Origin: a virus
IMG/VR virus record: IMGVR_UViG_648276708_000003
Length of the DNA: 64,000 nucleotides
Strand: one strand, 5' to 3'
This document shows positions 1 to 64,000 of the stretch, piece after piece. Both the position numbers and the translations under genes were made by a program. The notes under the pieces were generated by a model. That model was not told the DNA's origin. It ran no database searches and saw only the letters and a list, made by a program, of their open reading frames with translations. How positions within the stretch are numbered: position 1 is the stretch's first letter; the number at the start of each line of letters is the position of its first letter.

Positions 1-1
1 A

Positions 2-2626
2 GGAGCGGATCAGAACGGCTGGCGAAAGATGATGGACAGCGCCAGCATGACTCTTGCCGATCTGGTAAAAGCGGGCGCGGCACAGGCAGGTGATAACAAC
101 GATATTACCAGCACCAGCCAGCTATCCAGCATCAATACGCCAAAGCTGACAGTCTCAAAAAATCTGGAAGTTGGCTCTCAAATCAGTGCCGGATATCGTA
201 TTGGTGTGATTCGTTCTGAACCTTCAGTTCCGTCGATGACGTTTTTACGGACCGATCAGCTGGGTGATAAGCCGCCGACGTATGAAACGGACGTGATGCA
301 GATTGTTGGCCGGGTTGCGGCATTAAGTGGTGATGCCTGGAGCGGCAGGATCCTCGGTGGCATTACCACTACAAACATGACGCATGGCGGCGGAAAAATT
401 GTGGTAGATGCGCGCTCGTCTACCGGCGCAATTACCGCACGTCTCGCTCTAAATGGCGGAGACGGCTTAGCCACACTGCAGGGGGCTGGCGGACTGGCTA
501 TCACCGGTGGTGGAGGCCTGTCGTCGGATGGTGCCGGACTCTTTGCCGCTGACGCAACTACGCTCCAGCTGAAGCCCAAAACCAAAGACAAAGCCTACTA
601 TCTGCGCGGCAAAAAGTCTGATGACACGCTGCACTGGTATTTCGGCCAGTCTAGGGACAGTAACGATGCCGTTACCTGGGGGAACTCAATCACGAGTACA
701 TGGCTCACCCTGTCAGGTGACGGTACGGGTGAAACCAACGTTTCAACAATGAACTTCCTGAACAGCGCGGTTGTCGGTGGCAACCTTACGGTAAACAGGG
801 GCGCTGACTTTACCGGGCCGGTAAACGTGCTTGCGAAGGGGGCAACAGCGGTAGGCGATCTGACCAATGCCGCGCTGGTGGTGACGGGCAGCATCAGTGA
901 CGGCACCCAGGGAATCACTGTTAACAGCTTTGCGCCTACAATCACTTTTATCGATCGCGACGCAGATGCAGCGGGCTTCCGCCTGAGAGGCGAGGGCAGT
1001 AGCCTGCGTCTCGATGTGGATAACCGGAATAATGGCGTAACGTGGAACCAGAATATCGCGCTCTTCAGCGACAAAGGGCATCTAGCACTTGGCGGTAGCA
1101 GTGACAGCACTGGACGCATGCTGACGATTGGAAGCACAGCACCGGGCAAAGGTAATCTGACAGGAACCACCCAGATTGCTGCAATGGCTTACACTAATCT
1201 CGGTGCAGACGCGACAGTCCGTGGCATTGGTTTTGGTGTCGAAATGTCAGTAGGTGACGGAAAAACCGGACAAAACTTGCCTGAAGTTGTCGAGTTTTGG
1301 GGTAACAGCACAGTTGTTAACGCCAATGCCACCGTAGGGCTAATGTCGTCTTTCCGCGTGTTTGATAAAGCCAATCTCAGCATTAAAGCGGCCTATGCAT
1401 TTGAAGGGATGATGACGCAACGCGCAGGATTAAATCGGTGGAACCTGTATATGCAGGGAACGGCACCAAACTATCTGCGCGGACAGACGATCATTGGCGG
1501 AGTGGATACAGCCCTTCCGGCCAGTTATGTCGCGTTGTCGGTAAAAGGTGGGCTGGAAGTCAGCGATTTATTCAGGGCTTCCAACGCTGCGGAGTTCAGA
1601 AGCCAGGTCAGCATAATTTCAGCAAATCCGTATATCGACTTCAATTCATCAACTGCACAGATGAATGACTACGACGCCCGTATTCTGGTCGATACGACTG
1701 ATGCAACTGCTTCGGGGCAGGCAACAATGAATATCGTTGCCGGTCATCTCAATATCAATGCAGCGTCGCATTTAGTTGGGTCACTTGTTGTTGATAAAGA
1801 TGCGCACTTTGAGAGTGATACCTTTGTCGGAGGCCGACTATTTACAACAACACATATAAGCATCGGAAATATCGGAACAGCTTCTTTTGCTGATAGTCAT
1901 GGCTCGATCAATATTGGCGACTCCGATACAGGTTTATTATGTCCTGATGATGGAACATTAGATGTTTATACAAACAACGTTAAAACGGCCCGCTTTACCA
2001 CGAACAAACTATATGTATACGGAAAAATAGTTCAAGAAGACCCGGATTTCCGCATACGTCCGGTTGGTGGCAAAGGCATCGGAATGCTGCACCGGTTTGA
2101 TGGCTCAAACTATTACATGCTGGTCACAAACCAGAATGATCCGGATGGGGGATTTAATACTCTAAGGCCGTTCAGCTTTAATGGCACCAATGGCGACGTT
2201 CTTATGAACCATAACGTCAACGTAGGCGCTAGCTTTTCCGCAAATGGAAATATCAATGCTGGTGGCGATGTTGTAGGTGGCAACTTTTCAGCACGAGGAA
2301 ATGTTAGTGCTGCTGGAAATCTTTATGCCGGTAATGTGGTGTATTCCGGTAATGGTCAGTCGGTCATGCATGCGGATGGCAATATCTATGGTCCGGTTTG
2401 GGGCGGATTTATCAATAACTACATTGCAGCACGATATGTTAGTGCCGTCAGATTTGCCGGTTTTAAGCAAGGATCAACCTGGAACGGCCCCGGTATTTCT
2501 GAAGAGAGCGGCTACGTTATAACGTCTGCCAGGAACGACAACCAGGACCAATATATCGACGTCGTGACGGCGCGATGCGTTCAGTACTGTATTAACGGTG
2601 GCTGGTATACAGCAGGCTTTGCGTAA
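2..2626 (+). CDS. Tail fibre protein (5' end lies outside the window)
   Basis: Frame is open from base 2 upstream of the Met at 29; Gly/Thr/Asn-rich with T-even gp37-like motifs (GSINIGDSDTG, LRPFSFN); followed by a fibre assembly gene; position of P1 gene S. Confidence 0.85.
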   Translation, partial: GADQNGWRKMMDSASMTLADLVKAGAAQAGDNNDITSTSQLSSINTPKLTVSKNLEVGSQISAGYRIGVIRSEPSVPSMTFLRTDQLGDKPPTYETDVMQIVGRVAALSGDAWSGRILGGITTTNMTHGGGKIVVDARSSTGAITARLALNGGDGLATLQGAGGLAITGGGGLSSDGAGLFAADATTLQLKPKTKDKAYYLRGKKSDDTLHWYFGQSRDSNDAVTWGNSITSTWLTLSGDGTGETNVSTMNFLNSAVVGGNLTVNRGADFTGPVNVLAKGATAVGDLTNAALVVTGSISDGTQGITVNSFAPTITFIDRDADAAGFRLRGEGSSLRLDVDNRNNGVTWNQNIALFSDKGHLALGGSSDSTGRMLTIGSTAPGKGNLTGTTQIAAMAYTNLGADATVRGIGFGVEMSVGDGKTGQNLPEVVEFWGNSTVVNANATVGLMSSFRVFDKANLSIKAAYAFEGMMTQRAGLNRWNLYMQGTAPNYLRGQTIIGGVDTALPASYVALSVKGGLEVSDLFRASNAAEFRSQVSIISANPYIDFNSSTAQMNDYDARILVDTTDATASGQATMNIVAGHLNINAASHLVGSLVVDKDAHFESDTFVGGRLFTTTHISIGNIGTASFADSHGSINIGDSDTGLLCPDDGTLDVYTNNVKTARFTTNKLYVYGKIVQEDPDFRIRPVGGKGIGMLHRFDGSNYYMLVTNQNDPDGGFNTLRPFSFNGTNGDVLMNHNVNVGASFSANGNINAGGDVVGGNFSARGNVSAAGNLYAGNVVYSGNGQSVMHADGNIYGPVWGGFINNYIAARYVSAVRFAGFKQGSTWNGPGISEESGYVITSARNDNQDQYIDVVTARCVQYCINGGWYTAGFA

Positions 2627-2634
2627 GGATAAAT

Positions 2635-3219
2635 ATGTTAAATTCTGGACCATTTAAAAAATATACACCGAATGTGCCGGTCGTTACTGAATCTTCCACT
2701 GATGAAGAAAAAGTAGAGGCTGCCAGACTGCAGTCGCTCAATGACATGAATATCATTTTTGTCCGATGCAAAAGCGGTCAGGACTGGTATGAGTCGCAAA
2801 AACTGTATTCACCAGACACGATGAAAATTGTGTACGACGAAGCAGGTCGGGTAGTTAGCTTTGACACGGACGCTTCAAAGCTGTGGCCGATCAACTGCTG
2901 GGTGGCAGAGGTGGCCGCTTCGGATATTCCAGACGGCATGGATAGATTAGGCGGGTGGGTTTACCGTAATGGCAAGGTAGTGGCTTATAAACACTCTGCC
3001 GCAGAGCTGCAGGAAATGGCTGAGCGCACCAGAAGTTCACTCCTGGCAAAAGCGCGAGCCTTTATCAGTGACTGGCAGGCGGAGTTGGCGCTTGGCATCC
3101 TGCCGGATAACGATAAGGCGCAGCTGGTGGAGTGGATGGCTTACATCCGGCAGCTTAAAGAAACTGATATCGGCAACGTGCCGGAATCTGCCTGGCCTGC
3201 ACCACCAGCAGCACTCTGA
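2635..3219 (+). CDS. Tail fibre assembly chaperone (Tfa/gpU-like)
   Basis: GQDWYESQK..DTMKIVYD N-terminus and W..Y...L...D......WP..P C-terminus typical of Caudo_TAP proteins. Confidence 0.85.
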   Translation: MLNSGPFKKYTPNVPVVTESSTDEEKVEAARLQSLNDMNIIFVRCKSGQDWYESQKLYSPDTMKIVYDEAGRVVSFDTDASKLWPINCWVAEVAASDIPDGMDRLGGWVYRNGKVVAYKHSAAELQEMAERTRSSLLAKARAFISDWQAELALGILPDNDKAQLVEWMAYIRQLKETDIGNVPESAWPAPPAAL

Positions 3220-3266
3220 TCTCCCTCCTAACAGCGCCTCCGGGTGCTGTTTTTCTTTACCTCTCT

Positions 3267-3287
3267 AAATTACAGACTCCGTACCCT
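3267..3287 (+). promoter_or_regulatory. Candidate Lpa-dependent late promoter (lydA-dar operon)
   Basis: AAATTACAGACTCCGTACCCT; same motif precedes four other late genes. Confidence 0.65.
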
Positions 3288-3322
3288 CTCGCCACCTGAT
3301 TACCAGGTGCTAAGGGGGGTAT

Positions 3323-3640
3323 GTGACCGATGTAGAAAAAATGCTCGCGGTTTCGCTTCTCCTGTCTTTGCTGAGTGGCACAGGCGTTTTCCTGCTGGGA
3401 GTGCGCGAATACCGGATCCGACCGACAGTATTCAACTTTACCACCGAGCTTGTGCTGGCGCTGATTACGGGCCTCACGGCCTATTTCTTTGCCCGCCAGC
3501 AGGGACTGGACGAAATCGTGATTTACCTTGCCGTGTTAGTTGCAAGCAACAACTGGCGAGAACTCTCAACCGTGTTTAAAGAACGACTCATTGCGGCAAT
3601 AAATGGCGTATTTGGGTCAAAAGGAGGCTCCGGCCCATGA
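3323..3640 (+). CDS. lydA: Holin LydA
   Basis: Two TM helices, LLSLLSGTGVFL and ASNN motifs match recalled P1 LydA; synteny. Confidence 0.85.
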   Translation: MTDVEKMLAVSLLLSLLSGTGVFLLGVREYRIRPTVFNFTTELVLALITGLTAYFFARQQGLDEIVIYLAVLVASNNWRELSTVFKERLIAAINGVFGSKGGSGP

Positions 3641-4092
3641 TTGATTACCAGAACCTGTTTATCACAGCGATGGCGGCGGCGATGGTTGTCGATCGCTGCG
3701 CCTTTGCCCGTAAAAAAGTGTCTCTGCTTGGATGTGGCGTGGCCACTGTGCGCGGCAACGCGCTGGCATTCCCGGTCCGCCTCAACATTGCCTGCGTGGG
3801 TAAACTTGCAGGAGCCAAAATTGAGTACTGGCTGCGCGATAGTAATGATCCGACAGTGGTCATTTCCGGCAAGCAGCGCACGCTGGACCTCTCACCAAAA
3901 GGCGTGAGCGAAGAGTTTTTGCTGATCGATACGCGCTATCTGGAACCGGGCGAGTGGTCGCTGACAGTGCGCGTGACCCACGGTAACAGCCGCCTGAACC
4001 CGCTTTATCGCATTTTCCCGCTTCAGGATACCGTCACCAGAACCTACCAGCTGAGCCAGTCAGAGCAGGGGGAATACCGTGTCGAATCCTAA
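3637..4092 (+). CDS. lydB: Antiholin LydB
   Basis: YWLRD..P and VTHG.S.LNPLYRIFP motifs match recalled P1 LydB; overlaps lydA stop. Confidence 0.85.
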   Translation: MIDYQNLFITAMAAAMVVDRCAFARKKVSLLGCGVATVRGNALAFPVRLNIACVGKLAGAKIEYWLRDSNDPTVVISGKQRTLDLSPKGVSEEFLLIDTRYLEPGEWSLTVRVTHGNSRLNPLYRIFPLQDTVTRTYQLSQSEQGEYRVES

Positions 4093-4696
4093 GACCTACG
4101 TCCTGCTGAGCTTTGACGAGCTCAACGAGAAGGGGCTGGCAAAGCTGAAAAAGGCGATCGCCACCAGCGGCTTTGAAGTAGCCAAAATCACCGCCGCCGG
4201 CGCAGCCCGGAAAAAGGATGGCGTTCTCACTAAAACCTTCAGCCTCACCGGCATGGACGAGCAGGTTATGACCGTGCAGGTCAACGACAGCGGCGACATT
4301 TCCGGCCTAAAACTGAACGGTAAAAACGTGCCGTTTACACACGTCACCACGATCCCCGACCTGGGACGCCAGCTGGCTGCGTTATTTAAAAAAGGCTCGA
4401 CGGCATTCCAGAAGGCGCTGGCGCGCAAGATGGCACGCGCCGCCGCCAGCAAAGACGACTCTCCGCAGCCAAAACGCGGTGTGAAATCGTCAGTGCAGAT
4501 GTTGGCCGAAGTGCGCCAGCAGCGTGACGCCTACAAAGCGGGTATCGAGGAAACTCAGAAGAAGGCTGACCAATTGACGCGGGATGCCGACACGGCACAG
4601 AAAAATGCGGACAGCTTACAGACCGAGCTTAATCAGGAGCAGGCGATCACCCGCCAGCTGAAAGAGCAGATCGCCCAACTGGAAGAGGCAGCATGA
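4079..4696 (+). CDS. hdf: Hdf, DarA N-terminal homologue (antirestriction)
   Basis: FDELNEKGL..LKK start, C-terminal coiled coil; synteny between lydB and darA. Confidence 0.8.
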   Translation: MSNPKTYVLLSFDELNEKGLAKLKKAIATSGFEVAKITAAGAARKKDGVLTKTFSLTGMDEQVMTVQVNDSGDISGLKLNGKNVPFTHVTTIPDLGRQLAALFKKGSTAFQKALARKMARAAASKDDSPQPKRGVKSSVQMLAEVRQQRDAYKAGIEETQKKADQLTRDADTAQKNADSLQTELNQEQAITRQLKEQIAQLEEAA

Positions 4697-6879
4697 TGAA
4701 TGAGATTTTAAGCAACCGTATGGTGCTGGACCTCCAGAACCGCACACCGGGCGCAGTGCTGGCGCAGGCGGTTTATGACGGCCTGATGACCGGCAGCAGC
4801 GCGGATATGATGCTGGAAAGCGTCACTATCGACGATATAGATCACACCTACCTGGGAAATGAAAGTCTGGTGCCGGGTGCGATGTTTGAGGCGATCAGCA
4901 CCGAGCGCATGCGTCTGGCGCAGACCATGCGCGCCTTTGTGAAAGCGTTAAACCGTGGCCTGAACGGGACCAATATCAGCGCCGGTACTGACGATGCAGG
5001 CGCTGATACTACCGGGCAAAAAGCTGTGGGCGGCGCGGTGATTGGTAAAGTTCGCCGTGTGGCCAGCATACCGGTTATGAGTGCGCTGATTCCATTATCG
5101 GACGGGCAGAGCGTGTCGCTGGTGTTTCACTCTCCGACCGCTGACAACGGTAAGATCCGTAATCAGGATACGCTGGTGGCGTTTCAGTTCCTGATCAACA
5201 AGCGCGACGTGACACACATTGTGGCCCCGATTGGCGGACGGGATGTGTCGCTGCAGCAGGTCACGCAGGCGCTTTCCAACCTGATCGAGAAGAACAGCGG
5301 CAAGTTCACAAAGCAGAAGGATGCACAGACGAAGTTACGCGCCGAAGTGGAGACCACACAGGCCGAAACGGACAAGCTGGCAGATCAGCAGTCTGCACTG
5401 CTGGAAGTGGTGGATACACAGACCGCACGCGTGCAGATGCAGCAGGATAATGAGCAGACGCTGCGCGGCAAAGTCGCAGCCCAGCGCCAGATCAATGCCG
5501 ACCTTACCGGACAGCTGGCGGCGCTACAGCAGGCGAAAGCCAGTGAGCCTGAGATCACGGACACTTTCAGCGATCGCACTATCCAGGTTAAAGCGCGCCT
5601 GAACATGGACGGACAGGCGACGCTGAGCAACGGCGCGACGGTCCGATATCACAGCTATGACCAGGACGGACAGCTTAAAGGCAAGGTGATCATCACCGAA
5701 GCGGACGGGACCACGTTTGAAATGCCGTCCAAATCCAGCCAGGGCGCGGAAATAGGTAAAGCCGCCACAAAACTGCTGAAGGCCTACCGCACCGGCGCGG
5801 CGGATAAATACCGTGTCAGTGCTGAGCCAGTTTTGACGCAGGAGCCACAACCTGAACCGGCGCCGCAACCAGAGCCACAGCCACAGCCAGAGCCACAACC
5901 TGTCACACCCGCAGCCGTCTGGCGCTATGCGCTGGTAAACCGGCCAGTGGGTATCGGCGCGGTACCGCCTGAATATGCTTCCGTTGCAGACCAGCCAGCA
6001 GAAGGCCAGCCATACAGCGGCGTTGCGCGTAACGGCATTATTTCCTACGACCGTCCGCTTACTGACAAAGAGATTGCTGACTTTGAGCTGAAGTTGATCC
6101 CGACGCATACGGATCTCGATGAGCTGGCCGTAAACGTGGCCGACAAGATGAGCGATTACGCCGCACAGTATCTGGAAATGTCCTCAGAAGACCCGGACAC
6201 CTACGCAAAACAGGTGCGCATGGTTGCCCGTAAAAACCTGACTGGCGTGGCCTACCCGGAAGGTGAAGACCTGACCTATTTCAATCAGGCCATTAACGCC
6301 AGATTGCAGATCCTTGCAGCAGGTGAACCAAAGCAGGAGGAGACAGACGTGACTGACGATCGTGAAAACACAGACCCGTTCTGGATGGCGGCGAAACGCT
6401 TGGGCGATCTTGTAGGCTGGGCGTCTGACCTGGTAAATGCCTGGGCCGAAGCGCTGGGTTATGGCAGTGAGCAGATGAAGCAAGCGGCGGACTATGTGGA
6501 GGTTAATCAAAGCCCTGATTATCTGAAGGCTGTAGAAGCCGCGATGATCACCGGCAAGCGTATTCCGCTGGTGGAGGAACTAAGCACCTCTGAGCCAGAG
6601 CCAGCCCCGCAGCCAGAGCCACAACCAGAACCGCAGCCTGAGCCAGTGCCGGAAGCAGACACTCAGGCGCAGAAGGCGATTGATTACCTTCAGGGGCTGA
6701 CTTCGCTCGATACCGACGATATGGACGTGATCCGTGCTGGCCGTACCCAAGTCCGTGAGGCCATTGCCGCACTGACGGCCGCAGGTGTATTCGATGAAAA
6801 CGAATCGCTGGTCAATGACGCCGTGCAGCACCTTAGCGATCTGCTGGTGGCCGTGCAGCGTAACGGGGTGGCCGCATGA
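4693..6879 (+). CDS. darA: DarA antirestriction / head morphogenesis protein
   Basis: DarA-N-like region (LSDGQSVSLVFHSP), coiled coil, DarA-C-like motif (YALVNRPVGIGAVP..GIISYDRPL); synteny. Confidence 0.85.
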   Translation: MMNEILSNRMVLDLQNRTPGAVLAQAVYDGLMTGSSADMMLESVTIDDIDHTYLGNESLVPGAMFEAISTERMRLAQTMRAFVKALNRGLNGTNISAGTDDAGADTTGQKAVGGAVIGKVRRVASIPVMSALIPLSDGQSVSLVFHSPTADNGKIRNQDTLVAFQFLINKRDVTHIVAPIGGRDVSLQQVTQALSNLIEKNSGKFTKQKDAQTKLRAEVETTQAETDKLADQQSALLEVVDTQTARVQMQQDNEQTLRGKVAAQRQINADLTGQLAALQQAKASEPEITDTFSDRTIQVKARLNMDGQATLSNGATVRYHSYDQDGQLKGKVIITEADGTTFEMPSKSSQGAEIGKAATKLLKAYRTGAADKYRVSAEPVLTQEPQPEPAPQPEPQPQPEPQPVTPAAVWRYALVNRPVGIGAVPPEYASVADQPAEGQPYSGVARNGIISYDRPLTDKEIADFELKLIPTHTDLDELAVNVADKMSDYAAQYLEMSSEDPDTYAKQVRMVARKNLTGVAYPEGEDLTYFNQAINARLQILAAGEPKQEETDVTDDRENTDPFWMAAKRLGDLVGWASDLVNAWAEALGYGSEQMKQAADYVEVNQSPDYLKAVEAAMITGKRIPLVEELSTSEPEPAPQPEPQPEPQPEPVPEADTQAQKAIDYLQGLTSLDTDDMDVIRAGRTQVREAIAALTAAGVFDENESLVNDAVQHLSDLLVAVQRNGVAA
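5845..5901 (+). repeat. In-frame PQPE linker repeat in darA (second copy about 6590-6655)
   Basis: Encodes EPQPEPAPQPEPQPQPEPQP. Confidence 0.8.
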
Positions 6880-7271
6880 CCTTAACCGCACTGCAAAAGC
6901 TGGATTTAGCCGACCAGCTGGACGAGCTGATTATCAAAGCCCCGACCGTTAAGGGGCTGGACCTTCTGGATCTCAATGACCAGATGGAGGCGATCATGCT
7001 CCAGCTGGGTTATGGCGTTGCGCCAGCACCCGCCACCAGCGAACCGGCACCCGCGCCGGTCACTGAGCCACAGCCGGAACCCGTGAAGGAAGATCAGCCC
7101 GTTCCCGAAGTTGTTACTGACTTTCTGGCCGGTAAGTTCATCAGCCAGGCGCAACTGGATTTTGTTGAGACGCTGCGCCGTGTCGGTGACTACATCGGCG
7201 TTTATCTGGAGCTCGACGACGCGAGACAACAGACCGCCAGCTGGATAGCCGCCAGCGGCCTCGCTGCTTAA
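6876..7271 (+). CDS. ddrA: DdrA
   Basis: MTLTALQKLDLADQLDEL..LLDLNDQME.IM.QLGYG matches recalled P1 DdrA; synteny. Confidence 0.8.
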   Translation: MTLTALQKLDLADQLDELIIKAPTVKGLDLLDLNDQMEAIMLQLGYGVAPAPATSEPAPAPVTEPQPEPVKEDQPVPEVVTDFLAGKFISQAQLDFVETLRRVGDYIGVYLELDDARQQTASWIAASGLAA

Positions 7272-7276
7272 ACATC

Positions 7277-7300
7277 AACCCCGTTTCGGCGGGGTTTTTT
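7277..7300 (+). terminator. Intrinsic terminator
   Basis: AACCCCG-TTTCGG-CGGGGTT followed by T run. Confidence 0.75.
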
Positions 7301-7315
7301 ATTCCTGGGAACAAA

Positions 7316-8680
7316 ATGCTTAACGAGAAATTACGAAATCTGCTGAGCGACGCTGGCAGCATATTTGCCCTGATCGGGCTGGTGGGCTCACTGCGTAAAG
7401 CACAGACCACAACGGGGCGATCGTCATATGTCGTTACCGGCAAAGGGCAGGAGGTAAAGACGGCGTTTAAGGTGGTTGATGCGCGCCACCTGATTATTTC
7501 TAACAACCTCGACGGCACAATAAACGCGCTTTTCCCGGCTGAGTTGCAGCCACGCGACCGCACGCGCCTGACCAGTAAAGTGCAGGTATCTAAAATCGCG
7601 GGCAACCTCCGACCGGCAAAGCTGACTGATTCAGGCATGAGCAGCCACGGCGCGCCAATCGTGGGCGCAGATAACGTGGTTGAGTCGGGTAACGGGCGCT
7701 CGATGGGGATCACCCGCGCCTATGAGCAGGGGCAGGCCGACGAGTACCGCCAGTATCTGATTGAGCACGCAAAAGATTACGGCCTTAAAGCGTCGGATAT
7801 CGCGCAGATGGATATGCCGGTACTGGTGCGTGAGCGCATTACTGACGTTGACCGTGCGCAGTTTGCGAAAGACTCCAACCTCTCCGATTTGCAGGAAATG
7901 GCGGCGAGTGAGAAGGCCTTTGTCGATGCCGAAATGCTCGATGAGCGTCTGATGGCCATCTTCAATCCGTCCGACGACGGCAACCTTCTGGCACGCTCAA
8001 ATGACGGATTTATCCGTGCATTCATGAAAGAGATTGGCGACACAGCGACCGCAGGCCTGCTGACCGAAGACGGGCGCCCGACGAAGCAACTGATTGACCG
8101 TATGCAGAATGCGATCTTTGCCCGCGCCTACAAAGACGAGCGCCTGGTTAAGCTGGTATCCGAAGAGCCGGACCCGGAAATGCGCAACATTCTGACAGCG
8201 CTCAACACAGCGGCAAGCGAGTTTGCACAGATGCAGATGTTATCCGGAGACGTTCACCGGCAGGCCGTCACCGGGCTGGTGGATGGAGTGCAGTCGGTTG
8301 ATGGTCTCGATCAGCAGGCAATCGCTGCGCTGCAGGATGCTATCAAGCTGGTTCGCCAGGCAAAAGACAGCGGGCAGGCTATACAGGAAGTGCTGGCACA
8401 GCAGGGTCTATTTGAGGAGTCCAGCAAGGAGGCCGAAGCCCTGGCGCTGTTTATCGTGGCAAACAACCGCAGCGCGAAACGCATCGGGGCCGCGTTTAAA
8501 AAGATGGCGCAGAAGATCAACGACGAGCTGCTACACCAGCTGCAGGCGTTGGGGGATATGTTCGGCGGCGGTGAGCTGACGCTGAATGACGTGCTGACGG
8601 CGGTATCAGGAGAAATTGAGGAGGAATTTGGTGAAGGTAAGGGGTTAAGCTTTGCCATTTTCGAGTCTGTCAGCGCGTAG
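7316..8680 (+). CDS. ddrB: DdrB-like protein with ParB-like domain
   Basis: LQPRDR, GAPIVG.DNVVESGNGRSM motifs of ddrB-ParB family; synteny after ddrA. Confidence 0.75.
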   Translation: MLNEKLRNLLSDAGSIFALIGLVGSLRKAQTTTGRSSYVVTGKGQEVKTAFKVVDARHLIISNNLDGTINALFPAELQPRDRTRLTSKVQVSKIAGNLRPAKLTDSGMSSHGAPIVGADNVVESGNGRSMGITRAYEQGQADEYRQYLIEHAKDYGLKASDIAQMDMPVLVRERITDVDRAQFAKDSNLSDLQEMAASEKAFVDAEMLDERLMAIFNPSDDGNLLARSNDGFIRAFMKEIGDTATAGLLTEDGRPTKQLIDRMQNAIFARAYKDERLVKLVSEEPDPEMRNILTALNTAASEFAQMQMLSGDVHRQAVTGLVDGVQSVDGLDQQAIAALQDAIKLVRQAKDSGQAIQEVLAQQGLFEESSKEAEALALFIVANNRSAKRIGAAFKKMAQKINDELLHQLQALGDMFGGGELTLNDVLTAVSGEIEEEFGEGKGLSFAIFESVSA

Positions 8681-8715
8681 GCAACGAACTAATTATACTG
8701 GTTCATAATATGTGC

Positions 8716-8795
8716 GTCAGCTCAGACTTGAGCTGACGGTTTTCAATGGCTGCACATCATTAAGTCTGACCGTCTGCTTTGAGCGAAAAGCGGAC
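8716..8795 (+). repeat. Cassette-boundary element A
   Basis: Perfect IR GTCAGCTCA-GACT-TGAGCTGAC (8716-8737) plus GTCTGCTTTGAGCGAAAAGCGGAC (8772-8795). Confidence 0.75.
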
Positions 8796-8859
8796 GCTGC
8801 CTTTAGACGACGATCGATGATGTCGAAGCGATAAGCAATTATTTATCATCATGGCTTTG

Positions 8860-9366
8860 TTATGAGTCGTTTTCCGAGTCTCGTCTCATAAGATATTCGT
8901 CATGAAAAATACCATTAGCGTAAAGCGCAGCAGTATCAGTGGCCCAGTTAGCGAAACCGTACGACCGATAAAGTGCATATGCGGCATGATTCGTTGTGAC
9001 GACGGAAAGCTTTACAGTCCTTACTGAGCTTGCAGCTTCCAGCGCAGCCTCCATTAGCCCTGATGATAGTCCCGATCCCCTCATCCCGGCACGGACATAC
9101 ATCCCCCAGATAGTAGCGACATGACTCAGCTTTGATGAGGTATTGAAGCTCAAACCAATCAGGCCCTGTAAGGTGTTGTGAAGGTCGAATCCGCCGAAAA
9201 CATAATTGGTTCGCAATTTTTCAGCAAAAAATGGTGCTGGCTTCTGGCTCCAGTCTTCGTAGGACGCGCCAAAAGCGTCCGGATGAAGGAGCAACGCTTC
9301 CAGTCTTACTCTTCTGAAATCTTCTAGATCGCTCTCATTAATGCGACGCACCGTAAATGCTTTCAA
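8860..9366 (-). CDS. GNAT N-acetyltransferase
   Basis: GMYVRAGMRGSGLSSGL acetyl-CoA motif; N..A.ALY..YGF. Confidence 0.85.
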   Translation of the reverse strand: MKAFTVRRINESDLEDFRRVRLEALLLHPDAFGASYEDWSQKPAPFFAEKLRTNYVFGGFDLHNTLQGLIGLSFNTSSKLSHVATIWGMYVRAGMRGSGLSSGLMEAALEAASSVRTVKLSVVTTNHAAYALYRSYGFANWATDTAALYANGIFHDEYLMRRDSENDS

Positions 9367-9439
9367 TTAAGGCTCTCTCTGATCATAAATTTTTCACTTC
9401 CACAAACAGATCAACTTAACATGAGTTTTGCACCATGTT

Positions 9440-9502
9440 TTTATAACTGCCTACAAAGCGGTCTGACATGGAGCAAAGGTGCGCTGTGAGCGAAAAGCGG
9501 AC
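9440..9502 (+). repeat. Cassette-boundary element B
   Basis: ..CTGCCTACAAAGCGGTC-15 nt-GTGCGCTGTGAGCGAAAAGCGGAC. Confidence 0.7.
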
Positions 9503-9650
9503 ATTGACTAGTATACCTTGCAAATCTTACAGAATACGCCAGCAGATATAGTGCCGATATGGACCTGAAAGTCTTAAAAGAAACACTTCTCAGGCTTTGT
9601 CTGACAGATTACTGTGTTTAGCAAAGCATTTGAATGGAATGGAGGAGCTA

Positions 9651-10184
9651 ATGTACTGGGAGTCAGAAAGACTACTTTACAGACCAGTAATTATGTCCGA
9701 CGTGGAAGCACTGTTTCGCATATACGGTGACGAAAGAACGCACGCGTTTAACCCAAGAGGTCCACATCGGGACATCGAGCAAAGTCGTAGTGTTATCCTT
9801 CAGCGAACCGCAAACCGCGAGCTGTACGGGTTTGACGACTGGGCTGTCTCTGAAAAGACGGCTCCAGAAAGGATCATTGGATTTGGAGGCGTATTTGTCA
9901 GTCAGTTTAATGGCCGACGAACCAACAATCTGGGCTACCGGCTTGAACCAGAATCATGGGGGAAGGGTTATGCAACTGAACTTTCCTGTCGCGCTTTGAT
10001 ATATGGATTTGACGAGCTAAAACTGCCTGAAATTGTCGAAGTGACACGCGAAAATCATATCGCCTCTCGCCGCGTTCTCGAAAAAGCAGGTTTGCTGTTT
10101 ACCCAAAGGGTGGATAATCCTGAAGACCCACCGGCTAACCTGATGTTCACTCTGAGTATCGAGCAATGGAGGAGGTTAAAATGA
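9651..10184 (+). CDS. RimJ/RimL-type GNAT N-acetyltransferase
   Basis: ERLLYRP, LGYRL..E.WGKGYATE, N.AS.RVLEKAG; ATG 9651 follows GGAGGAG. Confidence 0.85.
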   Translation: MYWESERLLYRPVIMSDVEALFRIYGDERTHAFNPRGPHRDIEQSRSVILQRTANRELYGFDDWAVSEKTAPERIIGFGGVFVSQFNGRRTNNLGYRLEPESWGKGYATELSCRALIYGFDELKLPEIVEVTRENHIASRRVLEKAGLLFTQRVDNPEDPPANLMFTLSIEQWRRLK

Positions 10185-10223
10185 CAGGCTTGAGGCATGG
10201 TTATAGCTTTTGACTACATAATG

Positions 10224-10242
10224 TTATGAGCGAGAAGCGGAC
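10224..10242 (+). repeat. Cassette-boundary element C (partial)
   Basis: TTATGAGCGAGAAGCGGAC, right part of the second palindrome. Confidence 0.6.
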
Positions 10243-10288
10243 TTGGTATTAGGGCCGATTACGCAGCAGGAACCTGCTCCTCGGAGAT

Positions 10289-10669
10289 TTAATCTTGCTT
10301 ATTCTGGTAAAGATCCCAGCGGTTGTCGTAAATGTCCTCAAACACCACGACCATTCCGTAATCCTCCTCGCGCGGCTCCTGGCAGAAGTGGACACCCTTC
10401 GCCTTCATGGCGTTGTAGTCGCGCCAGAAGTCGTTAGTCTGCAGGAACAGGAATACCCGCCCGCCGCACTGATTGCCGATAAAGTCTTCCTGCCGCTCGT
10501 TTGAAGCACGGGCCAGAAGAAGATTACAGTCGCTCTCCGGGTTCGGCGTCACCACAACCCAGCGCTTGCCAGGCTGAGGCGTGTATTCAACCAGCGTAAA
10601 GTCCAGCTTGTCGGTGTTGTACTCAATTGCACGGTCATAGTCGTCGACCACGATGGCCACATAACCCAT
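10289..10669 (-). CDS. VOC/glyoxalase family protein
   Basis: AIVVDDYDRAIE, EPREEDYG.VVVFEDIY.NRWDL. Confidence 0.85.
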   Translation of the reverse strand: MGYVAIVVDDYDRAIEYNTDKLDFTLVEYTPQPGKRWVVVTPNPESDCNLLLARASNERQEDFIGNQCGGRVFLFLQTNDFWRDYNAMKAKGVHFCQEPREEDYGMVVVFEDIYDNRWDLYQNKQD

Positions 10670-10785
10670 GCATCGTTTTTGCGTTCTTATTTTTGCTCCA
10701 TCAGGGTTCAGATACGGCTGTCTTGAAACAACTTTTTAACACAATCTAACTCTACTAGCTGCATAGATGAGGCCAGAATAATAAC

Positions 10786-10850
10786 GTCCGCTTCTGGCAC
10801 ACAGCGGACTTACTGCAGGCTTAGGTCCGTTATGAGCGAGGAGCAGAAGT
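10786..10850 (+). repeat. Cassette-boundary element D (most complete)
   Basis: GTCCGCTTCTGGCACACAGCGGAC-15 nt-GTCCGTTATGAGCGAGGAGCAGAAG. Confidence 0.75.
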
Positions 10851-11005
10851 TGGCGAAGAGAAGAATTTTTAAGTCTAATAATTACTAGAATCGCTGCAAA
10901 TATTACTTACGCGACTTTATTCCTTAGTTTGATAGCTGATTCATATCTTAGAGAGTTAACATTCATAATGATGTAATGGGGTGGTTCATACGGCTGATTC
11001 TTTTG

Positions 11006-11548
11006 TCAAAGGTCCCATTTTTTCCCTTCCACAGATAGTCTGAATTCCATGGGTTCTCCGCAAATGTGTACAGTTGGAGCACCAGGTTCATTCCATCGAA
11101 ACAGATTAAGATGCCAGCCGCCCGGTATTAATCTTGAGCAATCAATAAGTCCATCAGCACCGTAACTACGAGCAAGATCAGAGTTTTTCCATGAAGGTGG
11201 TTCACCATTTACCTGTAATACAGGTATCCATGGCTTTTTTGAAAGCTCTGGATCAATCCCCAACACACTACAAGCCAGTTCATCATTCTGATCCAAGACA
11301 AATGCTTCGTCGATATAGAGTGGAACAACTACGCGTCGAATTCCGTCAGTCCGCATATACCCGGACACAGCCCTTATTGACCACTCTTTTACGGGACTCA
11401 TATAGAGTATAGGCTGTCCAGGGCGATGATACCGCCCGCTACTTTCTGGTTTTGGGAGATCAAGAACATAAGCTAACTTTTCTATGGGAACAGTGCGAAA
11501 AAAATAGCCACTCATTCTTCTCAAAAATTTCTTGTCGGCCTGACTCAT
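11006..11548 (-). CDS. RES domain protein
   Basis: SGRYHRPGQPILYMS, G.DGL...S, W.L.LF motifs. Confidence 0.75.
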   Translation of the reverse strand: MSQADKKFLRRMSGYFFRTVPIEKLAYVLDLPKPESSGRYHRPGQPILYMSPVKEWSIRAVSGYMRTDGIRRVVVPLYIDEAFVLDQNDELACSVLGIDPELSKKPWIPVLQVNGEPPSWKNSDLARSYGADGLIDCSRLIPGGWHLNLFRWNEPGAPTVHICGEPMEFRLSVEGKKWDL

Positions 11549-11627
11549 ATTACCTCACAGAATTAAAAAATCTGCCTTATACGATGAAGGTAAGATGTCC
11601 GATGATGCATATCCAAAGTTACAAAAT

Positions 11628-11685
11628 GTCTGTTAATGGCACAGAGCGGACTATAGGTGCTTAATGCCCGCTATGAGCTAACACA
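11628..11685 (+). repeat. Cassette-boundary element E
   Basis: GTCTGTTAATGGCACAGAGCGGAC-14 nt-GCCCGCTATGAGCTAAC (second half truncated). Confidence 0.7.
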
Positions 11686-11720
11686 CAATGGCCACACCAT
11701 GCGGCGTTTCTTCCCAGCGC

Positions 11721-11741
11721 AAATTACAAACTCCATACAGT
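11721..11741 (+). promoter_or_regulatory. Candidate late promoter (endolysin)
   Basis: AAATTACAAACTCCATACAGT. Confidence 0.65.
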
Positions 11742-11775
11742 CTCGCTCTTCATAAACACATAGAGCGAAATCATC

Positions 11776-12267
11776 ATGGATCAACCCCTAAACCGTAAAG
11801 CCTTTGGCGACATGCTGGCCTTTTCCGAAGGCACAAGCACACACCCATTAACCCGCATGAATGGCTATGACGTCATTGTGACAGGGCTGGGCGAAAAGCA
11901 GGGCGAAGTCTTTACCGACTTCAGCGATCACCCGTTTGCACATCGCCGTGCAAAAGAGCTTAACAGCCATGGCCTGGCATCCACCGCAGCGGGCCGTTAT
12001 CAGCAGCTTTACCGCTACTGGCCTGCCTACAAAAAACAGCTGAACCTGCCTGATTTTAGTCCTGCCTCACAAGAGCGCTTACTCGATCAGCTGCTGAAAG
12101 AGCAGGGTGCTTATGCTGACGTACTGGCCGGACGTATCCGCACGGCAATTGGTAAAACTAACGATATCTGGGCCTCACTGACCGGATCTCCGTATGGTCA
12201 GAAAACGCATGCCATTGAGACGCTACTCAATGCCTACCAGAAAGCCGGAGGTGTAATTACCGACTAA
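11776..12267 (+). CDS. Endolysin, lambda R-type lytic transglycosylase
   Basis: KAF.DMLA.SEGT, GYDVIV.G, STAAGRYQ.L, DFSP.SQ, WASL.GSPYGQ. Confidence 0.9.
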   Translation: MDQPLNRKAFGDMLAFSEGTSTHPLTRMNGYDVIVTGLGEKQGEVFTDFSDHPFAHRRAKELNSHGLASTAAGRYQQLYRYWPAYKKQLNLPDFSPASQERLLDQLLKEQGAYADVLAGRIRTAIGKTNDIWASLTGSPYGQKTHAIETLLNAYQKAGGVITD

Positions 12268-13190
12268 CAGCCGCGCCAGCCTTCAGGGATCGCATAGTCA
12301 ACTTTTGAGTAGTCGCCGCTTAACGAGTCAACATAGCGGCGGCTTTTTTGCTTCCTGCCACAAGTAGACTTTGCCCTGAACGTAGACTTCAGTGCCTGAT
12401 AGGCTTCATGCAGTACTCCGCCTTTTCGCTGAAACTCTTCTGCGCTTCGTTCGTTCTGCGCTGCTGACGATGCTGCTGCCAGTTGCTGTTGCGTGTTCTG
12501 GTAGAACCCGAACTTTTTCACGGAGGCCGGTTGTTCTTCTGCTAATTTTTCAACCTCAGAATTTAATGCCTCCCCATTTTGTATTTTTCTTTTACTGGAG
12601 AGATCTCTTACTTCTTGTTGGTCAGTTTGACTAGGGGCAACCTGTTCATTCTGACTAGGGGTTTTGTGGATAAAATCGTTTTTAAAGAATGCCTTAGCGA
12701 TAATTCTCCGGACTAAGTTCTGACGTCCGGACGGCTTCAGATTTGCCTCTTTCAGTGCATCCAGACTGGCCCGGATAAAGGCCAGTGCTTTATTAGTAAA
12801 CGTGTACTTGCTGGGTTTGCTAACGCTGTGATTTTTCTCGTCGCGCTGCTCTTCATAGCTGAGGATTCCCAGCTTAACGGCAGCACGATAAGCACGCTGA
12901 ACGGTGGAGATACTGCAACCGGCTTCTTCAGCCAGATTCCTGAGCGATTTGATGATGATGAAATCGGACGTAGAACCGGCCAGATTGCAGGCGAATTTTA
13001 AAACACGGGTAACTGACTTCGGGAGGGGGGAAAGTTCGATAATGTGGGTGAGATCAAAGCCTGTAATTCGGACAGATCTGTGCTCGTTATTTGAGCGAAA
13101 TGCGGGAAAGGTGTTGCCGGGATCGGCGCTATTAGCTACTATAGGCACAGTTGTTCTCCATGAGACAACAGGTGCAATACCTGGCGTCAT
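12264..13190 (-). CDS. repL: Lytic replication initiator RepL
   Basis: HTH (LAEEAGCSISTVQRAYRAAVKLGIL) and C-terminal IPEGWRG match recalled P1 RepL. Confidence 0.85.
   Translation of the reverse strand: MTPGIAPVVSWRTTVPIVANSADPGNTFPAFRSNNEHRSVRITGFDLTHIIELSPLPKSVTRVLKFACNLAGSTSDFIIIKSLRNLAEEAGCSISTVQRAYRAAVKLGILSYEEQRDEKNHSVSKPSKYTFTNKALAFIRASLDALKEANLKPSGRQNLVRRIIAKAFFKNDFIHKTPSQNEQVAPSQTDQQEVRDLSSKRKIQNGEALNSEVEKLAEEQPASVKKFGFYQNTQQQLAAASSAAQNERSAEEFQRKGGVLHEAYQALKSTFRAKSTCGRKQKSRRYVDSLSGDYSKVDYAIPEGWRGC
12312..12349 (+). terminator. Intrinsic terminator after endolysin
   Basis: GTCGCCGCT..AGCGGCGGC followed by T6. Confidence 0.55.
12628..12673. other. Candidate oriL within repL
   Basis: Two TGACTAGGGG repeats plus DnaA box TTATCCACA (minus strand); P1 oriL lies inside repL. 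Confidence 0.45.
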
Positions 13191-13272
13191 AATGGTTTAA
13201 GGTCAACTTCCGTTCAAAGAAGTTATACGGCACAACGCCGGTGTGGTTGTCAGAGACCACACAAAGTTGTTT

Positions 13273-13339
13273 AAAAATCGTCTGCGTCAACAGGCGATTT
13301 TTTTTCGTCCTCACATTCAGTCGCCAAACTGAATTTGAG
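13273..13339 (-). promoter_or_regulatory. Structured repL leader: two hairpins with TTGGCG and TTGACG loops
   Basis: CTCAAATTCAGT-TTGGCG-ACTGAATGTGAG and AAATCGCCTG-TTGACG-CAGACGATTT on the mRNA strand. Confidence 0.55.
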
Positions 13340-13450
13340 CGCGGATAATAAACGCGATCCGATAAAGGATCAACACTCAGTTTTTTCCTAATTTTTAGTT
13401 TTGACTAAAACGTGCCCCAGTTTTCAGGGCACGATTTCTTTTTCCCCTTC

Positions 13451-14452
13451 TTATCGTGTGTTAATCCACAGCAGCGGTGCTGAGTCCACGGCTGGCGGGC
13501 GCGTCTCTGGTAATGTGTGCTGGTGGGCGGTTCCGATCGGCAGCGTGGCCGTAGCATTTGTACCGATTGATTCCAGCATTGCCGCGACGATCTGCGCGTC
13601 TTCCGGCGTGTCCATCCGGCATAGTGCCGCCTGCTGGGCTTTACTTAAAAACAGCGGCATGTTAGCCAGCGCATCCTTCATAATCCGGCGGCGCGCCTTT
13701 GCAACAGTACCCGCACTCTCGATCATCAGCTGCGCGTTGCGCAGACGTTCCTCCAGCTCCAGACGCTTTCCATGCTCGATGTGAAGCGCAGATTCCATCA
13801 GCAAAGAATCCGTAGACTCCAGCACTGCCGCCTGGCCGCGCAGGGTTTCAAAATGCTGGATAATGTCGGCCGCCTGGTTCTCCGAATACCCCTTTTCAAT
13901 CAGGACCGCGTGCATAGCGTCAGCGCGTTCGCTGGCCGACTCCAGCAGCAGAGCAGGGTGATCCTGACTGATGTAGTTTGGATTGGTCACATAATCGAAG
14001 CCGTGGAAGCTGGTCACTTTGGAAATGGCGTTATCATCACCGCCAGTCGCCCACGACCAGCCACCAGCGCGAGAACGGTTCATGCCGTCAACGATGTTGC
14101 CAGGCTCAGTGTCCAGAATCTCCTGAACGTGAGTCACAATGCCGTTATCGTCCACGCTGACATCCAGCGTACGGTTAGACGGTACGTTTTCCAGCGTCAC
14201 CGGCTTCCCGTCAACCATGACAACCGCAAATTCCGGCAGATTGAGCCGCCCGGTCTTAGCGTAATAGGCGGCGCGACGTCCGTGGCCGTAATATCCGAAC
14301 ATTTCCCCCAGCTGGATTCTCTCCAGAGTTTCGGGGCTGGCGAACGTCTCGCGGACAGAGCGCAGCAGGTAGTTGCGATCATTCTGTGGAGTAAATCGAC
14401 GAATTTTATCAATCAATGAAAAACGATCCGTCACCGTGCGGAGTGCTTCCAT
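13451..14452 (-). CDS. pro: Pro, prohead processing protein
   Basis: TVTDRFSL, GYYGHGRR, GGWSWA motifs resemble P1 Pro; near prt. Confidence 0.75.
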   Translation of the reverse strand: MEALRTVTDRFSLIDKIRRFTPQNDRNYLLRSVRETFASPETLERIQLGEMFGYYGHGRRAAYYAKTGRLNLPEFAVVMVDGKPVTLENVPSNRTLDVSVDDNGIVTHVQEILDTEPGNIVDGMNRSRAGGWSWATGGDDNAISKVTSFHGFDYVTNPNYISQDHPALLLESASERADAMHAVLIEKGYSENQAADIIQHFETLRGQAAVLESTDSLLMESALHIEHGKRLELEERLRNAQLMIESAGTVAKARRRIMKDALANMPLFLSKAQQAALCRMDTPEDAQIVAAMLESIGTNATATLPIGTAHQHTLPETRPPAVDSAPLLWINTR

Positions 14453-14522
14453 AAATACCTCATATTCACAGGGTTATGCCCCGCAGAGCGGCGGCAGCGC
14501 TGGCGATAGCCTGCGTGAAAAG

Positions 14523-14543
14523 ATGGTAGGGAGGTTGTAATTT
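14523..14543 (-). promoter_or_regulatory. Candidate late promoter (pro)
   Basis: Minus strand AAATTACAACCTCCCTACCAT. Confidence 0.6.
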
Positions 14544-14610
14544 GTCAGGGTAGCGATTCTTCGATTATCAGTGGATCTAATAACCAGTGGATAATTTCAC
14601 ATTAGAAATA

Positions 14611-14638
14611 TTGAATTTATCCGCGCCGGGGATATAGT
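14611..14638 (+). promoter_or_regulatory. Sigma70 promoter of C4 locus
   Basis: TTGAAT-16-TATAGT. Confidence 0.55.
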
Positions 14639-14745
14639 GTGCGCGCCACTGTAAAACAGTGGTCGGGATTGGAACCCCGAACGAATGTACGAGGAGGCAC
14701 TTAGTGCCTCCGGCGCTACCACGTCTGGAGTTTGCCAGATGTTTC

Positions 14746-14828
14746 AATGGTGGCGTTGGTGGGGCTACCTTCGGGTAGGCCGGTTTTCTTGTGCACCGGT
14801 AGTTCCAACCCTGTCAACGTCACCACCC
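14746..14828 (+). ncRNA. c4: C4-type antisense RNA (P1 c4 / P4 CI family)
   Basis: Closing stem GGTGGCGTTG/CAACGTCACC, CTACC-TTCG-GGTAG hairpin, GTTCCAACCC guide; target sites CGGGATTGGAACCCCG (14664-14679) and GGAGATTGGAACCTCC (14829-14844). Confidence 0.8.
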
Positions 14829-14879
14829 GGAGATTGGAACCTCCCGTTGTGACGCGCCTCAAAGCACAGGGAGCATTTC

Positions 14880-15137
14880 ATGTCTGATATCCCCGACACG
14901 CCACCCTAGGCGGAAACAGGTTTCAACCACGCCATGACAGCTATCAGCCAGACGGACAGTAATATCTGTCGTCATACCAAATGGGGCGATACACCTGTTC
15001 ATGTATTCACTGAAATAGACGCTGACAGTCAGAGGCAGTTTATTGTCATGAGCGAGTTAGGTGTACTGTCTTTTTATGATCCTACTCCTGACGACATTAT
15101 TTCAGCTGACTGGAGAGTTATTTCGCTGCTACACTGA
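14880..15137 (+). pseudogene. DUF2829/Tad2-like small protein; TAG at codon 10, or intact 67-aa product from ATG 14934
   Basis: GFNHAM.AI...ICRH.KWG...Y.PTPDDIISADW.V; RBS-ATG at 14880 is in frame with 14934. Confidence 0.55.
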
Positions 15138-15368
15138 AGCGTCATGATTTTGCTTATGGTTGAGATATCAGGTCCGGTTCAGGTTGCGCCCGTTAATTTA
15201 CTTTGATTAACTCTGCACGCCTGGGATTCTCATTCGGGTACGTAAAATTTAGTGCCAGGCTGAATTTACAGCCTCCATACCCGCAGACCAACTACCAATA
15301 ATAATAATAATCAATATCATTATCTTTCTCCTGTTTAAACAGGATCAATACTGCATAAAGGAATTAGC

Positions 15369-15815
15369 ATGTTAGAGGCTAAGAAATACTATGTCTGCTT
15401 TCACCATGAAAGCGGTATTCTGATGCACCGTGAAGGCTGTAAACTTCTCCCAAAAACGCCTGAAAGCCGGATATTTATCGGCACGCTCTACACCACGCAA
15501 CAAGCAATGACTGTGGCACTGGGCCATCACAGTAGTTCTGAGCGATGCCCGGAATGTTTAAAAATCCAGAATCCTGAAGAAAAAGACTCCCGCAAAGAGC
15601 GGCTGCTTAATCTCAGTCAGAAACCTAAAAAGAGGCCTGCGCCCAAAGCAAAGAAGGCGATAGCGACGCAAGCATGCCAGCCTGTTAAGCCTGCTGCTCC
15701 ACTGATGAAACAGGCAATTGCGCGGGAGCAGGCCGGTCCGCAGCAGGTTGTGAAAATTAAAAAAGGTGTTGAGGCTGTTGCTGTGCAACATTTTGTTTAT
15801 AACTGGCCTAATTAG
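15369..15815 (+). CDS. Putative Zn-binding protein (H..C, CxxC) with Lys/Pro-rich tail
   Basis: YYV..H..GILMHREGC.LLP...RIFIG...CPEC. Confidence 0.65.
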   Translation: MLEAKKYYVCFHHESGILMHREGCKLLPKTPESRIFIGTLYTTQQAMTVALGHHSSSERCPECLKIQNPEEKDSRKERLLNLSQKPKKRPAPKAKKAIATQACQPVKPAAPLMKQAIAREQAGPQQVVKIKKGVEAVAVQHFVYNWPN

Positions 15816-16406
15816 CTGCATCCAATATCGCAAAGCAGCTTACTGAAAAGTGGCTGTCTGTAACCGCACAAAGGCTTACTCAAGTGCGGTTTTTTTTGCC
15901 TGCAATTAAGATGTTATTAAGCATAAACATAATAACCCTTAATAATAATTTTTGGTGTTAACTAAACAGGAAGCAATAATTTTAATGATCAGGGTAAAAT
16001 TACCTCTTGTTTTATTTAATGAGTTTAGGTAGGACGATAAAATGCAATGCAGTAAAATTGATTTTTACATGGCTTTTTTAGCCTGGCATGATTCTCATTA
16101 GATATACTGAATTGGCTATAACTTTCCGATGTGAAGATTGAAATTCAGGGATTTACATGCCACTAAGTGATTGCATTGTAAGCAATGCAAATGGTGATTA
16201 GGACAGGATAAATATAGAGTTCACTAAAAAATGTTTTAAAATTAAAACCAGAGTGCTAAATTTTGTTAACGCAGACGAGCTAATGTGAAAAAGTTTGATA
16301 TATAAATTTTACATAGACACGACTGCGGCTATCACGGATTATGGATAATTACGAATAGCAACAACTCTGAATGGTACTTCCATTACACGCAGCAAAAGGA
16401 TATGGC

Positions 16407-16673
16407 ATGTACAGCGCCATAAAGTTCTACGTCAGTGACCACGGTAACAGCGGGTTACTGCTGCACCGGATTGACTGTCCCCGGCTACCCGCTAAGGAAG
16501 GCAGGACATTTATTGGCAGCTGTCATTCACTGTTACAGGCACTGAGCGTGGCAAAAAGAAGTTACAAAGGGGTGATGCCGTGTCCATACTGCGCGGCACT
16601 TCCTGAGATAAATGCAGCTGAATCTGATGCGTCTGTTTTATTAAACACCGCCCGAAAGCCGCAGAAAAAATAA
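16407..16673 (+). CDS. Putative Zn-binding protein, paralogue of 15369-15815
   Basis: FYV..H...GLLLHRIDCP.LP...RTFIG...CPYC; start could be 16371. Confidence 0.65.
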   Translation: MYSAIKFYVSDHGNSGLLLHRIDCPRLPAKEGRTFIGSCHSLLQALSVAKRSYKGVMPCPYCAALPEINAAESDASVLLNTARKPQKK

Positions 16674-16769
16674 GCTGCCTGTCAGTCTCTCTGGGTTATT
16701 GATTTACAGGACGGCTAAATATTACTCTTATTTCACATCATTCCGTATCGCATTGATAAGGCGTTTATC

Positions 16770-16808
16770 AACCGCACATCCCCCTGGATGTGGTGTGCGG
16801 TTTTTTTT
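16770..16808. terminator. Terminator between convergent units
   Basis: AACCGCAC..GTGCGGTT followed by T run. Confidence 0.6.
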
Positions 16809-16816
16809 AACGCTGG

Positions 16817-18517
16817 TCAGTTGTCGGGTGTTGTCACATAACGGGCAAATGTCACCAGCTCGTCATGCGTCCAGCTTTCCGGATCCGAACCGCCAGGCGC
16901 TGATTCATTCATCATGCTGCCATTACCGCCTTCCTCATCCTGCGCGTCCGCCTTCTTCCTGCTCTTCTCAAACTCCGCCAGCATTTTGTCGAGCGTGCCG
17001 CCGTCCATTTTCAGCTGATCGCTGAACAGGTAACGCATAAACGTGTCGTTCTCCGCCAGCTTGTTATTGGCCTGCAGCGCGTCCATAACCTGCACCATCA
17101 GGGTAATGAAGTTGGCGCGGGCGTCCAGTTCGCGGCTTTCCTCTTCCTGAATGGCGGTGTTCATGGAGTTAAACTGCACCACGTAGGGGCGGTCATTGAC
17201 CGGGTACACCTTGCCGTATTTGAACGCCAGGTGAATGTCGATCAGCCGGTAAATCATTTCCTGTGCGCCCTGGCGCAGCCACTGCGCCCGGAGTGCCGCC
17301 TGAATAGCCGTCTGTATCCAGCCGCCTTCACCCAGCCCGCCTGCCATCTGATCGGCCCAGCCCAGCATAGTCGAGTCGATACCGAGTGCGGCACACAGCT
17401 GGCGCAGGTGAAACATTACGTCCTCGATGCCGGTAATGTCAGCTGGTATCGACTGCGTGTCGATCGTAATTCCGTTCTTGCCGTCACCCATCACCGGGAT
17501 CACATGGTTCATCACGGTTGGCATAGTGTTGCCGTTCACCGCTTTTTTCTGGAGTGCTTCGCCGTGGCGCTTGAGCGTCTGCGACACGGTGCGGGTGTAA
17601 TTCGCGCCGACGACTGGATCGAGTGAGTTGGTTGTCAGGGCTATCAGGCGGTCAATTTTGGCGGCGTTGTAACGCGTTGCCTTCAGCGCATTCAGCGCGC
17701 CGACCAGATTCAGGAAAGGCTCATAGGCATGCGCCAGGAAGCTGGTACCGTAGTTCTGCGTTTCCGCAACTTCCTTATCGTCTTCCTCCGACAGCAGCGA
17801 GTAGCCGCGATTTCCGGACGTCACCGGCTGAACATTGCGCGTGGGCGTCCAGTACGGGTTTTTCATCGGGACCAGCGACCACGGCGTAGACAGCGTACGG
17901 GTGTGGGTATCAGGTGCCAGCACGTAATCGCCGCCGAAGCCCACCAGCTGATCGCCTTTGTAAAACTCCTGAATGAAGTAGGGCAGCGAGTAATAGCTGT
18001 TTTCCAGGCTGGTGATCCCCTTGCCGGTACGGGCATAGGGGCGGACATAGGAGACACCGAAAATCGCCATGGTCATAGCCAGCGACGGCAGATGCCGGTT
18101 AATCATCGCGCCGAGATCATCCTGTAGCTCTTTAGCCCGTGCCGCGCCTTCGGCGTCGGACGGATCAACCGGCACGATTGAGAACGCCAAGCCGGTTTTT
18201 TTGTCCGGCGCGAGTGCGTGGCCAATGTGGATATTCAGCGCGGCTGAGCACGTCGGACTATTAGCCATTTCCTCCAGAATCGCATAACGCTGCAGCCGGT
18301 CCAGCGGCAGCTCCGCGCCCAAGTAAAGACTGTCACCGGCAGAGGTCATTTCCCCCGCCTTTCCCTCGTTATATGCCATTGCCGCCAGCCCGGAGCGAGA
18401 GACAACCACGTTTTGCCCGTTAGTCCATGCCAGGCTTTGCGGTGCTTCAGTCGTCGCGCCCCGGAATGCCTGCCTCAGTGCGCCTAAAACAGACAATGCC
18501 TTTTTTTTAGTAGCCAA
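16817..18517 (-). CDS. prt: Portal protein Prt
   Basis: 566 aa, TTG start; motifs and divergent arrangement with darB as in P1. Confidence 0.8.
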   Translation of the reverse strand: MATKKKALSVLGALRQAFRGATTEAPQSLAWTNGQNVVVSRSGLAAMAYNEGKAGEMTSAGDSLYLGAELPLDRLQRYAILEEMANSPTCSAALNIHIGHALAPDKKTGLAFSIVPVDPSDAEGAARAKELQDDLGAMINRHLPSLAMTMAIFGVSYVRPYARTGKGITSLENSYYSLPYFIQEFYKGDQLVGFGGDYVLAPDTHTRTLSTPWSLVPMKNPYWTPTRNVQPVTSGNRGYSLLSEEDDKEVAETQNYGTSFLAHAYEPFLNLVGALNALKATRYNAAKIDRLIALTTNSLDPVVGANYTRTVSQTLKRHGEALQKKAVNGNTMPTVMNHVIPVMGDGKNGITIDTQSIPADITGIEDVMFHLRQLCAALGIDSTMLGWADQMAGGLGEGGWIQTAIQAALRAQWLRQGAQEMIYRLIDIHLAFKYGKVYPVNDRPYVVQFNSMNTAIQEEESRELDARANFITLMVQVMDALQANNKLAENDTFMRYLFSDQLKMDGGTLDKMLAEFEKSRKKADAQDEEGGNGSMMNESAPGGSDPESWTHDELVTFARYVTTPDN

Positions 18518-18530
18518 AGTTATACGCCCT

Positions 18531-18550
18531 ATTTAATAAACATTTAGAAT
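18531..18550 (-). promoter_or_regulatory. Candidate C1-like operator
   Basis: Minus strand ATTCTAA-ATGTTTAT-TAAAT. Confidence 0.4.
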
Positions 18551-18596
18551 CAAATAAAGCATATTCGCTTTATGCAATCTGAGGGAAAGTTACACA

Positions 18597-21500
18597 GTGG
18601 AAAATCCAGCAAACAGGGCGGTGCAGGAGGCGGGATCGGTTGAGGAACTGATCCGGCTGGTCATGCGCCTGCACAAACAGCGGACCGTCGTCGCGTTTGG
18701 CGTGACCAAGCGTGAAGGCGTGAGCCTGCAGCGTGAGCGCCGGAGTGCGAACGACAATGCGATCGCACTGCTTAAATCACTGCCGCAGGGCTTTGACGGC
18801 AACAAACTGACTGACGAGCAGCGCCGGGTACTGGCGGGCTACAGCGGCGAGGGCGGTCTGGAAGGAAGCGGCGGCAGTCAGTATGAGTACTACACGCCGC
18901 CATTCATGGCGGAAGGCATCTGGGATCTGTTTTCCGATTACGGCATTACCAGCGGTCACATGCTGGAGCCGTCAGCCGGTACCGGCGTTTTTCAGGAGAC
19001 AAAACCGGCTGGCGCTATGATGACGTCGGCGGAGATTTCTGACACGTCCGGACGTATCAACCAGCTGCTGCACCCGGAGGATGATGTTCGCCTGGGCGCA
19101 TTTGAGAAGCTGGCGGCATCCGTGCCGGATAACAGCTATGACCACGCTGTAGGTAACGTGCCGTTTGGCGACTCGCGCACAGGCTTTGCCGAGCTCGACC
19201 CGGCTTACCGCGATGAAACCAATGTTGGCCATTACTTTGTGATGCGCACCATCGACAAGGTGAAATTCGGCGGGTTGGTGGTGCTGGTGGTTCCTAACGG
19301 CATGACCGACGGCGGCGGCAATAACAAAAAGCTGCGCGATCGCGTCTCCCGCGTGGCGGAGTTCCTGGGCGCACACCGCATGCCGTCCGGCACGTTTGCC
19401 GAAAGCGGTACCGCAACGGTGGTGGATGTGTGGGTATTGCGCAAGCATACCGAGGCGCTGACTCAGCTGGTGCATGACAGCGATGATCAGTCTCTTGAGG
19501 CGGCAAGCGTACTGTGGCCAACGTTCATCCGGGGTAAGTGGTTTGAAACCGAAGGCCGTCGCTTTGTTCACGGTGAAACTGAGCGATCTGACTTCAATAA
19601 TATTCTGGTGGTCAAAAAAGATGGCCAGCTGACCAATGAGGCCATGAAGGCCGCACTGTCACGCCGCTTTGACAGCCGCATTGACTGGGATCGGCTGGGT
19701 ACGCCTGCCGCCGTCTGGCAGTCGCCGGTTGAAGGTGATAAGCGCCTCATGGCTGGCGTATGGCACACCTATGACGGCATCCGGTTTATCAAAGACGCCA
19801 CCACGGCATCGAGCGGGATTGATGCGAAGCGGTTCGGCGCGGCCACGTTTGGCGATCTCCAGACAAAAACACGCACCATTAACGGCATGCTGTCGCTCAA
19901 TAGCCGCGAACTGTATGCCGCCAGCGTCGAATACCCACAGCTGTTTGACGATCGCACCCATGCTGCGATCCGTTTCGCCATGCAGCAGAAACCGGGCCAC
20001 CGCTGGCGCGTTATGCGTGCCTCGATCATCGGTTTGCGTATCAATGACGCGCTGAATACACAGATGCTGGGCAGCGACGCCAGCGGCATCATTGCCGACG
20101 CTGCCCGTCTGGTAAGCGAAGAGGTGGGCCAGTACGGCACGCCGAAAGGCCTGAAACTGGCGGGGCTGTCTGACGCCAGCGCGAAAGGCTGGCTGAGTTT
20201 TCAGGCCAACGTGAGCCGTGAGGGCGATCTGTCCGCGCTGCTGAACGGCACCATCGACCGCAGCGAAGCCGTGGCCGTCGATTTCGCCAGCCCGGAGCAG
20301 GTGGTATCACATCTTTTCAGCGACGTTGATCTGGTTCCGGTTGCGCTGGCCGCCTTCCGCGCCGCGTATACCGGCCAGCTGCCGGAGGATGACGATGCGC
20401 TGCTGGCGCACCTGGCGACCTTCCCGGAGATCGCCCTCGATGGCAACGGCAATATCATGCCATTGGCCCGCGCCACCAGCGGGAACGTTCGCGGCAAAGT
20501 CTCCCGCCTGGCGGGGCTGATTGACGACGCGCCGGATGGCCCGGTAAAGGCGAACTATATCCGACAGCTGGAAGCCATTAACGAGAAGCGCAAGCACACG
20601 CCGATTGAAGACATTACGGTAAACCTCAATGCCCGCTGGCTGGACCGTCGCCTGATCAAAGAGTTTCTGATCGAGCAGGGCTTTGATGACTTCAAATACA
20701 CGCAGGATCTGGCAAACGACAATGGCTATCTGACCGCAGAAGACAACTACGCGGGCAAGGACGGCGTATTCTCTGGCTATCAGGTTCGATCTGTCACCAG
20801 CAAAGGCGGCGTGACCGAGTTCAAGCGCGCCAGCTACAAAGACGGCTTCTACAACCAGCTGGAAAATTACCTCAACGGCGTGAAGCCACGCGGGGTAAAT
20901 GCCAATGTGTACCTGAAGCGAATCAGTGAGCTGGAGTCGCATTTCAATGACTGGCTTCGCACTCATCCGGACGTGGAAAACGTTGTCAGTGATTACAACG
21001 ACGCCTTTAACGGCTACGTTCCGTTTGAGCACTCTTCTTCCTCGCTGCAGCTGCAGCAGATCAGCGGCAAACGTCTCCCGCTGAGCTACCAGAATGCCGA
21101 AGTCCGGCGCCTGTCAGAAGACGGCCGCGGCATCATGGGCTTTGGCACAGGCCTGGGTAAAACCACGACGGCGCTGGCGCTGGAAGCCTACAACTACGAG
21201 GTAGGGCGCAGTAAGCGAACCGTCTACGTCGTACCGAAAGCCGTCCTCCAGAACTGGTATCACGAAGCTCAGAGTTTCTACAGTGCCGAAGCCTTCCAGA
21301 ACATGCTGTTTGTCGGCCTGGATGAAGTGCGCGGCGAAGATGGCCAGATCATGCAGGCCCAGGAGCGCGACGAGAACAACGAGCCGAAACTGGACAAAGA
21401 CGGCCAGCCGGTAATGCGTAACGTGGTGAAAGAGTCCGCGGCCGCAACCGTGCTTGAGCGCATGAACATGATCCCGGTCTCCAACTACCGCGCCGTGATA

Positions 21501-24500
21501 ATGACCAAAGAGCAGTTTGGCGATATCCCGATGCGTCCGGAGACGATTGAGGAAAACTCCAATCAGGCAGTCTTTAACCAGATTGAGAATGGCCGCACGG
21601 ACCTGATGAAGTCCACGCACCGCGCCGCCACGTCCCGTAACAAACTCCGCGACAAAGCCGCCGATACCGGCACGAAGAAAAAGAGCCAGATCCCGTACTT
21701 TGAGGATATGCACTTTGACAGCGTGATCGCAGACGAAGGGCATAACTACCGCAACTCGCACAGCGCCGGACGTGAAGCAGGCCAGCTGGCCTACCTGCCT
21801 AATCCGTCCGTCTCTAAGATTGCCCGCGATATGGCCGTGAAAAGCCAGTACATGATGAAGAAGTACAACGGCCGCGGCGTCGTTATGCTGACCGCAACAC
21901 CGCTGGTTAACTCCCCGATTGACGCCTTTAACATGCTGTCACACGTCGTGTCGCTGGATGAGTGGAAGGCGATGGGGATACTGACGCCGGATGACTTTGT
22001 GCGTGTATTCGGGGAAACCGACACCGTTACCGTCCAGAAGATTTCAGGCGAACTGGAAGACAAGCAGGGGCTGGTGGGCTTCAAAAACCTTGATGGTCTG
22101 CGCGGCATCTTCCATCGCTGGACGACGCTTAAATCTGCTGCTGACGTGAAAGACAGCGTGAAGATCCCAGGCCTCGACGAGAAAACCGTTGGCGTGCCGA
22201 TGACGCGGGACCAGAAGGAGCTTTATGAAGAGCTCCGCTTGCGCGCCAGCCGTATCGGGCAAAAGGAAATCGTAGAGGACAATGGCGATGGTCATATTTC
22301 CATTGTGCAAAACGAAGACGATTTCATTTTCTCTGTTATCCGCGACATGGATAAGGTGGTTATCGATCCGGACCTGTACCGCTCCGCTATTACGTTCCGA
22401 TTCCGTGAAGAGGACGTAGAACTGGCGAAACAGGTGGCGCGTTCGCTGCCGGGTAAAGCCGGTGGCCAGCTGCTTGCCGGTGATGATGAAGAAACCGCTG
22501 AGGATGCGGAAACCGGCCTTACCGATACGCGCACCAGCAAGGTAGTCAAAACCACCCTGAAGGATCGCGGCGGCGTCGTGGAGCTGGTGGTGAGCGACAC
22601 GCTGGAGCAGCAGGTACTGGATGCGATCGCCGCTGCCGATATCAGCATGGAAAACGTCTCGCACCCGGTACCGCCGAAGTATGCCGCGCTGATTGAAAAC
22701 CTGAAGGCAGGCCTGCCAGACGGTAAGCAGATCATTTTCATGGATGAAAAGTCCCAGCACAACAAGCTGCGCCGCATCATCGCCAGCGCTCTGGGCCTGG
22801 CGGAGCAGCAGATAGGCATCATCAACGCCACAACAGTCAGCAAAGCATCTGGCGTGAAGTTGAAGCCCGTGAAGAAACCAGTTGAGCCGGTGGAAAAAGC
22901 GGACGGCAGTTTCAAGGACGGTGCCTGGGACAAGTATTATCAGGATCTGGCGCGCTATGAGGATTATCAGGCCGCAATGAGTGACGCCTCGCTGGCCGGT
23001 ATGGAAGGGATCGCCGCCGACTACAACGAAGGCCGCACGCCAATCATCATCTGCAACAAAAAGGCCGAAGTGGGGATTAACCTGCACAAAGGCACCGCCG
23101 ATTCACACCATCTGACACTCCCCTGGACGCCAGCCAGTATCGACCAGCGTAACGGACGCGGCGCCCGCGTGGGCTCCGAGCGCGACACCATGCGCGTGCA
23201 TTACTACTGTGGCAAAGGGTCATTTGACGAGTTCCGCTTGGAGACGCTGCAGCGTAAGAAAAACTGGATCAACGACGTCATGAAATCTGACGTTTCCAGC
23301 ATCAGAAACGGTGATGTGGAGTCCAAAGAAGAGCAGAGCCTGCTGCTGGCCGCTAACCCGGAAGAGCGCCGCGCCCGCGTGGATGCACAGCTGAAAGCGA
23401 AGCGTGAAGCGGACCGCCAGCAGGCCGAGCGTGAAGCCGCTGCCGCGCTGGATATCTACCTGAAAGCAAGTGTTGCGGCTGCTACCCCCGTAGAAGTGCT
23501 GGAAGACAACATTACCAAACTGTCTGCTGCCTTTGATGCGATCAACGGCGAGATTGATGGCTATCGCGAGGATGTCACTGTCGCTGAAGCCGCTTATAAC
23601 CGCGAAGTTGAGCAGTATGGCAAACGGTCAGCAGATCAGTGGCGCGGTCAGGACCGTCGCGTAGCGCGTGCTGCACTCCGTGATGGCCTGGCGAAGCAGA
23701 AGAAGCTGGAGCAGGAGCTGGGTGGCGCACGCAAGGCGCTGACTCGCTCCAAAAGTGCAGCCAGCACCATCAAGCGCTCCCGCGGGGAAGTAGAGCGCGC
23801 AATCAAGTCCGGCGTACTGGAAGTAGATCCGGACGTGCTGCGCGCCCCGGAGCAGTACATGAAACTGCCTGATGGCCAGCTGCTGCGAATTGGCGCGACC
23901 TATGAAATCTGGCTCAACGATGACCGCGAAAAAAAGGGCGTATTTCAGATCCGCAAATTCTTCCCGGAGAAAAATACGGTTGAGGTTGAACTGATCCACA
24001 AGCCGCTGCGCTGCTATACCGGTCCGAATATCGGTGGTTTTGCTGAAATGCCGTCTGCGCTGGTGAGCGACCGCGTGGATATCACCAGTGACCAGGCAAA
24101 AGCGCTCCAGACAGCAGCGAAGGGCATCGATCCTGTAAACCTGGCGGACACGCTGAGCCGTGATGACTTCTATGCGGCCATTCACGCGGGCGTCCTGAAT
24201 GTGCGCACAGACGGATGGCTGTACCGTGACAGTGACGGCAGGCTGAAACTGGCTTACCTCAGCGGCACGATCAGCGCCAGCGAAGAGCGTCCGGCTGAAA
24301 CGTGGCTGTACCCGGACCACAGCGACGAGCAGCTGAAGCGCGAGCTTTATCAGTACAGCGTGGATAACAACATCTACAGCGCGCAGGGCTTCTTTAAGGC
24401 GATGTTTGGCCGCAACTACGACATGGCATTGCAGGCTTACGGGAAGCAGGCGGGCATGGCGGACGTGGTTAAAGTCTTTAAGCGGCTGGTGGTGGAGTTT

Positions 24501-25466
24501 GAAGCAAACGACTCCAGAAATCGGACAATGACCGGCGCAACAGATGAAGAAGCACATGCCGCTTTCCTGGGCGCAGGGCAGGACCGTTACTACTGGAGCA
24601 ATTCAATCAGCCTTCGTCAGTTCCGTAACGGCATGGAAGAGTTCTCCAACCGTAACGAGTATGAAGTGATATTCGATCAGCTGCGTAACGAGATGGCCGA
24701 CGGCAAGATGCAGGCTATCAGGTCACTGACAGAGCAGTATGCCGCCGCCGCATTGCAGCAGTTCCGCCAGATGAGCGAGAGCGACAGCCAGGCCGGTATT
24801 GCTGTGCTGCTGGTAAAGTCGAAATTTGATGCACAATCCGACGTTACCCGACCGGCTACCGTTACCGAATCGCCTGCAGCAGTTTATCTGCGTGCCGGCG
24901 TTTCACTGGGCGCGCTCGATGAAGCTGCGATCAGTGCCGAAACGTTTACCTCATCCTCCGCCGTTATGAGCCGGTTAAATGAGATTTATGCGTGGCTGGA
25001 GCAGATGGAGAAGGGTGGATACCGGGATTACGCCGTAACGTGGGATGACTACAAAGGGATGATTATCGGCAAGCTGTCGCCTGATGCTGTGAAGGCCCGC
25101 CGCGATGAGGCTCAAAGACTCGCAGCAGCAGCGGCAACGACCGTGCGCACCGCACAGGTACAGAAGCAGTCCGATGGCTTCCAGGTCATGAAAAACGAGC
25201 AGGATCTGGTGGCTTCGCGCAAGTGGAAGAACCGCACTTTCAAAATCGACTTCCCGGCTGGTGGCGCTTATGTCCTGACGGACACCAGTGATAAGCCGGT
25301 GCTTAAGCGCAAAGCGGTTCGTGATCTCATCAAAGAGAAGTACGGCGCGAAATTCTGGAATTTTGAAGAAGATCCGGTAGCCGGAAACGAGTTCACACAA
25401 GCCGCCTGGCTTATCCCTTCCTCCCACGATCTCGATGCGTTACGCAACGATATTGTAAACGCATAA
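18597..25466 (+). CDS. darB: DarB antirestriction protein (N6-adenine MTase plus SNF2-type helicase)
   Basis: YEYYTP, LEPSAGTG, GNVPFG MTase motifs; GTGLGKT Walker A, DEGH, LTATP, QRNGRGAR helicase motifs; 2289 aa. Confidence 0.92.
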   Translation: MENPANRAVQEAGSVEELIRLVMRLHKQRTVVAFGVTKREGVSLQRERRSANDNAIALLKSLPQGFDGNKLTDEQRRVLAGYSGEGGLEGSGGSQYEYYTPPFMAEGIWDLFSDYGITSGHMLEPSAGTGVFQETKPAGAMMTSAEISDTSGRINQLLHPEDDVRLGAFEKLAASVPDNSYDHAVGNVPFGDSRTGFAELDPAYRDETNVGHYFVMRTIDKVKFGGLVVLVVPNGMTDGGGNNKKLRDRVSRVAEFLGAHRMPSGTFAESGTATVVDVWVLRKHTEALTQLVHDSDDQSLEAASVLWPTFIRGKWFETEGRRFVHGETERSDFNNILVVKKDGQLTNEAMKAALSRRFDSRIDWDRLGTPAAVWQSPVEGDKRLMAGVWHTYDGIRFIKDATTASSGIDAKRFGAATFGDLQTKTRTINGMLSLNSRELYAASVEYPQLFDDRTHAAIRFAMQQKPGHRWRVMRASIIGLRINDALNTQMLGSDASGIIADAARLVSEEVGQYGTPKGLKLAGLSDASAKGWLSFQANVSREGDLSALLNGTIDRSEAVAVDFASPEQVVSHLFSDVDLVPVALAAFRAAYTGQLPEDDDALLAHLATFPEIALDGNGNIMPLARATSGNVRGKVSRLAGLIDDAPDGPVKANYIRQLEAINEKRKHTPIEDITVNLNARWLDRRLIKEFLIEQGFDDFKYTQDLANDNGYLTAEDNYAGKDGVFSGYQVRSVTSKGGVTEFKRASYKDGFYNQLENYLNGVKPRGVNANVYLKRISELESHFNDWLRTHPDVENVVSDYNDAFNGYVPFEHSSSSLQLQQISGKRLPLSYQNAEVRRLSEDGRGIMGFGTGLGKTTTALALEAYNYEVGRSKRTVYVVPKAVLQNWYHEAQSFYSAEAFQNMLFVGLDEVRGEDGQIMQAQERDENNEPKLDKDGQPVMRNVVKESAAATVLERMNMIPVSNYRAVIMTKEQFGDIPMRPETIEENSNQAVFNQIENGRTDLMKSTHRAATSRNKLRDKAADTGTKKKSQIPYFEDMHFDSVIADEGHNYRNSHSAGREAGQLAYLPNPSVSKIARDMAVKSQYMMKKYNGRGVVMLTATPLVNSPIDAFNMLSHVVSLDEWKAMGILTPDDFVRVFGETDTVTVQKISGELEDKQGLVGFKNLDGLRGIFHRWTTLKSAADVKDSVKIPGLDEKTVGVPMTRDQKELYEELRLRASRIGQKEIVEDNGDGHISIVQNEDDFIFSVIRDMDKVVIDPDLYRSAITFRFREEDVELAKQVARSLPGKAGGQLLAGDDEETAEDAETGLTDTRTSKVVKTTLKDRGGVVELVVSDTLEQQVLDAIAAADISMENVSHPVPPKYAALIENLKAGLPDGKQIIFMDEKSQHNKLRRIIASALGLAEQQIGIINATTVSKASGVKLKPVKKPVEPVEKADGSFKDGAWDKYYQDLARYEDYQAAMSDASLAGMEGIAADYNEGRTPIIICNKKAEVGINLHKGTADSHHLTLPWTPASIDQRNGRGARVGSERDTMRVHYYCGKGSFDEFRLETLQRKKNWINDVMKSDVSSIRNGDVESKEEQSLLLAANPEERRARVDAQLKAKREADRQQAEREAAAALDIYLKASVAAATPVEVLEDNITKLSAAFDAINGEIDGYREDVTVAEAAYNREVEQYGKRSADQWRGQDRRVARAALRDGLAKQKKLEQELGGARKALTRSKSAASTIKRSRGEVERAIKSGVLEVDPDVLRAPEQYMKLPDGQLLRIGATYEIWLNDDREKKGVFQIRKFFPEKNTVEVELIHKPLRCYTGPNIGGFAEMPSALVSDRVDITSDQAKALQTAAKGIDPVNLADTLSRDDFYAAIHAGVLNVRTDGWLYRDSDGRLKLAYLSGTISASEERPAETWLYPDHSDEQLKRELYQYSVDNNIYSAQGFFKAMFGRNYDMALQAYGKQAGMADVVKVFKRLVVEFEANDSRNRTMTGATDEEAHAAFLGAGQDRYYWSNSISLRQFRNGMEEFSNRNEYEVIFDQLRNEMADGKMQAIRSLTEQYAAAALQQFRQMSESDSQAGIAVLLVKSKFDAQSDVTRPATVTESPAAVYLRAGVSLGALDEAAISAETFTSSSAVMSRLNEIYAWLEQMEKGGYRDYAVTWDDYKGMIIGKLSPDAVKARRDEAQRLAAAAATTVRTAQVQKQSDGFQVMKNEQDLVASRKWKNRTFKIDFPAGGAYVLTDTSDKPVLKRKAVRDLIKEKYGAKFWNFEEDPVAGNEFTQAAWLIPSSHDLDALRNDIVNA

Positions 25467-25496
25467 TTCAGGAGCGGCCCGCGAGGGCCGTCAAAC

Positions 25497-25925
25497 ATGA
25501 CGACACTCATTGATACCATCAAGCCAACCGAAACCTACATTGAGAGCCTGCTACCGCTGGCGCTGGACGGGCGAACCGAAGAGGCCTTTTTAGTAAACTA
25601 TCTGGAAAATTTAGTAAAGCGCGTGAGCAGTACGAGGTTTGCGTACCGGGCTTTTGGGCCGTGGTGGCCTGCCGTCAAAACGTTATTGCTGGAACGTGCT
25701 ACTACTAAATTTGGGCAGGTAGTCGAAAGCGATGTAGCTGAAATATACTCGCTTTCACGTCCTGCTCTTACGGTCATAGCTGCGCATCTGTACGCTGACG
25801 ACCGTACCGAAAACGATGCCGTATTCAGCGCGGTACATCTGCTTCCCGTGATGCCTTCGGCGGATGATACTGAACCTTACATGTACGTCAGCTATGATGA
25901 ATCCATAGAGAAAAGAAGATTTTAG
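25497..25925 (+). CDS. ulx: Ulx antirestriction accessory
   Basis: TL.DTIKP..TY, YRAFGPWWP.VK.LLLER, RPALT.IAA.LY match recalled P1 Ulx. Confidence 0.85.
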   Translation: MTTLIDTIKPTETYIESLLPLALDGRTEEAFLVNYLENLVKRVSSTRFAYRAFGPWWPAVKTLLLERATTKFGQVVESDVAEIYSLSRPALTVIAAHLYADDRTENDAVFSAVHLLPVMPSADDTEPYMYVSYDESIEKRRF

Positions 25926-25933
25926 GAGACACC

Positions 25934-26215
25934 GTGCCGCGAGAGAACAAGTACCTTAAGCTGGAGGAACTGGAAGCCTATGCCTATGCCAATGGTGCTG
26001 AGCTGAATTTTTACCCCCCGACTGGAGTATTTACGATGCGTAATCGCCAGGATCATGAAGCATGGGTATGGGTAATTAATCCCTACACACAGGAGAGAGT
26101 TAAGCGGGTACGGGAACTGGATAAAAGTAGCTGGATTTCTGCGCTGCAGGATGCGTTAAATCGGCTGAAAAATGCCGGAGAAGCCTTGCCGCAGGTGAAA
26201 AGTGACGAAAAGTAG
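25934..26215 (+). CDS. Small protein at the lxc position (possible Lxc/Bof-like corepressor)
   Basis: Synteny after ulx; only weak resemblance to Lxc. Confidence 0.45.
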   Translation: MPRENKYLKLEELEAYAYANGAELNFYPPTGVFTMRNRQDHEAWVWVINPYTQERVKRVRELDKSSWISALQDALNRLKNAGEALPQVKSDEK

Positions 26216-26224
26216 TTATTTTAA

Positions 26225-26253
26225 TTGACGCTAAATTAGAAAACCCTTAGATT
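26225..26253 (+). promoter_or_regulatory. Sigma70 promoter overlapped by candidate C1-like operator
   Basis: TTGACG-17-TAGATT; minus strand 26234-26253 AATCTAA-GGGTTTTC-TAATT. Confidence 0.65.
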
Positions 26254-26279
26254 GCGTTAAGCAGCTAAGGCAGCGACAA

Positions 26280-26356
26280 AGAAAAAGCCCGACCATAAGG
26301 CCGGGCTTTCACTTTGCAGGGGTTCAGTTTGGCGACGTACACCCCTGCACCTAACA
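26280..26356 (-). ncRNA. Candidate cis-antisense RNA with CGCCAA loop
   Basis: Extended -10 TGGTATATT (26362-26370, minus), hairpin TGCAGGGGT..CGCCAA..ACCCCTGCA, terminator AAAGCCCGGCC-TTAT-GGTCGGGCTTTTT. Confidence 0.5.
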
Positions 26357-26369
26357 AAGAGAATATACC

Positions 26370-26534
26370 ATGAATAATTTTGCGCAGCGTGATTTTGTTA
26401 ATGCCACCTCAAACAAGGCTCTTTCAGCAATAGCCACGCCTTTTTCTAATGTGATCGGCAGGTTCCTTGTACTTTGCTTCAGTACGCTCGGTATCGTTTA
26501 CAGCCTGGCGTTCATGTGGATGGCCCACCAGTAA
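26370..26534 (+). CDS. 54-aa peptide with one C-terminal TM helix
   Basis: MNNFAQRDFVNATSNKALSAIATPFSNVIGRFLVLCFSTLGIVYSLAFMWMAHQ; below ORF-track cutoff. Confidence 0.5.
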   Translation: MNNFAQRDFVNATSNKALSAIATPFSNVIGRFLVLCFSTLGIVYSLAFMWMAHQ

Positions 26535-26670
26535 AATGATAACTGCCTGTAATAACTATCTTTCAAAGATGTAGATTACAGGCTTGTTTTTTCCCGTCTC
26601 AACGTTAAAAATACCCCCCAACGCAGATCCACTTTTTAGACTAATTAATCATCGGTTGGCAATTTCGGAT

Positions 26671-27261
26671 ATGCGCTTCAGTGATGAGTGGTTGCACTCC
26701 TATAAAAAAAATCAAAAAACCCGCACCAAAGCAGCTGTTAAATCTGCTGGTGGAGCGTCGGTAAAATCCGGCAAAACCTCTGCCTGGTTAGCGGCAGCTT
26801 TAGAAATATCGGTTCACGCAAAAGCGCTGGCCGCTCTCGTCAAAAATCCCGATCTGCGCAAAGGCAAACAAGAGCATTTCGATCAGGTTCGAATCTTTGA
26901 CCATTTTCACCGTCACAACAGGGTTATTTATGACCATCTGTATGCCGTACCAAACGGAGGATTTCGCTTAAAGGCGACCGCCGCAGCGATCGAGGCTGAA
27001 GGCGCAAAGCGGGGCGTTCCGGATATGTCCCTGGAAATACCGGCAGGCATCTATCACGGAATGCGGGTAGAGCAGAAACACGGAAAGAATATGCCTTCTG
27101 AGTTTCAGCTGACGTGGATGCGTCGCCTGAAAGAGCAGGGGTATTACGTTCTTTTATCATTTTCACCTGAAGAGACGATCAGCGTGATTGAGCAATACGC
27201 AGTTCTCAAAGCAGGCGAAGCAATGCCAGCGCATGAGAATGACGGTTTCTGGAGCGAATAA
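26671..27261 (+). CDS. VRR-NUC domain nuclease
   Basis: YAVPNGG.R, EGAKRGVPD, E.K......S..Q..W...L...GY; ATG 26671 preferred over TTG 26584. Confidence 0.85.
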   Translation: MRFSDEWLHSYKKNQKTRTKAAVKSAGGASVKSGKTSAWLAAALEISVHAKALAALVKNPDLRKGKQEHFDQVRIFDHFHRHNRVIYDHLYAVPNGGFRLKATAAAIEAEGAKRGVPDMSLEIPAGIYHGMRVEQKHGKNMPSEFQLTWMRRLKEQGYYVLLSFSPEETISVIEQYAVLKAGEAMPAHENDGFWSE

Positions 27262-27780
27262 GTGCTTTTTGACGCGCAGTTTTTTACCGGATGCCCCACC
27301 TTTGAGCAGTATGCGCGCCGTCAAAAGACGCGCGACGGCTTGGGCCGTGGGCTTTCGGTTTTTGCCGACATGGCTATGGACGTCGGCATTTTCAAAGTAC
27401 CGAAGCAGGAGCTTATGTCGCGCAGCGGCATGAGTAACCGCCAGCTGAACTATTTCGGCGGCGTGAAGGGGATCAGTTACATCTTGAGAAAATCATTAAC
27501 AGAAGGACGCGGACGCATGACTACGGCACAGATCGAAGGTTTGAGCAAAATTGGAATCGGTGCCATTACGTGCAGCTATGACCGCGCCTTGCTGAAGATG
27601 AAAGAGGATCCGGAATTGCTGATGCGCCGGGAAGCGTGGGAGGCGGGTTACTTTGTGTCGCTTGAGCAGGAGCATGAAGGCTGTGACGTGCTGATACTGA
27701 CCCGACCGGACGGCGACGTTGAGATACACGAACTGAGCATTAACGATATGCGCGTCAGCGACTGGGTAGTTATCAGCTGA
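27262..27780 (+). CDS. Hypothetical protein, C-terminal DUF2829/Tad2-like domain
   Basis: SYDRAL.KMK...LMRREAW..G.F and LS.NDMR.SDW.V. Confidence 0.55.
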   Translation: MLFDAQFFTGCPTFEQYARRQKTRDGLGRGLSVFADMAMDVGIFKVPKQELMSRSGMSNRQLNYFGGVKGISYILRKSLTEGRGRMTTAQIEGLSKIGIGAITCSYDRALLKMKEDPELLMRREAWEAGYFVSLEQEHEGCDVLILTRPDGDVEIHELSINDMRVSDWVVIS

Positions 27781-28076
27781 TGGGCCAGGATAAGCCATAC
27801 CACTACCATACTGTCTGCTACATGGGCGACAACGGGAAGATGAGATCCGGAATCGTCCAGCTGGCCACACGTCAGATTTCCCGCCAGACGCTTGAGAACG
27901 TCCGGGCTACGCTTAGCTTTGACGAAAACGCAGTGCTGATCTCGCACAGCTACCTGGGCAGGATGACGCAGACAGAGTATGAGACCGGCGAGATCAAGGT
28001 GCCGTCTGTACTGCTGAACGTGCTGATGATTATCACTGTGGCCGCCATAGCCGTAACGGCGCTGAAACTGCTGTAA
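27780..28076 (+). CDS. Hypothetical protein with C-terminal TM anchor
   Basis: Coupled to upstream stop; hydrophobic C-terminus. Confidence 0.65.
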   Translation: MGQDKPYHYHTVCYMGDNGKMRSGIVQLATRQISRQTLENVRATLSFDENAVLISHSYLGRMTQTEYETGEIKVPSVLLNVLMIITVAAIAVTALKLL

Positions 28077-28082
28077 CCCTCT

Positions 28083-28115
28083 GCTGGTGGCGGAGTCCAC
28101 GGTAACGCCACCAGC
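28083..28115. repeat. Hairpin whose arms each contain a Chi octamer
   Basis: GCTGGTGGCG-13 nt-CGCCACCAGC. Confidence 0.7.
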
Positions 28116-28138
28116 AATCTCACCTTGATAGTTTAATC

Positions 28139-28158
28139 AAATCTAAGAAAACTCTTAG
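28139..28158. promoter_or_regulatory. Candidate C1-like operator
   Basis: AAATCTAAGAAAACTCTTAG, exact reverse complement of 29532-29551. Confidence 0.6.
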
Positions 28159-28217
28159 GCAGTGGTTAATTTCGAGTTATCATCCGCCGCAAATTACACG
28201 CGGATCTGATTCTCAAT

Positions 28218-29507
28218 ATGACTACACTCGCTCCACTCCAGCAGCTGCAAAATCTCCCTGTATGCAACGTCGATGACGATGTTCTGCACCAGGCGTTTGT
28301 CACCGCTTACAGCCAGCTTAATTCCATCCGTAAACGCCTGACGCTTGATGACCTGGAGCTGCGCCTCCTTGATAACTGCACGAACGCTCTGGAGCAGATC
28401 CAGATCGATATCGGCATGCGGCTCAATCATGAGGCTGACACCTACAACCTGCTATTAGACGCACTGGAGCAGGTACAGCAGCAGCTGGGTGCGCAGTCCG
28501 CACTGGTCAACGAAGTAACAAAAATTCGTCTCGATGCCGAGAACGCCATTGAAGATGCCCGTGAGGCGGCTACTCAGAGGGTGCTGGAGGCGGACAACCG
28601 CGTAATTAATGCAGAGAATCAGCTTGAGGGTATCAGGTCTGCCCTGACCACCGCGCAGCTGGCGTTTACCTCTGTCTCACAGGAATATGAACAGTATCGC
28701 CGCAAGAATCCTGAGCGCCTGGCGCGAGACCTGAATGAGCGTGACAAAACCATTTCACAGCTGCGCGCCGATCGCAAAAAAGACAGCCTTAAGCGGCAGG
28801 AGTTACAGATCAAACTCAACATCGCGGATAAGGTTGTCGGAGAAGAGCGCCGCCAGCGCGCCGCGACGGCCAATGACCTGATGAAGACTACCGCTCTTTA
28901 TAACCACCTGAAGGAGCGTGTCGAGTTTCATGATGGCCGGGAAGATGTGCAGCAGTTCCTTCTTCAGCTGCCGGATGGCTCTGGCGACGTGGGCTGCTAC
29001 ATCTACAACTTCCACTTTGGCCTGAGCGTTTTCCACGGTGTTCGGGACGTGTCTATCGAGACGGCTGATTTCCACTTCCAGATCCGTACCGCGATGATGC
29101 TGGCAATGGACGTGGTGCCGGGAATATGGGGCAATCCGGTCTTCCGCCTGCTGCCTGAGCTTGCGCCGATGTGGGACACGGCTATCAATGACGAGCTGCA
29201 CACACGGATCATGAAGCGCCTGGCGCAGGATTTCCCGCGTCTTCACCAGCGCATTCTTGACGGCAAGGCTGCGCCTGTTTCCGAGCTGGCCATACCGACA
29301 CGCCTCCTTAACGTTCTGACAAAGGCCGGGTATGAGACGGTTGCAGATGCTGGTGGTGAGTTACCTGACGAGCTGGCAAAAGTGAGGGGGCTGAGTGAGG
29401 CCTCAGCGATTGAAATTCGTGCTGCCGTGAACAGCTGGTGCATAAAGTGGGCGCAGGCGAACGGCGACATTGAGAACATCAGAAACCCCAAAGTAAAGCG
29501 CCGCTAA
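28218..29507 (+). CDS. Coiled-coil protein with C-terminal RNAP alpha-CTD-like domain
   Basis: Long heptad region; APVSELAIPTRLLNVL..AG..TV.D...L.KVRGLSEASAIEI. Confidence 0.7.
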   Translation: MTTLAPLQQLQNLPVCNVDDDVLHQAFVTAYSQLNSIRKRLTLDDLELRLLDNCTNALEQIQIDIGMRLNHEADTYNLLLDALEQVQQQLGAQSALVNEVTKIRLDAENAIEDAREAATQRVLEADNRVINAENQLEGIRSALTTAQLAFTSVSQEYEQYRRKNPERLARDLNERDKTISQLRADRKKDSLKRQELQIKLNIADKVVGEERRQRAATANDLMKTTALYNHLKERVEFHDGREDVQQFLLQLPDGSGDVGCYIYNFHFGLSVFHGVRDVSIETADFHFQIRTAMMLAMDVVPGIWGNPVFRLLPELAPMWDTAINDELHTRIMKRLAQDFPRLHQRILDGKAAPVSELAIPTRLLNVLTKAGYETVADAGGELPDELAKVRGLSEASAIEIRAAVNSWCIKWAQANGDIENIRNPKVKRR

Positions 29508-29524
29508 CCCCTCCTTTCATGCTT

Positions 29525-29583
29525 TGAAAATCTAAGAGTTTTCTTAGATTTTCATTGCTTAATTACTCCGTTTTGTGTACATT
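29525..29583 (+). promoter_or_regulatory. Palindromic C1-like operator and adjacent sigma70 promoter
   Basis: TGAAAATCTAAGA-GTTT-TCTTAGATTTTCA (13-bp arms), then TTGCTT-17-TACATT. Confidence 0.7.
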
Positions 29584-29935
29584 CCTCCCCGCTGACAAGA
29601 GCTTTACGGCTCCGTGCAAAAATCATAATAGGCATTTGGCGGATTACTCATAACTGTCTGTTTAATCCGCTCTTTTTTCACAAATCAGAGTCTATTCCAG
29701 AGTAGGCTTTGCTGTGTGTAGTAGGGTTTTTGCCCCGGTAGTTTCCGGGCTTTTTTTCAGGTTCAGCCGTGAGCGCATCAGGGTGTGCTGACGGCTGAAA
29801 CGGGGAAAACGCTTTAGCAAGCGAGGCAAACGCACTGCAAATCTGGCGAGGTTTCCTGACCTCATACGTGACGCAAGCGGGCAGGTTGACCAGATACCTA
29901 AGTGTCCGCGCCGGGTATGCACCGGCAAGTATTCA

Positions 29936-30008
29936 GCATGGGTAGCGAAGAGGCCGAACGCAGAAGTTGTTAAGTCCGCCGCCGGTTCAAATCCGGCCCC
30001 ATGCACCA
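29936..30008 (+). tRNA. Degenerate tRNA (Asn-GTT-like) with broken anticodon stem
   Basis: Acceptor GCATGGG/CCCATGC plus ACCA, T arm GCCGG-TTCAAAT-CCGGC, loop TTGTTAA; anticodon stem mismatched and short. Confidence 0.55.
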
Positions 30009-30485
30009 GTTCGTAACGGGCCGCCCCGGTTATTACCTTTTCCGGGTGTGTTATGAGTAGGGTGAACGGCAAGTAGCCCCTCCTGTCATGGCAGTGAACG
30101 CGGTTGATGGACTAATCCCGCGCAAAGAATGCCCCATGAGGCTTAAACACGTACCCGCCTGATCCTCGTAAGGGATCACTATTTGTGAGCGTGCTGGTGC
30201 TTCTGTTGTTTTACTGGCGTTTGGCGAAAGATTACCTCTGTCAGCGCGCTCACAAATGGGGGAATGCGGCTATGCGCACGCGGGACGGAACAGTTACCTG
30301 ACGTTTTGCAAATTCCTTTACATGACCCGTCCGTAGATTCCGTAACGGACAGCTGGTGGCACCAGCCCCCCATGCACTACACGTCAACACCAGGCGAAGC
30401 CCTGTTTACTGGCTAATTTGGCTGGTGGCAGAGCAGGTCAGCGGCAGACCTTAACAGTTCGTGACGGCTGGGAAAGACCAGCCCA

Positions 30486-30559
30486 TAACGGCGAGGACAC
30501 TGAAAGGTGACTTTAATGAACACCTGGCGCGTGGTTGCTCAGTGTTCTCGACCGTTGTG
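30486..30559 (+). repeat. Long-hairpin motif, copy 1
   Basis: AACGG-CGAGGACACTGA..TCAGTGTTCTCG-ACCGTTGTG. Confidence 0.5.
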
Positions 30560-30748
30560 GTGATCGCTTTAACACACCGTAGGAGTTGTGGATTCGGAAT
30601 CCACGGGGCGAAAGCCTTGTCTGTGAATTAACACTGGCGGTCAGCGATGGGCTGCGAAAGCAAAGCGGGTTTAAGTCCCGCCTCATTGAACAATCGCGCT
30701 AACGGAAAACGGTCACAACAACCCCATTCCCCCACGGCAGGATGCGAT

Positions 30749-30877
30749 ATGTCGTTATCAGAGTTTGCTGCAGAGCACCCGTTCCTCACTGTGATTTATG
30801 CGCTGGTGGCCATCTATGCCATCGAGACATTTATTAAGGCGGTAAGAGGCGGCAGGAAGAAGCAGCGCCGCAAATAG
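30749..30877 (+). CDS. 42-aa single-TM peptide with basic tail
   Basis: MSLSEFAAEHPFLTVIYALVAIYAIETFIKAVRGGRKKQRRK; AGGA upstream. Confidence 0.5.
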   Translation: MSLSEFAAEHPFLTVIYALVAIYAIETFIKAVRGGRKKQRRK

Positions 30878-30884
30878 AGCACAC

Positions 30885-30934
30885 CAACAGGAAAGAGCAT
30901 TGGACTAGGTATGATCAGTGCTCTATCCGTTGTG
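30885..30934 (+). repeat. Long-hairpin motif, copy 2
   Basis: CAACAGGAAAGAGCATTG..CAGTGCTCTATCCGTTGTG. Confidence 0.6.
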
Positions 30935-31092
30935 GTGCATTCGCAGTTGCTGCTGCGATCGCAAGACTGGCCCCCGCTTCTTCAGTCGCGTACACAGGGG
31001 TTAAAGCCGCCAGTAACTAGGTTGACCAGTCGCTTGAGAGGTTACTTGCCGGGTATGGCACCGGCCACCATAAACGTTTATGAGAGGGATAT

Positions 31093-31482
31093 ATGGATCA
31101 GGGTAAAAATCGTGTCGCTTTAGCAAGACCGCAGCCTTTAACCATTGAGCGCATAGAGAAGCATAGTGGGTTTTGCAGATACGCATTATGGGATGAAAAT
31201 GGATCCTGTATCGCCCTGGTAAGTGAGCAGGAACTGGCTGAAAGCTACGTCGTTATGGACGATGTTTCACATCTTAAACCGTATCAGCAGCGCGCCATTA
31301 TGGAGCTGAAAATACTGTCAGATATAGAAGATCAGATGATTAAAATGATGCAGGACTCACCTCATTTTCAGGAATTATCGCCCGTTGAGTCACAGCTGAT
31401 GCTGGCGCAGAGAGGGGCAATATCCCTTTGCAATAAGCTATTAGCAACACGTATTCGCGGATTTTATTTACCAGAATATTGA
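31093..31482 (+). CDS. Hypothetical protein
   Basis: GAGAGG RBS, 129 aa. Confidence 0.65.
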   Translation: MDQGKNRVALARPQPLTIERIEKHSGFCRYALWDENGSCIALVSEQELAESYVVMDDVSHLKPYQQRAIMELKILSDIEDQMIKMMQDSPHFQELSPVESQLMLAQRGAISLCNKLLATRIRGFYLPEY

Positions 31483-31669
31483 GGCGCTATTTCTGGCATG
31501 ATCAGGGTAAGACAGCCAGCTAATCCGGACGCAACACGCATGAGTGACAGCACCTACACAAAGACCATCAGAGCCATGCAGTTTGCCATGTTTCATTGCC
31601 TGCTTAATGCCGGACTTTTTGCCGGTCATAAATGGCTTATTTCGCAGCTGGTGGCAGGCTGAGACAGGA

Positions 31670-31709
31670 CAACAGGTAAGAGCGCCTGCAAAGCGCTTTT
31701 ACCGTTGTG
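31670..31709 (+). repeat. Long-hairpin motif, copy 3
   Basis: CAACAGGTAAGAGCGC-CTGCAAA-GCGCTTTTACCGTTGTG. Confidence 0.6.
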
Positions 31710-31747
31710 TTGTCGCTTAACGGAAGCAACCGCCGTTCCATTGAATA

Positions 31748-31810
31748 GCTGTAAAGCCTGATGGGGACAGACGGACGGTAGCCGGTTCGAATCCGGACAG
31801 CACAATGCCA
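31748..31810 (+). other. tRNA-like element
   Basis: GCTGT/ACAGC stem, CCGG-TTCGAAT-CCGG T arm, downstream CCA; not a canonical cloverleaf. Confidence 0.35.
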
Positions 31811-31944
31811 TTACAGCCACCCGGCCACGCGCCGGCGCAGGCTTCAAATTATCGCCGTGCGTATCCTACGCCGGATTTAACCAGGTGAGATTTAATCACC
31901 GGCACCTGCCGGGGATTCTGCACGCCTGCAGGAAGAGAAAACGC

Positions 31945-32172
31945 ATGAAGAAGATCGCACTGATGGGCGCAATTATGGGAAGCCTCAGCTGGATAGCCCG
32001 CCGTCCGCCAACCGTTCCGGTCCTGCAGGTAAGAACGCTGCTGGTGGCAGAGACCCGGCCACCCGTGCAGGAAGAGATAGAACAGGGAATACGTCGTTTG
32101 GCCACAGACATTACAGGCATGAAAAAGCAGAGACAGGCAACGCAGAAGCGCAAGCAGAAACGAGGCTACTGA
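31945..32172 (+). CDS. Small basic hypothetical protein
   Basis: GGAAGAG RBS before ATG 31945. Confidence 0.55.
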   Translation: MKKIALMGAIMGSLSWIARRPPTVPVLQVRTLLVAETRPPVQEEIEQGIRRLATDITGMKKQRQATQKRKQKRGY

Positions 32173-32174
32173 TA

Positions 32175-32759
32175 ATGATGACCGCTCAACAGTTAAACGC
32201 AACCATCGCCATGATTGCAGACGCACAAGCCGACTATGCAGGCGATTACATGGCGCTGCTGACCGTGTTCGAACGCCTCGGATATGCCATTACAGAGACG
32301 TCTGAGACCAAAACTGACGGATACGCAGCCGTTATCAGCAAAAGCGGCCTGACAATGACCGGTTTTGGCGAAACCCTGAACCACGCCGCCTGTGCCGCGC
32401 TGATTAAGCTGAATGATCTTATCCTGCGTAACGAAGCGATGATTGATACCGGCGAACTGAGTTTCAGGCAGGAGCAAGCACCGCTGGCCGTCGCGCAGCT
32501 GTGGCTGTCAGAGGGCTGCAAAGTGGCGCGGGCAGTATGGGGGAAGGGCGTTCATCTGCGCCTCACCAGAGGGCTGACACGCGCAGCGCTGAATGGATCA
32601 GACATGTATGGCGTACCGGCCCGCTACTTTGATTGCAGCCAGGATGTGGCCGTAACGCAGATGCCCCAGCTTTTGCTCATTGATACCGAAAAGCTAACGG
32701 TTTCCGACTGGGCGCCAGCCTCAACGGATCTTCTCGCAAGCGACTGGAGGCTGGTGTAG
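32175..32759 (+). CDS. ABA-sandwich-like N-terminus fused to DUF2829/Tad2-like domain
   Basis: L.EGCKVAR.VWGKGVHL..W.PASTDLLASDW.LV. Confidence 0.7.
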   Translation: MMTAQQLNATIAMIADAQADYAGDYMALLTVFERLGYAITETSETKTDGYAAVISKSGLTMTGFGETLNHAACAALIKLNDLILRNEAMIDTGELSFRQEQAPLAVAQLWLSEGCKVARAVWGKGVHLRLTRGLTRAALNGSDMYGVPARYFDCSQDVAVTQMPQLLLIDTEKLTVSDWAPASTDLLASDWRLV

Positions 32760-33157
32760 TGGAAACAGTTAAAATCAGTGACCTGGCAGCGCTGGAATGG
32801 CGCGCTGCTAACTGCCAAATTACGTCTGTCTCCTGTAAACGCAGTTATCCCAGTGCCGGTACAGAAACTTCGGCTATGATCGTCGGCGGCACGGTGACGC
32901 TCGAGCTCCGAAAGAACTGTGGTGTGCGTTTCGCATGGCGGGCAGAGCAGCTGGTGGAGCATTTCGGTTCTACTCCCGGATTTTCCTACAGCGTAGACGC
33001 CGCGAAAGCCGGTACATCTCAGGAACTGATTTTTGTGGGTGATGCAGGGGTACATGTGCCATTAAGCGATTACAGCGCAGTCATCCTGCAGTTAGGAAGT
33101 GACATAGTAACTTTGTGGTCCCCAACCGTCAGCCACTTCCTGAGAAGCCTCCGCTGA
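32759..33157 (+). CDS. Hypothetical protein
   Basis: Coupled to upstream stop. Confidence 0.6.
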   Translation: METVKISDLAALEWRAANCQITSVSCKRSYPSAGTETSAMIVGGTVTLELRKNCGVRFAWRAEQLVEHFGSTPGFSYSVDAAKAGTSQELIFVGDAGVHVPLSDYSAVILQLGSDIVTLWSPTVSHFLRSLR

Positions 33158-33459
33158 CAGCCTGATACATGTTCGACCGGGTGAAGATGCTCACCCGGCA
33201 CCTGCAGCAATCCACACATCGCATAAACTCTAAGTAAAAAAATCGGGTTTACCGTGATAATCCCCCTTAAAACTATATTTAAGGCGGTCCGGATTCGCGG
33301 TATCAAGCGTACTGAAATGCACTGCCAGTACTGCGATCGTCATTCACTGATACAGCCACCAGCCAGTTTAGGCATGCGCCATTCGTCCCCGGAATCGTCT
33401 CTAAAACGCGCTTATACCTGCTAATAATGGCGATATTTAAACCATTACCACTTGTGCTA

Positions 33460-33479
33460 ATTATACAATCCTTAGAATT
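33460..33479 (-). promoter_or_regulatory. Candidate C1-like operator upstream of lpa
   Basis: Minus strand AATTCTAAGGATTGTATAAT; P1 lpa is C1-controlled. Confidence 0.6.
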
Positions 33480-33508
33480 GCTTGTAGTAAAAACAAGCGG
33501 AGCAGTAT

Positions 33509-33916
33509 ATGGAGCAAAAGGTGAGCAGTATAGAGGTGGCCGATCTGTTGATTCGCAGGAAGGACTACATGACAGTGGCCGAAGTCACTAAGCTGGTGGA
33601 AACGGAATACCCGCACCTGTTGGTGAACACCGGCATTATCTCGAATATCCTGCGCTCCTTTGTCCGTTCGCCGTTCGCACAATGCCGGGTACATCCCGAT
33701 GCCTATCCCCGGCAGTATCGCCTGGAGGCCATGAACGGCTACATCTTCAAGGTGCGGGGAAGAAAGGATCTGAATTACGACTCGCTGTGTGTGGAAAGCG
33801 CCACAAAGCGTGTGCTGCAGAAGAAGGAAATGGAACAGCTGTCGGTATGCGCGCTGGCGCGGCAACTGATGGATATGTGCAGACGGGGAAGGATGGAAAA
33901 TGCCCCGCTCATGTGA
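33509..33916 (+). CDS. lpa: Late promoter activator Lpa
   Basis: S.EVA.L.I...Y.TV.EVT.LV..EYPHL.V...LR.FVRSP.A.C..PR.YRL matches recalled P1 Lpa; upstream of pacA. Confidence 0.8.
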   Translation: MEQKVSSIEVADLLIRRKDYMTVAEVTKLVETEYPHLLVNTGIISNILRSFVRSPFAQCRVHPDAYPRQYRLEAMNGYIFKVRGRKDLNYDSLCVESATKRVLQKKEMEQLSVCALARQLMDMCRRGRMENAPLM

Positions 33917-33931
33917 ACGGGGCAGAGCGGC

Positions 33932-34474
33932 TTAGCCTGAAACTCTGTGGCGTTGCAGCTTTAAGGCGCTTGATGTAACACCTTTGGGTGCTTCTTCTAC
34001 GCGCTTGGATGAATTGTCATCCGGATTATGAGTAACGCTAACCGCCTCCGGCTGACTCTCGGCCTGTGCTGGTTGAGCGGCTTCGCTGGAAGGATTATCG
34101 GCCTGTGCCGGTTGAACCTTTTCAGCTGGTGGCGCTGCAACGACAGCGGCGGCTGGTTCTGCCACTGGTGCCTGTACCGGCTGCATACCCGGCGTCGGTG
34201 GAGTGGTTTCACCCAGCGTAACGCTGATTAGCGAAAGCAGGCGCTGCAGCCGTTCACGCTTGGTCATGGTCATGAACGTATCAGCATACGTCTCTTCCAT
34301 CAGCGCGAGGATAGGCGCAAGGCCCATCATTTCGACTGCATAGCCCGATCGAATGACGTTAATCACAAAGGCGCGCTTTGCGGGATTCGTCTTCAGCTTG
34401 TTGTAGTCTTCGAGCATAGAGCGGCTGAACAGCCCGCCTTCCTCCAGCCCGGTAAATTTAATCACCTGTGCCAT
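33932..34474 (-). CDS. ParR/StbB-like partition adaptor
   Basis: Directly downstream of parM; small N-domain plus Pro/Ala-rich tail. Confidence 0.5.
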   Translation of the reverse strand: MAQVIKFTGLEEGGLFSRSMLEDYNKLKTNPAKRAFVINVIRSGYAVEMMGLAPILALMEETYADTFMTMTKRERLQRLLSLISVTLGETTPPTPGMQPVQAPVAEPAAAVVAAPPAEKVQPAQADNPSSEAAQPAQAESQPEAVSVTHNPDDNSSKRVEEAPKGVTSSALKLQRHRVSG

Positions 34475-34476
34475 AG

Positions 34477-35604
34477 TTAGCCCTTCTCGTTGGTCCGGCT
34501 ACGGATATCGCTTACAGACGCCGCACTGCTGATATCAGCCAGAATATCGGCCTCTGAGGCCTGCAGCGCCAGATAGACGCCACGCGCAATAGCCATTTCA
34601 GGGTTATTCGGCACAACAACAACATCATGCCAGCCAGCGGTGTGATCGGTCAGTCCTGACAGCTTGCCAGCGATGTAGTTAGCACCGCCGCCAACAACCA
34701 GAACAACGTCAACATCGCGGGTATTACGGTGCAGCGCACGCACGTCCTGCCAGATTTTCTCTGCCAGCTCAGATGCGGCCTGATTGATGACTTCACTGAT
34801 ATCAATACGCTTCGATTTAGCGCTTTCCAGACGGGAGCCGATATAGCCCTGACGAATGATGGCATCAACGCTATCAACGCTGAGATCGGATGCACCGAAC
34901 GATTTACCCAGCTTTTCTTCAAACTCAGGCAGCAGCGCATGGACACGCTCGATCATCTTCTGAACGCCGTGCTCATAACTGGCCTTTTTCACAGGCATCA
35001 GGTCTTTATCTACCAGGGCGATATCACAGGTAAAGCGTCCCAGGTCCACTACCAGCGTCTGCTCAGCGTCAGCCAGCTCCGGATTATCAGCCTGTGCCGA
35101 AACGATGGCAGGAACGGCTTCAGGGAATACTTCGACGTGAATGATGTTAGCCGGTTCGCTGCCGTCGCGGTAATTGGTGACAGACGTCTTCAGGCTGGCA
35201 ACCTTCTCACGGATACGGGCTTCGTTAATCACACCCATAGCGCTGTAGAACTGATTCACCGGCAACGTTTCACCAATGATCACATCACGCCCGCCGAGGC
35301 CAGCACGGTGCAGTGCATCGGCAATCAGGACGCGGTGAGCGGGTGAGACCTGATAGTTAGGGTCGCAGGTGTCATACAGGTCATAGCCTTTCTTCATGAC
35401 GGTGTAGGCGCGCTCTTTGCCGCTGGCATCCGTTGTCAGCCACGTTGACTGTGATTCAGCCGCGAAAGACTGCTGGTGGCCCTCCAGTATCAGTGAAGGG
35501 GTAACAGAGGTGATCCAGCGCCCTGTGCCTTCCTCAGCATAAGTCAGTGCTACGTTGCCAGAGCCTGCGTCTACTGCCACTAAAACAGCTTTATTCTTAG
35601 TCAT
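34477..35604 (-). CDS. parM: ParM/StbA actin-like partition ATPase
   Basis: VAVDAGSGNV, V.VFPEAV.A, VVDLGRFTCD, LVVGGGA. Confidence 0.9.
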   Translation of the reverse strand: MTKNKAVLVAVDAGSGNVALTYAEEGTGRWITSVTPSLILEGHQQSFAAESQSTWLTTDASGKERAYTVMKKGYDLYDTCDPNYQVSPAHRVLIADALHRAGLGGRDVIIGETLPVNQFYSAMGVINEARIREKVASLKTSVTNYRDGSEPANIIHVEVFPEAVPAIVSAQADNPELADAEQTLVVDLGRFTCDIALVDKDLMPVKKASYEHGVQKMIERVHALLPEFEEKLGKSFGASDLSVDSVDAIIRQGYIGSRLESAKSKRIDISEVINQAASELAEKIWQDVRALHRNTRDVDVVLVVGGGANYIAGKLSGLTDHTAGWHDVVVVPNNPEMAIARGVYLALQASEADILADISSAASVSDIRSRTNEKG

Positions 35605-35735
35605 TTAATTTTATCCAGTGGTTAATTTCATACTGCGAACGAGCAATCAAAGTACCACATATTCCGGTTTTGTCCATTAGTAAGGGACCAAAACGGCGCG
35701 TTAGCTGCGCTAGTGATCATTAATGTGATCACTGC

Positions 35736-35756
35736 AAATTACAGACTCCATAACAT
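35736..35756 (+). promoter_or_regulatory. Candidate late promoter (pacAB)
   Basis: AAATTACAGACTCCATAACAT. Confidence 0.65.
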
Positions 35757-35789
35757 CCCGGTTTATTGGCCTCTTTTGAACGATAAACC

Positions 35790-37064
35790 ATGTCCAAAGT
35801 TAACTGGGATGACCACAGAAAAGCCTTCATCGAGCAGAAGGCGCAGAACGGGATAACCGTCAAAGAGTACTGTGAGCACTACGGTCTGCCGTTTAACACC
35901 GCACGCCGGGAGCTGAACGGCAAAGCGCTGGCCGCAATGTGTGATCAGGCTGGTGATCACAATCATGATCATTCGAGTGATCACGCTTCTGATCATCAAA
36001 ATGATCACGCCAGGCAAGAAGACCTGATCATCCGCCGAAACGGGCGCAAAGTCAGGCACAGCGCGGCTTTAGAGGGGGTGCTGGAACCACGCGCTGACGC
36101 AGCAGCGCAACCTGGCGGGAAGAAAAAGCCCAATGCTTCACATGCCAAAAAGATCATAAATGCCGGTGATCAGGATTCCGGGCGCCCGAAGCACATCCCA
36201 AAGCCTCGCGGGGAGGGAAAACCGTTTGAGGAAGGGCATGAAACTAAGCTGGTGGCCAACCGGCGCGGCTACCCGCGGCCGGAGGATTACGAATCAGCAT
36301 TAGAGGTACTGGGCGAGGGCGTGGAAGCCAGCGCCATGACGGTGCTGTTTGACTCGCTGGCTCACATGGACCTGCTGAAGCGCACCACGGCGCGGGCGGT
36401 CGAACTGTTTGAGCTGGAAGCCAGTAACCTGAAGAACGGCGGCAAAAAGGAGGATGACGAAGGCGGCGGCGGGCCACACCCCATCCTCAAGATGACCAAA
36501 CTGATGATCGAGGTCGGTTATCTGGTTAATGACCACGCTACGCGGGTGGCGGCGATCGCCAGCGGCACCGACAAGAACCGGCGCGACAATGAGAAGCATG
36601 CACTGACGCATAACGCCGGTGAGGTGATTAGCCGCGCCTACCAGCTGCGCGAGGAAAAGGACTGGGATTTACTGGAGACGGCCGAGTACATCGAGCGGCA
36701 CGGTATCAAACTGCCTGAGTCACTATCCAGACGCCTTGAGAACGAGCTCAAGAACGCCGAACCGCCAGTAGATGACAGCGGCGCGGTCACTGAGGACGAA
36801 CTGGACCGGGATGCGCGGAAATTCCGTGAGCAGCAGGCCACCAGCGCGGCCTTTGTAGAGGAACGCCGCGCTGCGGTCGCTGCGCTGGTGGATGGCGGGG
36901 GATTCGGTGACGTCCAGGCGGACGGAGAGAACCGCGCCGGCGAAACAGCGGGCGAGGGTAATCTCAGTGGCAACTTTGACTTTATGGCCACGGCAGAGCT
37001 GTACGGAGACGATGACGATATCCCGCCTGATATAGACGTCATACAGGGCGAGGACGACGCCTGA
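35790..37064 (+). CDS. pacA: Terminase small subunit PacA
   Basis: W..HR..F...G.TVKEYCE.YGL.FNTARREL HTH; internal GATC array; upstream of pacB. Confidence 0.85.
   Translation: MSKVNWDDHRKAFIEQKAQNGITVKEYCEHYGLPFNTARRELNGKALAAMCDQAGDHNHDHSSDHASDHQNDHARQEDLIIRRNGRKVRHSAALEGVLEPRADAAAQPGGKKKPNASHAKKIINAGDQDSGRPKHIPKPRGEGKPFEEGHETKLVANRRGYPRPEDYESALEVLGEGVEASAMTVLFDSLAHMDLLKRTTARAVELFELEASNLKNGGKKEDDEGGGGPHPILKMTKLMIEVGYLVNDHATRVAAIASGTDKNRRDNEKHALTHNAGEVISRAYQLREEKDWDLLETAEYIERHGIKLPESLSRRLENELKNAEPPVDDSGAVTEDELDRDARKFREQQATSAAFVEERRAAVAALVDGGGFGDVQADGENRAGETAGEGNLSGNFDFMATAELYGDDDDIPPDIDVIQGEDDA
35942..36030 (+). other. pac site
   Basis: TGATCA at 35942, 35954, 35966, 35978, 35990, 36002 (12-bp period) and 36025; another at 36167. 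Confidence 0.8.
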
Positions 37065-38575
37065 TGAGCGGTAAGAAGCGCATAAAGAGCGTCACGACAG
37101 ACCCGCGCTGGCGCGACATGGTTATCCGTTACCGCTATAACTGGGCGCTGGCCGTCGTTGAGCTGTTTGGCATGATCCCCACCTGGCAGCAGGAAGAGAT
37201 CATGAACTCCGTACAGGAGACCGGGAGCCAGACTACCGTGACGTCTGGACACGGTACGGGTAAATCATCCCTGACGGCCATGATGCTGCTGATCTACATG
37301 ATCATGTACCCGGATGCCCGCGTAATCATCGTGGCCAACAAAATCGGGCAGGTTAAGACCGGCGTTTTCAAGTATGTCAAAACCTACTGGGCGAACGCCG
37401 CCAGACGTCACCCGTGGCTTCAAAACTACTTTACCCTGACCGACACTATGTTTTACGAGAAGTCGCGTAAGGGCATCTGGGAGGTGCTCTGTAAGGGCTA
37501 TCGCTTGGGAAACGAAGAAGCACTTGCCGGTGAGCACGCCGCACACATTCTGCTGATCCTCGATGAGGCGTCGGGTATCTCTGACAAAGCAATCGCAATC
37601 ATGCGTGGTGCGCTGACAGAAGAAGATAACCGCATGCTGATGATGTCGCAGCCTACTCGCCCCAGTGGTTACTTCTATGACTCGCACCATTCGTTAGCCA
37701 GACACCCGGATAACCCTAACGGCTTCTGGAATGCCATTGTCCTCAATTCCGAGGAAGCGCCGCACGTTACCCTGAAATTCATCCGTGAAAAGCTGGTGGA
37801 GTACGGGGGCCGCGATTCACTGGAATACATGGTGAAGGTGCTGGGCCGCTTCCCGCGCAACGTCAGCGGCTATCTGTTGGGGCGTGACGAGTGCGATCGC
37901 GCAGCGCGCCGGAAAGTGTATCTGGAGAAGGGCTGGGGATGGGTGGCCACCGCCGACGTCGGTAACGGGCGCGATAAGTCGATCCTCAACATCTGCAAGG
38001 TATCCGGGTACGGCGATGCGCGCCGCGTCGTGTCGTTTAAGCTACTGGAAATGCCCGGCACAATGGACCCGATCTCGTTCGGTGACTACATCGCCAACGA
38101 ATGCACCCAGGAGCGCTATCCGGGCATTACCATTGCAGTAGATGGCGACGGCGTGGGTTCGGGTACGCTCAAGCAGCTGGAGCGCCGGGGCGTTAATGCA
38201 ATCAGTATCCGCTGGGGCCAGCCGCCTTTCAGTAAGAAGGTGAGAGAGCGATTCAAGAATCAACGCGCCTGGTCGAACATCATGGCCGCTGACGCGATCC
38301 GGTCGGGCCGGATGCGCATTGATATGTCACAGCACACGGCAGAGCAGGCCTCAAAGATTCCTTACTTCATGGATGAAATGGGGCGGATCATGATGGTGCC
38401 GAAGCCTCAGATGCGTCAGAAACTAAACATCAAATCGCCTGACCGCTGGGATACTTACTGCTTCATCTTCCTGATTGGCTACCGTCCGGCAGAGGCCGAA
38501 CTGAGCGAAGACATGGCTGACTTTACTCAGAGTAAACTGGATGAACTGTCAGAGCTGGACGCGCTGCTTGGCTGA
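37064..38575 (+). CDS. pacB: Terminase large subunit PacB
   Basis: SGHGTGKS Walker A, LILDEASG Walker B, ADVGNGRDKS, SPDRWD nuclease motifs. Confidence 0.92.
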   Translation: MSGKKRIKSVTTDPRWRDMVIRYRYNWALAVVELFGMIPTWQQEEIMNSVQETGSQTTVTSGHGTGKSSLTAMMLLIYMIMYPDARVIIVANKIGQVKTGVFKYVKTYWANAARRHPWLQNYFTLTDTMFYEKSRKGIWEVLCKGYRLGNEEALAGEHAAHILLILDEASGISDKAIAIMRGALTEEDNRMLMMSQPTRPSGYFYDSHHSLARHPDNPNGFWNAIVLNSEEAPHVTLKFIREKLVEYGGRDSLEYMVKVLGRFPRNVSGYLLGRDECDRAARRKVYLEKGWGWVATADVGNGRDKSILNICKVSGYGDARRVVSFKLLEMPGTMDPISFGDYIANECTQERYPGITIAVDGDGVGSGTLKQLERRGVNAISIRWGQPPFSKKVRERFKNQRAWSNIMAADAIRSGRMRIDMSQHTAEQASKIPYFMDEMGRIMMVPKPQMRQKLNIKSPDRWDTYCFIFLIGYRPAEAELSEDMADFTQSKLDELSELDALLG

Positions 38576-38701
38576 CCACCAGCAGGCAACCACTATAGTC
38601 AGCAATCGACTGAAATTTGGTCAGGCCGACTGATTTACGGCCACAAAAAAGGGCGCTTATGCGCCCTTCTGTTTTCCCTGCTGGTGGCAAAATATTCGTT
38701 A

Positions 38702-39781
38702 TTATTTTTCCTGATTTTTCAGGTTACTTTCCAGCTCTCGCAGGAGGCTGTACATGTTGCGCATATTCTTTCCGGCGCGTGGCTCTTCGCCACCGTAGCG
38801 CTTGCGGATCTCCGGCATGGTCAGCTGTTCGGTATCGCCTGCAGCAACCTTCTTCTCTAGCAGCGCCCAGTCGTATGCTTCCAGCTTTTCCAGCAGGTCA
38901 CGGTTTTCGTCGATTTCAGCCTTGAACAGACGTGCTTCTTGCGCGTCCTTTGCCTTCGCAATCTTCGCCTTTGCCCTGGTCTCAAACTGAGTGCGGCGCG
39001 TGTTCACCGTATAGGCCACAGAAGAACGCTGAGCGGCCAGCTGCTTGCTGTAATCCACGTCTTCAATCGTGTACAGCTTGGCATTCGGCAGTACTGAGCA
39101 TGCCACAGGGGAAATCGCGTCGTAAGAGGACGTGTAACCGCCGTTGCTGTTAACGTTCAGCCTGATATCACGCTCTTTGTTCAGCTTTTCACCGTAGATA
39201 AGCATGCCGTGCGCGCCATAACGAAACGATTCGCCCTCGTCTTTTTTGTCGTCGGTGTAGCGCGCAGTCACCTGAATGTCAGAGTAGTTGCTGGTGCGGG
39301 CGCGGTACATTGCGCCAGGCGCTGCGGCTTCAAACGCCTTCATTTCGTCTTCCAGTGACATGATGGCACCGGCAGCGAACGGAACCTTGCGCAGCTTGCC
39401 GATCTGCTTCTCATAACGCTTCAGGATATCTTCGCGGGTGTGGTTCGCGGTCGCCGTAGCGCGGAAGCGGTTGATAGTGACGTGCTTCGGCTCAACGATC
39501 AGGGTCGGCACCGGCAGGTAAAGGTTAGTCGTAATAGCGATAGAGCGCGCCTGACGTTTCTCTTCTGCCAGGTCGGCAAAGCTCTGCCAGTCGGCCAGCA
39601 GGTGCTCTGCGCGCTGAAAGGTCTTCTTGTCAGTAATAAAGCCGATCGGGCGGCATTCTTCGCCCATAGCGTTTTTATCAATGAAAATCTGGTTGTCCGT
39701 GATGAGAGTCAGCCACTCTTTTTGTACCTGTAGAAAATGTTTATAGCGCTTCTCAAATTCTACATCGCTGAAGTTAGGCAT
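38702..39781 (-). CDS. c1: C1 repressor homologue
   Basis: LYLPVPT and SSYDAISPVAC..LP.AKLY.I.DV align with recalled P1 C1; position between pacB and lox/cre. Confidence 0.8.
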   Translation of the reverse strand: MPNFSDVEFEKRYKHFLQVQKEWLTLITDNQIFIDKNAMGEECRPIGFITDKKTFQRAEHLLADWQSFADLAEEKRQARSIAITTNLYLPVPTLIVEPKHVTINRFRATATANHTREDILKRYEKQIGKLRKVPFAAGAIMSLEDEMKAFEAAAPGAMYRARTSNYSDIQVTARYTDDKKDEGESFRYGAHGMLIYGEKLNKERDIRLNVNSNGGYTSSYDAISPVACSVLPNAKLYTIEDVDYSKQLAAQRSSVAYTVNTRRTQFETRAKAKIAKAKDAQEARLFKAEIDENRDLLEKLEAYDWALLEKKVAAGDTEQLTMPEIRKRYGGEEPRAGKNMRNMYSLLRELESNLKNQEK

Positions 39782-39867
39782 AATTGTATTCCAAAAAAAT
39801 TAATGAGCGGTGCAAGTCTCTCTGGACTTAATGGTGGCGAATATAGACAGAATCAGTAGACATGTAA

Positions 39868-39887
39868 AATTAACTCTCCTTAGAATT
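39868..39887 (-). promoter_or_regulatory. Candidate C1-like operator upstream of c1
   Basis: Minus strand AATTCTAAGGAGAGTTAATT (one-base shorter spacer). Confidence 0.45.
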
Positions 39888-40168
39888 GCAATAATAAGAA
39901 TAGTCTGCATTGTGCATCTGTCAGATATTTCTGCTGTACACGCTTATTAATGAAACTTTGTGTTCAGGGTTGTGTAACAGGTATCAGGTGCAAAGCGCCT
40001 AGGCCAATGGTCCCGACTGATAATAGTTACCTTTAACAATCAATTTGCATGCCAAATCATCATATATGAAGGCATGGTGCCGATCACGAACAATAACGTA
40101 ACGAATTTGCAAATTTTTCGATTTGGCTACTCTTGCAGGCAGTCACTGTACAAAAAGTGTCAAAACGG

Positions 40169-40202
40169 GAAACTTTAAATAATAAGTCTTATATAAAGTT
40201 TC
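40169..40202. other. lox-type recombination site (pox-like)
   Basis: GAAACTTTAAATA-ATAAGTCT-TATATAAAGTTTC, 13-8-13 architecture upstream of recombinase. Confidence 0.88.
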
Positions 40203-40392
40203 CCCTGATTCATGTATGCTTGATCAGTGGTTGATGATCAAATGATCAGGTAAGCGAAGCCGCTGGCAAAATGTATGCTTTCTGAGCGGTTTTGCACCAG
40301 GCGTCGCTACGTGAAATCTGACGTATCACACCCCTGCTGTTTTCGTAGATTTCGCGTAGCGTTGTCTCTCTGATTTGGGATGAAATATATAA

Positions 40393-41424
40393 ATGAAACA
40401 TCTGGCTCAAATAAAGACCGGCGCACTCCCGGCAGAATTAACGCAATTAACGCCGGAAGACATTGCAAATAACCTGCGCAGATTCATCGCAGATAAGGCC
40501 GCTTATTCCGAGAATACTTTCCGCGACCTGTTATCTGTTATCCGGCGCTGGGCCTTCTGGTGTAACGAGCGCGATGTGGGCTACCTGCCGATCGACCCGG
40601 AGCTGGCGCGGGAGTACTTTCTGCAGATGGCAGAAAGCGGCCTGGCATCGAGCACGATCGACAAACACTATGCCATGATGAACATGCTGTGCCGGGAAAG
40701 CGGCCTGCCAGATCTCCGGGGAAGCGTGGACCTGAAACGCTCCATGAAACGCATCCGCCGCGAGGCCGTGCTGCAGGGTGAGCGCACCGGCCAGGCTGTG
40801 CCGTTCCGCCTGCCGGACCTGCAGCTGCTGTCGCATCTCATGGGCCGCTCCGACCGGCTGACCGATCAGCGCAACCTGGCGTTTCTGTTTGTGGCCTACA
40901 ACACCCTGTGCCGTATGTCCGAACTCAGCCGCATCCGGGTGCGCGACCTGGATATCAGTGACAGTGGCCATGTGGTGATAAACCTGTCACACACTAAAAC
41001 GATGGTGACGGCCGCGGGCGTGATCAAGCACCTCAGCCGCGCCGCTGCCGGTCATCTGATGCACTGGCTGGAGCTGTCCGGGCTGATTCATCATCCGGAC
41101 GCGATGGTTTTCGGCCCGGTCCGCCACAACAACACAGCTGGCGTGTCTGAAAAGCCAATGTCTGCACCGGCGACCGAGAAGATTTTCAAAGACGCATGGG
41201 ATCTGCTGGGGAAAGAGCCGGTCCAGGACAACAAAGGCCGCTACGCCAAATGGTCCGGCCACAGCGCCCGCGTGGGTGCCGCGATGGATATGGCCGAACG
41301 TGACGCGACGATTACTCAGATCATGCAGGAAGGCACCTGGCAGGATCCGAAAACTGTTATGCGCTACCTCCGCCGCTCTGAAAGTCAGAAAGGGAAAATG
41401 TCGGGAATACTGGACGGAGAATAG
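40393..41424 (+). CDS. cre: Cre-family tyrosine recombinase (Panto-like)
   Basis: 343 aa; AYSENTFRDL, YNTLCRMSEL, HTKT, WSGHSARVGAA.DM, VMRY catalytic motifs. Confidence 0.93.
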   Translation: MKHLAQIKTGALPAELTQLTPEDIANNLRRFIADKAAYSENTFRDLLSVIRRWAFWCNERDVGYLPIDPELAREYFLQMAESGLASSTIDKHYAMMNMLCRESGLPDLRGSVDLKRSMKRIRREAVLQGERTGQAVPFRLPDLQLLSHLMGRSDRLTDQRNLAFLFVAYNTLCRMSELSRIRVRDLDISDSGHVVINLSHTKTMVTAAGVIKHLSRAAAGHLMHWLELSGLIHHPDAMVFGPVRHNNTAGVSEKPMSAPATEKIFKDAWDLLGKEPVQDNKGRYAKWSGHSARVGAAMDMAERDATITQIMQEGTWQDPKTVMRYLRRSESQKGKMSGILDGE

Positions 41425-41441
41425 AGACTTACATTTATTGA

Positions 41442-41461
41442 AATCTAAAGAAATAATAATT
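41442..41461 (+). promoter_or_regulatory. Candidate C1-like operator after cre
   Basis: AATCTAA-AGAAATAA-TAATT. Confidence 0.55.
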
Positions 41462-41517
41462 GTAACGTTACCATTTATCCCCCACAATTCGGGCCATCCC
41501 GCATCCTGCGAATACCG

Positions 41518-41850
41518 ATGGCCAGACAACAAATCTTACTTACGCGCACGTTCTCCATTGACGGCCACCAGCTGACCTTTACCGCCATCGAGCGCGGCGG
41601 AGTGGCGCTGGTGGAATACGGCGTGTCTACGCTGTCAGAAGCCGCACCACTGCTGACCCTCGAAAAACCCAGGATCGACCAATACAGCGCCTGCTACTAC
41701 GTGGAAAACATCACCGACCGCGCCGCAAATAAGCTACTGGAGTATTTCAGAAGTGAATTTGCCGCAGTTGTCGGGCTGGTGGACCGCGCTTTCACCCAGC
41801 AGGAAACCAACACCTTAAGCAGCCGGGAACGGCTCTTTATGGGGAAATAA
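41518..41850 (+). CDS. Hypothetical protein
   Basis: 110 aa, first gene after the operator. Confidence 0.65.
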   Translation: MARQQILLTRTFSIDGHQLTFTAIERGGVALVEYGVSTLSEAAPLLTLEKPRIDQYSACYYVENITDRAANKLLEYFRSEFAAVVGLVDRAFTQQETNTLSSRERLFMGK

Positions 41851-42308
41851 TGTCTGTTACCGGCAACGTCGTTAACTTCTTCGTGGCTGTGGCAATGGCA
41901 CACGACGTCTCTAACCCTATCGGCTCCTATTCCAGCGGCTCCTACGTCGATTCCTGCACCGGGCAGTACTGGGGCGAGGAAATATTCAGGCACCCCAAAA
42001 CCGTCGCATCCCTCGCTAAACACGGCGCGATCGAGTACGCCCGCGACCCGGACCAGGGCGAAGTCATTCGCTTTGAAGACCGGCGCGAAGTGCTCAGCGA
42101 GTTTGCGCGTGGCTACGCCGACGCAGAGGACGGCCAGTGTACCGAGGAAGGCGCGATCGAGTCTGTCGTGCCGCATGCCTACCTTTCAGGAGCGCAGTTC
42201 TGCCGCAGGCGCAGCAAGCTGGGCGGCATGGCCTTCAGGCTGGATCAGGGGCGCGTGTGTCACGGCGTGGTGTGCGTTGATACGGGCGAGAAGTGGACGC
42301 AGGACTAA
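41850..42308 (+). CDS. Hypothetical protein
   Basis: Coupled to upstream stop. Confidence 0.7.
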   Translation: MSVTGNVVNFFVAVAMAHDVSNPIGSYSSGSYVDSCTGQYWGEEIFRHPKTVASLAKHGAIEYARDPDQGEVIRFEDRREVLSEFARGYADAEDGQCTEEGAIESVVPHAYLSGAQFCRRRSKLGGMAFRLDQGRVCHGVVCVDTGEKWTQD

Positions 42309-42415
42309 AGAAAAAGGGAGCCATTGCTGGCTCCCTTATCCCGTTCGTTCTGGTTCAAACGTTAACCACTGGATGTAGGTATCCGAAATAAACCAATGGC
42401 AAGGATAACAGAACA

Positions 42416-42907
42416 TTGAAGCGCCTTTTACCAAAACTTAAAGTTTTTCGCGCCCGATATCCGGAAACGGCCTCAGCTGTGCTGATGCTGCTGAAGGATG
42501 AGCGTATCGCCACGCGCCGCCGCTTTACCCGCGCCCTGCCGGACACGTCAACGCATGTCATCCGGGGAACGCTGTTGGACCTCCTTAAAAATGGACTGAT
42601 CACGCGATCCATTGATAACGAGTACAGCCTGGCGGTGACGCCCGCGTATGCCGCCAGACTGACGCCCCTGAAAATGGGGAAGACCGAAGAGTACATTCTG
42701 ATTCTGCTCGATCAGAACCGGTACATCACCGCCAGACAGGTGCGCCAGGAGTTTGATGTAAGCCATTCCCTCTTCCTGCAGTCCGTGAAGAAACTGATTG
42801 CACGCGGGCTGGTGGAGTACACAGACGTCCCTCTCTATGAGAACTCTGTCCGCAAGCGCCGCCATTACACCTTTAAATCACCGGAGTTAAGCCATGCCTC
42901 AAATTAA
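42416..42907 (+). CDS. Tandem winged-helix DNA-binding protein
   Basis: Two wHTH-like units (L.DLLKNGLI.R; VKKLIARGLVE). Confidence 0.65.
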   Translation: MKRLLPKLKVFRARYPETASAVLMLLKDERIATRRRFTRALPDTSTHVIRGTLLDLLKNGLITRSIDNEYSLAVTPAYAARLTPLKMGKTEEYILILLDQNRYITARQVRQEFDVSHSLFLQSVKKLIARGLVEYTDVPLYENSVRKRRHYTFKSPELSHASN

Positions 42908-43478
42908 GATCAAACGTCTCACACCAGACGCCAAACTGCCGTTCCGTGGTTCGGACGGCGCTGCAGCGTGGGATATCACCGCGCTGGACGTGAAAAATAA
43001 CGTCGTACTGACTCAAGGCGCAACCCGTCAGCCGCGTGCGTGGTGGGTCACGACCGGACTGGCCGTGGAGATCCCATCTGGCTACTGCATGAAGATTTAT
43101 CCTCGTTCCGGGCTGGCTGTGAACAACTTCCTGCGCCTGGCGAACAACGTGGCCATCATCGACAGCGATTATCGTGGCGAGATCAAACTGCGCATGATTG
43201 CCGATGAAGGCGGTCAGTTCATTGAGCCGAAGGCTGGCATGGTCATCGCGCAGGCAACGATCGAGAAAGTTGAGTCAGTCACCTGGAAAGAAGTCGATCA
43301 GCTGTCAGAAACTGCCCGTGGCGATGGCGGCTTTGGGTCTACTACGCCGGTACAGACCAACCCGACGCCTGTCGAAGACAATACCAGCACGACCGCTGCC
43401 GACTCGCAGGAACCCGCTCAGGCTGAAGAATCAGCGGTGAACGAAACCAGCACCAACACTAAGACCACCAGCAAATAA
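42894..43478 (+). CDS. dut: dUTPase
   Basis: A.WDI, TGLAVEIP, IYPRSGLA, IIDSDYRGEIK, RG.GGFGST. Confidence 0.92.
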   Translation: MPQIKIKRLTPDAKLPFRGSDGAAAWDITALDVKNNVVLTQGATRQPRAWWVTTGLAVEIPSGYCMKIYPRSGLAVNNFLRLANNVAIIDSDYRGEIKLRMIADEGGQFIEPKAGMVIAQATIEKVESVTWKEVDQLSETARGDGGFGSTTPVQTNPTPVEDNTSTTAADSQEPAQAEESAVNETSTNTKTTSK

Positions 43479-43487
43479 GGCGCGATC

Positions 43488-44282
43488 ATGACTCAGTACA
43501 TTATCAGCAAGACCACGGCCATTGAGGTCAATGAGAAGAACGAGATCGTCCCGGCAAATCTTGAGATTGCGCTTGTGGCCGCACTGGGCTTTGAGCCGCA
43601 GGAAGTTGAAGGCGTCACTGTGTGGGTTAACAAAGATGAGCGCTACTGGCTGCTCCACAGCCAGGAATTGCCGGAGGATGCCGCCAAACGTCAAGAAGCG
43701 GTAGACGCTATCAATGAGAAGACCGGCGCGCTGCCCCTGGCTCCGACGATGGACAAGAGCTTTGCGCAGCTGCTCATGCGTCAGATGTCGATGAACGTCA
43801 CTGGCGAGGCGTTTGTGGACGGTTCGCTTACCGGCGCGTGGCGCGTTGAGACGGTCAGTCCATACATGCCTCATAATGCGCAGCTGCACGGCGTCCTCAC
43901 TGGCAGGCTGCAGCATGTCAGCGTAGTGCATACCTCTCTGCCACTGGCTGTCTGCGTCCTGTTCCTCCAGGCGTTAGGCGTTGGCCAGCATGCTTACGTG
44001 TATATCCCGGATGGCGCAGAGGCCGAGCCACAGCTGATTTACATCACAGTTGAGAACGAGAAAGCCCTGAAAGAAATGGCACCTGAAACGAACCTTTTCC
44101 GCATGGAAGGCCTGGACAAGTTTGCGGTTGTCGGACTGGATGCTGATATGGTGAAAGAGGCCATCGAAAAGGCGCAACTGCAGCGCACTATCCTGCTGGC
44201 TAAGGCGAAAACCGACGCCCCACAGCCTCAGCCGGAGCTGGTGGCCTCAGCGGCAGCGGCTGAACCGCAAAAAGCGGAATAA
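43488..44282 (+). CDS. Hypothetical protein, possible phage ABA-sandwich domain
   Basis: W.V..SLPLAVC.LFL.AL motif. Confidence 0.6.
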   Translation: MTQYIISKTTAIEVNEKNEIVPANLEIALVAALGFEPQEVEGVTVWVNKDERYWLLHSQELPEDAAKRQEAVDAINEKTGALPLAPTMDKSFAQLLMRQMSMNVTGEAFVDGSLTGAWRVETVSPYMPHNAQLHGVLTGRLQHVSVVHTSLPLAVCVLFLQALGVGQHAYVYIPDGAEAEPQLIYITVENEKALKEMAPETNLFRMEGLDKFAVVGLDADMVKEAIEKAQLQRTILLAKAKTDAPQPQPELVASAAAAEPQKAE

Positions 44283-44350
44283 AAGGCGTTAGTACCTGCC
44301 AGAATTAGCAGGTAACAATGCTTCAGGCTGGCGATAAAAGAGCTTGTATA

Positions 44351-44370
44351 AATCTAAGGGTTTGGTAATT
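44351..44370 (+). promoter_or_regulatory. Candidate C1-like operator in promoter spacer
   Basis: AATCTAA-GGGTTTGG-TAATT following TTGTAT. Confidence 0.6.
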
Positions 44371-44535
44371 TGCTAATCGGATGTTTCTTGATTGATGTTG
44401 CCATTAGCCTTTGCTCTCCAAAGCCCCTTAATCGGGGCTTTTTTTATGCCTGTCGATACCCGGCAGGCATTACCTCTGTTGCGTCTTATACTCATCACAG
44501 GAGCTGTATAACGCTTATCAGAATGGAGCATTGCA

Positions 44536-44913
44536 ATGGCCTTTCAGAGCCCCGCCCAGAACTACACTGAAACGCGCCTGAACCTGGGCGATCTGGTATC
44601 CCTTTCCTCCTTCTCAACCTATCTGATGCGCAGTGAATCCGACTGCCCCGGCGCCGGGATTGTCAAAGGGTCCGTGCTGGCCATCGATCGCGCCCTGACG
44701 CCGGCGCACGGCCAGCTTATCGTGGCGGAGTTCGACGGCGAGCTGACACTGAGGCGGCTGTTGCTCAATCCGGTTCCCGCCCTTCAGGCGCTGGACGCGG
44801 ACGAGACAGTAACACTGCTCGATGTGAGCCAGGAGCTTCCTGTGTGGGGTGTGGTGGCTTATGCCCTAACCGATGTGGCCGGGATCGGCTTTAACGGACC
44901 TGCAGGAGATTAA
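44536..44913 (+). CDS. humD: HumD/UmuD'-like protein, protease-dead
   Basis: Begins at MAFQSPA; GDSM replaced by ESDC and VKK by LRR. Confidence 0.75.
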   Translation: MAFQSPAQNYTETRLNLGDLVSLSSFSTYLMRSESDCPGAGIVKGSVLAIDRALTPAHGQLIVAEFDGELTLRRLLLNPVPALQALDADETVTLLDVSQELPVWGVVAYALTDVAGIGFNGPAGD

Positions 44914-44915
44914 GC

Positions 44916-46178
44916 ATGTTTGCACTGGCCGATGCCAATAACTTCTATGCCACCTGTGAAACCGTGTTCAGACCCGATCTGCGCGGTAGACCGATTGTCG
45001 TCGTTTCGAACAATGACGGCTGCGTGATCGCACGTTCGGCGGAGGCAAAGCGCCTGGGAATCAAAATGGCGGCGCCGCTGTTTCTGAATGAGCGTTTTTT
45101 CAGGCAGAACGGCGTGCATGTGTTCAGTTCCAATTATGAGCTGTACGGCGATATGTCGGCCCGGATGATGGCCATACTGGGCGAGATGGCTGCTGGACAG
45201 GAGGTTTACTCTATTGACGAGTCATTTCTGGACGTCACCGGCATCAGCAATGTGATCCCGCTTGAGACGTTCGGACACCAGATGCGTGAGCGTATCCGGA
45301 AGGAAACCGGGCTGATAATTGGCGTAGGGTTCGGACCAACGAAGACGCTGGCCAAGCTGGCTAACCATGCTGCGAAAAAATGGACGCAGACAAAGGGCGT
45401 GGTCGATTTATCCAGCCGGACCCGGCAGCGAAAGCTGCTTCACCTGACCGACGTCGGCGATATATGGGGTATCGGCCCGCGCATTACCAAGCGCATGCAC
45501 CAGCTGGGGATCACTACGGCTCTGCAGCTGGCAGACAGCAATATCAGCATGATCCGGAAAAACTTTGACGTCATCGTTGAGCGGACCACCCGCGAGCTCA
45601 ATGGCGAGTCCTGCATCGCACTGGAAGACGCGCCGCCGCCGAAGCAGAACATCCTTAACTCACGCTCATTTGGTGAGAAGATCACTGAGCTGGAGGACAT
45701 GAAGCAGGCCGTCACACTCTACGCCACCCGTGCAGGAGAAAAGCTGAGAGAGCAGAACTCGCGTTGCCGACATATCAGCGTGTCGATCTCTACCGCTAGG
45801 CACGCAAACGAGCCTCAGTATTCGAATACCGCCTCATGCGTCTGCGACTACCCCACCAGCGACACGCGGGACATAATTGAGTCTGCGCTACGTGGGCTGA
45901 GCACTATCTGGCGCGACGGCTACCGGTATGCAAAAGCAGGCGTCATGCTGGGGGATTTTTACCAGTCTGGCGTGGCGCAGTTTGACATGTTCAGTGAGCA
46001 GCAGCCGCGTGCAAATGCAGATGCCTTAATGGCCGCGCTGGACGCTATCAATCGATCCGGGAGGGGCAAGGTATTCTTCGCTGGACAGGGGGAGCAAGAC
46101 AGCGCGTGGCAGATGAAGCGTGAAATGCTCTCGCCTCGATACACCACACGATTAAAAGATATCCCAGCTATAAAGTAG
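44916..46178 (+). CDS. umuC: Y-family DNA polymerase V UmuC (copy 1)
   Basis: D.NNFYA.CE, SNNDGC, YSIDESF, W.MKRE.LSPRYTT. Confidence 0.93.
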   Translation: MFALADANNFYATCETVFRPDLRGRPIVVVSNNDGCVIARSAEAKRLGIKMAAPLFLNERFFRQNGVHVFSSNYELYGDMSARMMAILGEMAAGQEVYSIDESFLDVTGISNVIPLETFGHQMRERIRKETGLIIGVGFGPTKTLAKLANHAAKKWTQTKGVVDLSSRTRQRKLLHLTDVGDIWGIGPRITKRMHQLGITTALQLADSNISMIRKNFDVIVERTTRELNGESCIALEDAPPPKQNILNSRSFGEKITELEDMKQAVTLYATRAGEKLREQNSRCRHISVSISTARHANEPQYSNTASCVCDYPTSDTRDIIESALRGLSTIWRDGYRYAKAGVMLGDFYQSGVAQFDMFSEQQPRANADALMAALDAINRSGRGKVFFAGQGEQDSAWQMKREMLSPRYTTRLKDIPAIK

Positions 46179-46454
46179 TGTGATTTTTGGTCGTTATTAC
46201 GACAACGTAGCCCTCGTCATCAGAGCTTTTTTTTCTGCTGGTGGTCAACCAATGACCAACTTTCAGTAGTGACTTGCAACAGTCCGAAAACGGTATTTTC
46301 CCAGTGTTTAAAGGGGATTTAGCACTTTTAGCTTTGCCAAATCTACTACTGTTACGTAGATTTAGTGGACCGTTGTCGAATGTCGACAACCGACTTGATT
46401 GGCTCACATAAACGAGCTGCCTGGTGATACACGTATCCCGGCTAAGGTGGAAAA

Positions 46455-46874
46455 ATGTTACATAGCGAAGCAAGAGCGAAAAGCGAACGTTCAATTCACA
46501 CAATTAATGATAACACTCGTGTTTTTGACACGATTGAATCACGCTCACTACTGGCTGACACTGTTCAAGTGCGCAGCATGCTTAGCCGTACCCACAAAGA
46601 ATCTCAGCATTTCATCGTAACCCTGTTAAGCGATGTTATGCGTGCTCAGGACACAGAGGTAGTTAAGCCTCTTGCTGAACTGGCCATTCGCGACAATAAG
46701 GTTCGCTTTACTGTGAAGCCAAAAAAACAGTATCCAAACCTGCGAATCAACGAAGAAATACTTCACATGATTGAGAAGTCAATTGCTCACTTCATGAAAG
46801 ATAAGTTCAGTACCAAAGTGCTCGTTAGCACTGATATGAATCGGGATGGCGTAAAGGAATGGCACCTACTGTAA
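46455..46874 (+). CDS. Hypothetical protein, partner of downstream GNAT
   Basis: Lower GC; overlaps next ORF by 16 nt. Confidence 0.6.
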   Translation: MLHSEARAKSERSIHTINDNTRVFDTIESRSLLADTVQVRSMLSRTHKESQHFIVTLLSDVMRAQDTEVVKPLAELAIRDNKVRFTVKPKKQYPNLRINEEILHMIEKSIAHFMKDKFSTKVLVSTDMNRDGVKEWHLL

Positions 46875-47587
46875 ATAGCGGAAACTACGCTAAGGATTTA
46901 TCTAAAGCCCCGTCATTTGACGGGGTTTCTCATTGTATAATTCATGATTTCATTATTCCTGATGATACGACTATTTATCGTATTGTTGAGAAGGCTTATG
47001 TTGGTGCAGAGTACGGCTACGTTGCGGAAGTACATCAACTTGCATTTCACTCGCCGGACTTTATCGAAGATGAAATTGATAGGTTACGTGAGAATGATGA
47101 AAGTGAAGAAGAAGTAGTACGCCAGATCATCCAACTTGAAATGGAAGTTGTACAACCACACGTTGTGATTGCGCGATTCGCGTATGACCCTATCCAAATA
47201 CTGGACCCAAACCAGCAGCCGGTATCAGGCATACAGATCCGCGGCGCTTATGTAGCACCTCAGAGAGCGGGTGCCGGTTTAGCAGGCCAGATCTATCGCC
47301 AGTTGGTTCTAATTCATGGGCTTCTGGTCTGCGATAATGCTCAGACTGAGTATGGTGCTGCTTTGTGGGCTGGAACGATTCGGAACGTAGTAGGTAGGGT
47401 AGACATTTATGATTGTGCCAGGCAGCAGTACATTCAGGAACTTGGCGACAAGGGTATTGGCGTTAACGGTTTTATTCCGTGGGATCTAAATGCAGTCCAG
47501 CCGCATCAATTCCAATTGACGCGCTGGGTGCGATATAAATTTGAGATAAGAAGCTGCAGCCATATAGTTTTAGTAGTATCACGATAA
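46859..47587 (+). CDS. Divergent GNAT-fold protein
   Basis: GAYVAPQRAGAGLAGQIY..L..D..QT..GAALW. Confidence 0.65.
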   Translation: MAPTVNSGNYAKDLSKAPSFDGVSHCIIHDFIIPDDTTIYRIVEKAYVGAEYGYVAEVHQLAFHSPDFIEDEIDRLRENDESEEEVVRQIIQLEMEVVQPHVVIARFAYDPIQILDPNQQPVSGIQIRGAYVAPQRAGAGLAGQIYRQLVLIHGLLVCDNAQTEYGAALWAGTIRNVVGRVDIYDCARQQYIQELGDKGIGVNGFIPWDLNAVQPHQFQLTRWVRYKFEIRSCSHIVLVVSR

Positions 47588-47614
47588 TAAACCCGCTTCG
47601 GCGGGTTTATTTTT
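47588..47614. terminator. Bidirectional-type terminator
   Basis: AAACCCGC-TTCG-GCGGGTTT. Confidence 0.8.
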
Positions 47615-47647
47615 CCTGCCTGTTTCTGCCTGTCAACAATTTCAGCC

Positions 47648-48088
47648 CTACTGACTACAGTGAACGTTTTCACCTGTTTTCAGCTGTTCAATCCCTGCCC
47701 GCAGCGCGTCGCGTTCCTTCTCTGCGTCCACCAGCCGCTGTGAGAGCATCATCAGGCCGTTGTGGTGTGAGTACGCCGTCAGCTGGGCTTCTGCTTCCTC
47801 CAGCTGCGCCTGCTGCGCGCTCCACTGCTGCGCGTGCTTTCGCGTCACCGCCTCGATAAACATTTCCGCTGCAGCATCGGGATTGCCTTCAAACGCCACC
47901 CTGCCCTTATTCACTGTAAGCTGCGCCCGCGTGCCGTCTGTTGCGCAGAAAGTTACCACCAGCGGCGCCGGGGCGATCGGCAGAGAAAATGCCGCGCCGG
48001 CGATAAACGTCAATTCGCCGGCGTTGAATGTTTCGGGCAATGCGGCTGCATCGTTGGCAATGCTGTTTAAGTCGGTTGGTGTGGTCAT
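47648..48088 (-). CDS. Hypothetical phage protein with coiled-coil C-terminus
   Basis: GAGG RBS before ATG 48088. Confidence 0.65.
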   Translation of the reverse strand: MTTPTDLNSIANDAAALPETFNAGELTFIAGAAFSLPIAPAPLVVTFCATDGTRAQLTVNKGRVAFEGNPDAAAEMFIEAVTRKHAQQWSAQQAQLEEAEAQLTAYSHHNGLMMLSQRLVDAEKERDALRAGIEQLKTGENVHCSQ

Positions 48089-48427
48089 GCTGGTGGCCTC
48101 TGAGTCAGTGTGACGGCCAGGATAAGCGGTTTGTGATATGCGTAACGGTGTGATTTGTTCTCCGCCCTGTAAGCTGCTATCAGCAGACAGGCATGCACCT
48201 TTCTGCATATCAGATGGACTTCCCTGCGATACGACTTGCCTGCCCTGTGCAGGCTTTTTTATGCCTGTTTATGTGAGGTGGCGAGAAAGTTAGCTTTCTG
48301 AGGCTGGTTTATCGGGCTGACACAGCTACAGTTAATCCCGTTCTACAGAGAACCCCATAACCCACACGTTATGAGAAACCTCAATCAATCTCTTTGAGTC
48401 CGTTAGCCTGCCATGTGCAGGCTTTTT

Positions 48428-49072
48428 TTATGCGTAGTTCGTAGCAAGCTGATGAATCATGGCCAGTGCGCGAAGGTAATCTTTATCCCACAGCAGGTAA
48501 TCGTCTACGGGCACCTCTTCAGGCAAGGGGTGCCATTTATCCTCCCAGGCATTTGTGAGGCTGATTACATCAGGCAGCGAAGGTACCACGCCCAGTATTT
48601 TGTCCGCCTGGCGGATCGCAGACTTCAGAGCGTTTCTGGTGATCTGATCTGCAAATTTATTTCTGTTGGCGTGCCACTTTTCTCTGAGGTCTGTCACGGC
48701 AGTTGAATAGCCTATCCAGTCCCAATAGTAACCCTCCTGGGCTGGCCCATTGTTTGAATGTGAAAGCATATAGTCTTCCCAGATTTCAGGTGCAATGGGT
48801 GCTCCTTTAGCCATAGCCGCTAATGGATGTGCGGTCGGCGTAAAGAAAATATAGCCTTTACCTGCTTTATGCAGCGCAACCGTTACCTGATTGAGAGAGC
48901 AGATTACATTTGCGAATGCCTGGTCTTCACCACTTTCACTAAAAGCGTATTGCTCGATGTGAGGGTGAGCGACAATTTTTGATACCTCCACGCCCTCCCC
49001 AAATAAGTTTTTCTGGATCTCTTCAAGGTCGATGATGAGGTGGCGGTCGCGGCGATTTGGCTTGTCTGTCAT
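48428..49072 (-). CDS. Hypothetical protein
   Basis: ATG 49072; lower GC. Confidence 0.65.
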   Translation of the reverse strand: MTDKPNRRDRHLIIDLEEIQKNLFGEGVEVSKIVAHPHIEQYAFSESGEDQAFANVICSLNQVTVALHKAGKGYIFFTPTAHPLAAMAKGAPIAPEIWEDYMLSHSNNGPAQEGYYWDWIGYSTAVTDLREKWHANRNKFADQITRNALKSAIRQADKILGVVPSLPDVISLTNAWEDKWHPLPEEVPVDDYLLWDKDYLRALAMIHQLATNYA

Positions 49073-49297
49073 GTGTAAATTTTTGATAAGCAATAAGTCC
49101 GGACACCTTAACAGGCAGGTAAGCACTTCGCCATTAAAATCTATATATCTAATTGATTTATATCACTTTTGCAAAGTTGGCTTTGCATGGATCGATCAGT
49201 TAACTGTACACGGCCATGCAGGGAATGGAGGGGCTTATGCTGGTGGGATTGTAAGGCAATTAAAAGCCCGCGTGATGCGGGCTGTTAGTATTGCGGG

Positions 49298-50374
49298 CTA
49301 TGCGTCGTTACCTGCGGTACGGAGCGCTTTCTCTCTGCGTCGGCGCGCAATCTTCTGTCCGATTGGCTCAATATAGCGGTAGCTGAGCCAGCCCAGCAGC
49401 AGCGCCAGCAGGACGTTACAAACAAAGAACGTCATGCCCTGGTCCGTGAATGCTTTGGCTAACCGCGCTTTGGTCACGATATGGATCAGATACACAGAGA
49501 AAGAAATGTCGCCCAGGAATACCAGCCAGCGCGGCGTGATGCGCCCTAACCAGCTGTCGTTGAATGCCACAGCGGCCAGCAGCAGTGCCAGTACGGTACC
49601 GGACGCCATCATGCCATGCCCTATATTCTGGTGGCTGATAATGTGCTGCACAAACAGGGCAACTGCAGCCAGCAGGAACGGCACCCGCATAGCAACCGGC
49701 AGGCGCGCCATGTGCGGGTAAACCAGACCAATCAGAACGCCTGCAGCGAACTGCCAGATAATCGGGTTCGTCATCAGGTTCAGGTAGGCGTAGCCCATAT
49801 CATATCCGCTCACCTGCAGCGTCGGCTGGTGGCCTGCTGCCATCGGCACTGCCACCAGCACCGCGCCCAGCATTGCGGCCAGCGCCGCCCAGCGTGCGCG
49901 TACCAGCAGGCAAACAGCCATCATCAGGTAAAACAGAAACTCGTAATTGAGCGTCCAGCGCACGCCCATAAATCCGTTGTCGTCCACGTAAAACGGCGCG
50001 TGCTGCGGCAGGTAAACGGATAGCGTCGCCGCGCTAATCACCGCCTGCGTCTTTTCAGCATAGTGAAACGTCGCCATTCCACCGCTTAAGAAAAAGTTGA
50101 TCAGCAGCAGAATGAAGTAGGCGGGCAGCAGGCGCAGCGCCCGACGCTTCAGAAAGTCGCCTGCTGCAGCGAATCCAGTACCCATGCGCGATACAGAGAG
50201 TGTGATAACAAAGCCACTGAGGATGAAAAACAGATCCACGCCAACAACACCGGTTGAAAGCAGATTGGCTAATGCCGGGTACTGCTCCTGTATCTGGTAG
50301 CGGAAATGAAAGGTAACGACGGCGAGGCAGGCAAGCCCACGCAGCGCCTGAATAGATTTGAGTTGTTGTGTCAT
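49298..50374 (-). CDS. Acyltransferase family 3 (OafA-like O-acetyltransferase)
   Basis: IQALRGLA...V..H, GVDLFFILSGFV, F.KRRA.R..P, WTL.YE..FY, LG.ISFS.YLIH; about 10 TM helices. Confidence 0.92.
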   Translation of the reverse strand: MTQQLKSIQALRGLACLAVVTFHFRYQIQEQYPALANLLSTGVVGVDLFFILSGFVITLSVSRMGTGFAAAGDFLKRRALRLLPAYFILLLINFFLSGGMATFHYAEKTQAVISAATLSVYLPQHAPFYVDDNGFMGVRWTLNYEFLFYLMMAVCLLVRARWAALAAMLGAVLVAVPMAAGHQPTLQVSGYDMGYAYLNLMTNPIIWQFAAGVLIGLVYPHMARLPVAMRVPFLLAAVALFVQHIISHQNIGHGMMASGTVLALLLAAVAFNDSWLGRITPRWLVFLGDISFSVYLIHIVTKARLAKAFTDQGMTFFVCNVLLALLLGWLSYRYIEPIGQKIARRRREKALRTAGNDA

Positions 50375-50552
50375 AAGTCCGTTTTAAAATCGTCAAAATA
50401 TTGTAAAGAGGCGCATTCTAGGGATGCTGGCAGCTGAGGGCAACCACCAGGCAGGCGCGGTGAACGTCTGCTTTAACTGGATCTGTTATTCCTCCGGGCT
50501 TGTGGCCCCGGTCCTGTCCGGAATTACCAGCTTATCCACCAGCCGCGTCAGA

Positions 50553-50996
50553 TTAAGCGCTGGCAACGTTATCGCGTAAAAACGTGTCGCCGCATTTACT
50601 GCAATACCACTGCCTGTTGTAGTTCTCACGCGCCCTGCGGCGGTTATGCCGGTTAAGGTGAGCCGCCAGCGCGGTTATCAGTAATGCGACGATTGCTCCA
50701 GCAATTACCGATCCCAGTACTGTAGTCGCCGGTATATCGAGTATCAGCCAGGCAGACAGGGGGAACGTGGCAACAAACGTAAGCACCTCCAGTTTTCGGC
50801 CGACTGGCGCATTACGCGAAGCAGCAATCGACTGACGTGTTGATTTGCCCTGCCGCCTGCTCCCGCCCGATCCGCGATTTGATATCCATCCCGTGTGGCT
50901 GACGTTGCGCGTGTTTGAGGTTCCCTGCTCATAGACCGCCCTACTGCTCTTGACGCTTCCCGATCCGCAGTGCGGGCATTTAATCCTGATTTCCAT
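50553..50996 (-). CDS. Membrane protein with split Zn ribbon
   Basis: CPHCGS at N-terminus, CSKCG at C-terminus, two TM helices between. Confidence 0.7.
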   Translation of the reverse strand: MEIRIKCPHCGSGSVKSSRAVYEQGTSNTRNVSHTGWISNRGSGGSRRQGKSTRQSIAASRNAPVGRKLEVLTFVATFPLSAWLILDIPATTVLGSVIAGAIVALLITALAAHLNRHNRRRARENYNRQWYCSKCGDTFLRDNVASA

Positions 50997-51071
50997 TTTC
51001 TGCCGTTCTGAATTGCTTGAAATGATAACCGGCCACCAACCGGATAGCTGGTGGTCAGTCAGTGAGAAGTG

Positions 51072-51434
51072 TTAACGCCACTTTGGCAGGCCCAGCTGGT
51101 CGAACTCAACATAGAGCGGGATCCCGGTCGTGTGCCGGTGGCCCACCAGCGACTCCCGGCGCTCCGGTATCTCGTCTACTTCCACGGCGTTTTTGTAGAG
51201 ATACACCGCCTCTTCCGGGTCTTTGAAGCACCAGCGATACTGATACACGTCCGTTGGCGTGATCCCCATGCAGACGCTGAGCGTATACAGAAGACGCAGA
51301 AGTCCTGTCCAGCTGCCGTCCGGCAATTTGCGGGCATGGATGATGCCGCATTTAGTGGTGAGATAGTCGTGAACTTCACTGTCCGGCCAGCCCTCGAATG
51401 AGAGCCAGCCGTATTTACTTAGCCTGTCGTCCAT
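51072..51434 (-). CDS. Hypothetical phage protein
   Basis: 120 aa in coupled operon. Confidence 0.65.
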   Translation of the reverse strand: MDDRLSKYGWLSFEGWPDSEVHDYLTTKCGIIHARKLPDGSWTGLLRLLYTLSVCMGITPTDVYQYRWCFKDPEEAVYLYKNAVEVDEIPERRESLVGHRHTTGIPLYVEFDQLGLPKWR

Positions 51435-51742
51435 CAGCGCCCGGATGCCAGATTTTTGCTGTTGGCCAGCACGGAGGTTTTCGACGGCTTGCGCATGATG
51501 TAGGTCGGAAACTCAATGCTTGCCGCCTTATCGTGAAACAGCGCCATAGTGCGCGCCTCTGCGCCACCACAAGCAGCGATCTCAACATTTCCAGCCAGTT
51601 GCCCGTAAATTTCGCCAAACTGCTCTGCAAGTGCCTGAGCGACGCTGTAGCAGGCAGGGTCCAAATCGGTACTGCCATCAGGCTGCTGCTCCATTTTGAA
51701 GCCGTGCGCCAGAAACAGCGCCCTGATTTCCTGTTTAATCAC
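51434..51742 (-). CDS. Hypothetical phage protein
   Basis: GTG 51742 with AGGA; IRALFLAHGF..Q..G..DL motif. Confidence 0.55.
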   Translation of the reverse strand: MIKQEIRALFLAHGFKMEQQPDGSTDLDPACYSVAQALAEQFGEIYGQLAGNVEIAACGGAEARTMALFHDKAASIEFPTYIMRKPSKTSVLANSKNLASGR

Positions 51743-51773
51743 TGGTGTTCTTATCCTGTTGCTGGCACGCAGG

Positions 51774-52247
51774 TTAATTATCCCACTCGTTACGAAAGCG
51801 GCTCTCTTCCCTGGTTGGTGTGCAGGGAATAGCTTCCTCATAACTCTGGATAGCCATCTGCGCACCGAGTTTGTCTAAATGCTTAATTTCATCAGCCCAA
51901 AAGAATCCAGCCTGTGACTCTTCGCCGGTATATCGGGGAACCTTAATGCCAACACTTCCTATGCTGGCTTCTTGCATCCGCCACGACTCATCACGACGGT
52001 TGTAAATTCTGAAACACGTATCGGTCCCTGCTGAGTTTCCAGATTGCCGCAACTGGTCATCGGCTGACTGGCAAACAGCGTCGAGGTGATGCTGTATCCA
52101 TTCTGACAGTTTCATCCCTTCCCGCTGCGCCTGCGCGACATAGCGGTTTTTAACATCGGGAATGACGCGCATCTGAATCTGAGCCGTCGCGGGGGCGGCT
52201 CCTTTAACTGAATTTAAAGCCCGTGGATCGCGTGCTTTATCGGTCAT
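51774..52247 (-). CDS. Ribbon-helix-helix-like DNA-binding protein
   Basis: IQMRV.PDVK.RY..QA.REG..LSEWI. Confidence 0.6.
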   Translation of the reverse strand: MTDKARDPRALNSVKGAAPATAQIQMRVIPDVKNRYVAQAQREGMKLSEWIQHHLDAVCQSADDQLRQSGNSAGTDTCFRIYNRRDESWRMQEASIGSVGIKVPRYTGEESQAGFFWADEIKHLDKLGAQMAIQSYEEAIPCTPTREESRFRNEWDN

Positions 52248-52249
52248 GA

Positions 52250-52930
52250 TTAGCCTCGATTAGTCGCCCCTTCTGCCGGGGTGTATTGTTGATAGACGTC
52301 AGTGAAATACTCATTACAGAATCCCAGCGCGCAATCCATTTCCTGTAACACCGTCAGCGCATCAAGTGGGCTTCCGTCATATTCAAACAGTGAGAACTCA
52401 TACGGCAGCGTAAACCGGGCTGCCGTGATGTACACCATAAACGGCAGGTTATACTCTTCGGCCTTTTCGCCCATGATCATTGTCCACTCAAACGCGAACT
52501 GATATTCGCCTTCTGTGTCTGTCATGGTGGCAGTGCCGGTAACGGTATCTTTAGTCTGTGCAGTTACCACGATCTGCTGAGGGTCCCACCAGTCCAGCTC
52601 AAACATATTGCTGAGCGTCATTCTGTGCGCCGGTGCAGTACCCGGACGCCAGCCTGATTTGAGAATGAAGTCGATGTGATCGCGGTCGGCCAAGTTGATC
52701 TCTTCAAATGTGTGTTCATCACCAATGTAACCAAAGCAGATGTGATTACGCAGCCAGACAACGGTCGCCAGGTCTGTGCAGCTGGTGGCCACCAGCTCGT
52801 AATTGGTTTTGATATCTGCGTAGGCTTCCGCCTCGTTAAAGTCAGGCTGCTGACTCTGTTTAATTACGCCGGTCAGGGTGTAAGACATGTGCTGGAGCGC
52901 AGCGGTGGCAGTCATTGGAGAGGTATTCAT
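52250..52930 (-). CDS. Hypothetical protein
   Basis: 226 aa, first gene of leftward operon. Confidence 0.7.
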   Translation of the reverse strand: MNTSPMTATAALQHMSYTLTGVIKQSQQPDFNEAEAYADIKTNYELVATSCTDLATVVWLRNHICFGYIGDEHTFEEINLADRDHIDFILKSGWRPGTAPAHRMTLSNMFELDWWDPQQIVVTAQTKDTVTGTATMTDTEGEYQFAFEWTMIMGEKAEEYNLPFMVYITAARFTLPYEFSLFEYDGSPLDALTVLQEMDCALGFCNEYFTDVYQQYTPAEGATNRG

Positions 52931-53156
52931 TGCATAGTTCCTTAATGCCTGGAGCCGCCAGGGCGGTGACGCCTGAGTAACGCCATGAGATGAAATATAC
53001 AGGTGGTGATTTTGATTGTCAATACAAGCAAAAAGACATATTATCTTTTGACCGATAGACGATAAATTAATGCCTCATTGGGGAAGGGTTTTTGTATGTA
53101 GCAGATATAGCATGTAGTAAAATCTAAGCATCTTATCCGTAAAGGAAGACAATGAA

Positions 53157-53621
53157 ATGGCAATAAATTTTGCTCCAAAAGTGGGCCAAATCCTTACCTG
53201 TAATTATGGAAATTATTTGAAAGATGAAAATGGGGATATCATTACAAATGCTGTCGATGCGCATATCCCACCGGAAATGATAAAATATCGGCTTGTAGTC
53301 GTTCTAAATGGTCGTCTTAATGGTAATGCTTGTATAGTGGTTCCAATCAGTACAACAAAGGATCAGTCTAAGCTGATACAGGGCCTTCACGTTGAATTGG
53401 AAGAAGGTATTATCAACGAAGCAAAATATTTCCCGCAAACTACAAGCTGGGTTAAGTGTGACATGATACAGACGGTCAGCAACATTCGCCTGAATCGCCC
53501 TATGGATTTAGGTAGAGGATGGGTTACTCAAACATTGTCACGCGAAATTGTCACCAAACTGCAAAAGGCTGTTATCAAAGCAATCAATGCAACGGCTTTG
53601 ACCCAACCACAAGCTATCTAA
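53157..53621 (+). CDS. PemK/MazF-family (YifN-like) toxin, no adjacent cognate antitoxin
   Basis: P..GQIL.C.Y, PPEM.K.R.VVVL, C.VVPIST, W.KCDMIQTVS..RL. Confidence 0.8.
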   Translation: MAINFAPKVGQILTCNYGNYLKDENGDIITNAVDAHIPPEMIKYRLVVVLNGRLNGNACIVVPISTTKDQSKLIQGLHVELEEGIINEAKYFPQTTSWVKCDMIQTVSNIRLNRPMDLGRGWVTQTLSREIVTKLQKAVIKAINATALTQPQAI

Positions 53622-53861
53622 GAACCAAGTGAGCTCTCCTGGAAGAGCTGCCACTATGTGACTTTCCAGTATTGACATAAATCTGTTTTCAGATAAGATA
53701 TCAGTGTTGCCCATAGAGGCCATTCAGATTTTCTCCCCTTGAGGGACCGCGAAGCCCAGCTGAAAAGCTGGGCTTCTGCACATCAGTAGCTTCGTAAAAT
53801 CATGCAATTCCGTAACGTCATCCGCTGATGCACTAATGAATAATTAGGAGGAAGTGCGATT

Positions 53862-54038
53862 ATGCTGAGATACACCCTACCGATTGAAGACGAAGCAGAG
53901 TTTCTTGCTTACCTTGAAAATAATATCAGTACACATTCAGAGAACATTATCCCGGTATCTGTAGCTTACTGGGAAAGGATTAAGGCGTTAACTGCTGGTG
54001 TGGAAGTCGATTTAGACGCTCCACTGACTGACGACTGA
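53862..54038 (+). CDS. PrlF/SohA antitoxin C-terminal-domain-like peptide (58 aa)
   Basis: AEFLAYLE..I......WERIKALTAGVEVDLDAPL.DD; AGGAGG RBS; no AbrB domain. Confidence 0.6.
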   Translation: MLRYTLPIEDEAEFLAYLENNISTHSENIIPVSVAYWERIKALTAGVEVDLDAPLTDD

Positions 54039-54059
54039 CAGCACGTAAGGTGGCTTAAC

Positions 54060-54227
54060 ATGGCAACACTGAAAGAATTGATGGACGGACTTTCACCCGA
54101 AGCCCGTGAGAGAGTTGAAGCCCGTGCGGCTGAACTCAGTAAAGAAATTGCAGAGCATGAAACTGATGAAATGCGCCAGCTCAAAGAGTCTTATGACCTG
54201 GCGGAACGTTCAGGCACTAAGCATTAA
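54060..54227 (+). CDS. HigA-type antitoxin N-terminal-segment-like peptide (55 aa)
   Basis: MATLKELMDGLSPEARERVEARAAEL; no HTH follows. Confidence 0.55.
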   Translation: MATLKELMDGLSPEARERVEARAAELSKEIAEHETDEMRQLKESYDLAERSGTKH

Positions 54228-54245
54228 CGCAAAGTGCTTCGGCAG

Positions 54246-54533
54246 TCAGGATACCTGAATTAGCTGTTTCACCTCACTAATCGTCTCTTCGGCCCAGTCA
54301 CGATCGAAACCCGGCATAGTGTCAAATGCACCAGCTATATCAGCCGGAATTGGGTCGATATACTCCAGCCCCGCCTTTGCCACCTCCACCAGCTCCGAAC
54401 CGGACCGGCGTAGTGCCAGCAGCTCTCTGGCCATCATCTGCGCCAGCGCGTGATTGGGCGCAAACACCAGGTTGTTTTGCGGTTCAGCGGCGAATATTTC
54501 CAGCTCTTTATCCGTCACGCGATCGTTGATCAT
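54246..54533 (-). CDS. Ead/Ea22-like hypothetical protein
   Basis: VTD.ELE, MARELLALR motif. Confidence 0.65.
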   Translation of the reverse strand: MINDRVTDKELEIFAAEPQNNLVFAPNHALAQMMARELLALRRSGSELVEVAKAGLEYIDPIPADIAGAFDTMPGFDRDWAEETISEVKQLIQVS

Positions 54534-54543
54534 TGCGCTTTCC

Positions 54544-54897
54544 TCAGCTCTCAGTGGCGATCATGTTTATTGCGGGCTCAAAGTCTGCAGGCACGGTATG
54601 CCCTTCTATGAATGCCAGGCGCATAGCGATGTTATGACGGCCGCGGGACAGCAAAAACGCCACAGCGCCGGCGCAGTGCGCCTCCTTCCCGGACGGGCTG
54701 TAACCCCCGCCGTCTTCGTCCTCTTCTTCGCCAGTGTGGTGCGTCGTTTTGTGGCAGTAGAACGATGAGTAGTCGTCTCGCAACAGGTGCGCTTTGATGC
54801 CCTCAAGACGTCCGGGATTCAGCTCGATGCCACCAGCTTTCAGGAACGGACAGTTAGCGCATGGCGCTTTGAGGCGGAAGAATTTGCGCAGGTTCAT
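54544..54897 (-). CDS. Cys-rich hypothetical protein
   Basis: PCANCPF, F.CHKT, HCAGA. Confidence 0.75.
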   Translation of the reverse strand: MNLRKFFRLKAPCANCPFLKAGGIELNPGRLEGIKAHLLRDDYSSFYCHKTTHHTGEEEDEDGGGYSPSGKEAHCAGAVAFLLSRGRHNIAMRLAFIEGHTVPADFEPAINMIATES

Positions 54898-55373
54898 TGC
54901 TGCTCTCCGTCTTTGATGAAGGTAAACCAGTGCGTTAAACCACGCTTCCCGCTGATGTGGCCAAACAGGGGTTTCTGGTCAGTCAGCGCCAGAATGTCCC
55001 GCGCCCGGATCTGCGTTTCATTCCATTTAAAAATCAGCAGGCCGTTCGGGCGCAGCACGCGGAAGGCCTCAGTAAAACCGGCGCGCAGATCATTGCGCCA
55101 TGTCCCGCGATTGAGCACTCCATACTTGAGCCGTTGCCACCCCTTTTCGCCTGCCCGCTCCAGGTGCGGCGGGTCAAAGGCAATCACGTAAAAAGAGTTA
55201 TCCGGGAATGGCAAGGATCGGAAGTCGGCAATCACGTCCGGGCTAATGACAAGCTCCCGGTCGGGCAGCTGGTGGGTCTCTTCCCGGATATCGGAATACA
55301 GCACGCGGGGATCGGCTTTATCGAACCACATCATGCGTGGGCCACAGCACATGTCTAATACGGCCTTATCCAT
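54894..55373 (-). CDS. SAM-dependent methyltransferase (phage type)
   Basis: VLDMCCG.RMMWFDK, FDPPHL, F.E..RVL.P.G.LIFKWNETQI; ATG 55373. Confidence 0.85.
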   Translation of the reverse strand: MDKAVLDMCCGPRMMWFDKADPRVLYSDIREETHQLPDRELVISPDVIADFRSLPFPDNSFYVIAFDPPHLERAGEKGWQRLKYGVLNRGTWRNDLRAGFTEAFRVLRPNGLLIFKWNETQIRARDILALTDQKPLFGHISGKRGLTHWFTFIKDGEQQ

Positions 55374-56010
55374 GCGTACGCGCTCCCGCACACTGCCAGT
55401 CAGCACAGCCTTCAAAGACATACGGATTGAGTTGCCAGTGAATGCGCCCACAGTCCGGGCAATTGAGGCGCGTCTTTCCTGTGCCTGGCTCGCGGCGGCG
55501 GGAGCGGCTGATGTGCGCCGGTACTCGCAGACCAGCACCCTGCACCATGCGGCGATGATCCAGCATGGCAATGGGGAACGTGCGGCGCTTTACTGCGTCA
55601 GCCGTGGCGAACGGTAGCCAAACCAGCTCGGCCGTATCGCCCGGTCTATCGAAAATGGTCGCTTGTGTGAAGTCGGTCGTTGGCAGGCCGCCGTTGCGGA
55701 GCCAGTACAGGTCATTGCCGTCCCAGCGCCCTTTCTGAAATGCAACGTACTTACTGCAATCAGGAGTAATGACCGACTCACCGGGTACGTGCTGGTGGTC
55801 AACGTGTACGACGGCCAGCGCATCCACGCTGTCAGCGCAAACGGGTTGATCGATAACCCGGCCTGTATTCCAGCGGCTCTGTGCTTCTGCCAGGGTATAG
55901 ACGTGTGCTTTTTCGATATTGGTGTTATAGCCGTGACCATTCTGGCACCAGAAAGAGGCATTACTACCTACCGTATCTCTGGTACAGATCATGTAAAAGC
56001 GGTCAGTCAT
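55366..56010 (-). CDS. Hypothetical phage protein with C-terminal CxxC
   Basis: VG.N..FW..NG.GY.T.I.KAH.YT. Confidence 0.75.
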   Translation of the reverse strand: MTDRFYMICTRDTVGSNASFWCQNGHGYNTNIEKAHVYTLAEAQSRWNTGRVIDQPVCADSVDALAVVHVDHQHVPGESVITPDCSKYVAFQKGRWDGNDLYWLRNGGLPTTDFTQATIFDRPGDTAELVWLPFATADAVKRRTFPIAMLDHRRMVQGAGLRVPAHISRSRRREPGTGKTRLNCPDCGRIHWQLNPYVFEGCADWQCAGARTHG

Positions 56011-56186
56011 CAGGCATCACCACTTTCGCGGCTAAAGGCAATTACTACATGGCTTACTGCCTCCACAACGGCAGAAAACTGCGCCTTATTAACGCTGGTA
56101 CCGGGATGGATACTTGCTATTTCAGCGAGTAAAGCACTGATGAGTAACGGCTGGCTCAGATTGAGGGGTTTAGCTGTGCCGGTCAT
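56010..56186 (-). CDS. Small hypothetical protein
   Basis: CTGGA RBS before ATG 56186. Confidence 0.55.
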   Translation of the reverse strand: MTGTAKPLNLSQPLLISALLAEIASIHPGTSVNKAQFSAVVEAVSHVVIAFSRESGDA

Positions 56187-56228
56187 GCGTAATATTCCAG
56201 TGGTTAATTTCAACCATTAGTTTATTAC

Positions 56229-56248
56229 ATTCTAAAGATTATTTAAAT
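56229..56248 (+). promoter_or_regulatory. Candidate C1-like operator
   Basis: ATTCTAA-AGATTATT-TAAAT. Confidence 0.5.
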
Positions 56249-56355
56249 TTAATGTTAACCATCATTTTGACAGACAAAACAGAGACCCGCTGGCCTGAAC
56301 TGCAGCCAGCAGGGCATCAGATAAGCATAAATTTAAAACGGGACGTATAGGGGGA

Positions 56356-56544
56356 TCAGTTTAGGGTATTCGATTTAGCTATGTAGGCGTCAAATGCGCG
56401 CAACATCGCAGGCAATCCGCACAAGGTCGCGACAGTTGCCAGCGCCAGTAATGCAAAGAAAAGCGTCATTAAAATAAAAGCAAAGTTTGCTGTGTCAGTC
56501 ATATCCGTACAACTCCAAGCCAGAAAAAAGTTAACGCATTTCAT
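56356..56544 (-). CDS. Small TM protein
   Basis: Hydrophobic helix; start uncertain. Confidence 0.35.
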   Translation of the reverse strand: MKCVNFFLAWSCTDMTDTANFAFILMTLFFALLALATVATLCGLPAMLRAFDAYIAKSNTLN

Positions 56545-56693
56545 TAATTTATGCGTTTTCGGTTTTTTCTGATTGTAGGCACACTCTAAGAAGCGATCAA
56601 GAAGTGATCAGCACTACTACTAAAAGTAGTGGCACTAATCACTCTGAAATTACACTTAAGTTAAATTGCTGATAATTAGGTACTTATCTCAAA

Positions 56694-57959
56694 TTATTTC
56701 ATCTTTACGATGGGTAGCTCTTCCCAGCGCGTCAGATAGCGCGGAGATAACATTTCCCGCTTCATCTGGTAGGCCGGATTGACACCCTGACCGGCAATAA
56801 ACAGTGTGCCGCGCTGGTAGCTATTCAGCTTGTCCATCACGGCCATCAGCTTATCGCTGCCAGGGCGCGGCGGTGACTCGTCAAAGAGATTCAGTTGCTG
56901 CTCTGAGCCGCAGAACTCCCCAAGCATCACTCCGGCCTTCGCATACTCATAGCCGTCCCGCCAGATAGCTCTGAGGCCACGCACGGCGGCATCAATCAGA
57001 TCGCGGGTATCCTGTGTGGCCGTCGTAAACGAATGGCTGGCGCCGCGTGAATAATACGGGCGGCGCGGATCGTGTTTGCTGGTCTGGATAAATACCGTGA
57101 TATTCCGGCAGTACTGCTTTTCACGCCGCAGCTTTTCACCGGCGCTGGTGGCAAAGAAGCACACGGCGTTACTCACTTCATCCAGGCTGGTGAGGCGTTT
57201 GCCGAACGAACGGCTTACCACCAGCTGCTGCTTAGTCGGCGGGTTCTCTTCGAGCTCAAAGCAGCGTTCACCGCGCAGCTCCCGCACGGTGCGCTCCAGC
57301 ATCACATTGAAGTTTTTGCGGATCATGGTTGTGTCAGCGCGGGCCAGGTCGAGCATCGTCCTGATGTTCATCAGCTGCAGCCTGGCCCCTATCTTTCTGC
57401 CGACACCCCACGTCTCGGAGACGTCGAGCAGTGATAGCAGCTTGTCGCGCCGTTTCGGGTCGGTCAGCACCACCACGCCGCCTGTTTTAGGCCAGGTCTT
57501 TGCTGCGTGCGTGGCTACCTTACAGAGCGTCTTCGTCTCGGCTATCCCTATGCCACACTTCATCGTGGTGTGCTGGATAACGGTGCGCCGGATCTCTTCT
57601 CCGAATGTTTGGAAGTCCACCAGCTTTTCCATGCCGTCCAGAGAACCAAACACTTCGTCGATCGAGTACGCTTCCAGGTTCGGGACATACTCGCCCACTA
57701 TCGTATGGAAACGCTTACTGAATGCGTCATACAGCGTGTAGTTACTGCTGAACACCACTACGCCGTAGCGCCGGATGGTATCGCGGATTTTAAACAGCGG
57801 ATCGCCCCGCTTCAGGCCTACGTTTTTCGCCTCGCGATTCAGCGCCGCAATACAGCCGTCATTGTTGGTCGCCACCACGACAGGACGCCCGTACAGGTCC
57901 GGCCTGAATGCCAGCTCGGCCGACACGTAGAAGGCGTTAACGTCACTGTGCAGGAACAT
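56694..57959 (-). CDS. umuC: Y-family DNA polymerase V UmuC (copy 2)
   Basis: D.NAFY.S.E, NNDGC, YSIDE, MKREMLSPRYLTRW. Confidence 0.93.
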   Translation of the reverse strand: MFLHSDVNAFYVSAELAFRPDLYGRPVVVATNNDGCIAALNREAKNVGLKRGDPLFKIRDTIRRYGVVVFSSNYTLYDAFSKRFHTIVGEYVPNLEAYSIDEVFGSLDGMEKLVDFQTFGEEIRRTVIQHTTMKCGIGIAETKTLCKVATHAAKTWPKTGGVVVLTDPKRRDKLLSLLDVSETWGVGRKIGARLQLMNIRTMLDLARADTTMIRKNFNVMLERTVRELRGERCFELEENPPTKQQLVVSRSFGKRLTSLDEVSNAVCFFATSAGEKLRREKQYCRNITVFIQTSKHDPRRPYYSRGASHSFTTATQDTRDLIDAAVRGLRAIWRDGYEYAKAGVMLGEFCGSEQQLNLFDESPPRPGSDKLMAVMDKLNSYQRGTLFIAGQGVNPAYQMKREMLSPRYLTRWEELPIVKMK

Positions 57960-58383
57960 TGTCAGTACGGTGGATGACGTATGTCACCACCCCCCATATT
58001 TCCAGACCATCAGGCTCGACAGGGATCGGCTTAAAGCGCGGGTTCATGGCCAGCAGCATCGGCACCGGCCTCAGCTGCAGCTTTTTTACCGTAAATTCCC
58101 CGTCCACAGAGGCAATCACGATCTGGCCGTCTGCCGCCGCCTTCGATTTATCCACCACCAGCAGATCGCCGTCAAAAATACCGGCCCCGATCATCGACTC
58201 ACCCTCGCAGCGCACAAAGTAAGTGGCCGTTTTGGCCCTGACGCAATACTCGTTCAGGTCCAGCGGAGTGTCTTCGTACCCGATGGCCGGAGACGGAAAG
58301 CCCGCTGCTACCGTTTCAAGAAACTGCCTGAAAGCCTGTCTGGGCGCGGCTTCGTCAGGTATTGCTATTATCTCTAAGCGCAT
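57943..58383 (-). CDS. umuD: UmuD, full-length self-cleaving form
   Basis: VAAGFPSPA cleavage site, GESM Ser, TVKKL Lys. Confidence 0.92.
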   Translation of the reverse strand: MRLEIIAIPDEAAPRQAFRQFLETVAAGFPSPAIGYEDTPLDLNEYCVRAKTATYFVRCEGESMIGAGIFDGDLLVVDKSKAAADGQIVIASVDGEFTVKKLQLRPVPMLLAMNPRFKPIPVEPDGLEIWGVVTYVIHRTDNVPAQ

Positions 58384-58401
58384 AATTCCCCCTCCTTTTA
58401 A

Positions 58402-58417
58402 CTGTATAAAAATACAG
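58402..58417. promoter_or_regulatory. LexA (SOS) box
   Basis: CTGTATAAAAATACAG upstream of umuD. Confidence 0.88.
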
Positions 58418-58473
58418 TATAAGATTAAGGATATGGAATTGACCAGTGGGCGATTTCATATAAGAATAAGCAC

Positions 58474-58493
58474 ATTCTAAAATTTTAATAATT
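58474..58493 (+). promoter_or_regulatory. Candidate C1-like operator
   Basis: ATTCTAA-AATTTTAA-TAATT directly before small ORF. Confidence 0.5.
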
Positions 58494-58501
58494 TACTCAC
58501 T

Positions 58502-58717
58502 ATGAATTTAGGCTTGAAGCAGATCGAACTGGATAAGATGCGCGGCATCTGGAAGGCAAAAGGGTTTATAGAAGCAGGCAGAACCGAACCACTGCGCATC
58601 AACCGCACTGACTGCTACATCACGTTTCAGCGTAAAAACTGGGTGTGCAAAGACCTGAATGGGAACACGATAGACAGTAGAGCAATGCTTTATGCTCTAC
58701 TAAAAAATAATATTTGA
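58502..58717 (+). CDS. Small hypothetical protein
   Basis: 71 aa followed by terminator-like hairpin. Confidence 0.55.
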   Translation: MNLGLKQIELDKMRGIWKAKGFIEAGRTEPLRINRTDCYITFQRKNWVCKDLNGNTIDSRAMLYALLKNNI

Positions 58718-58825
58718 TCGACTAGAGGCCGCTGCGAAGCAGCTTTTTTTATGCTGGTGGCCTGGATCACAGAGTGCGGCAAACGTTGGTCGGTTCATGG
58801 CTGGGCCGGACCCGTTCTGCGGTCA

Positions 58826-59048
58826 TTAGTCTATTCATGGTAAGCGTTAGTCTATTCATGGTATTCATTGCCATAGAACGCTAAACGTTAGTCTATTCAT
58901 GGTGTGCCAGGTGTCTCACCCGCATGACGCTTAAAATTGCAGCTATTTCCCAACATTTACCATGAATAGACTAATGCCGCCCATGAATCACCTAACGTTA
59001 TGCGCGCTCTACCGGTTTTCACCTAACGTTCACCATGAATCACCTAAC
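58826..59048. repeat. incA-type copy-control iterons
   Basis: Three inverted (58826, 58846, 58887) and three direct (58960, 58981, 59033) copies of CCATGAATMRMCTAAC. Confidence 0.88.
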
Positions 59049-59049
59049 G

Positions 59050-59934
59050 TCAATCGGCTGGTAACAGTTCCGGGCGACGCGAGTGGATCTGGAAGTACAC
59101 CACCCCGTCTTTCTTCACTTCTGAGTAGGTCAGATAGCCTATCTTCTGTAGCTCCTTCATAGCGTTTCTCACCGCCAAATTTTGCGCACTGATACTGGAT
59201 GTCAGATTAAGCCGCTCACGTAATCGCTCCAGTGATATCTGTATGAATCCATTTGGCATACTTTCGATATATACATACAGAGCTTGAGCTGATTCCTTGC
59301 GTGGTAATGCCTGTATGGCCTTAAGCTGCAACAAGACTTTATGATCAAACGCATATAGCTCCCATAGCCTGGAGTCGCCCTCCAGCGAGATAACGTCTCT
59401 CTCAATGTCGAACGTAGCGCTCTGCAGTAAGTGGGTAATAGTGCCTTTGCTGCCGTCTTTGTTTTTGAATGAAATTACAATGGATGCAATGCGGCTAAGT
59501 GACGCAAAAAAACGATCACGCGCACGCTGGTTGATGTCATCAACAGCGATGCCCGTCAATTTGGCAAATTCAGTAAAAGGCAACTCGATTCGATTGGAGT
59601 GGTCGCCATATTTAGAGAACGCCCGAATAGCTCCTATCCACGTCTTGAAGTCTGTACTCATATCAAGGCGACTACCGCGGATGTTGATGTTGGTATAGCC
59701 CTCCGCCTTAGCTATTTCGAGCTCGCGCAAGTCTTCCGAAGCGTCAATATTGGAGTTTCCACGTCCGGATATGGGCTTATTTTTGGCCGATGGGACAAAG
59801 ACTCCTAAGCGCATCAATGCTATTGGCTGGACGGTTCGATTAGCCGTTGGTGTCAGTGTATAAGTCTTCCCTTCTTCACCACCAACAAATGATAAGGCAT
59901 CACTTATTGTCTTGATTTGATTACCATTTCCCAT
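59050..59934 (-). CDS. repA: Plasmid replication initiator RepA (P1/RepFIB-like)
   Basis: TVQPIALMRLGVFVP, LEIAKAEGY, RLDM.TDFKTWIG, AQALY.YIES. Confidence 0.93.
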   Translation of the reverse strand: MGNGNQIKTISDALSFVGGEEGKTYTLTPTANRTVQPIALMRLGVFVPSAKNKPISGRGNSNIDASEDLRELEIAKAEGYTNINIRGSRLDMSTDFKTWIGAIRAFSKYGDHSNRIELPFTEFAKLTGIAVDDINQRARDRFFASLSRIASIVISFKNKDGSKGTITHLLQSATFDIERDVISLEGDSRLWELYAFDHKVLLQLKAIQALPRKESAQALYVYIESMPNGFIQISLERLRERLNLTSSISAQNLAVRNAMKELQKIGYLTYSEVKKDGVVYFQIHSRRPELLPAD

Positions 59935-59977
59935 TGATATCGCCTGGTTGTAGTGATGTGAATATTTATGAACGCAG

Positions 59978-60078
59978 CCATGAATAGACTAACACACTAC
60001 CATGAATAAACTAACAATTGCCATGAACAGACTAACATTCAACATGAATAGACTAACTATTACCATGAATAGACTAAC
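59978..60078 (+). repeat. Origin (incC-type) iterons, five copies
   Basis: CCATGAATAGACTAAC at 59978, 60000, 60021, 60042, 60063. Confidence 0.92.
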
Positions 60079-60125
60079 ACTAAGCCCTATTTTTCATATT
60101 AAATTCAATTACTTGAAAGTGAGGT

Positions 60126-60222
60126 GATCTATTAGGATCTATTTATGATCTTTATATGATCGATTTATATGATCTATCCAGTGGATAAGTGGATAACTGA
60201 TTGTCCAGCTCAGTTATCCACA
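60126..60222. other. oriR: five GATC sites in AT-rich tract plus DnaA boxes
   Basis: GATC at 60126, 60136, 60147, 60158, 60171; tandem TTATCCACT (minus) and TTATCCACA (60214). Confidence 0.88.
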
Positions 60223-60232
60223 TTCCCGAACG

Positions 60233-60682
60233 TCATACGGGCTTATTTGGAGCAAAAGCCTCAACCGGTCCCAGCCTTACTGTGCGTCCGAGCTGGTGGA
60301 TCGCATGCTCGACTGATTCCACCTTTGAGGGATGATGCACATCGAGCAGCCGGTCAACCTGCGGTCCTTTCAGATTCATACTGCGCGCCAGGTCTGCTTT
60401 TCGTGTGCCGGTCTCGATCATCGAATTGTGCAAAACAGCCTTCATGGCCACCAGCACCGGCACGCCTACCAGATACTCGCCCTTCTTCGCCTTGCTGGCC
60501 AGCGGCACCATACGGCGCTCGTCCATTTCGATAGAGATTGCCAGAACAACAGCTTCAGCCGCGTTTAGCAGCGCATCCTCCACCGTGTCGCCTACTGAGT
60601 TCAGTAATGGCAGATCACGACATGAAACAACATAAGAGCCGGTTGGTTTGTCGTGCTCCAACTGTACCGGGTATACAAACAT
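60233..60682 (-). CDS. hicB: HicB antitoxin
   Basis: YPV.LE..G.YVVS..DLP..S.GDT.EDAL.NA.EA; C-terminal HTH. Confidence 0.88.
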   Translation of the reverse strand: MFVYPVQLEHDKPTGSYVVSCRDLPLLNSVGDTVEDALLNAAEAVVLAISIEMDERRMVPLASKAKKGEYLVGVPVLVAMKAVLHNSMIETGTRKADLARSMNLKGPQVDRLLDVHHPSKVESVEHAIHQLGRTVRLGPVEAFAPNKPV

Positions 60683-60718
60683 GGTTTTCTCCTGCAGCAG
60701 ATACGAAAAAGGTGGGGC

Positions 60719-60901
60719 CTAAAGCCCCAAATCCTTAATTATTTTCTTCCGTAGAGGCTCTGGTATCTCCTTCGCCCCGTGGAAAGGAACAATGCTTATA
60801 CGGCCATTGTACCTCGCTTTAAAGTGGCTGCTTCCACCAGGGGATTTCGTTAACTCTACCCCCATGCTGAGTAACCACCTGCGAAACTCGCTGTACTTCA
60901 T
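60719..60901 (-). CDS. hicA: HicA toxin
   Basis: MKYSEF.RWL..G..GGSSH.K..Y.G..SIVP.HG.KEI. Confidence 0.9.
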   Translation of the reverse strand: MKYSEFRRWLLSMGVELTKSPGGSSHFKARYNGRISIVPFHGAKEIPEPLRKKIIKDLGL

Positions 60902-61052
60902 TTCGCTCCTTGCTTTCTGTGGCTGTGCGCCACGAAAAGAATATTAACACACACGTTAACAAAAACAACATGTATGTTATATATTTTTCGGGTATTCGAT
61001 TTCTCCAGTGGTCAATTCCAAATTGCTTTACAGCGAGGCAAAGGTGATCAAC

Positions 61053-61074
61053 AATCTAAAAAATAATTTAGATT
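61053..61074. promoter_or_regulatory. Palindromic C1-like operator upstream of ref
   Basis: AATCTAA-AAAATAAT-TTAGATT; P1 ref is C1-controlled. Confidence 0.65.
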
Positions 61075-61084
61075 TGGTTAAATC

Positions 61085-61753
61085 ATGGAAAAGGCAGATT
61101 TTCAGGCCGCACGGGATAAGCAGGCAAAAGCACAGCAGCGTCAGCGTGAAAAACACGCAGCAAAACTGGCAGACCCGGAGTTTCGGCAGCAGCAGTATGC
61201 AAAGCAAAAGGCCACCAGCAGCAGGAAGATTGCCAGGCAGATTGAAAAGCGTAATTCCCCTGAATGGATCGCAGAGCAAAGAGCCAAAGCAGTGAAACGC
61301 GCTGTAAGCGCCTCTGAGCGCCTGAAAGAGAAAAAACCATCACCTGTAGCAGCGAAACGGCAAACACGCGCCAGCGCGTCAGGCAGAGGCCTTAAAGGAC
61401 GCACCCCGACCGCAGCCGAGCGCGTAGTAATGGATGCACTGGGGAAACTGCCCTGCATTGCCTGCCTACAACACGGGAAAGAATCGCCGCTAATCAGCCT
61501 GCATCACATCGAGGGCCGGACGAAAACCGGCGCACACTTCCTGCAACTCCCCCTTTGCGATCATCACCACCAGCACGCCGCACCGGCGACGATCCGTGCA
61601 CAGTTCCCCTGGCTCGTGCCTGTACACGCGGACGGTATTACGGGGGGCAAGGCAGAGTTTTCTCGGCATAACGGTACTGAAAAGGATTTGATGATTAAGG
61701 CCTATAAATTAGCCGATTTGAATGTAGATTTAATTTACCTCATGCAAAAGTAA
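61085..61753 (+). CDS. ref: Ref recombination-enhancement HNH nuclease
   Basis: GRTPT..E...L.CIAC, LHHI.GRTK.GAH..LPLC.HHHQ, PVHA.G..GGK. Confidence 0.9.
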   Translation: MEKADFQAARDKQAKAQQRQREKHAAKLADPEFRQQQYAKQKATSSRKIARQIEKRNSPEWIAEQRAKAVKRAVSASERLKEKKPSPVAAKRQTRASASGRGLKGRTPTAAERVVMDALGKLPCIACLQHGKESPLISLHHIEGRTKTGAHFLQLPLCDHHHQHAAPATIRAQFPWLVPVHADGITGGKAEFSRHNGTEKDLMIKAYKLADLNVDLIYLMQK

Positions 61754-61802
61754 AATACATAAGATAAACTTCATTATTACAATTAAATGCGTTTAAAGGA
61801 AA

Positions 61803-62717
61803 ATGCAAATGCTCAGTTCAAGTGACAGACATATAGAGATGCAGGAAGAGGCAGCTAAGAAAAGTTGGATTAATATTCATGCTGGAAAAGAAATAGAAGA
61901 ATATAGTGATGAATGGGAATATTGGGAAAATCAATATTATTCTCGTCCTGATGAAGAAGATTATGATGATGGTGACGATTATATAAATGACGTATTGACT
62001 GAAGAATACTTTAGCCATCAAAAAAACTTTGATGATTCATTTACTGATGATTCATTTACTGATGAAGAAATAGAAGAAAGATTTAAATTTCAGGATCAGC
62101 AAGATCGGGTTGCTAAGTATACAAAACACAGAAAGCCATACAAAGATTTTTTGGCTCAGATGAAGGAGCTTGAAGAACTTGCCAGTGGCCACAACGATCA
62201 GAATAGTAAGATTTTATTAAAAATCAGAATGAGCTATACGGTCGGCCTTATGGAAACTTGTTTAGGAGAAATGCTGAGAGCAGCAGCGTTTGCTAAGGAC
62301 GATTTCAAAAATAACGCGGCTAAGAATCTCAAGGGCGTTAAGGATACAAAAATTGAAGCCCAACACATTTTCAATAATCAGGGTCGGGAAATTTTAGAAG
62401 CCAGAATTTTTAACACCCTGAATAGTTTGCTATACCATAGAATTTTAGATGTTTTTCATTACTATACTGCTGTGTTTGGTAGTAATAAATTCGGTATACC
62501 TAAAGCCGATAGGGCAAACCTATTTAAAGCTGTAAATATGCGCCATGCCATAACTCACCGAAATGGCAAGGACAAAGAGGGTAAAGAATTAGATATTGAT
62601 AAAGAAATTGTTGAAGAATACATTAAAAGTATTAGCGTTTTTGTAGAGTGTATGTTTGTATTTATTGAAGAAAGCCTCCGCAAAAACGACTCATTTGAGC
62701 CTGATGATATTGAGTAG
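61803..62717 (+). CDS. Low-GC protein with acidic N-terminus and HEPN-like C-terminus
   Basis: MRHAITHRNG (R-x4-H) motif; Y.V...E..L..helix. Confidence 0.65.
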   Translation: MQMLSSSDRHIEMQEEAAKKSWINIHAGKEIEEYSDEWEYWENQYYSRPDEEDYDDGDDYINDVLTEEYFSHQKNFDDSFTDDSFTDEEIEERFKFQDQQDRVAKYTKHRKPYKDFLAQMKELEELASGHNDQNSKILLKIRMSYTVGLMETCLGEMLRAAAFAKDDFKNNAAKNLKGVKDTKIEAQHIFNNQGREILEARIFNTLNSLLYHRILDVFHYYTAVFGSNKFGIPKADRANLFKAVNMRHAITHRNGKDKEGKELDIDKEIVEEYIKSISVFVECMFVFIEESLRKNDSFEPDDIE

Positions 62718-62799
62718 CATGGAGATAAAACTGGCTTTTTTCTTGAGTTAGTTACAGGCTCGATGGGTGGTTAAAAAAATGTTTGACAACTAACTATAC

Positions 62800-62820
62800 A
62801 AAGTACAAACCGCTTACAGT
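62800..62820 (+). promoter_or_regulatory. Candidate late promoter (gene 26/25 operon)
   Basis: AAAGTACAAACCGCTTACAGT, 17/21 to the endolysin copy. Confidence 0.5.
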
Positions 62821-62949
62821 CTCCCCAAGCTGTTAGCGGTTCCCTGATGGAATTTTTGACAACTTACCTAATCTGCAACGCGCGGTTGGGAACGTTAAAA
62901 GCCAGAGAGGCCGCTATATGCGGCCTTTCGCCTTTTCAGGGGTACAGAC

Positions 62950-63603
62950 GTGAAACAGAAAATTGCAGTAATCAGCCTTTCCACCAGCCAGCCGATGGCA
63001 ATCACCGCCATTTACGAAGAGCACACGCTCGTTATGTCAAAGCCGCAGACGCTGCCAAAGGGCATGCGAAAGCAGCTGATCAAACTCGCCCCTTTCGTTG
63101 AGGCACTGCGTAAGCAGGGCTTTAAAGTGCTGGTGGATGAAGCCACCGGCAAAGTGGCAAACGAGGTAGGCGGCAACCATATCTCTCTCAAAACACGGGG
63201 AAGCGACGGGCGCGCTGCCGTGCTCACCGGCATTGAGCGTTACAACGAGCTCATGCTGCAGGACAACATTGCGCTGCCAGCAGAGAACAAGGGCGCATTT
63301 GAGATCCCCGATTCCATTGTTGAAGTGGAGTACAACGCCAGCGGTGAAGAGGTTTATCGGATCAACTGGCGCGAGATACGCCCGGAGCAGGTACTGACCA
63401 TTCTGTGCTGCTTCGCCGTAGGCTACAACAACGTGGCTTCTGCGGACTATATCAACGCCATGACCGCCGCGACCGCCGAGCAGGAGCCGTCCCTTATGGA
63501 CTCGCTTAAACGCATCATCGGCTATGAGAAAATCAAAGCCGCCGAAGCCGTGCCGGAGTCACTGACCGGCAAGCGAATCAGCGATGAGGAGCGCATTCTG
63601 TGA
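62950..63603 (+). CDS. P1-like late-operon hypothetical protein
   Basis: GTG start, overlaps gene 26 start. Confidence 0.7.
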   Translation: MKQKIAVISLSTSQPMAITAIYEEHTLVMSKPQTLPKGMRKQLIKLAPFVEALRKQGFKVLVDEATGKVANEVGGNHISLKTRGSDGRAAVLTGIERYNELMLQDNIALPAENKGAFEIPDSIVEVEYNASGEEVYRINWREIRPEQVLTILCCFAVGYNNVASADYINAMTAATAEQEPSLMDSLKRIIGYEKIKAAEAVPESLTGKRISDEERIL

Positions 63604-63932
63604 GTTACAACCGCCTCGACGATCGCTCAATAAGTGACGTGGTGCTGCGCAGCCTCTTTCACCAAGAGGTGATCAAGCGATCCGCGTCATTTCATGAAGA
63701 CAACCGCGACTACACCATCCGTCTCGATGAGATATTCCGCGCTGACCTGGCGGCATACCGGGCTTATGAAGGTAACGACGATCTGCGCTGGGTATTCCGC
63801 CTACTGTGCGGGATAGAGTCGGAAATGGAACCGCTGCCCGCAGGCCAGACGCTTTCCCTGCCGGACATGGCATGGCTGCGCGGGCGTATACGCGACTTTG
63901 CTGGCGGTAAGCCGGAGTTGATCAGTGGCTGA
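63600..63932 (+). CDS. gp26-like baseplate protein
   Basis: DDR.ISD.VLR, DE.FR.DL.AYR, LRWV, L.LP..W.R match recalled P1 gp26. Confidence 0.8.
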   Translation: MSYNRLDDRSISDVVLRSLFHQEVIKRSASFHEDNRDYTIRLDEIFRADLAAYRAYEGNDDLRWVFRLLCGIESEMEPLPAGQTLSLPDMAWLRGRIRDFAGGKPELISG

Positions 63933-64000
63933 TACTCCGTTTGCCCGCACCCGGTCCGGGCGCTACGACACGGCAGGGCTTTCCTCCAAAGAGTTCTCCC
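63925..64000 (+). CDS. gp25-like tail protein (truncated by window end)
   Basis: R.R.GRYDT.GLSSKEFS resembles recalled N-terminus of P1 gp25. Confidence 0.55.
   Translation, partial: MADTPFARTRSGRYDTAGLSSKEFS

Follow-up and report, generated by a model that had tools for sequence, protein, structure and literature searches.

Outside integrons, it is largely unexplained how phages, phage-plasmids, ICEs and plasmids gain and swap genes at the fixed positions of their variable cargo hotspots. Integrons and CALINs consist of co-oriented arrays of short modules separated by a recurrent recombination site; they carry small accessory cargo (e.g. GNAT and VOC proteins), many of the arrays lack a recombinase gene, and their cassettes spread across replicons and genera. 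In the pdif modules of Acinetobacter, short core sites of the tyrosine-recombinase type, having a 6-bp centre, delimit discrete plasmid modules, and the enzyme acts in trans. Cre/lox and FLP/FRT employ inverted arms around an asymmetric centre that sets orientation, while REPIN/RAYT repeats are short palindromes arranged as inverted doublets in intergenic DNA. For P2-like phages, site-specific recombination has been proposed to exchange the content of the variable Z/fun locus, a defence hotspot (Nilsson et al. 2004, as cited in PMC9122126).

The locus analysed here shares the above features with each of these systems and departs from each in others. We studied a window of 64,000 nt (IMG/VR record IMGVR_UViG_648276708_000003) and consider it fairly probable that a P1-like Pantoea phage-plasmid here carries, in its ddrB-lyz cargo slot (positions 8772-11678), three to four mobile modules joined at core sites of two classes (hp1 and hp2), with a small recombinase probably acting in trans. 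Unlike in integrons, the array-linked recombinase measures 200 aa, comprises the catalytic domain only and lacks the IntI-specific insertion; boundaries here involve two site classes; the genes lie on both strands and often come with their own regulator, unlike integron cassettes, which are co-oriented, mostly promoterless and expressed from a platform promoter; and an attI/Pc platform is missing, the gene for the recombinase being a module itself. The attC sites (R''-L''...L'-R') keep their folded structure while their sequence varies, with exchange at G/TT of R'. Set against these features, hp1 and hp2 are conserved in sequence, show no compensatory pairing and exchange at the centre of a 24-bp palindrome. 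From pdif they differ in site sequence and symmetry (the same heptamer inverted versus XerC/XerD-specific arms), in a same-class orientation that is uniform within loci and not alternating, and in the dedicated small recombinase that travels with them. Cre/lox and FLP/FRT have arms of 13 bp instead of 9 bp, whereas the present enzyme has no N-terminal core-binding domain and the arrays are natural and long. A parallel may be drawn to engineered cassette exchange with heterospecific lox variants, as two centres that presumably do not cross-react would permit swapping of a segment flanked by one each. Unlike for REPIN/RAYT, there is no RAYT (five genomes), copies are clustered, and they form junctions between unrelated flanks. 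As far as its title and the papers citing it tell, the Z/fun locus is likewise a phage cargo slot with exchangeable content, yet the present slot resides in a P1-like phage-plasmid, holds metabolic or detoxification cargo rather than defence genes and lies on an element without a recombinase.

To the left of the array lies phage-plasmid backbone with a truncated ddrB of 454 aa (7316..8680, + strand; Pfam ddrB-ParB, E 4.5e-41). Homology to two element-free relatives (L001 and L002) ends at 8659-8667, and ddrB of L001 continues for 2913 nt. The adjoining 91-nt segment (8681-8771), common only to sister phage-plasmids (L030, L031 and L033), includes a terminator-like hairpin 3' of ddrB with a 10-bp stem and a subsequent T-rich tail (8715..8738, +). 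The initial annotation had read the perfect inverted repeat at 8716-8737 as the mark of the array's left end; it is instead this intrinsic-terminator-like hairpin after the truncated ddrB and stands outside the repeat family. On the other side, homology to the element-free relatives restarts at 11683, ahead of the backbone's lysozyme gene (11776..12267, +), which is annotated as glycoside hydrolase family 104 (GH104) in L001, L002, L030 and L033.

Four cassette genes lie in between, and Pfam supports the cargo identities proposed earlier: a GNAT acetyltransferase (8860..9366, -; PF00583, E 3.9e-12), another GNAT of the Acetyltransf_3 type (9639..10184, +; PF13302, E 8.3e-26), a VOC/glyoxalase-family protein (10289..10669, -; PF00903, E 3.6e-14) and a RES-domain protein (11006..11548, -), the latter borderline for PF08808 (23.5 bits versus a cut-off of 23.2) and with no adjoining antitoxin gene. 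Positions 8772-9502 are 98.8% identical to P. agglomerans pAR24_C, the match stopping at hp2 sites at both ends; the second GNAT gene together with the VOC gene forms one block, at 93% identity, in a P. ananatis plasmid (L014); and 10884-11641 shares 95.5% identity with a plasmid of Pantoea sp. JZ29 (L016). Megablast of a phage collection with the region returned just one irrelevant 140-nt match.

Between 8772 and 11678, we recognised five boundary elements built from the two related 24-bp palindromic sites. Each site follows the plan of a 9-bp arm (GTCCGCTNN), a 6-bp asymmetric centre (TGGCAC in hp1, GAGCGA in hp2) and a 9-bp inverted arm. Reverse-complemented, hp2 comes close to hp1, so the element pairs the two site classes in inverted arrangement; the classes differ in their central 6 bp and, where both exist, lie 14-18 nt apart. 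The array's left boundary is an hp2 by itself (8772-8795, +), with GAGCGA as its centre. It is followed by an element (9453-9502, +) consisting of an hp1 remnant reduced to the right arm (9453-9463), a 15-nt spacer and an hp2 (9479-9502), and then by a decayed hp2 (10219-10242, +) whose left arm is gone while centre and right arm are retained. The sole complete composite copy in the window (10786-10848, +) has its hp1 at 10786-10809, a 15-nt spacer and its hp2 at 10825-10848; it matches the hp1 pattern exactly, reaches 56 bits in nhmmer and is present as the same composite on Pantoea megaplasmids. At the right boundary (11628-11678, +), a recombinant hp1 (11628-11651) and a 14-nt spacer precede half an hp2 (11666-11678) that is fused to the backbone.

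The degenerate hp2 pattern was matched four times in the window, with 0.01 matches expected from shuffles, and pattern searches of the other 60 kb found no further site copies. The repeat is where the initial annotation had placed it, far above chance, and the uniform orientation it had reported is borne out by the asymmetric centres; all copies in the window are intergenic. Its notion of one degenerate paired element captured the paired 24-bp palindromes, but these are really two site classes. Likewise, its picture of single genes between copies agrees with the position of the sites at gene boundaries, but not with the second GNAT and the VOC gene, which are parted only by a decayed half-site and travel jointly in the P. 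ananatis plasmid. Several window sites are decayed (9453, 10219, 10825 and 11666), and the array may be a fossil.

Three junctions in the window could be mapped to GAGCGA or TGGCA. The left arm of the hp2 at 9479 (GTGCGCTGT) matches the relative of the upstream cassette (L015), while its right arm and downstream flank match the relative of the downstream cassette (L014); the crossover therefore lies within GAGCGA. In the hp1 at 11628, whose junction also lies at the centre, the left arm matches the relative of the RES cassette (L016), and the sequence from TGGCAC onward is identical to the sister phage-plasmids pEuc3 and pFC61912-B_D. These two sisters also have the left arm (GTCTGCT) and upstream flank of the site at 8772 in common with the window, its downstream flank being shared with the GNAT cassette of pAR24_C; this junction is placed less finely, between position 4 and the site end. 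No target-site duplication of the kind left by MITE-type insertion was seen at the resolved window junctions.

Comparisons with other Pantoea plasmids gave the same picture, in that homology changes partner within the 6-bp centre. Ends of blast HSPs fell within 40 nt of an element in 68 of 133 cases, with elements covering roughly 5% of the DNA. Among site pairs with any homologous flank, both-sided homology occurred in only 2 of 73, so that the copies represent junctions as opposed to insertions into syntenic DNA. Pairs with upstream-only homology (n=32) had on average 0.84 mismatches in the left arm versus 2.28 in the right, pairs with downstream-only homology (n=39) 1.56 versus 0.62, and unrelated pairs 2.33 and 2.48; arms hence co-segregate with their own flanks in this site-pair comparison, which is dominated by recombinase loci and whose pairs are non-independent. 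Among 24-mers with good arms, 128 of 161 carried GAGCGA or TGGCAC, and two were possible hybrids. The 9-6-9 architecture emerges from a profile of 162 sites, in which the centres are invariant by site selection. Two inverted arms around an asymmetric centre of 6-8 bp are the hallmark of tyrosine-recombinase core sites of the lox/FRT/dif type. As read from these junctions, our comparisons show that strand exchange took place inside the 6-bp centre, and hp1 and hp2 behave as double-stranded core sites of 9-6-9 layout and not as ssDNA hairpins.

Sites were matched in 36 of the 41 genomes of the genus, while reversed-pattern controls yielded none. On Pantoea megaplasmids they form co-oriented arrays with up to about 35 boundaries (e.g. 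G017:C2, 229-273 kb). Copies are concentrated in few arrays, mostly on plasmid-sized contigs, and thus do not display the genome-wide dispersal of REP/REPIN sequences. Module length has a median of 1.25 kb, and most modules contain one or two genes on either strand, many being a pair of regulator and enzyme. Within array loci, 7 of 104 sites fell inside ORFs of at least 100 aa, compared to 71% of random 24-mers. Single modules of one array were found again in plasmids of Enterobacter, Rahnella, Cronobacter, Salmonella and Duffyella, ending at elements. The suggestion that the sites delimit mobile gene modules is hence supported by homology breaking at the elements.

The agent on hp1 and hp2 is most likely a tyrosine recombinase of 200 residues (P0001), a candidate consisting of the catalytic domain alone, which genomic context points to. 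Its gene lies within arrays in 11 of the 41 genomes of the genus, always flanked by one hp1 and one hp2; sites flank it in every locus examined, and conservation of the recombinase loci breaks exactly at the centres in 10 out of 10. The same hp1-gene-hp2 layout with the same centres recurs in E. coli, where 867 of 5426 complete genomes (16%) have the gene, as well as in Providencia and marine gammaproteobacteria. The catalytic set R-K-H-R-H-Y is invariant in 18 recombinase homologs. On the other hand, the recombinase is missing from 25 of the genus's 36 site-bearing genomes, among them the richest (G029 and G041), so that enzyme and sites are linked by co-location and not by co-occurrence. The co-occurring recombinase for which the initial annotation had advised to look is therefore present as a candidate between hp1 and hp2, yet missing from most site-bearing genomes. 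A search of the protein against the phage collection gave just three distant matches and a sequence search of the PDB gave none; an AlphaFold2 model built with 18 close homologs had a pLDDT of 45, too poor to use.

Members of the 200-aa recombinase family are absent from the 64-kb window and from five complete related phage-plasmids, and would thus act in trans here. What each of these five encodes is only a 343-aa Cre-like enzyme, which occurs both with and without arrays and was ruled out as the agent; hp1 and hp2 bear no known likeness to loxP. An intact recombinase gene is, in turn, present in the host of pEuc3 (Pantoea eucalypti LMG 24197), on a co-resident plasmid of 529 kb; the P. eucalypti gene lies at L019:7740-8342 on the minus strand. 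pEuc3 and pFC61912-B_D share both boundary sites with the window and carry different cassettes at ddrB-lyz, in line with the varying cassette content anticipated in the initial annotation; neither a fixed content nor sites placed independently of gene boundaries, which it had named as counter-evidence, was encountered. No empty-site allele differing by exactly one cassette was seen among the compared replicons.

Alternatively, selfish intergenic repeats of the REP/REPIN or MITE type could recombine homologously or illegitimately and shuffle genes incidentally, with the small recombinase as a passenger. The resemblance of hp1 to the reverse complement of hp2 indeed makes the 66-nt unit look like a REPIN doublet or like a very small element bearing terminal inverted repeats, the composite looks like a recombinase unit minus its gene, and most site-bearing genomes do without the recombinase. 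We nevertheless regard this as rather unlikely: Y1/RAYT transposase (Y1_Tnp, PF01797) was found in 0 of 5 site-rich Pantoea genomes (the control being positive in 6 of 14 reference genomes), copies stand in co-oriented clusters rather than scattered, flank homology is hardly ever both-sided, exchange points fall within the 6-bp centre, and the two sharply conserved centre classes indicate selection on the centre. Besides, an imperfect repeat of 24 bp is no longer than what RecA recombination usually requires. A host enzyme other than the 200-aa recombinase, be it XerC/XerD (as for the Acinetobacter pdif modules) or another resident tyrosine or serine recombinase, would accommodate both the pdif-like module architecture and the persistence of arrays in genomes without the small recombinase, and XerC- and XerD-like genes were present in all five genomes checked (top matches of about 200 bits). 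It is decidedly unlikely, given that the two arms repeat one sequence in inversion, as expected of a homodimer site and unlike the distinct XerC/XerD arms of dif, that same-class sites are co-oriented with no alternation, and that the same sites are kept around the small recombinase gene in E. coli, Providencia, Pantoea and marine taxa. Nor do hp1 and hp2 have any known resemblance to the consensus of enterobacterial dif.

The initial annotation had favoured hairpin halves that an HUH enzyme, or else a recombinase of integron type, recognises on folded single strands, and the halves are imperfect palindromes whose pair could fold into a single 24-bp stem carrying two fixed mismatches. However, 199 of 206 intra-hairpin and 54 of 57 inter-hairpin pairs deviated in one arm only, so base pairing is not under selection; with arm changes almost never compensated and junctions in the 6-bp centre, it is sequence and not structure that is conserved, the reverse of attC. 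Nor was there a Y1_Tnp match in the five site-rich Pantoea genomes or a match to Rfam (8000-12500, E<=1) or any structured element, and the recombinase reaches 15.2 bits where the NCBIfam model for integron integrases demands 435. Such a mechanism is therefore very improbable. That an enzyme acts in trans, as the same annotation held, agrees with the window having none of the candidate family, but not in its HUH version, while the misfit it noted with attC, dif and REP is supported. The chance that the sites are regulatory repeats (operators or bidirectional terminators) with no role in mobility is close to negligible: they are palindromic and intergenic, yet no T-tract follows them and a terminator scan flags only the separate ddrB hairpin, neighbouring genes have any orientation, and homology breaks exactly at the sites across genera.

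Under recombination at hp1 and hp2 by the small tyrosine recombinase, same-class sites would always be co-oriented, and crossing over within a class (hp2 with hp2, or hp1 with hp1) would thus release a circular module or take one up. The centres of the two classes differ, so they should not recombine with one another, and paired hp1xhp1 and hp2xhp2 crossovers might swap modules between replicons. Elsewhere, the recombinase gene is itself such a module and occupies the position of the hp1-hp2 spacer in arrays; on the window's array the enzyme would act in trans, as in integrase-less clusters of integron cassettes. More broadly, the dedicated 200-residue recombinase and two non-cross-reacting classes of 24-bp sites may make up a natural cassette-exchange system distinct from integrons, which stocks and reshuffles what phages, phage-plasmids, conjugative elements and megaplasmids of Enterobacterales and marine Gammaproteobacteria carry in their cargo slots, with the Pantoea array as a recombinase-less outpost served in trans; we see the case for and against this wider proposal as evenly balanced. 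The system was not described in the papers found by full-text literature searches, nor the sites in papers citing Nilsson et al. 2004 or Odegrip et al. 2006, and a widespread, integron-like system thus apparently went undescribed. If the sites are substrates of the small recombinase, well-studied bacteria would harbour a second cassette system of wide distribution, one that moves genes for detoxification, acetyltransferases, restriction and defence among chromosomes, plasmids and phages. Its compact enzyme and the short heterospecific sites could then serve as a tool, and the simple sequence signature would let annotators delimit mobile modules.

As for the window's own array, its exact four-gene arrangement was found again in Logan contigs from 18 sequencing studies, so that the array is stable at present. 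Apparent joints in these contigs were mostly due to cross-matching of the 24-bp repeats and were left out of the evidence. Ends of Logan contigs were noted at 8772, 10809 and 10884.

The array belongs to a system of two co-oriented site classes, in which exchange takes place in the site centre and a recombinase gene lies between one site of each class. Its host element is a P1-like phage-plasmid of Pantoea. The nearest relatives of this phage-plasmid come from P. agglomerans, P. eucalypti and Pantoea sp.; they are circular plasmids, 87-95 kb in size and non-mobilizable, with annotated ddrA, ddrB-like, GH104 lysozyme, head-processing, portal and tail-fibre genes. Between a truncated ddrB on the left (7316-8680; 454 aa) and a lysozyme gene on the right (11776-12267) stand four accessory genes, assigned by Pfam to GNAT, GNAT, VOC/glyoxalase and, at the borderline, RES-domain proteins. 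They are bounded by two related palindromic sites, hp1 and hp2, as hp2 alone (8772-8795), an hp1 remnant with hp2 (9453-9502), hp2 without its left arm (10219-10242), a complete composite of hp1, a 15-nt spacer and hp2 (10786-10848), and hp1 with half an hp2 (11628-11678). The repeat claimed in the initial annotation is real (four matches to its degenerate pattern versus 0.01 expected), with no further copies in the rest of the 64 kb. The perfect inverted repeat at 8716-8737, there taken to mark the array's left end, is a separate terminator-like hairpin 3' of ddrB, common only to the window and its sister phage-plasmids. The RES-domain protein (11006-11548) scores barely over the Pfam cut-off; its module contains no antitoxin-sized ORF, and the small ORF closest to it on the JZ29 plasmid sits outside the boundary element.

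The site profile, drawn from 162 copies in the window and at Pantoea, E. coli and other loci, describes a 24-mer in which a 6-bp centre separates the left arm, GTCCGCT with two looser positions after it, from the inverted arm, AGCGGAC with two looser positions before it. Given conservation outside the 24-mers, the functional site may be nearer 30 bp. Among 161 24-mers chosen by their arms alone, 128 had one of two centres, GAGCGA (hp2, n = 68) or TGGCAC (hp1, n = 60); the others were mostly one-base derivatives, with only two possible hybrids. hp1 resembles hp2 on the opposite strand, with a differing centre. In composites the two lie 14-18 nt apart around a spacer of variable sequence, often with AAC or AAT 5' of hp1 and GTT 3' of hp2.

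In the genus of the window's nearest genome, hp2-type 24-mers (≤2 mismatches) occurred in 36 of 41 genomes, in which reversed-pattern controls gave no match. Copies are clustered and co-oriented, as on the P. eucalypti LMG 24197 plasmid NZ_CP045721.1, with ∼35 boundaries over ∼45 kb, and orientation is uniform within each locus (two exceptions among ∼130 sites). Only 7 of 104 sites fell within ORFs of at least 100 aa, versus 71% of random 24-mers. The median module is 1.25 kb long, and most modules hold one gene (29/68) or two (15/68) on either strand. In the same GTDB family, 13 of the 20 genomes sampled had the strict 24-mer; at the level of the order, it was present in 1 of 281 genomes of other families.

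When the fetched loci were compared all against all, 68 of 133 distinct HSP ends lay within 40 nt of an element, although elements with this margin make up roughly 5% of the compared DNA, and the ends concentrated at the edges of hp1 and hp2. Every cassette of the array has a counterpart elsewhere: in P. agglomerans pAR24_C for 8772-9502 (98.8% identity), in a P. ananatis plasmid for 9479-10847 (93% identity; the block is duplicated there at 99.9%), and in a plasmid of Pantoea sp. JZ29 for 10884-11641 (95.5% identity), homology stopping at the sites each time. In another sample, a Logan contig spans 8772-10809 exactly and is divergent beyond. Modules of the P. eucalypti array were found singly on Enterobacter, Rahnella, Cronobacter, Salmonella, Klebsiella and Duffyella plasmids, in matches that end at elements. 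Both flanks were homologous in only 2 of 73 same-class site pairs having a homologous flank, the opposite of what repeat insertion into collinear DNA predicts; the sites are thus junctions. The GNAT+VOC module occurs twice on the plasmid of P. ananatis PNA 97-1R (6001-7327 and 11082-12408; 99.9% identity), each copy flanked by hp2 and hp1 and the second adjoining an IS110-family transposase gene, which looks like a recent intramolecular copy.

Individual sites locate the crossover. At 9479-9502, an unusual left arm (GTGCGCTGT) recurs in the relative of the upstream cassette, and the right arm and downstream flank recur in that of the downstream cassette; since the arms match different relatives, the switch falls inside GAGCGA. 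The 11628-11651 site has a left arm (GTCTGTTAA) matching the relative of the RES cassette; beginning with TGGCAC, the sequence does not differ from the backbone of two sister phage-plasmids. The 8772 site combines a left arm matching the phage-plasmid backbone with a right flank matching the cassette, and at the array's right end the half hp2 is fused to phage backbone after GAGC, i.e. inside the centre. Pair statistics point the same way: left- and right-arm mismatches were 0.84 and 2.28 where only the upstream flank was homologous (n = 32), 1.56 and 0.62 where only the downstream flank was (n = 39), and 2.33 and 2.48 in unrelated pairs (n = 7711), the pairs being non-independent and dominated by recombinase loci, with non-recombinase pairs going in the same direction.

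The palindromes had been interpreted as ssDNA-hairpin sites served by a recombinase or HUH enzyme in trans. Deviations from the arm consensus were, however, one-sided in 199 of 206 intra-hairpin pairs and in 54 of 57 hp1-hp2 pairs, with two compensated in each set. As nearly all are one-sided, base pairing is not what selection preserves, which favours protein-bound duplex half-sites over folded ssDNA or RNA. An Rfam search gave no match, and the HUH option loses ground, as no Y1/HUH (RAYT) transposase turned up in any of five site-rich Pantoea genomes. The sites are neither REP elements nor attC. In function the system is comparable to integrons, CALINs and Acinetobacter pdif modules, yet it matches the definition of none of them, the array-linked recombinase scoring 15 bits against the integron-integrase model (cut-off 435). 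In their layout and point of exchange, the sites conform only to the generic simple tyrosine-recombinase core site.

The candidate enzyme, P0001, is a 200-aa protein encoded within the P. eucalypti array; its phage-integrase family match covers the catalytic domain only (residues 35-184), and R51, K79, H148, R151, H174 and Y183 are invariant across 18 homologs. Eleven of the 41 genomes have homologs, partly as pseudogenes, each adjoining sites. At all ten loci the gene lies between hp2 and hp1, at the position of the composite's 15-nt spacer; the outer arms are context-dependent, and conservation starts exactly at TCGCTCA and stops exactly at GTGCCA. The same layout, centres and break points recur in Providencia, in ICE-like loci of marine Gammaproteobacteria next to traF, traH and traG, and in E. 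coli, with the gene present in 867 of 5426 complete E. coli genomes. The family is very large, with more than 8000 matches scored, and well conserved, the Pantoea and Idiomarina proteins being ∼80% identical. Since the recombinase is missing from 25 of 36 site-bearing genomes of the genus, its link to the sites consists in co-location without exception and in common break points rather than in co-occurrence. A conserved inverted repeat, ATCTCC...GGAGAT, covers the gene's ribosome-binding site and start (8343-8380 in locus L019, and the ten loci), and a GC-rich hairpin directly follows the stop, overlapping the inner arm of hp1 (L019 7700-7740, and the ten loci); both are possible expression controls. 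In three marine gammaproteobacterial contigs (L048-L050; metagenome and genome), the recombinase stands among arsenic, mercury and cation-efflux modules by traF-traH-traG, with an rc(hp2)-type site directly before traF or after merR, which looks like the cargo slot of a conjugative element.

We propose that same-class sites recombine, such that circles of one or more modules would be excised or inserted, and simultaneous hp1×hp1 and hp2×hp2 events would swap segments between replicons. The differing centres would stop cross-reaction of the classes, as in heterospecific lox variants, and the 200-aa recombinase would be the catalyst, acting in trans on recombinase-less arrays. The window's array is one of these: as the initial annotation had it, no local integrase is found, a P0001-family gene being absent from the 64 kb, and in five complete related phage-plasmids the sole recombinase is a 343-aa Cre-like protein, with or without an array. 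In P. eucalypti LMG 24197, a 45-kb array with an intact recombinase on a 529-kb plasmid coexists with the phage-plasmid pEuc3, which has an array at ddrB-lyz; supply in trans is hence at least possible, and this makes a natural test strain. The full texts searched held no description of the hp1/hp2 cassette system; the nearest lead in print, Nilsson et al. 2004, reportedly concerns the P2 Z/fun locus. The window contributes a recombinase-less array in a P1-like phage-plasmid, besides long megaplasmid arrays with metabolic cargo, a 66-nt "empty-slot" composite of hp1 and hp2, and base-level mapping of the junctions.

Cassette content varies at ddrB-lyz. pEuc3 and its sister pFC61912-B_D have the window's left hp2 and right hp1/half-hp2 around different modules, Vat acetyltransferase in the former and ImmA/IrrE, thymidylate synthase, restriction endonuclease and alpha/beta hydrolase in the latter. 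Three other relatives have no element and instead a full-length ddrB or an unrelated insert; ddrB, cut to 454 aa in the window and the array-bearing sisters, spans 2913 nt in the element-free relative L001 (1517-4429), followed by a small ORF. The array thus replaced ∼1.9 kb of backbone and was not a simple insertion. The four-gene arrangement (8600-11800; at least 83% of sampled words present) was detected in public runs from 18 studies, mostly of root, phyllosphere and plant metagenomes; this exact arrangement is common and its turnover not rapid. Plants commonly harbour this phage-plasmid lineage with these cassettes.

Follow-up and report, generated by a model that had tools for sequence, protein, structure and literature searches.

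The immI region of P1 and P7 is composed of the P51 promoters, the targets a1/b1, the antisense RNA gene c4, the targets a2/b2, and the genes icd and ant1/2. In P1 lysogens, C4 silences icd-ant (PMC8198154). A related arrangement occurs in D6 and in D6-like phage-plasmids, whose C4-icd-antirepressor operons end in a minimal Tad2-like domain (D6 orf17; C-terminus of D6_82) that lies behind icd and a Rha/Roi-type antirepressor and is translationally coupled or fused to them. The Tad2 sponges themselves (SPO1 gp34.65, ModTad2, HgmTad2/AcrIIA7, and SptTad2) consist of a helix alpha1 followed by an antiparallel sheet. In SPO1 Tad2, the ligand is contacted by W25, N26, W73, S76, T78, and D79, and the ligand pockets are formed by a tetramer that is closed by helix alpha1 (10.1101/2023.05.01.538930). 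Little is known of the means by which phages control when their anti-defence genes are expressed and prevent expression in lysogens. A literature search for Tad2 with C4 antisense retrieved no characterised Tad2 gene under antisense-RNA control, and a search for DUF2829 with phage-plasmid retrieved nothing related.

The DNA analysed here (the window, which denotes the whole stretch of 64,000 nucleotides) stems from a P1/D6-type phage-plasmid of Pantoea and carries a reduced immI-type operon between the genes pro and prt. The element wires the compact and well-understood C4 antisense RNA of P1 to a gene for a predicted Tad2-fold protein (Tad2L), which is interrupted in the window by an amber codon. 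Taken as a whole, the reading of this locus as a reduced C4-Tad2L operon with a broken window copy is considered probable. The amber itself matters less than the C4-Tad2L wiring, and the natural specificity variants and putative natural null alleles of the element can be used as controls.

The C4 module and its specificity types

The Rfam scan yielded a single hit in the window, a C4 antisense RNA (RF01695) whose score of 83.5 bits compares with a gathering score of 45 bits for this family and whose minimum-free-energy fold has the structure typical of RF01695. The original prediction, made from the sequence alone, had described a complete C4 architecture of promoter, upstream targets, C4 RNA, and downstream targets, and all of these parts were found (Table 1). 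The upstream decoy region was recognised by direct pairing; the Rfam model c4-a1b1 (RF03163) scored 40 bits at 14632–14683, below its gathering score of 46.7. As in P1 and P7, the decoys are followed by the antisense RNA and then by the target on the mRNA, and the ribosome-binding site of the first open reading frame (ORF) lies within this target: the Shine-Dalgarno sequence GGGAG (14869–14873) is located inside a2, 7 nt before the start codon. Pairing was scored by counting the pairs formed by the single-stranded segments a' and b' of C4; whole-molecule duplex energies between C4 and its flanks were uninformative, since shuffled targets scored alike once C4 could unfold.

A further likeness to immI of P1 and P7 is a candidate repressor operator at the promoter, formed by two direct repeats in a stretch that is almost invariant among relatives. 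The second repeat forms a match (TAACCAGTGGATA, 14581–14593) to 12 of the 13 positions of the 13-bp palindrome TATCCAGTGGATA, which has seven strand-hits at four sites in the window compared to an expectation of 0.79.

Table 1. Features of the C4-Tad2L locus and its borders (positions in the window).
Feature	Position	Strand	Remarks
pro, head-processing protease gene	13451–14452	-	Left border of the slot; syntenic Pantoea plasmids label it "head processing protein"
Two direct repeats, ATTATCAGTGGAT / ATAACCAGTGGAT	14565–14593	+	Candidate repressor operator; 18 nt 5' of the -35 element
Promoter of the C4 operon, TTGAAT-16-TATAGT	14611–14638	+	Sigma-70-like; kept in all aligned relatives
Upstream decoy target region	14632–14698	+	Direct pairing; c4-a1b1 below its gathering score
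b1 target, UUGGAAC	14669–14675	+	Pairs with b' at 7/7 positions
a1 target, GUACGAGGAG	14687–14696	+	Pairs with a' loop, 10–13 contiguous positions including G-U
C4 antisense RNA	14743–14830	+	RF01695, 83.5 bits, E 6e-15, model positions 1–87 of 87
a' loop of C4, UUUCUUGUGC	14785–14794	+
b' single strand of C4, GUUCCAA	14802–14808	+
b2 target on the mRNA	14834–14840	+	Pairs with b' at 7/7 positions
a2 target on the mRNA	14864–14873	+	Pairs with a' at 10/10 positions (7 Watson-Crick, 3 G-U)
First 9 codons of the Tad2-like gene and amber	14880–14909	+	ATG 14880; TAG 14907–14909 is codon 10
Remaining 67-codon Tad2-like frame	14934–15137	+	Internal ATG 14934 is Met19 of the intact protein; TGA 15135–15137
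orf148, variable cargo	15369–15815	+	Maybe co-transcribed; no Pfam/PHROG family; 37% identity to paralogue orf100
orf100, variable cargo	16371–16673	+	Paralogue of orf148; phrog_4298, function not assigned
prt, portal gene	16817–18517	-	Right border of the slot; shares 63% identity with the D6 portal and about 50% with P1 Prt

Comparison of 20 distinct haplotypes among the relatives revealed standard pairs in 98.5% of the a'-a2 cells, compared to 42–60% for a slid partner, and compensatory double changes at two a'-a2 positions. These positions set apart the loop types UUUCUUGUGC, CUCCUCGUAC, and UUCCUUGUAC, each of which occurs with its matching target, and additional loop/target pairs are found in the loci L076–L080. 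The C4 loop and its target thus covary in at least three specificity types, as they do in P1/P7 heteroimmunity, and this covariation speaks for a working antisense control. In the window, a1 is of type II whereas a' and a2 are of type I; the C4 module therefore is recombinant.

The matched types allow a tentative proposal on the role of the element among its kin. The C4 switch may have shed the antirepressor and retained the Tad2-fold protein as its sole output, and the C4/target types may represent heteroimmunity groups in which the C4 of a resident plasmid would act in trans on an incoming element of the same type and silence its Tad2-like gene. If this is true, an antisense RNA would decide which kin deploy the Tad2-like gene, be it as a sponge or as a signal-sensing part of a switch, and the element would be the first case in which an antisense RNA acting in trans was shown to time and police a gene of the anti-defence type.

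Genomic setting and probable reduction of the operon

The order pro, C4-Tad2L, optional cargo, and prt is conserved in five PLSDB plasmids, in G001, G002, G011, G014, G021, and G057, and in 31 further loci. In D6, pro adjoins prt. The C4 is located directly 5' of the Tad2-like gene in every related phage-plasmid examined, each of five distant Tad2L homologues likewise lies behind a C4, and exactly one C4 copy is present per complete Pantoea plasmid. The module thus differs from immI of P1 and P7, which is located beside kilA-repL, in its position between pro and prt and in its occurrence as a single copy per complete plasmid.

It also differs in content, as neither icd nor an antirepressor is part of the window module and its first and sole conserved ORF encodes the predicted Tad2-fold protein. 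The Tad2-like gene takes the place of icd as the first ORF behind the C4 of the window. No antirepressor, Rha, KilA, or Bro family was detected by Pfam or PHROG among the ORFs between this gene and prt; the next genes on the same strand are orf148 and orf100, followed by prt on the opposite strand, which confirms the earlier observation that no icd or ant follows the C4. The cargo is variable: orf148 is missing from the plasmids pFC61912-B_D and pPA-MXU-90, and in two relatives no gene at all separates the Tad2-like gene from prt. The annotation of pFC61912-B_D, a complete relative, lists no antirepressor either. A scan of the relatives with PF03374 (ANT) gave zero matches and was uninformative, because the D6 control gave zero matches as well.

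The closest counterpart in sequence and layout is found in D6, with which the Pantoea elements share a Tad2-like domain that carries a CRRxxW motif and a C-terminal DW motif and that occurs only downstream of a C4 RNA. In hhalign comparisons, the family profile matched the C-terminus of D6_82 with 91% probability (E 9e-7) and D6 orf17 with 72% probability (E 3.5e-5), compared to 23% probability for the canonical DUF2829 domain that is encoded elsewhere in the window. Unlike its D6 counterparts, which come last in their operons, the Pantoea domain follows straight after the C4, is fused to a short leader, and is about 10 residues longer in its middle part. Judged by these similarities, the Pantoea layout looks like a D6-type C4-icd-ant operon after the loss of icd and ant. 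The proposed rewiring of C4 to a Tad2-like gene is real and clade-wide, as it extends over Pantoea and related phage-plasmids, but the operon has probably been reduced by loss of icd and ant rather than rewired by capture of a new gene. As a separate observation, only the first 5–12 residues of the Tad2-like ORF are similar to the start of the icd-like ORFs that follow other C4 copies in Pantoea; this similarity is no more than a hint.

The Tad2-like protein and its possible role

The product of the intact 85-codon gene is predicted to adopt a divergent Tad2/DUF2829 fold. The nearest intact allele, P0001, scored 27.7 bits against the Pfam Tad2-like family PF11195 (cut-off 25 bits), whereas the window copy remained below the cut-off both as the 67-aa ORF (20.3 bits) and when the amber was read through (23.2 bits); all 10 family members tested matched PF11195 (E ≤ 0.01). 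An AlphaFold2 model of the intact protein had a pLDDT of 87. In the Foldseek search of the PDB with this model, the best 24 hits were all Tad2/AcrIIA7 structures (TM 0.65–0.82), and VIA gave a Z of 10.4 to both ModTad2 and AcrIIA7 (rmsd 2.0–2.1 Å over 69 residues), with the next fold at a Z of 4.6. The family profile also retrieved ModTad2 (E 3.6e-4) and SPO1 Tad2 (E 4.8e-4) from the PDB sequences. The structural match is clear with AlphaFold2, Foldseek, and VIA alike, and the objection that the frame lacks a structural match to PF11195 therefore fails. The protein gave no useful matches in the phage collection (tblastn) or in NCBIfam, P0001 gave none with PHROGs, and megablast against E. coli genomes likewise gave none. 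Most pairs of intact alleles have a dN/dS of about 0.06–0.13.

Like the described Tad2 sponges, with which it superimposes at an rmsd of about 2 Å over about 70 residues, the modelled protein has helix alpha1 ahead of an antiparallel sheet, Arg-x-x-Trp and C-terminal Asp-Trp motifs, and an aromatic residue, Ser/Thr, and Asp at three ligand-contact positions. In the HMM alignment to SPO1 Tad2, W25 and D79 are kept (W35 and D72), and W73 and S76 are replaced conservatively (Y/F66 and T/S69). The protein differs from the sponges in that it shares only 12–16% identity with them, scores at or below the Pfam cut-off, has an invariant Gly36 in place of N26 and Asp/Glu71 in place of T78, and possesses a Cys and a His that are conserved only in this subfamily.

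By analogy with P1, the operon probably operates as follows. The promoter, with the candidate operator just 5' of it, would drive transcription of the a1/b1 decoys, C4, and then the mRNA, whose b2/a2 segments including the Shine-Dalgarno sequence are complementary to the b' strand and the a' loop of C4. In a lysogen, C4, processed by RNase P to an RNA of about 77 nt, would pair with b2/a2 and block ribosome binding, so that the first ORF would be translated only when new transcripts outrun C4, i.e., soon after infection or on induction. In this clade, the first ORF is the 85-codon Tad2-fold gene, whose product combines a short N-terminal leader with a domain akin to the Tad2-like tail of the D6 C4-icd-ant operons. 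The most likely role of this product would be to bind a nucleotide-derived immune signal and thereby to act as a sponge during the infection window.

In view of the link to the tails of the D6 antirepressor operons, it may be asked whether members of this subfamily sequester immune signals or relay them to the lysis-lysogeny switch. It is possible, if doubtful, that the Tad2-fold protein is no sponge but a part or the remaining effector of the immI switch, for example a module that binds a small molecule or a protein and normally acts together with the antirepressor; the Pantoea clade would then have retained C4 because this protein must stay off in lysogens. By profile, the nearest relatives are the fused domain of the Rha-type antirepressor D6_82 and a 65-aa gene coupled behind the antirepressor D6_18, and the canonical DUF2829 domain of the same window is more distant. 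This reading would also fit the location of all homologues examined behind a C4, the diversification of C4 and target into several matched types as in P1/P7 heteroimmunity, the presence of two other Tad2-fold domains on the plasmid (one of them canonical), and the replacement of SPO1 Tad2 N26 by an invariant Gly. However, the positions that contact gcADPR in SPO1 Tad2 are mostly kept or conservatively replaced, which fits a nucleotide-type pocket, and silencing a sponge in lysogens would make biological sense as well. Moreover, the protein is not known to have an interaction partner, and putative null alleles persist in nature.

Origin and probable consequences of the amber codon

The start codon with its ribosome-binding site, the TAG at codon 10, and the DUF2829-like frame beyond it are all present in the window as originally described. 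The mutated base is T14907 within CTAGG (14906–14910), which reads CCAGG in intact alleles. Through the change of the inner C of CCAGG to T, Gln10 (CAG) became an amber; codon 10 of P0001 differs from that of the window by this change alone. The CCAGG at nucleotides 27–31 is the sole CCWGG (Dcm) site of the ORF. Pantoea chromosomes encode a C5-methyltransferase adjoining vsr, and the site may be methylated by Dcm, which would suggest that the TAG arose by deamination. Amber hotspots in lacI, reportedly described by Coulondre and coworkers in 1978, are said to fall on Dcm sites where CCAGG becomes CTAGG through deamination of 5-methylcytosine. The window resembles these hotspots in the inner-C change that turns CAG (Gln) into TAG; it differs from them in that methylation of the Pantoea site is putative and in that a second lesion, found in G001, L035, L044, and L045, is a 1-nt deletion and not the classical outcome. 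The TAG is a real and circulating allele, as it was also found in contigs of three other sequencing runs from three studies and in the IMG/VR loci L038 and L039. All three contigs differ from the window at position 14974 and therefore are not its source.

Examination of the related loci for the TAG showed that it is absent from 26 of 32, in which the 85-codon ORF is intact and codon 10 is CAG, CCG, or CCT. Judged from this distribution, the switch does not include the amber as a conserved or programmed element, and the suggestion that the mini-ORF and its stop form a designed, C4-gated translational coupler was not supported. The alternative, recent decay, is better supported because the CAG-to-TAG change occurred at a Dcm hotspot and the later changes look unconstrained. 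The two TAG haplotypes differ by four nonsynonymous and no synonymous substitutions (a small count), and the window frame differs from the nearest intact allele by R32H (CAT, 14973–14975), T46I, and S60L. Conservation of R32 within the family amounts to at least 90%, and this residue aligns with the conserved Arg of SPO1 Tad2. The substitution pattern after the TAG appears relaxed by this comparison, and the window copy most likely is a null or weak allele. The C-to-T change at the only Dcm site would have broken the gene at Gln10, the allele would then have drifted, and at best some clipped 67-aa product might arise by re-initiation 24 nt downstream. In the AlphaFold2 model, this product would be devoid of residues 13–18, the start of helix alpha1. 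One raw-read RNA run contained essentially no reads on the element, and only about 9% of its words were present in other RNA runs.

It is unlikely, but deserves consideration, that the TAG does no great harm or even brings a benefit, with the mini-ORF of 9 codons serving as a C4-gated leader for re-initiation at ATG 14934 and hence for a functional 67-aa protein at lower dose. The TAG and the 1-nt deletion are independent, both are located 5' of Met19 and keep the 67-codon frame open, and both alleles persist in several samples. Furthermore, the 18-codon leader of the frameshift allele ends in a TGA that overlaps the ATG (ATGA), a classical coupling geometry. A genuine leader ORF overlaps a 69-aa Tad2L ORF in the distant loci L079 and L080, and natural forms of 68–69 aa exist. 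Nevertheless, both lesions affect the single CCWGG site of the ORF, and since this hotspot explains their shared position, selection need not be invoked. In the window, the stop lies 24 nt before an ATG that has no Shine-Dalgarno sequence of its own, whereas the 69-aa ORFs of L079 and L080 are preceded by AAGGAG. The natural short forms begin six residues before Met19 and retain the whole of helix alpha1. The 4:0 ratio of nonsynonymous to synonymous changes after the TAG contrasts with a family dN/dS of about 0.1 and includes R32H at a near-invariant Arg, and the fused 85-codon ORF is kept in most loci. Decay of the window copy thus remains the favoured explanation. That the TAG stems from faulty assembly or sequencing, or that a suppressor tRNA reads through it and the 85-aa protein is made normally, is highly improbable: a single-base difference from the intact alleles would be compatible with it, but T14907 recurs in the three contigs of other origin and in both IMG/VR contigs, and the 64-kb window contains no tRNA genes.

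Two candidate additions to this picture were rejected. The 67-aa database protein P0008 was considered as a third split allele, but its contig begins 42 nt upstream, and up to the end of this contig the frame contains no stop. Selection of the G001 frameshift through the mismatch between its type II loop and type I a2 was dismissed as a general cause, because L044 and L045 share the frameshift and have a matching type I loop. The window amber is a clear-cut natural instance of a nonsense hotspot at a Dcm site of a phage-plasmid.

Structure and distribution of the C4 module

To judge by its sequence, the window is part of a P1/D6-type phage-plasmid. Its closest public relatives are non-mobilizable plasmids of 87–95 kb from Pantoea eucalypti, P. 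agglomerans and Pantoea sp., together with IMG/VR contigs of ~90 kb, and 39% of the 31-letter words sampled from the window recur in the nearest genome (G001). The complete C4 antisense RNA architecture of the original prediction (promoter, upstream target, C4 RNA, downstream target) was recovered in every part. An Rfam scan, which had been proposed as a check, identified a full-length C4 RNA (RF01695; 83.5 bits, gathering score 45) as the sole match in the whole window; the upstream target motif c4-a1b1 (RF03163) scored 40 bits and did not reach its gathering score of 46.7. Direct inspection revealed that b1 and a1 pair with the b' strand and the a' loop of C4, and that the downstream targets b2 and a2 do likewise. 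The Shine-Dalgarno sequence GGGAG of the Tad2-like ORF lies inside a2, 7 nt upstream of the start codon. A 13-bp palindrome, TATCCAGTGGATA, is present at four sites: with up to two mismatches allowed, there are 7 strand-hits where 0.79 would be expected. The plasmid's repressor may use it as an operator, and the copy just upstream of the C4 promoter belongs to a stretch that is nearly invariant among relatives.

Features of the C4 locus and its surroundings (window coordinates)
Feature	Position	Strand	Remark
P1-type RepL gene	12264-13190		PF26868 match on orthologue
Head-processing protease gene (pro)	13451-14452
TAACCAGTGGATA	14581-14593		upstream of C4-promoter -35; 12/13 match to palindrome
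Sigma-70-like promoter	14611-14638		TTGAAT-16-TATAGT
c4-a1b1 motif	14632-14683
b1	14669-14675
a1	14687-14696
C4 RNA	14743-14830
b2	14834-14840
a2	14864-14873
Tad2-like ORF	14880-15137	+	ends with TGA
Amber codon	14907-14909		TAG after 9 codons
Internal start codon	14934		ATG, Met19
Paralogous ORF pair	15369-15815, 16371-16673	+
Portal protein gene (prt)	16817-18517	-	63% identity to phage D6 portal, ~50% to P1 Prt
SNF2/DarB-like protein	18597-25466		2289 aa
172-aa ORF	27262-27780	+	after VRR-NUC-like gene
194-aa ORF	32175-32759	+	upstream of lpa
Further palindrome sites	35612-35624, 42363-42375, 60175-60187

The C4 switch with a Tad2-fold gene as cargo is real and a property of the whole clade. 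Between pro and prt, C4 directly precedes the Tad2-like homologue, with optional cargo behind it, in every relative examined (5 PLSDB plasmids; the genomes G001, G011, G014, G021 and G057; virus record G002; 31 further loci from GTDB genomes and IMG/VR; 5 distant homologues from a profile search of 1.8 billion proteins). Each complete Pantoea plasmid carries exactly one C4, and in two plasmids the portal gene immediately follows the small ORF. As predicted, neither icd nor ant follows C4 in the window, and no icd or antirepressor gene was found downstream of the Tad2-like ORF in these relatives; one complete relative lacks an annotated antirepressor altogether.

Pairing of the single-stranded C4 parts with the mRNA was counted over the same region in 20 distinct haplotypes. 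For a'-a2, 98.5% of cells were standard pairs vs 42–60% with the partner slid by 1–3 columns, a contrast that, the haplotypes sharing ancestry, does not amount to a probability. Compensatory double changes at two of the ten a'-a2 positions (U-A to C-G; G-C to A-U) distinguish at least three specificity types in which loop and target match, namely loop UUUCUUGUGC with target GCACA(A/G)GGAG, CUCCUCGUAC with GUACGAGGAG, and UUCCUUGUAC with GUACAGGGA; more distant relatives contain further matched pairs, and b'-b2 and b1-b' pairing is almost invariant. Loop and target have nonetheless undergone concerted change several times, as in P1/P7 heteroimmunity. The window module is mixed, with a' and a2 of type I and an a1 of type II that still pairs with a' via G-U pairs, which shows recombination inside the module. 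In G001 (loci L009/L035), the module is a recombinant that may evade its own C4: over ~110 nt spanning the C4 3' end, a type II loop is combined with a type I a2 (two mismatches) and a b2 with a C>G change. L044 and L045 share the ORF frameshift of G001 but have a matched loop. A chromosomal locus of a Pantoea genome (L018, 1335-2540) contains two tandem a1b1/isrK-C4 modules ~1 kb apart, with b' GUUCCAA vs GUGCAAA and matching b2 targets, each preceding a KilA-N/Rha-like ORF; the locus is a tidy example of heteroimmune module duplication.

The Tad2-like protein and its relation to D6 operons

The window copy stayed below the cut-off of the Pfam Tad2-like model (25 bits), both as a 67-aa ORF (20.3 bits) and with the amber read through (23.2 bits, the match then beginning at profile position 3). 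The predicted DUF2829/Tad2-like identity is nevertheless upheld by the nearest intact allele, P0001 (85 aa, 96% identity; 'Thoeris anti-defense Tad2 family protein' at NCBI), which exceeds the cut-off with 27.7 bits (PF11195), and by structural modeling. PF11195 was matched by all 10 subfamily members tested, and the subfamily is small and divergent, with only 24 cluster representatives at E ≤ 0.001 in the profile search. An AlphaFold2 model based on 21 homologues (mean pLDDT 87) comprises disordered residues 1–11, a helix at 15–23 and then a sheet. In Foldseek, the best 24 PDB matches are without exception Tad2 or AcrIIA7 chains (TM 0.65–0.82, rmsd ~2 Å), an independent structural aligner gave Z 10.4 to ModTad2 and AcrIIA7 (next fold 4.6), and the family profile picks up ModTad2 and SPO1 Tad2 by sequence (E 3.6e-4 to 7e-4); together, these matches identify the predicted fold as that of Tad2. 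The gcADPR contacts of SPO1 Tad2 are W25, N26, W73, S76, T78 and D79 (10.1101/2023.05.01.538930). Transferred via the family-profile alignment, a tryptophan and an aspartate contact are retained (W35, D72), whereas W73 is replaced by Tyr/Phe66, S76 by Thr/Ser69, N26 by an invariant Gly and T78 by Asp/Glu, so that the ligand pocket appears partly conserved. Intact alleles are under strong purifying selection (dN/dS ~0.06–0.13 in most pairs). In L034/L041 (Pantoea conspicua, IMG/VR contig), a stop codon change from TGA to TGC lengthens the ORF from 85 to 108 codons.

Phage D6 has two canonical modules of C4, icd and a Rha/Roi-type antirepressor. In hhalign comparisons, D6 orf17 (72% probability, E 3.5e-5) and the D6_82 C-terminus (91%, E 9e-7) matched the Pantoea family profile, vs only 23% for the window's own canonical DUF2829 domain (in the 194-aa ORF), and the D6 domains share a CRRxxW motif with the family. 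On the strength of this similarity, the Pantoea layout is best read as a D6-type operon that lost the icd and antirepressor retained in D6, rather than as a captured foreign anti-defence gene. The proposed rewiring from icd-ant holds insofar as Tad2-fold cargo takes their place clade-wide; capture of a new gene is not the favored route. The first 10–20 residues of the Pantoea proteins are disordered and outside the Pfam domain. They recall the start of icd-like ORFs that follow C4 copies on Pantoea chromosomes (M-x-[DT]-I-P..., HPxF), which hints at an icd remnant, the similarity being too short to prove it. In two more distant relatives (L079, 718-1037; L080, 2384-2710), leader and domain are separate ORFs: a leader of 23–26 codons, served by the C4-controlled Shine-Dalgarno, overlaps the start of a 69-aa Tad2-like ORF with its own AAGGAG.

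Using the P1 C4 antisense mechanism (PMC8198154) as a model, C4 made in lysogens would block the ribosome-binding site of the Tad2-like ORF, which would be translated only while fresh transcripts outrun C4. For the protein's role, the originally proposed sponge for immune signals, silent in lysogens, is tentatively preferred to descent from the antirepressor operon as a component of the lysis-lysogeny switch, which is less probable. The C4 switch with Tad2-fold cargo is a variant of the known C4 system, and it extends to the whole clade.

Origin and fate of the amber codon

The ORF was compared over 32 loci, the window and 31 retrieved ones. It is intact in 26, where codon 10 reads CAG, CCG or CCT; codon 10 is TAG in three (window, L038, L039), and the remaining three (L035, which is G001, L044 and L045) carry a 1-nt deletion. 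T at 14907 also occurs in contigs from three further sequencing runs, each of a different study (root metagenome, food metagenome, isolate), which rules out a sequencing or assembly error; within the ORF, these contigs differ from the window only at 14974. At codon 10, window and P0001 differ solely by C>T. The ORF (258 nt) has a single CCWGG site, and the change affects its inner cytosine, turning CCAGG into CTAGG, a classical 5-methylcytosine deamination hotspot giving amber codons, as reported by Coulondre et al. (1978). The independent frameshift deletes a G of the same site. Methylation there is plausible: a C5-methyltransferase gene adjoins vsr in all four Pantoea chromosomes examined, and the plasmids also encode such a domain. 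The hotspot explains the coincidence of both lesions, making selection for a split gene unnecessary. By this sequence evidence, the amber arose recently as an ordinary hotspot mutation; of the two readings originally offered for it, recent decay is the better one and a programmed part in the switch is not supported, TAG recurring in two relatives without being conserved.

The window plasmid's own Tad2-like gene is most likely inactivated by the amber, its allele probably being null or strongly weakened. Between the two TAG haplotypes there are four nonsynonymous differences (R32H, T46I, S60L; Q51H) and not one synonymous, as relaxed constraint predicts in a family with dN/dS ~0.1, the count being small. 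R32 is at least 90% conserved in the family and aligned to a conserved Arg of SPO1 Tad2. A working split gene derived from the TAG allele is unlikely: both lesions leave the 67-codon frame open and persist in nature, stop and start overlap as ATGA in the frameshift allele, and the leader-plus-domain design works elsewhere (L079/L080), but these substitutions speak against it, and the internal ATG lies 24 nt past the amber without a Shine-Dalgarno sequence. Its product would also lack residues 13–18, the start of helix alpha1, which natural short forms retain; in SPO1 Tad2 the binding pockets are formed by a tetramer that this helix closes (10.1101/2023.05.01.538930).

Neighbouring cargo and further Tad2-fold domains

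The slot behind the C4 operon looks like a cargo hotspot. In the window, it is occupied by the paralogous ORF pair (37% identity, common C..LP ... CP.C pattern, no known family); it is vacant in two relatives, and in L076 (2750-5165) it is filled by an AAA_21 ATPase and an HNH protein, a Septu-like pair. The C-terminal part of the 172-aa ORF matches the Tad2-like subfamily (hmmsearch with the family profile, E 8.5e-9, profile positions 12–81; PF11195 21.1 bits, under cut-off), and residues 110–194 of the 194-aa ORF form an intact canonical Tad2-like domain (PF11195 39.4 bits). Together with the C4-linked gene, the plasmid therefore encodes three Tad2-fold domains.

Follow-up and report, generated by a model that had tools for sequence, protein, structure and literature searches.

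PmgS of a Pantoea P1/D6-type phage-plasmid: a long helical hairpin carrying a C-terminal (HhH)2 domain

Sequence comparison identifies the gene described here as an orthologue of pmgS. It is carried by a Pantoea phage-plasmid of the P1/D6 type, ~90 kb in size. In the AlphaFold model, its product forms a long helical hairpin with antiparallel arms; at the base of the hairpin sit a beta domain specific to the family and, at the C-terminus, an (HhH)2 domain. We propose, with about even confidence, that PmgS is a dispensable, early DNA-associated accessory protein, and neither a capsid scaffold nor an RNA polymerase decoy.

PmgS is conserved across P1/D6-type phage-plasmids and in some other temperate phages. 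The family was already known as an uncharacterized one, and the name of the RNA polymerase alpha subunit C-terminal domain (alpha-CTD) is already attached to it in RefSeq; because that database names the domain, the finding is a modest one. This analysis adds the Pantoea lineage, whose operator sequence is its own and whose promoter lies between pmgR and pmgS; a residue census of the C-terminal domain across the family; and, for the modeled structure, a tie between alpha-CTD and the RAD51 N-terminal domain (NTD) in an exhaustive structure comparison. An early, repressor-controlled PmgS with a DNA-type (HhH)2 end, encoded beside recombination genes, would correct the current label and steer work toward DNA transactions. 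P1 is a classical generalized transducer and the Pantoea element is saturated with Chi, and in this setting an accessory that works on recombination intermediates would matter in practice.

Identity of the gene and its genomic setting

The analysis covered a window of 64 kb, i.e., the whole stretch of DNA. Two genes are central to it:

28218..29507, + strand: pmgS coding sequence, 429 aa (PHROG 1660 match; end-to-end alignment with P1 PmgS)
27780..28076, + strand: pmgR homologue, 98 aa, with a C-terminal hydrophobic helix and a shared SYLGKMT motif

An earlier note on this DNA had called the longer of these two open reading frames, and its coordinates, strand and length were borne out exactly. 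Its identity as pmgS follows from a match to phrog_1660 (E = 1e-111, with PmgS residues 20-423 aligned to positions 9-404 of the 405 in the profile), from end-to-end alignment with P1 PmgS (P1_gp093; 22% identity over 1-422, E = 5e-22 by BLASTP), and from the gene order darB-ulx-pmgM-pmgR-pmgS...lpa-pacAB-c1, which is that of phage D6. The D6 orthologue, orf9, is 25% identical to the Pantoea protein. Both P1 PmgS and D6 orf9 share with Pantoea PmgS full-length homology and the same three-part architecture, but differ from it in sequence, with only 22-25% identity. P1 and D6 also resemble the Pantoea element in having pmgR upstream and lpa-pacAB-c1 downstream of pmgS, and in the probable logic of a repressor-controlled early promoter.

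Existing names for this protein point in different directions. The PHROGs annotation of phrog_1660 is "PmgS-like head morphogenesis", the D6 record (MF356679) labels its orthologue "putative prohead scaffolding protein", and the RefSeq name of an orthologue is [quoted passage not shown].

Non-mobilizable Pantoea plasmids of ~90-95 kb are 87-88% identical to the DNA around pmgS. Their annotation includes a portal, a head protease, a 2290-aa DarB-like SNF2 protein, olxA/ulx and a VRR-NUC protein (pmgM), as well as pmgS, tciA/B, lpa, ParM, pacA/B, a repressor and a Cre-like recombinase. In synteny with the PmgS family, the gene has pmgR upstream and lies between darB/pmgM and lpa-pacAB-c1; darB-ulx is upstream and a Tad2-like ORF adjoins it. 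pmgR is the conserved upstream neighbor of pmgS in P1/D6-type phage-plasmids, and by alignment the SYLGKMT motif is common to the homologue found here, P1 PmgR, D6 orf10 and three other loci.

Megablast of the pmgS region against phages gave no match, and PmgS had no curated family match. PADLOC returned no defense match for PmgS or its three upstream neighbors, and ARAGORN detected no tRNA within the 64-kb window. Chi sites numbered 74, against 2.6 expected.

Architecture of PmgS and the fold of its C-terminal domain

The coding sequence can be divided, on the basis of the model, into three parts:

28275..28934, + strand: N-terminal helix and long antiparallel helical hairpin, residues 20-239, with the turn at N164-P165 (AlphaFold, pLDDT mostly 85-96)
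28935..29270, + strand: beta domain and two helices, residues 240-351 (domain model, pLDDT 95)
29271..29462, + strand: (HhH)2 domain (alpha-CTD/RAD51-NTD-like) and long C-terminal helix, residues 352-415

An exhaustive search recovered 62 relatives among 1.8 billion representatives, and a 37-sequence family alignment was built from it. The AlphaFold model of PmgS made from this alignment had a mean pLDDT of 88.5. It consists of a helix at residues 20-40; two further helices, the very long 45-163 and 165-239, which form an antiparallel hairpin; a four-stranded beta domain (246-302); two helices (321-351); and a compact helical end domain (361-415), whose C-terminal helix is followed by a basic tail (416-429). 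P165, the turn proline of this hairpin, is shared by 33 of the 37 sequences. When residues 232-429 were modeled alone, pLDDT was 95 and pTM 0.88. The earlier note had described about 230 residues of coiled coil followed by a central globular part. The former was roughly right, as the model has ~215 helical residues in an intramolecular antiparallel hairpin, and the latter is present as the beta strands and the two helices behind them.

Residues 240-351 are the best-conserved part of the family (37 sequences). A PDB profile search with this beta domain gave nothing better than E = 1.6; for the central domain, BFVD contained nothing at E<=0.001 and an ESM Atlas feature search yielded no usable match. 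The ESM Atlas structure search returned only the PmgS family and HhH-bearing proteins. Structure searches aligned nothing outside the C-terminal part. The lack of matches carries little weight, and since these searches were dominated by the HhH2 domain, we make no claim of a new fold for residues 240-351.

The C-terminal domain had been read from the DNA as resembling alpha-CTD, and the profile search agreed. Whole PmgS matched Pfam PF03118 with E = 5e-6 and 26.6 bits over residues 351-404, which passes the gathering cutoff of 23.8, and the C-terminal 100 aa alone scored 29.4 bits with PF03118 and 13.4 bits with HHH_5, whose cutoff is 27. Likewise correct was the residue map: aligned by MAFFT with E. 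coli K-12 RpoA, without gaps, PmgS keeps the equivalents of R265 (R362), N268 (N365) and S299 (S396) and has lost those of G296 (S393) and K298 (A395). In alpha-CTD, the 265 determinant, responsible for DNA binding, is made up of R265, N268, C269, G296, K298 and S299. With V in place of C269, S in place of G296 and A in place of K298, PmgS retains three of these six positions (R, N and S). The 261 and 287 determinants of E. coli alpha-CTD are the sigma70 and CRP contacts. The first is mostly lost (D258 is S, D259 is E and E261 is A), and so is the second, in which T285-E286-V287 has become L-P-D, with E288 and L289 kept. Identity to E. coli alpha-CTD is 21%. The NCBIfam RpoA equivalog scored 21.9 bits over residues 350-410 against a cutoff of 277, and PmgS has no alpha-NTD. 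The HhH2 core is slightly acidic, with a net charge of -3, a value that does not separate DNA-binding from protein-binding readings.

These data bear on the proposal of the earlier note that PmgS is an early-lytic decoy for activators, NusA or UP elements. As a surrogate, the free domain would compete with the host RNAP alpha subunit for UP elements, class I activators, NusA-AR2 or other alpha-CTD partners and redirect early lytic transcription. Besides the PF03118 score above the gathering threshold, with HHH_5 below it, and the kept equivalents of R265, N268 and S299, such a role would agree with phmmer results, in which whole PmgS found genuine PF03118-domain proteins at E-values of 1e-6 to 5e-4. 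The best single structural match, to B. subtilis alpha-CTD, and the probable early expression of the gene also speak for it. However, PF03118 is widespread outside RpoA, where it occurs in repeat proteins and sigma-region-4 fusions, both also recovered by the family search, and in small phage proteins, so that the domain alone is no proof of mimicry. BLASTP of the C-terminal 90 aa of PmgS against E. coli RpoA was not significant, and the loss of the G296 and K298 equivalents and of most activator- and sigma-contacting residues further argues against a decoy.

The signal is also not family-wide. Whereas the C-terminal domain of Pantoea PmgS reaches the Pfam alpha-CTD threshold, P1 and D6 PmgS match neither PF03118 nor HHH_5 at E<=1, and at E<=0.01 the family is split, with HHH_5 found in 11/37 members and alpha-CTD in 9/37. 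The equivalent of N268 is kept in only 4 of the 37 sequences, K/R occurs at position 265 in 22, and G is present at position 294 in 32 and at 296 in 27. The family consensus K-G-h-G-x-K-T-A corresponds to a canonical HhH hairpin; the second hairpin of Pantoea PmgS is degenerate, reading G-L-S instead of G-h-G. The family profile matched the Brr2 HLH (1.7e-6), the RAD51 NTD (2e-6) and Thermus alpha-CTD (2.5e-6), and also NusA AR (1e-4) and L32e at comparable E-values. The earlier note had named, as a refuting outcome, a domain that scores only as a generic HhH; this is not the case for Pantoea PmgS and half the case for the PmgS family.

In structure comparison, matches within 1 Z unit were counted as tied. 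Alpha-CTD matched with Z = 9.1 (rmsd 1.9 A over 64 residues), followed by RAD51D (9.0), RAD51C-NTD (8.8), AF1548 (8.8) and yeast Rad51 (8.7), so the Z-scores of alpha-CTD and the RAD51-family NTDs are tied. Foldseek gave an rmsd of 1.2 A to both alpha-CTD and the RAD51 NTD, in the latter case over 59 residues. The SAM and NusA-AR protein-binding domains matched as well, at Z 5-7. The PmgS end thus shares with bacterial alpha-CTD the (HhH)2 fold, a profile score above threshold and three contact residues, but it is not joined to an alpha N-terminal domain and has lost the G296, K298 and C269 equivalents along with most of the 261 and 287 determinants. It fits the N-terminal (HhH)2 domain of RAD51/RadA equally well (Z 8.7-9.0) and is further linked to it by the family profile and by a recombination-gene neighborhood in several PmgS phages; it differs in that PmgS is without the ATPase core and carries its (HhH)2 domain at the C-terminus, where a coiled coil and a beta domain precede it.

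Because the family profiles are split, E-values are similar, Z-scores are tied, determinants are lost and PF03118 is broad in occurrence, the likeness to alpha-CTD is non-specific. For the modeled structure, a sound description places the PmgS end among (HhH)2 domains of the alpha-CTD/RAD51-NTD type. As a specific claim, the alpha-CTD mimic or decoy was not supported, and we regard the surrogate reading as very unlikely. Very unlikely too, in our assessment, is its fuller form, in which PmgS is a free alpha-CTD surrogate on a coiled-coil arm that, early after induction, takes UP-element-like DNA, or activators and NusA-AR2, and diverts host transcription. If true, this would be a phage strategy undescribed so far.

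Promoters and operator-like sites around pmgS

The following sites and the candidate regulator were found in the window:

28141..28160, - strand: upstream operator-like site, 17-mer GCCTAAGAGTTTTCTTA, half-sites TCTAAGA/TCTTAGG (kept in L001)
29530..29546, + strand: downstream operator-like site ATCTAAGAGTTTTCTTA, with perfect palindromic half-sites (kept in L001)
26236..26252, - strand: operator-like 17-mer, copy 3, with 0 mismatches; a TTGACG hexamer lies next to it
44352..44368, + strand: operator-like 17-mer, copy 4, with 2 mismatches
28156..28183, + strand: predicted sigma70 promoter TAGGCA-16-TATCAT for pmgS (kept in L001)
29555..29583, + strand: promoter-like TTGCTT-17-TACATT, directed away from pmgS into an ORF-poor region (kept in L001)
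28081..28117, + strand: hairpin of two inverted Chi octamers after pmgR, with Chi at 28083(+) and 28108(-)
38702..39781, - strand: divergent C1 repressor homologue, 359 aa, similar to P1 C1; candidate operator binder

Two candidate C1 operators had been noted on either side of pmgS. The sites are real and conserved: TCTAAGA-N4-TCTTAGR occurs in the 64 kb only at 28142-28159 and 29531-29548 (0.09 expected), and the pair is kept in an 88%-identical Pantoea plasmid (L001). For the broader 17-mer ATCTAAGRGTTTTCTWA, four copies were found (at 26236, 28144, 29530 and 44352; 0.23 expected). Weaker copies of the core lie at 33461 and, as GCAATTCTAAGG on the - strand, ~100 bp upstream of the start of the C1 homologue.

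The P1 C1 operator consensus had 0 matches in the 64-kb window at up to 3 mismatches, so that by sequence the flanking sites are not P1-type operators, and their palindrome was not found in D6. The C1 homologue is itself divergent (22% identity to P1 C1, E = 4e-13; 30% to a C1 with Pfam PF27008), and a diverged operator is therefore to be expected. From sequence we infer that the flanking sites may be C1 operators of this lineage. A search of exact k-mers, aimed at a widely dispersed operator, gave only Chi-related words and the replication iterons.

The upstream site overlaps the -35 element of the pmgS promoter, and TAGGCA-16-TATCAT is the only promoter-like site predicted within 27600-30900. 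In L001 this -35 reads TAGACA; the upstream operator, promoter and leader are kept there, and the sequence just 5' of them has drifted. In the P1 annotation, the C1 operators Op86a/b precede pmgR-pmgS. The two elements thus differ in layout, as the Pantoea operator and promoter are located between pmgR and pmgS, whereas the P1 operators are upstream of pmgR. Taken together, the Op86a/b layout of P1 and the operator-like site and promoter of the Pantoea element suggest that an early, repressor-controlled gene is the conserved logic. The earlier designation of pmgS as early-lytic thus gains support both from an operator-like site over the -35 of a conserved sigma70-type promoter and from Op86a/b.

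The downstream operator adjoins a separate promoter that points away from pmgS, and therefore most likely belongs to the next unit, serving its TTGCTT-17-TACATT promoter. The Chi-octamer hairpin after pmgR is likely a transcript boundary or insulator; compared with L001, its stems are kept and its loop has diverged. We also considered the inverted sites as the ends of a mobile cassette. This was rejected, since every P1/D6-type relative has pmgS as a syntenic backbone gene and each site lies against a promoter of its own.

The head label, protein-binding readings and a proposed role in DNA transactions

The PHROGs and D6 labels imply a head or PmgR-linked role, in which the HhH2 domain would be a protein-binding end comparable to the helix-turn-helix of the P22 scaffold. 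pmgR is essential in P1 for head completion, and it is directly upstream of pmgS in six P1/D6-type elements, abutting or overlapping it in P1 and L007. A long helical protein is typical of scaffolds, and PmgS resembles phage scaffolding proteins (P22 gp8, PF06810) in being elongated and helical with a small helical end domain. In contrast to these proteins, PmgS is encoded outside the head module, has a probably early, repressor-controlled promoter, is dispensable in P1 and lacks a profile match: Pfam gave no Phage_scaffold match for Pantoea PmgS, and E = 0.77 for P1 PmgS. In the Pantoea element, pmgS is separated from the portal and protease genes by the 6.9 kb darB and six more genes. The pmgR neighbor is kept only in P1/D6-type elements. 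In the sampled loci outside these types, which are non-P1 phages and prophages without a PmgR neighbor, PmgS relatives occur in early regions and never beside portal, protease or capsid genes.

Genetic data on P1 point the same way. Five of the P1 deletions made had a plaquing defect, and the in-frame deletion of pmgS was not one of them; in the remaining 24, neither plaquing nor antirestriction was impaired (PMC9024508). By CRISPRi, P1 pmgS was also non-essential (PMC10695390). PmgS was not named among the reported P1 virion proteins, nor in the main text of the deletion study, whose authors know of no separate P1 scaffold and consider that the 120-aa N-terminal propeptide of the capsid protein probably fills this role (PMC9024508). 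A head role therefore appears quite improbable, and the "head morphogenesis/scaffold" label is probably wrong. The P1 deletion has no phenotype and so offers no genetic lead to a pathway.

HhH2 and SAM-like domains can bind proteins, as in NusA AR1/AR2, and PmgS could alternatively be a protein-binding adaptor in host takeover or counter-defense, its HhH2/SAM-like end and beta domain binding a host or phage protein. Its position downstream of darB-ulx (antirestriction) and next to a Tad2-like ORF would suit this role, as would the acidic HhH2 core, the SAM and NusA-AR structural matches and the locus of Aeromonas phage ST4, where genes for a large ADP-ribosyltransferase, a NUDIX hydrolase and an endonuclease come before that of the PmgS relative. 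On the other hand, antirestriction was unchanged in the 24 non-essential P1 deletions, and pmgS was among the deletions constructed (PMC9024508). Neither PADLOC nor any other family search gave a match, and the family consensus retains the DNA-type G-h-G hairpin. We consider an adaptor function unlikely.

The role we favor for PmgS, that of an accessory associated with DNA, can be outlined as follows. pmgS would be silent in the prophage and expressed early after induction, as in P1 with Op86a/b. The (HhH)2 end and the basic tail would grip the DNA backbone without sequence specificity, in the manner of RAD51-NTD, alpha-CTD and further HhH2 modules; the beta domain may provide a family-specific activity or contact, and the hairpin arm of ~115 residues may space or oligomerize PmgS heads. 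Early expression, contact with the DNA backbone and an arm would together make PmgS an accessory in early phage DNA transactions, i.e., recombination, replication intermediates or preparation for packaging. The degenerate hairpin, the loss of K298 and the acidic HhH2 core of the Pantoea protein are real caveats that count against DNA binding.

Genes found near PmgS relatives, sampled at about ten loci for their association with recombination genes, are consistent with a DNA-associated role. A better fit than the decoy is the alternative in the earlier note, in which PmgS would be an HhH DNA-binding module on a recombination-type scaffold, given neighbors such as RecT, exonuclease, RdgC, VRR-NUC and DNA methyltransferases; together with the Chi density, these recombination and methylation neighborhoods suggest recombination or replication intermediates as the putative substrate. 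One relative directly follows a RecT-like annealase near an integrase (L010), and another has an MT-A70 methylase on one side and an RdgC/FtsK-gamma protein on the other, an exonuclease being encoded upstream (L013). Others follow YfdP and DUF2303 (L011) or a C5-methylase (L008), and that of Vibrio phage douglas precedes a methyltransferase. In P1/D6 types, a VRR-NUC gene is found near pmgS.

Reuse of the PF03118 domain outside RpoA

Exhaustive searching with whole PmgS (1.8 billion representatives) returned bacterial proteins of 267-1444 aa (P0042, P0043, P0052 and P0063) in which two alpha-CTD-type domains are joined to a sigma70 region 4 domain, and others (P0050 and P0062) that consist of arrays of 6-11 alpha-CTD-type repeats. 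These combinations and arrays show that the PF03118 domain is a module that has been widely reused.

Neighborhood of pmgS

The following features flank pmgS.

27262-27780, + strand: 172-aa ORF, preceded by the VRR-NUC gene and followed by pmgR
27780-28076, + strand: pmgR, product with a C-terminal hydrophobic helix (also in the related loci L003, 5429-5728, and L006, 7592-7885)
28081-28117: hairpin 3' of pmgR, its arms two inverted Chi sites
29936-30005, + strand: match to the Rfam tRNA model

The C-terminus of the 172-aa ORF matched the Tad2-like family (PF11195) below threshold (E=4.6e-4; 21.1 vs 25 bits), and Tad2-like genes are present in the corresponding neighborhoods of the related loci L006 and L012. 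The membrane-like helix of PmgR occurs in Pantoea and D6-type elements, whereas the PmgR proteins of P1 and the related locus L007 lack it. In the hairpin, comparison with the Pantoea relative revealed conserved stems and a diverged loop.

The tRNA-model match (40.9 bits, gathering threshold 29) has an encoded CCA end and lies in an ORF-poor stretch 3' of pmgS; ARAGORN called no tRNA in the whole window. In D6, the corresponding position is occupied by three tRNA genes, which lie on the other strand.

Chi sites and candidate iterons

The window contains 74 Chi octamers (GCTGGTGG), compared with 2.6 expected, and those on the + strand predominate up to approximately 45 kb. P1 is likewise known for its high Chi density.

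58826-60079: 13-mer (ATGAATAGACTAA), seven copies in two clusters of opposite orientations

These repeats resemble replication-initiator iterons of the plasmid replicon.
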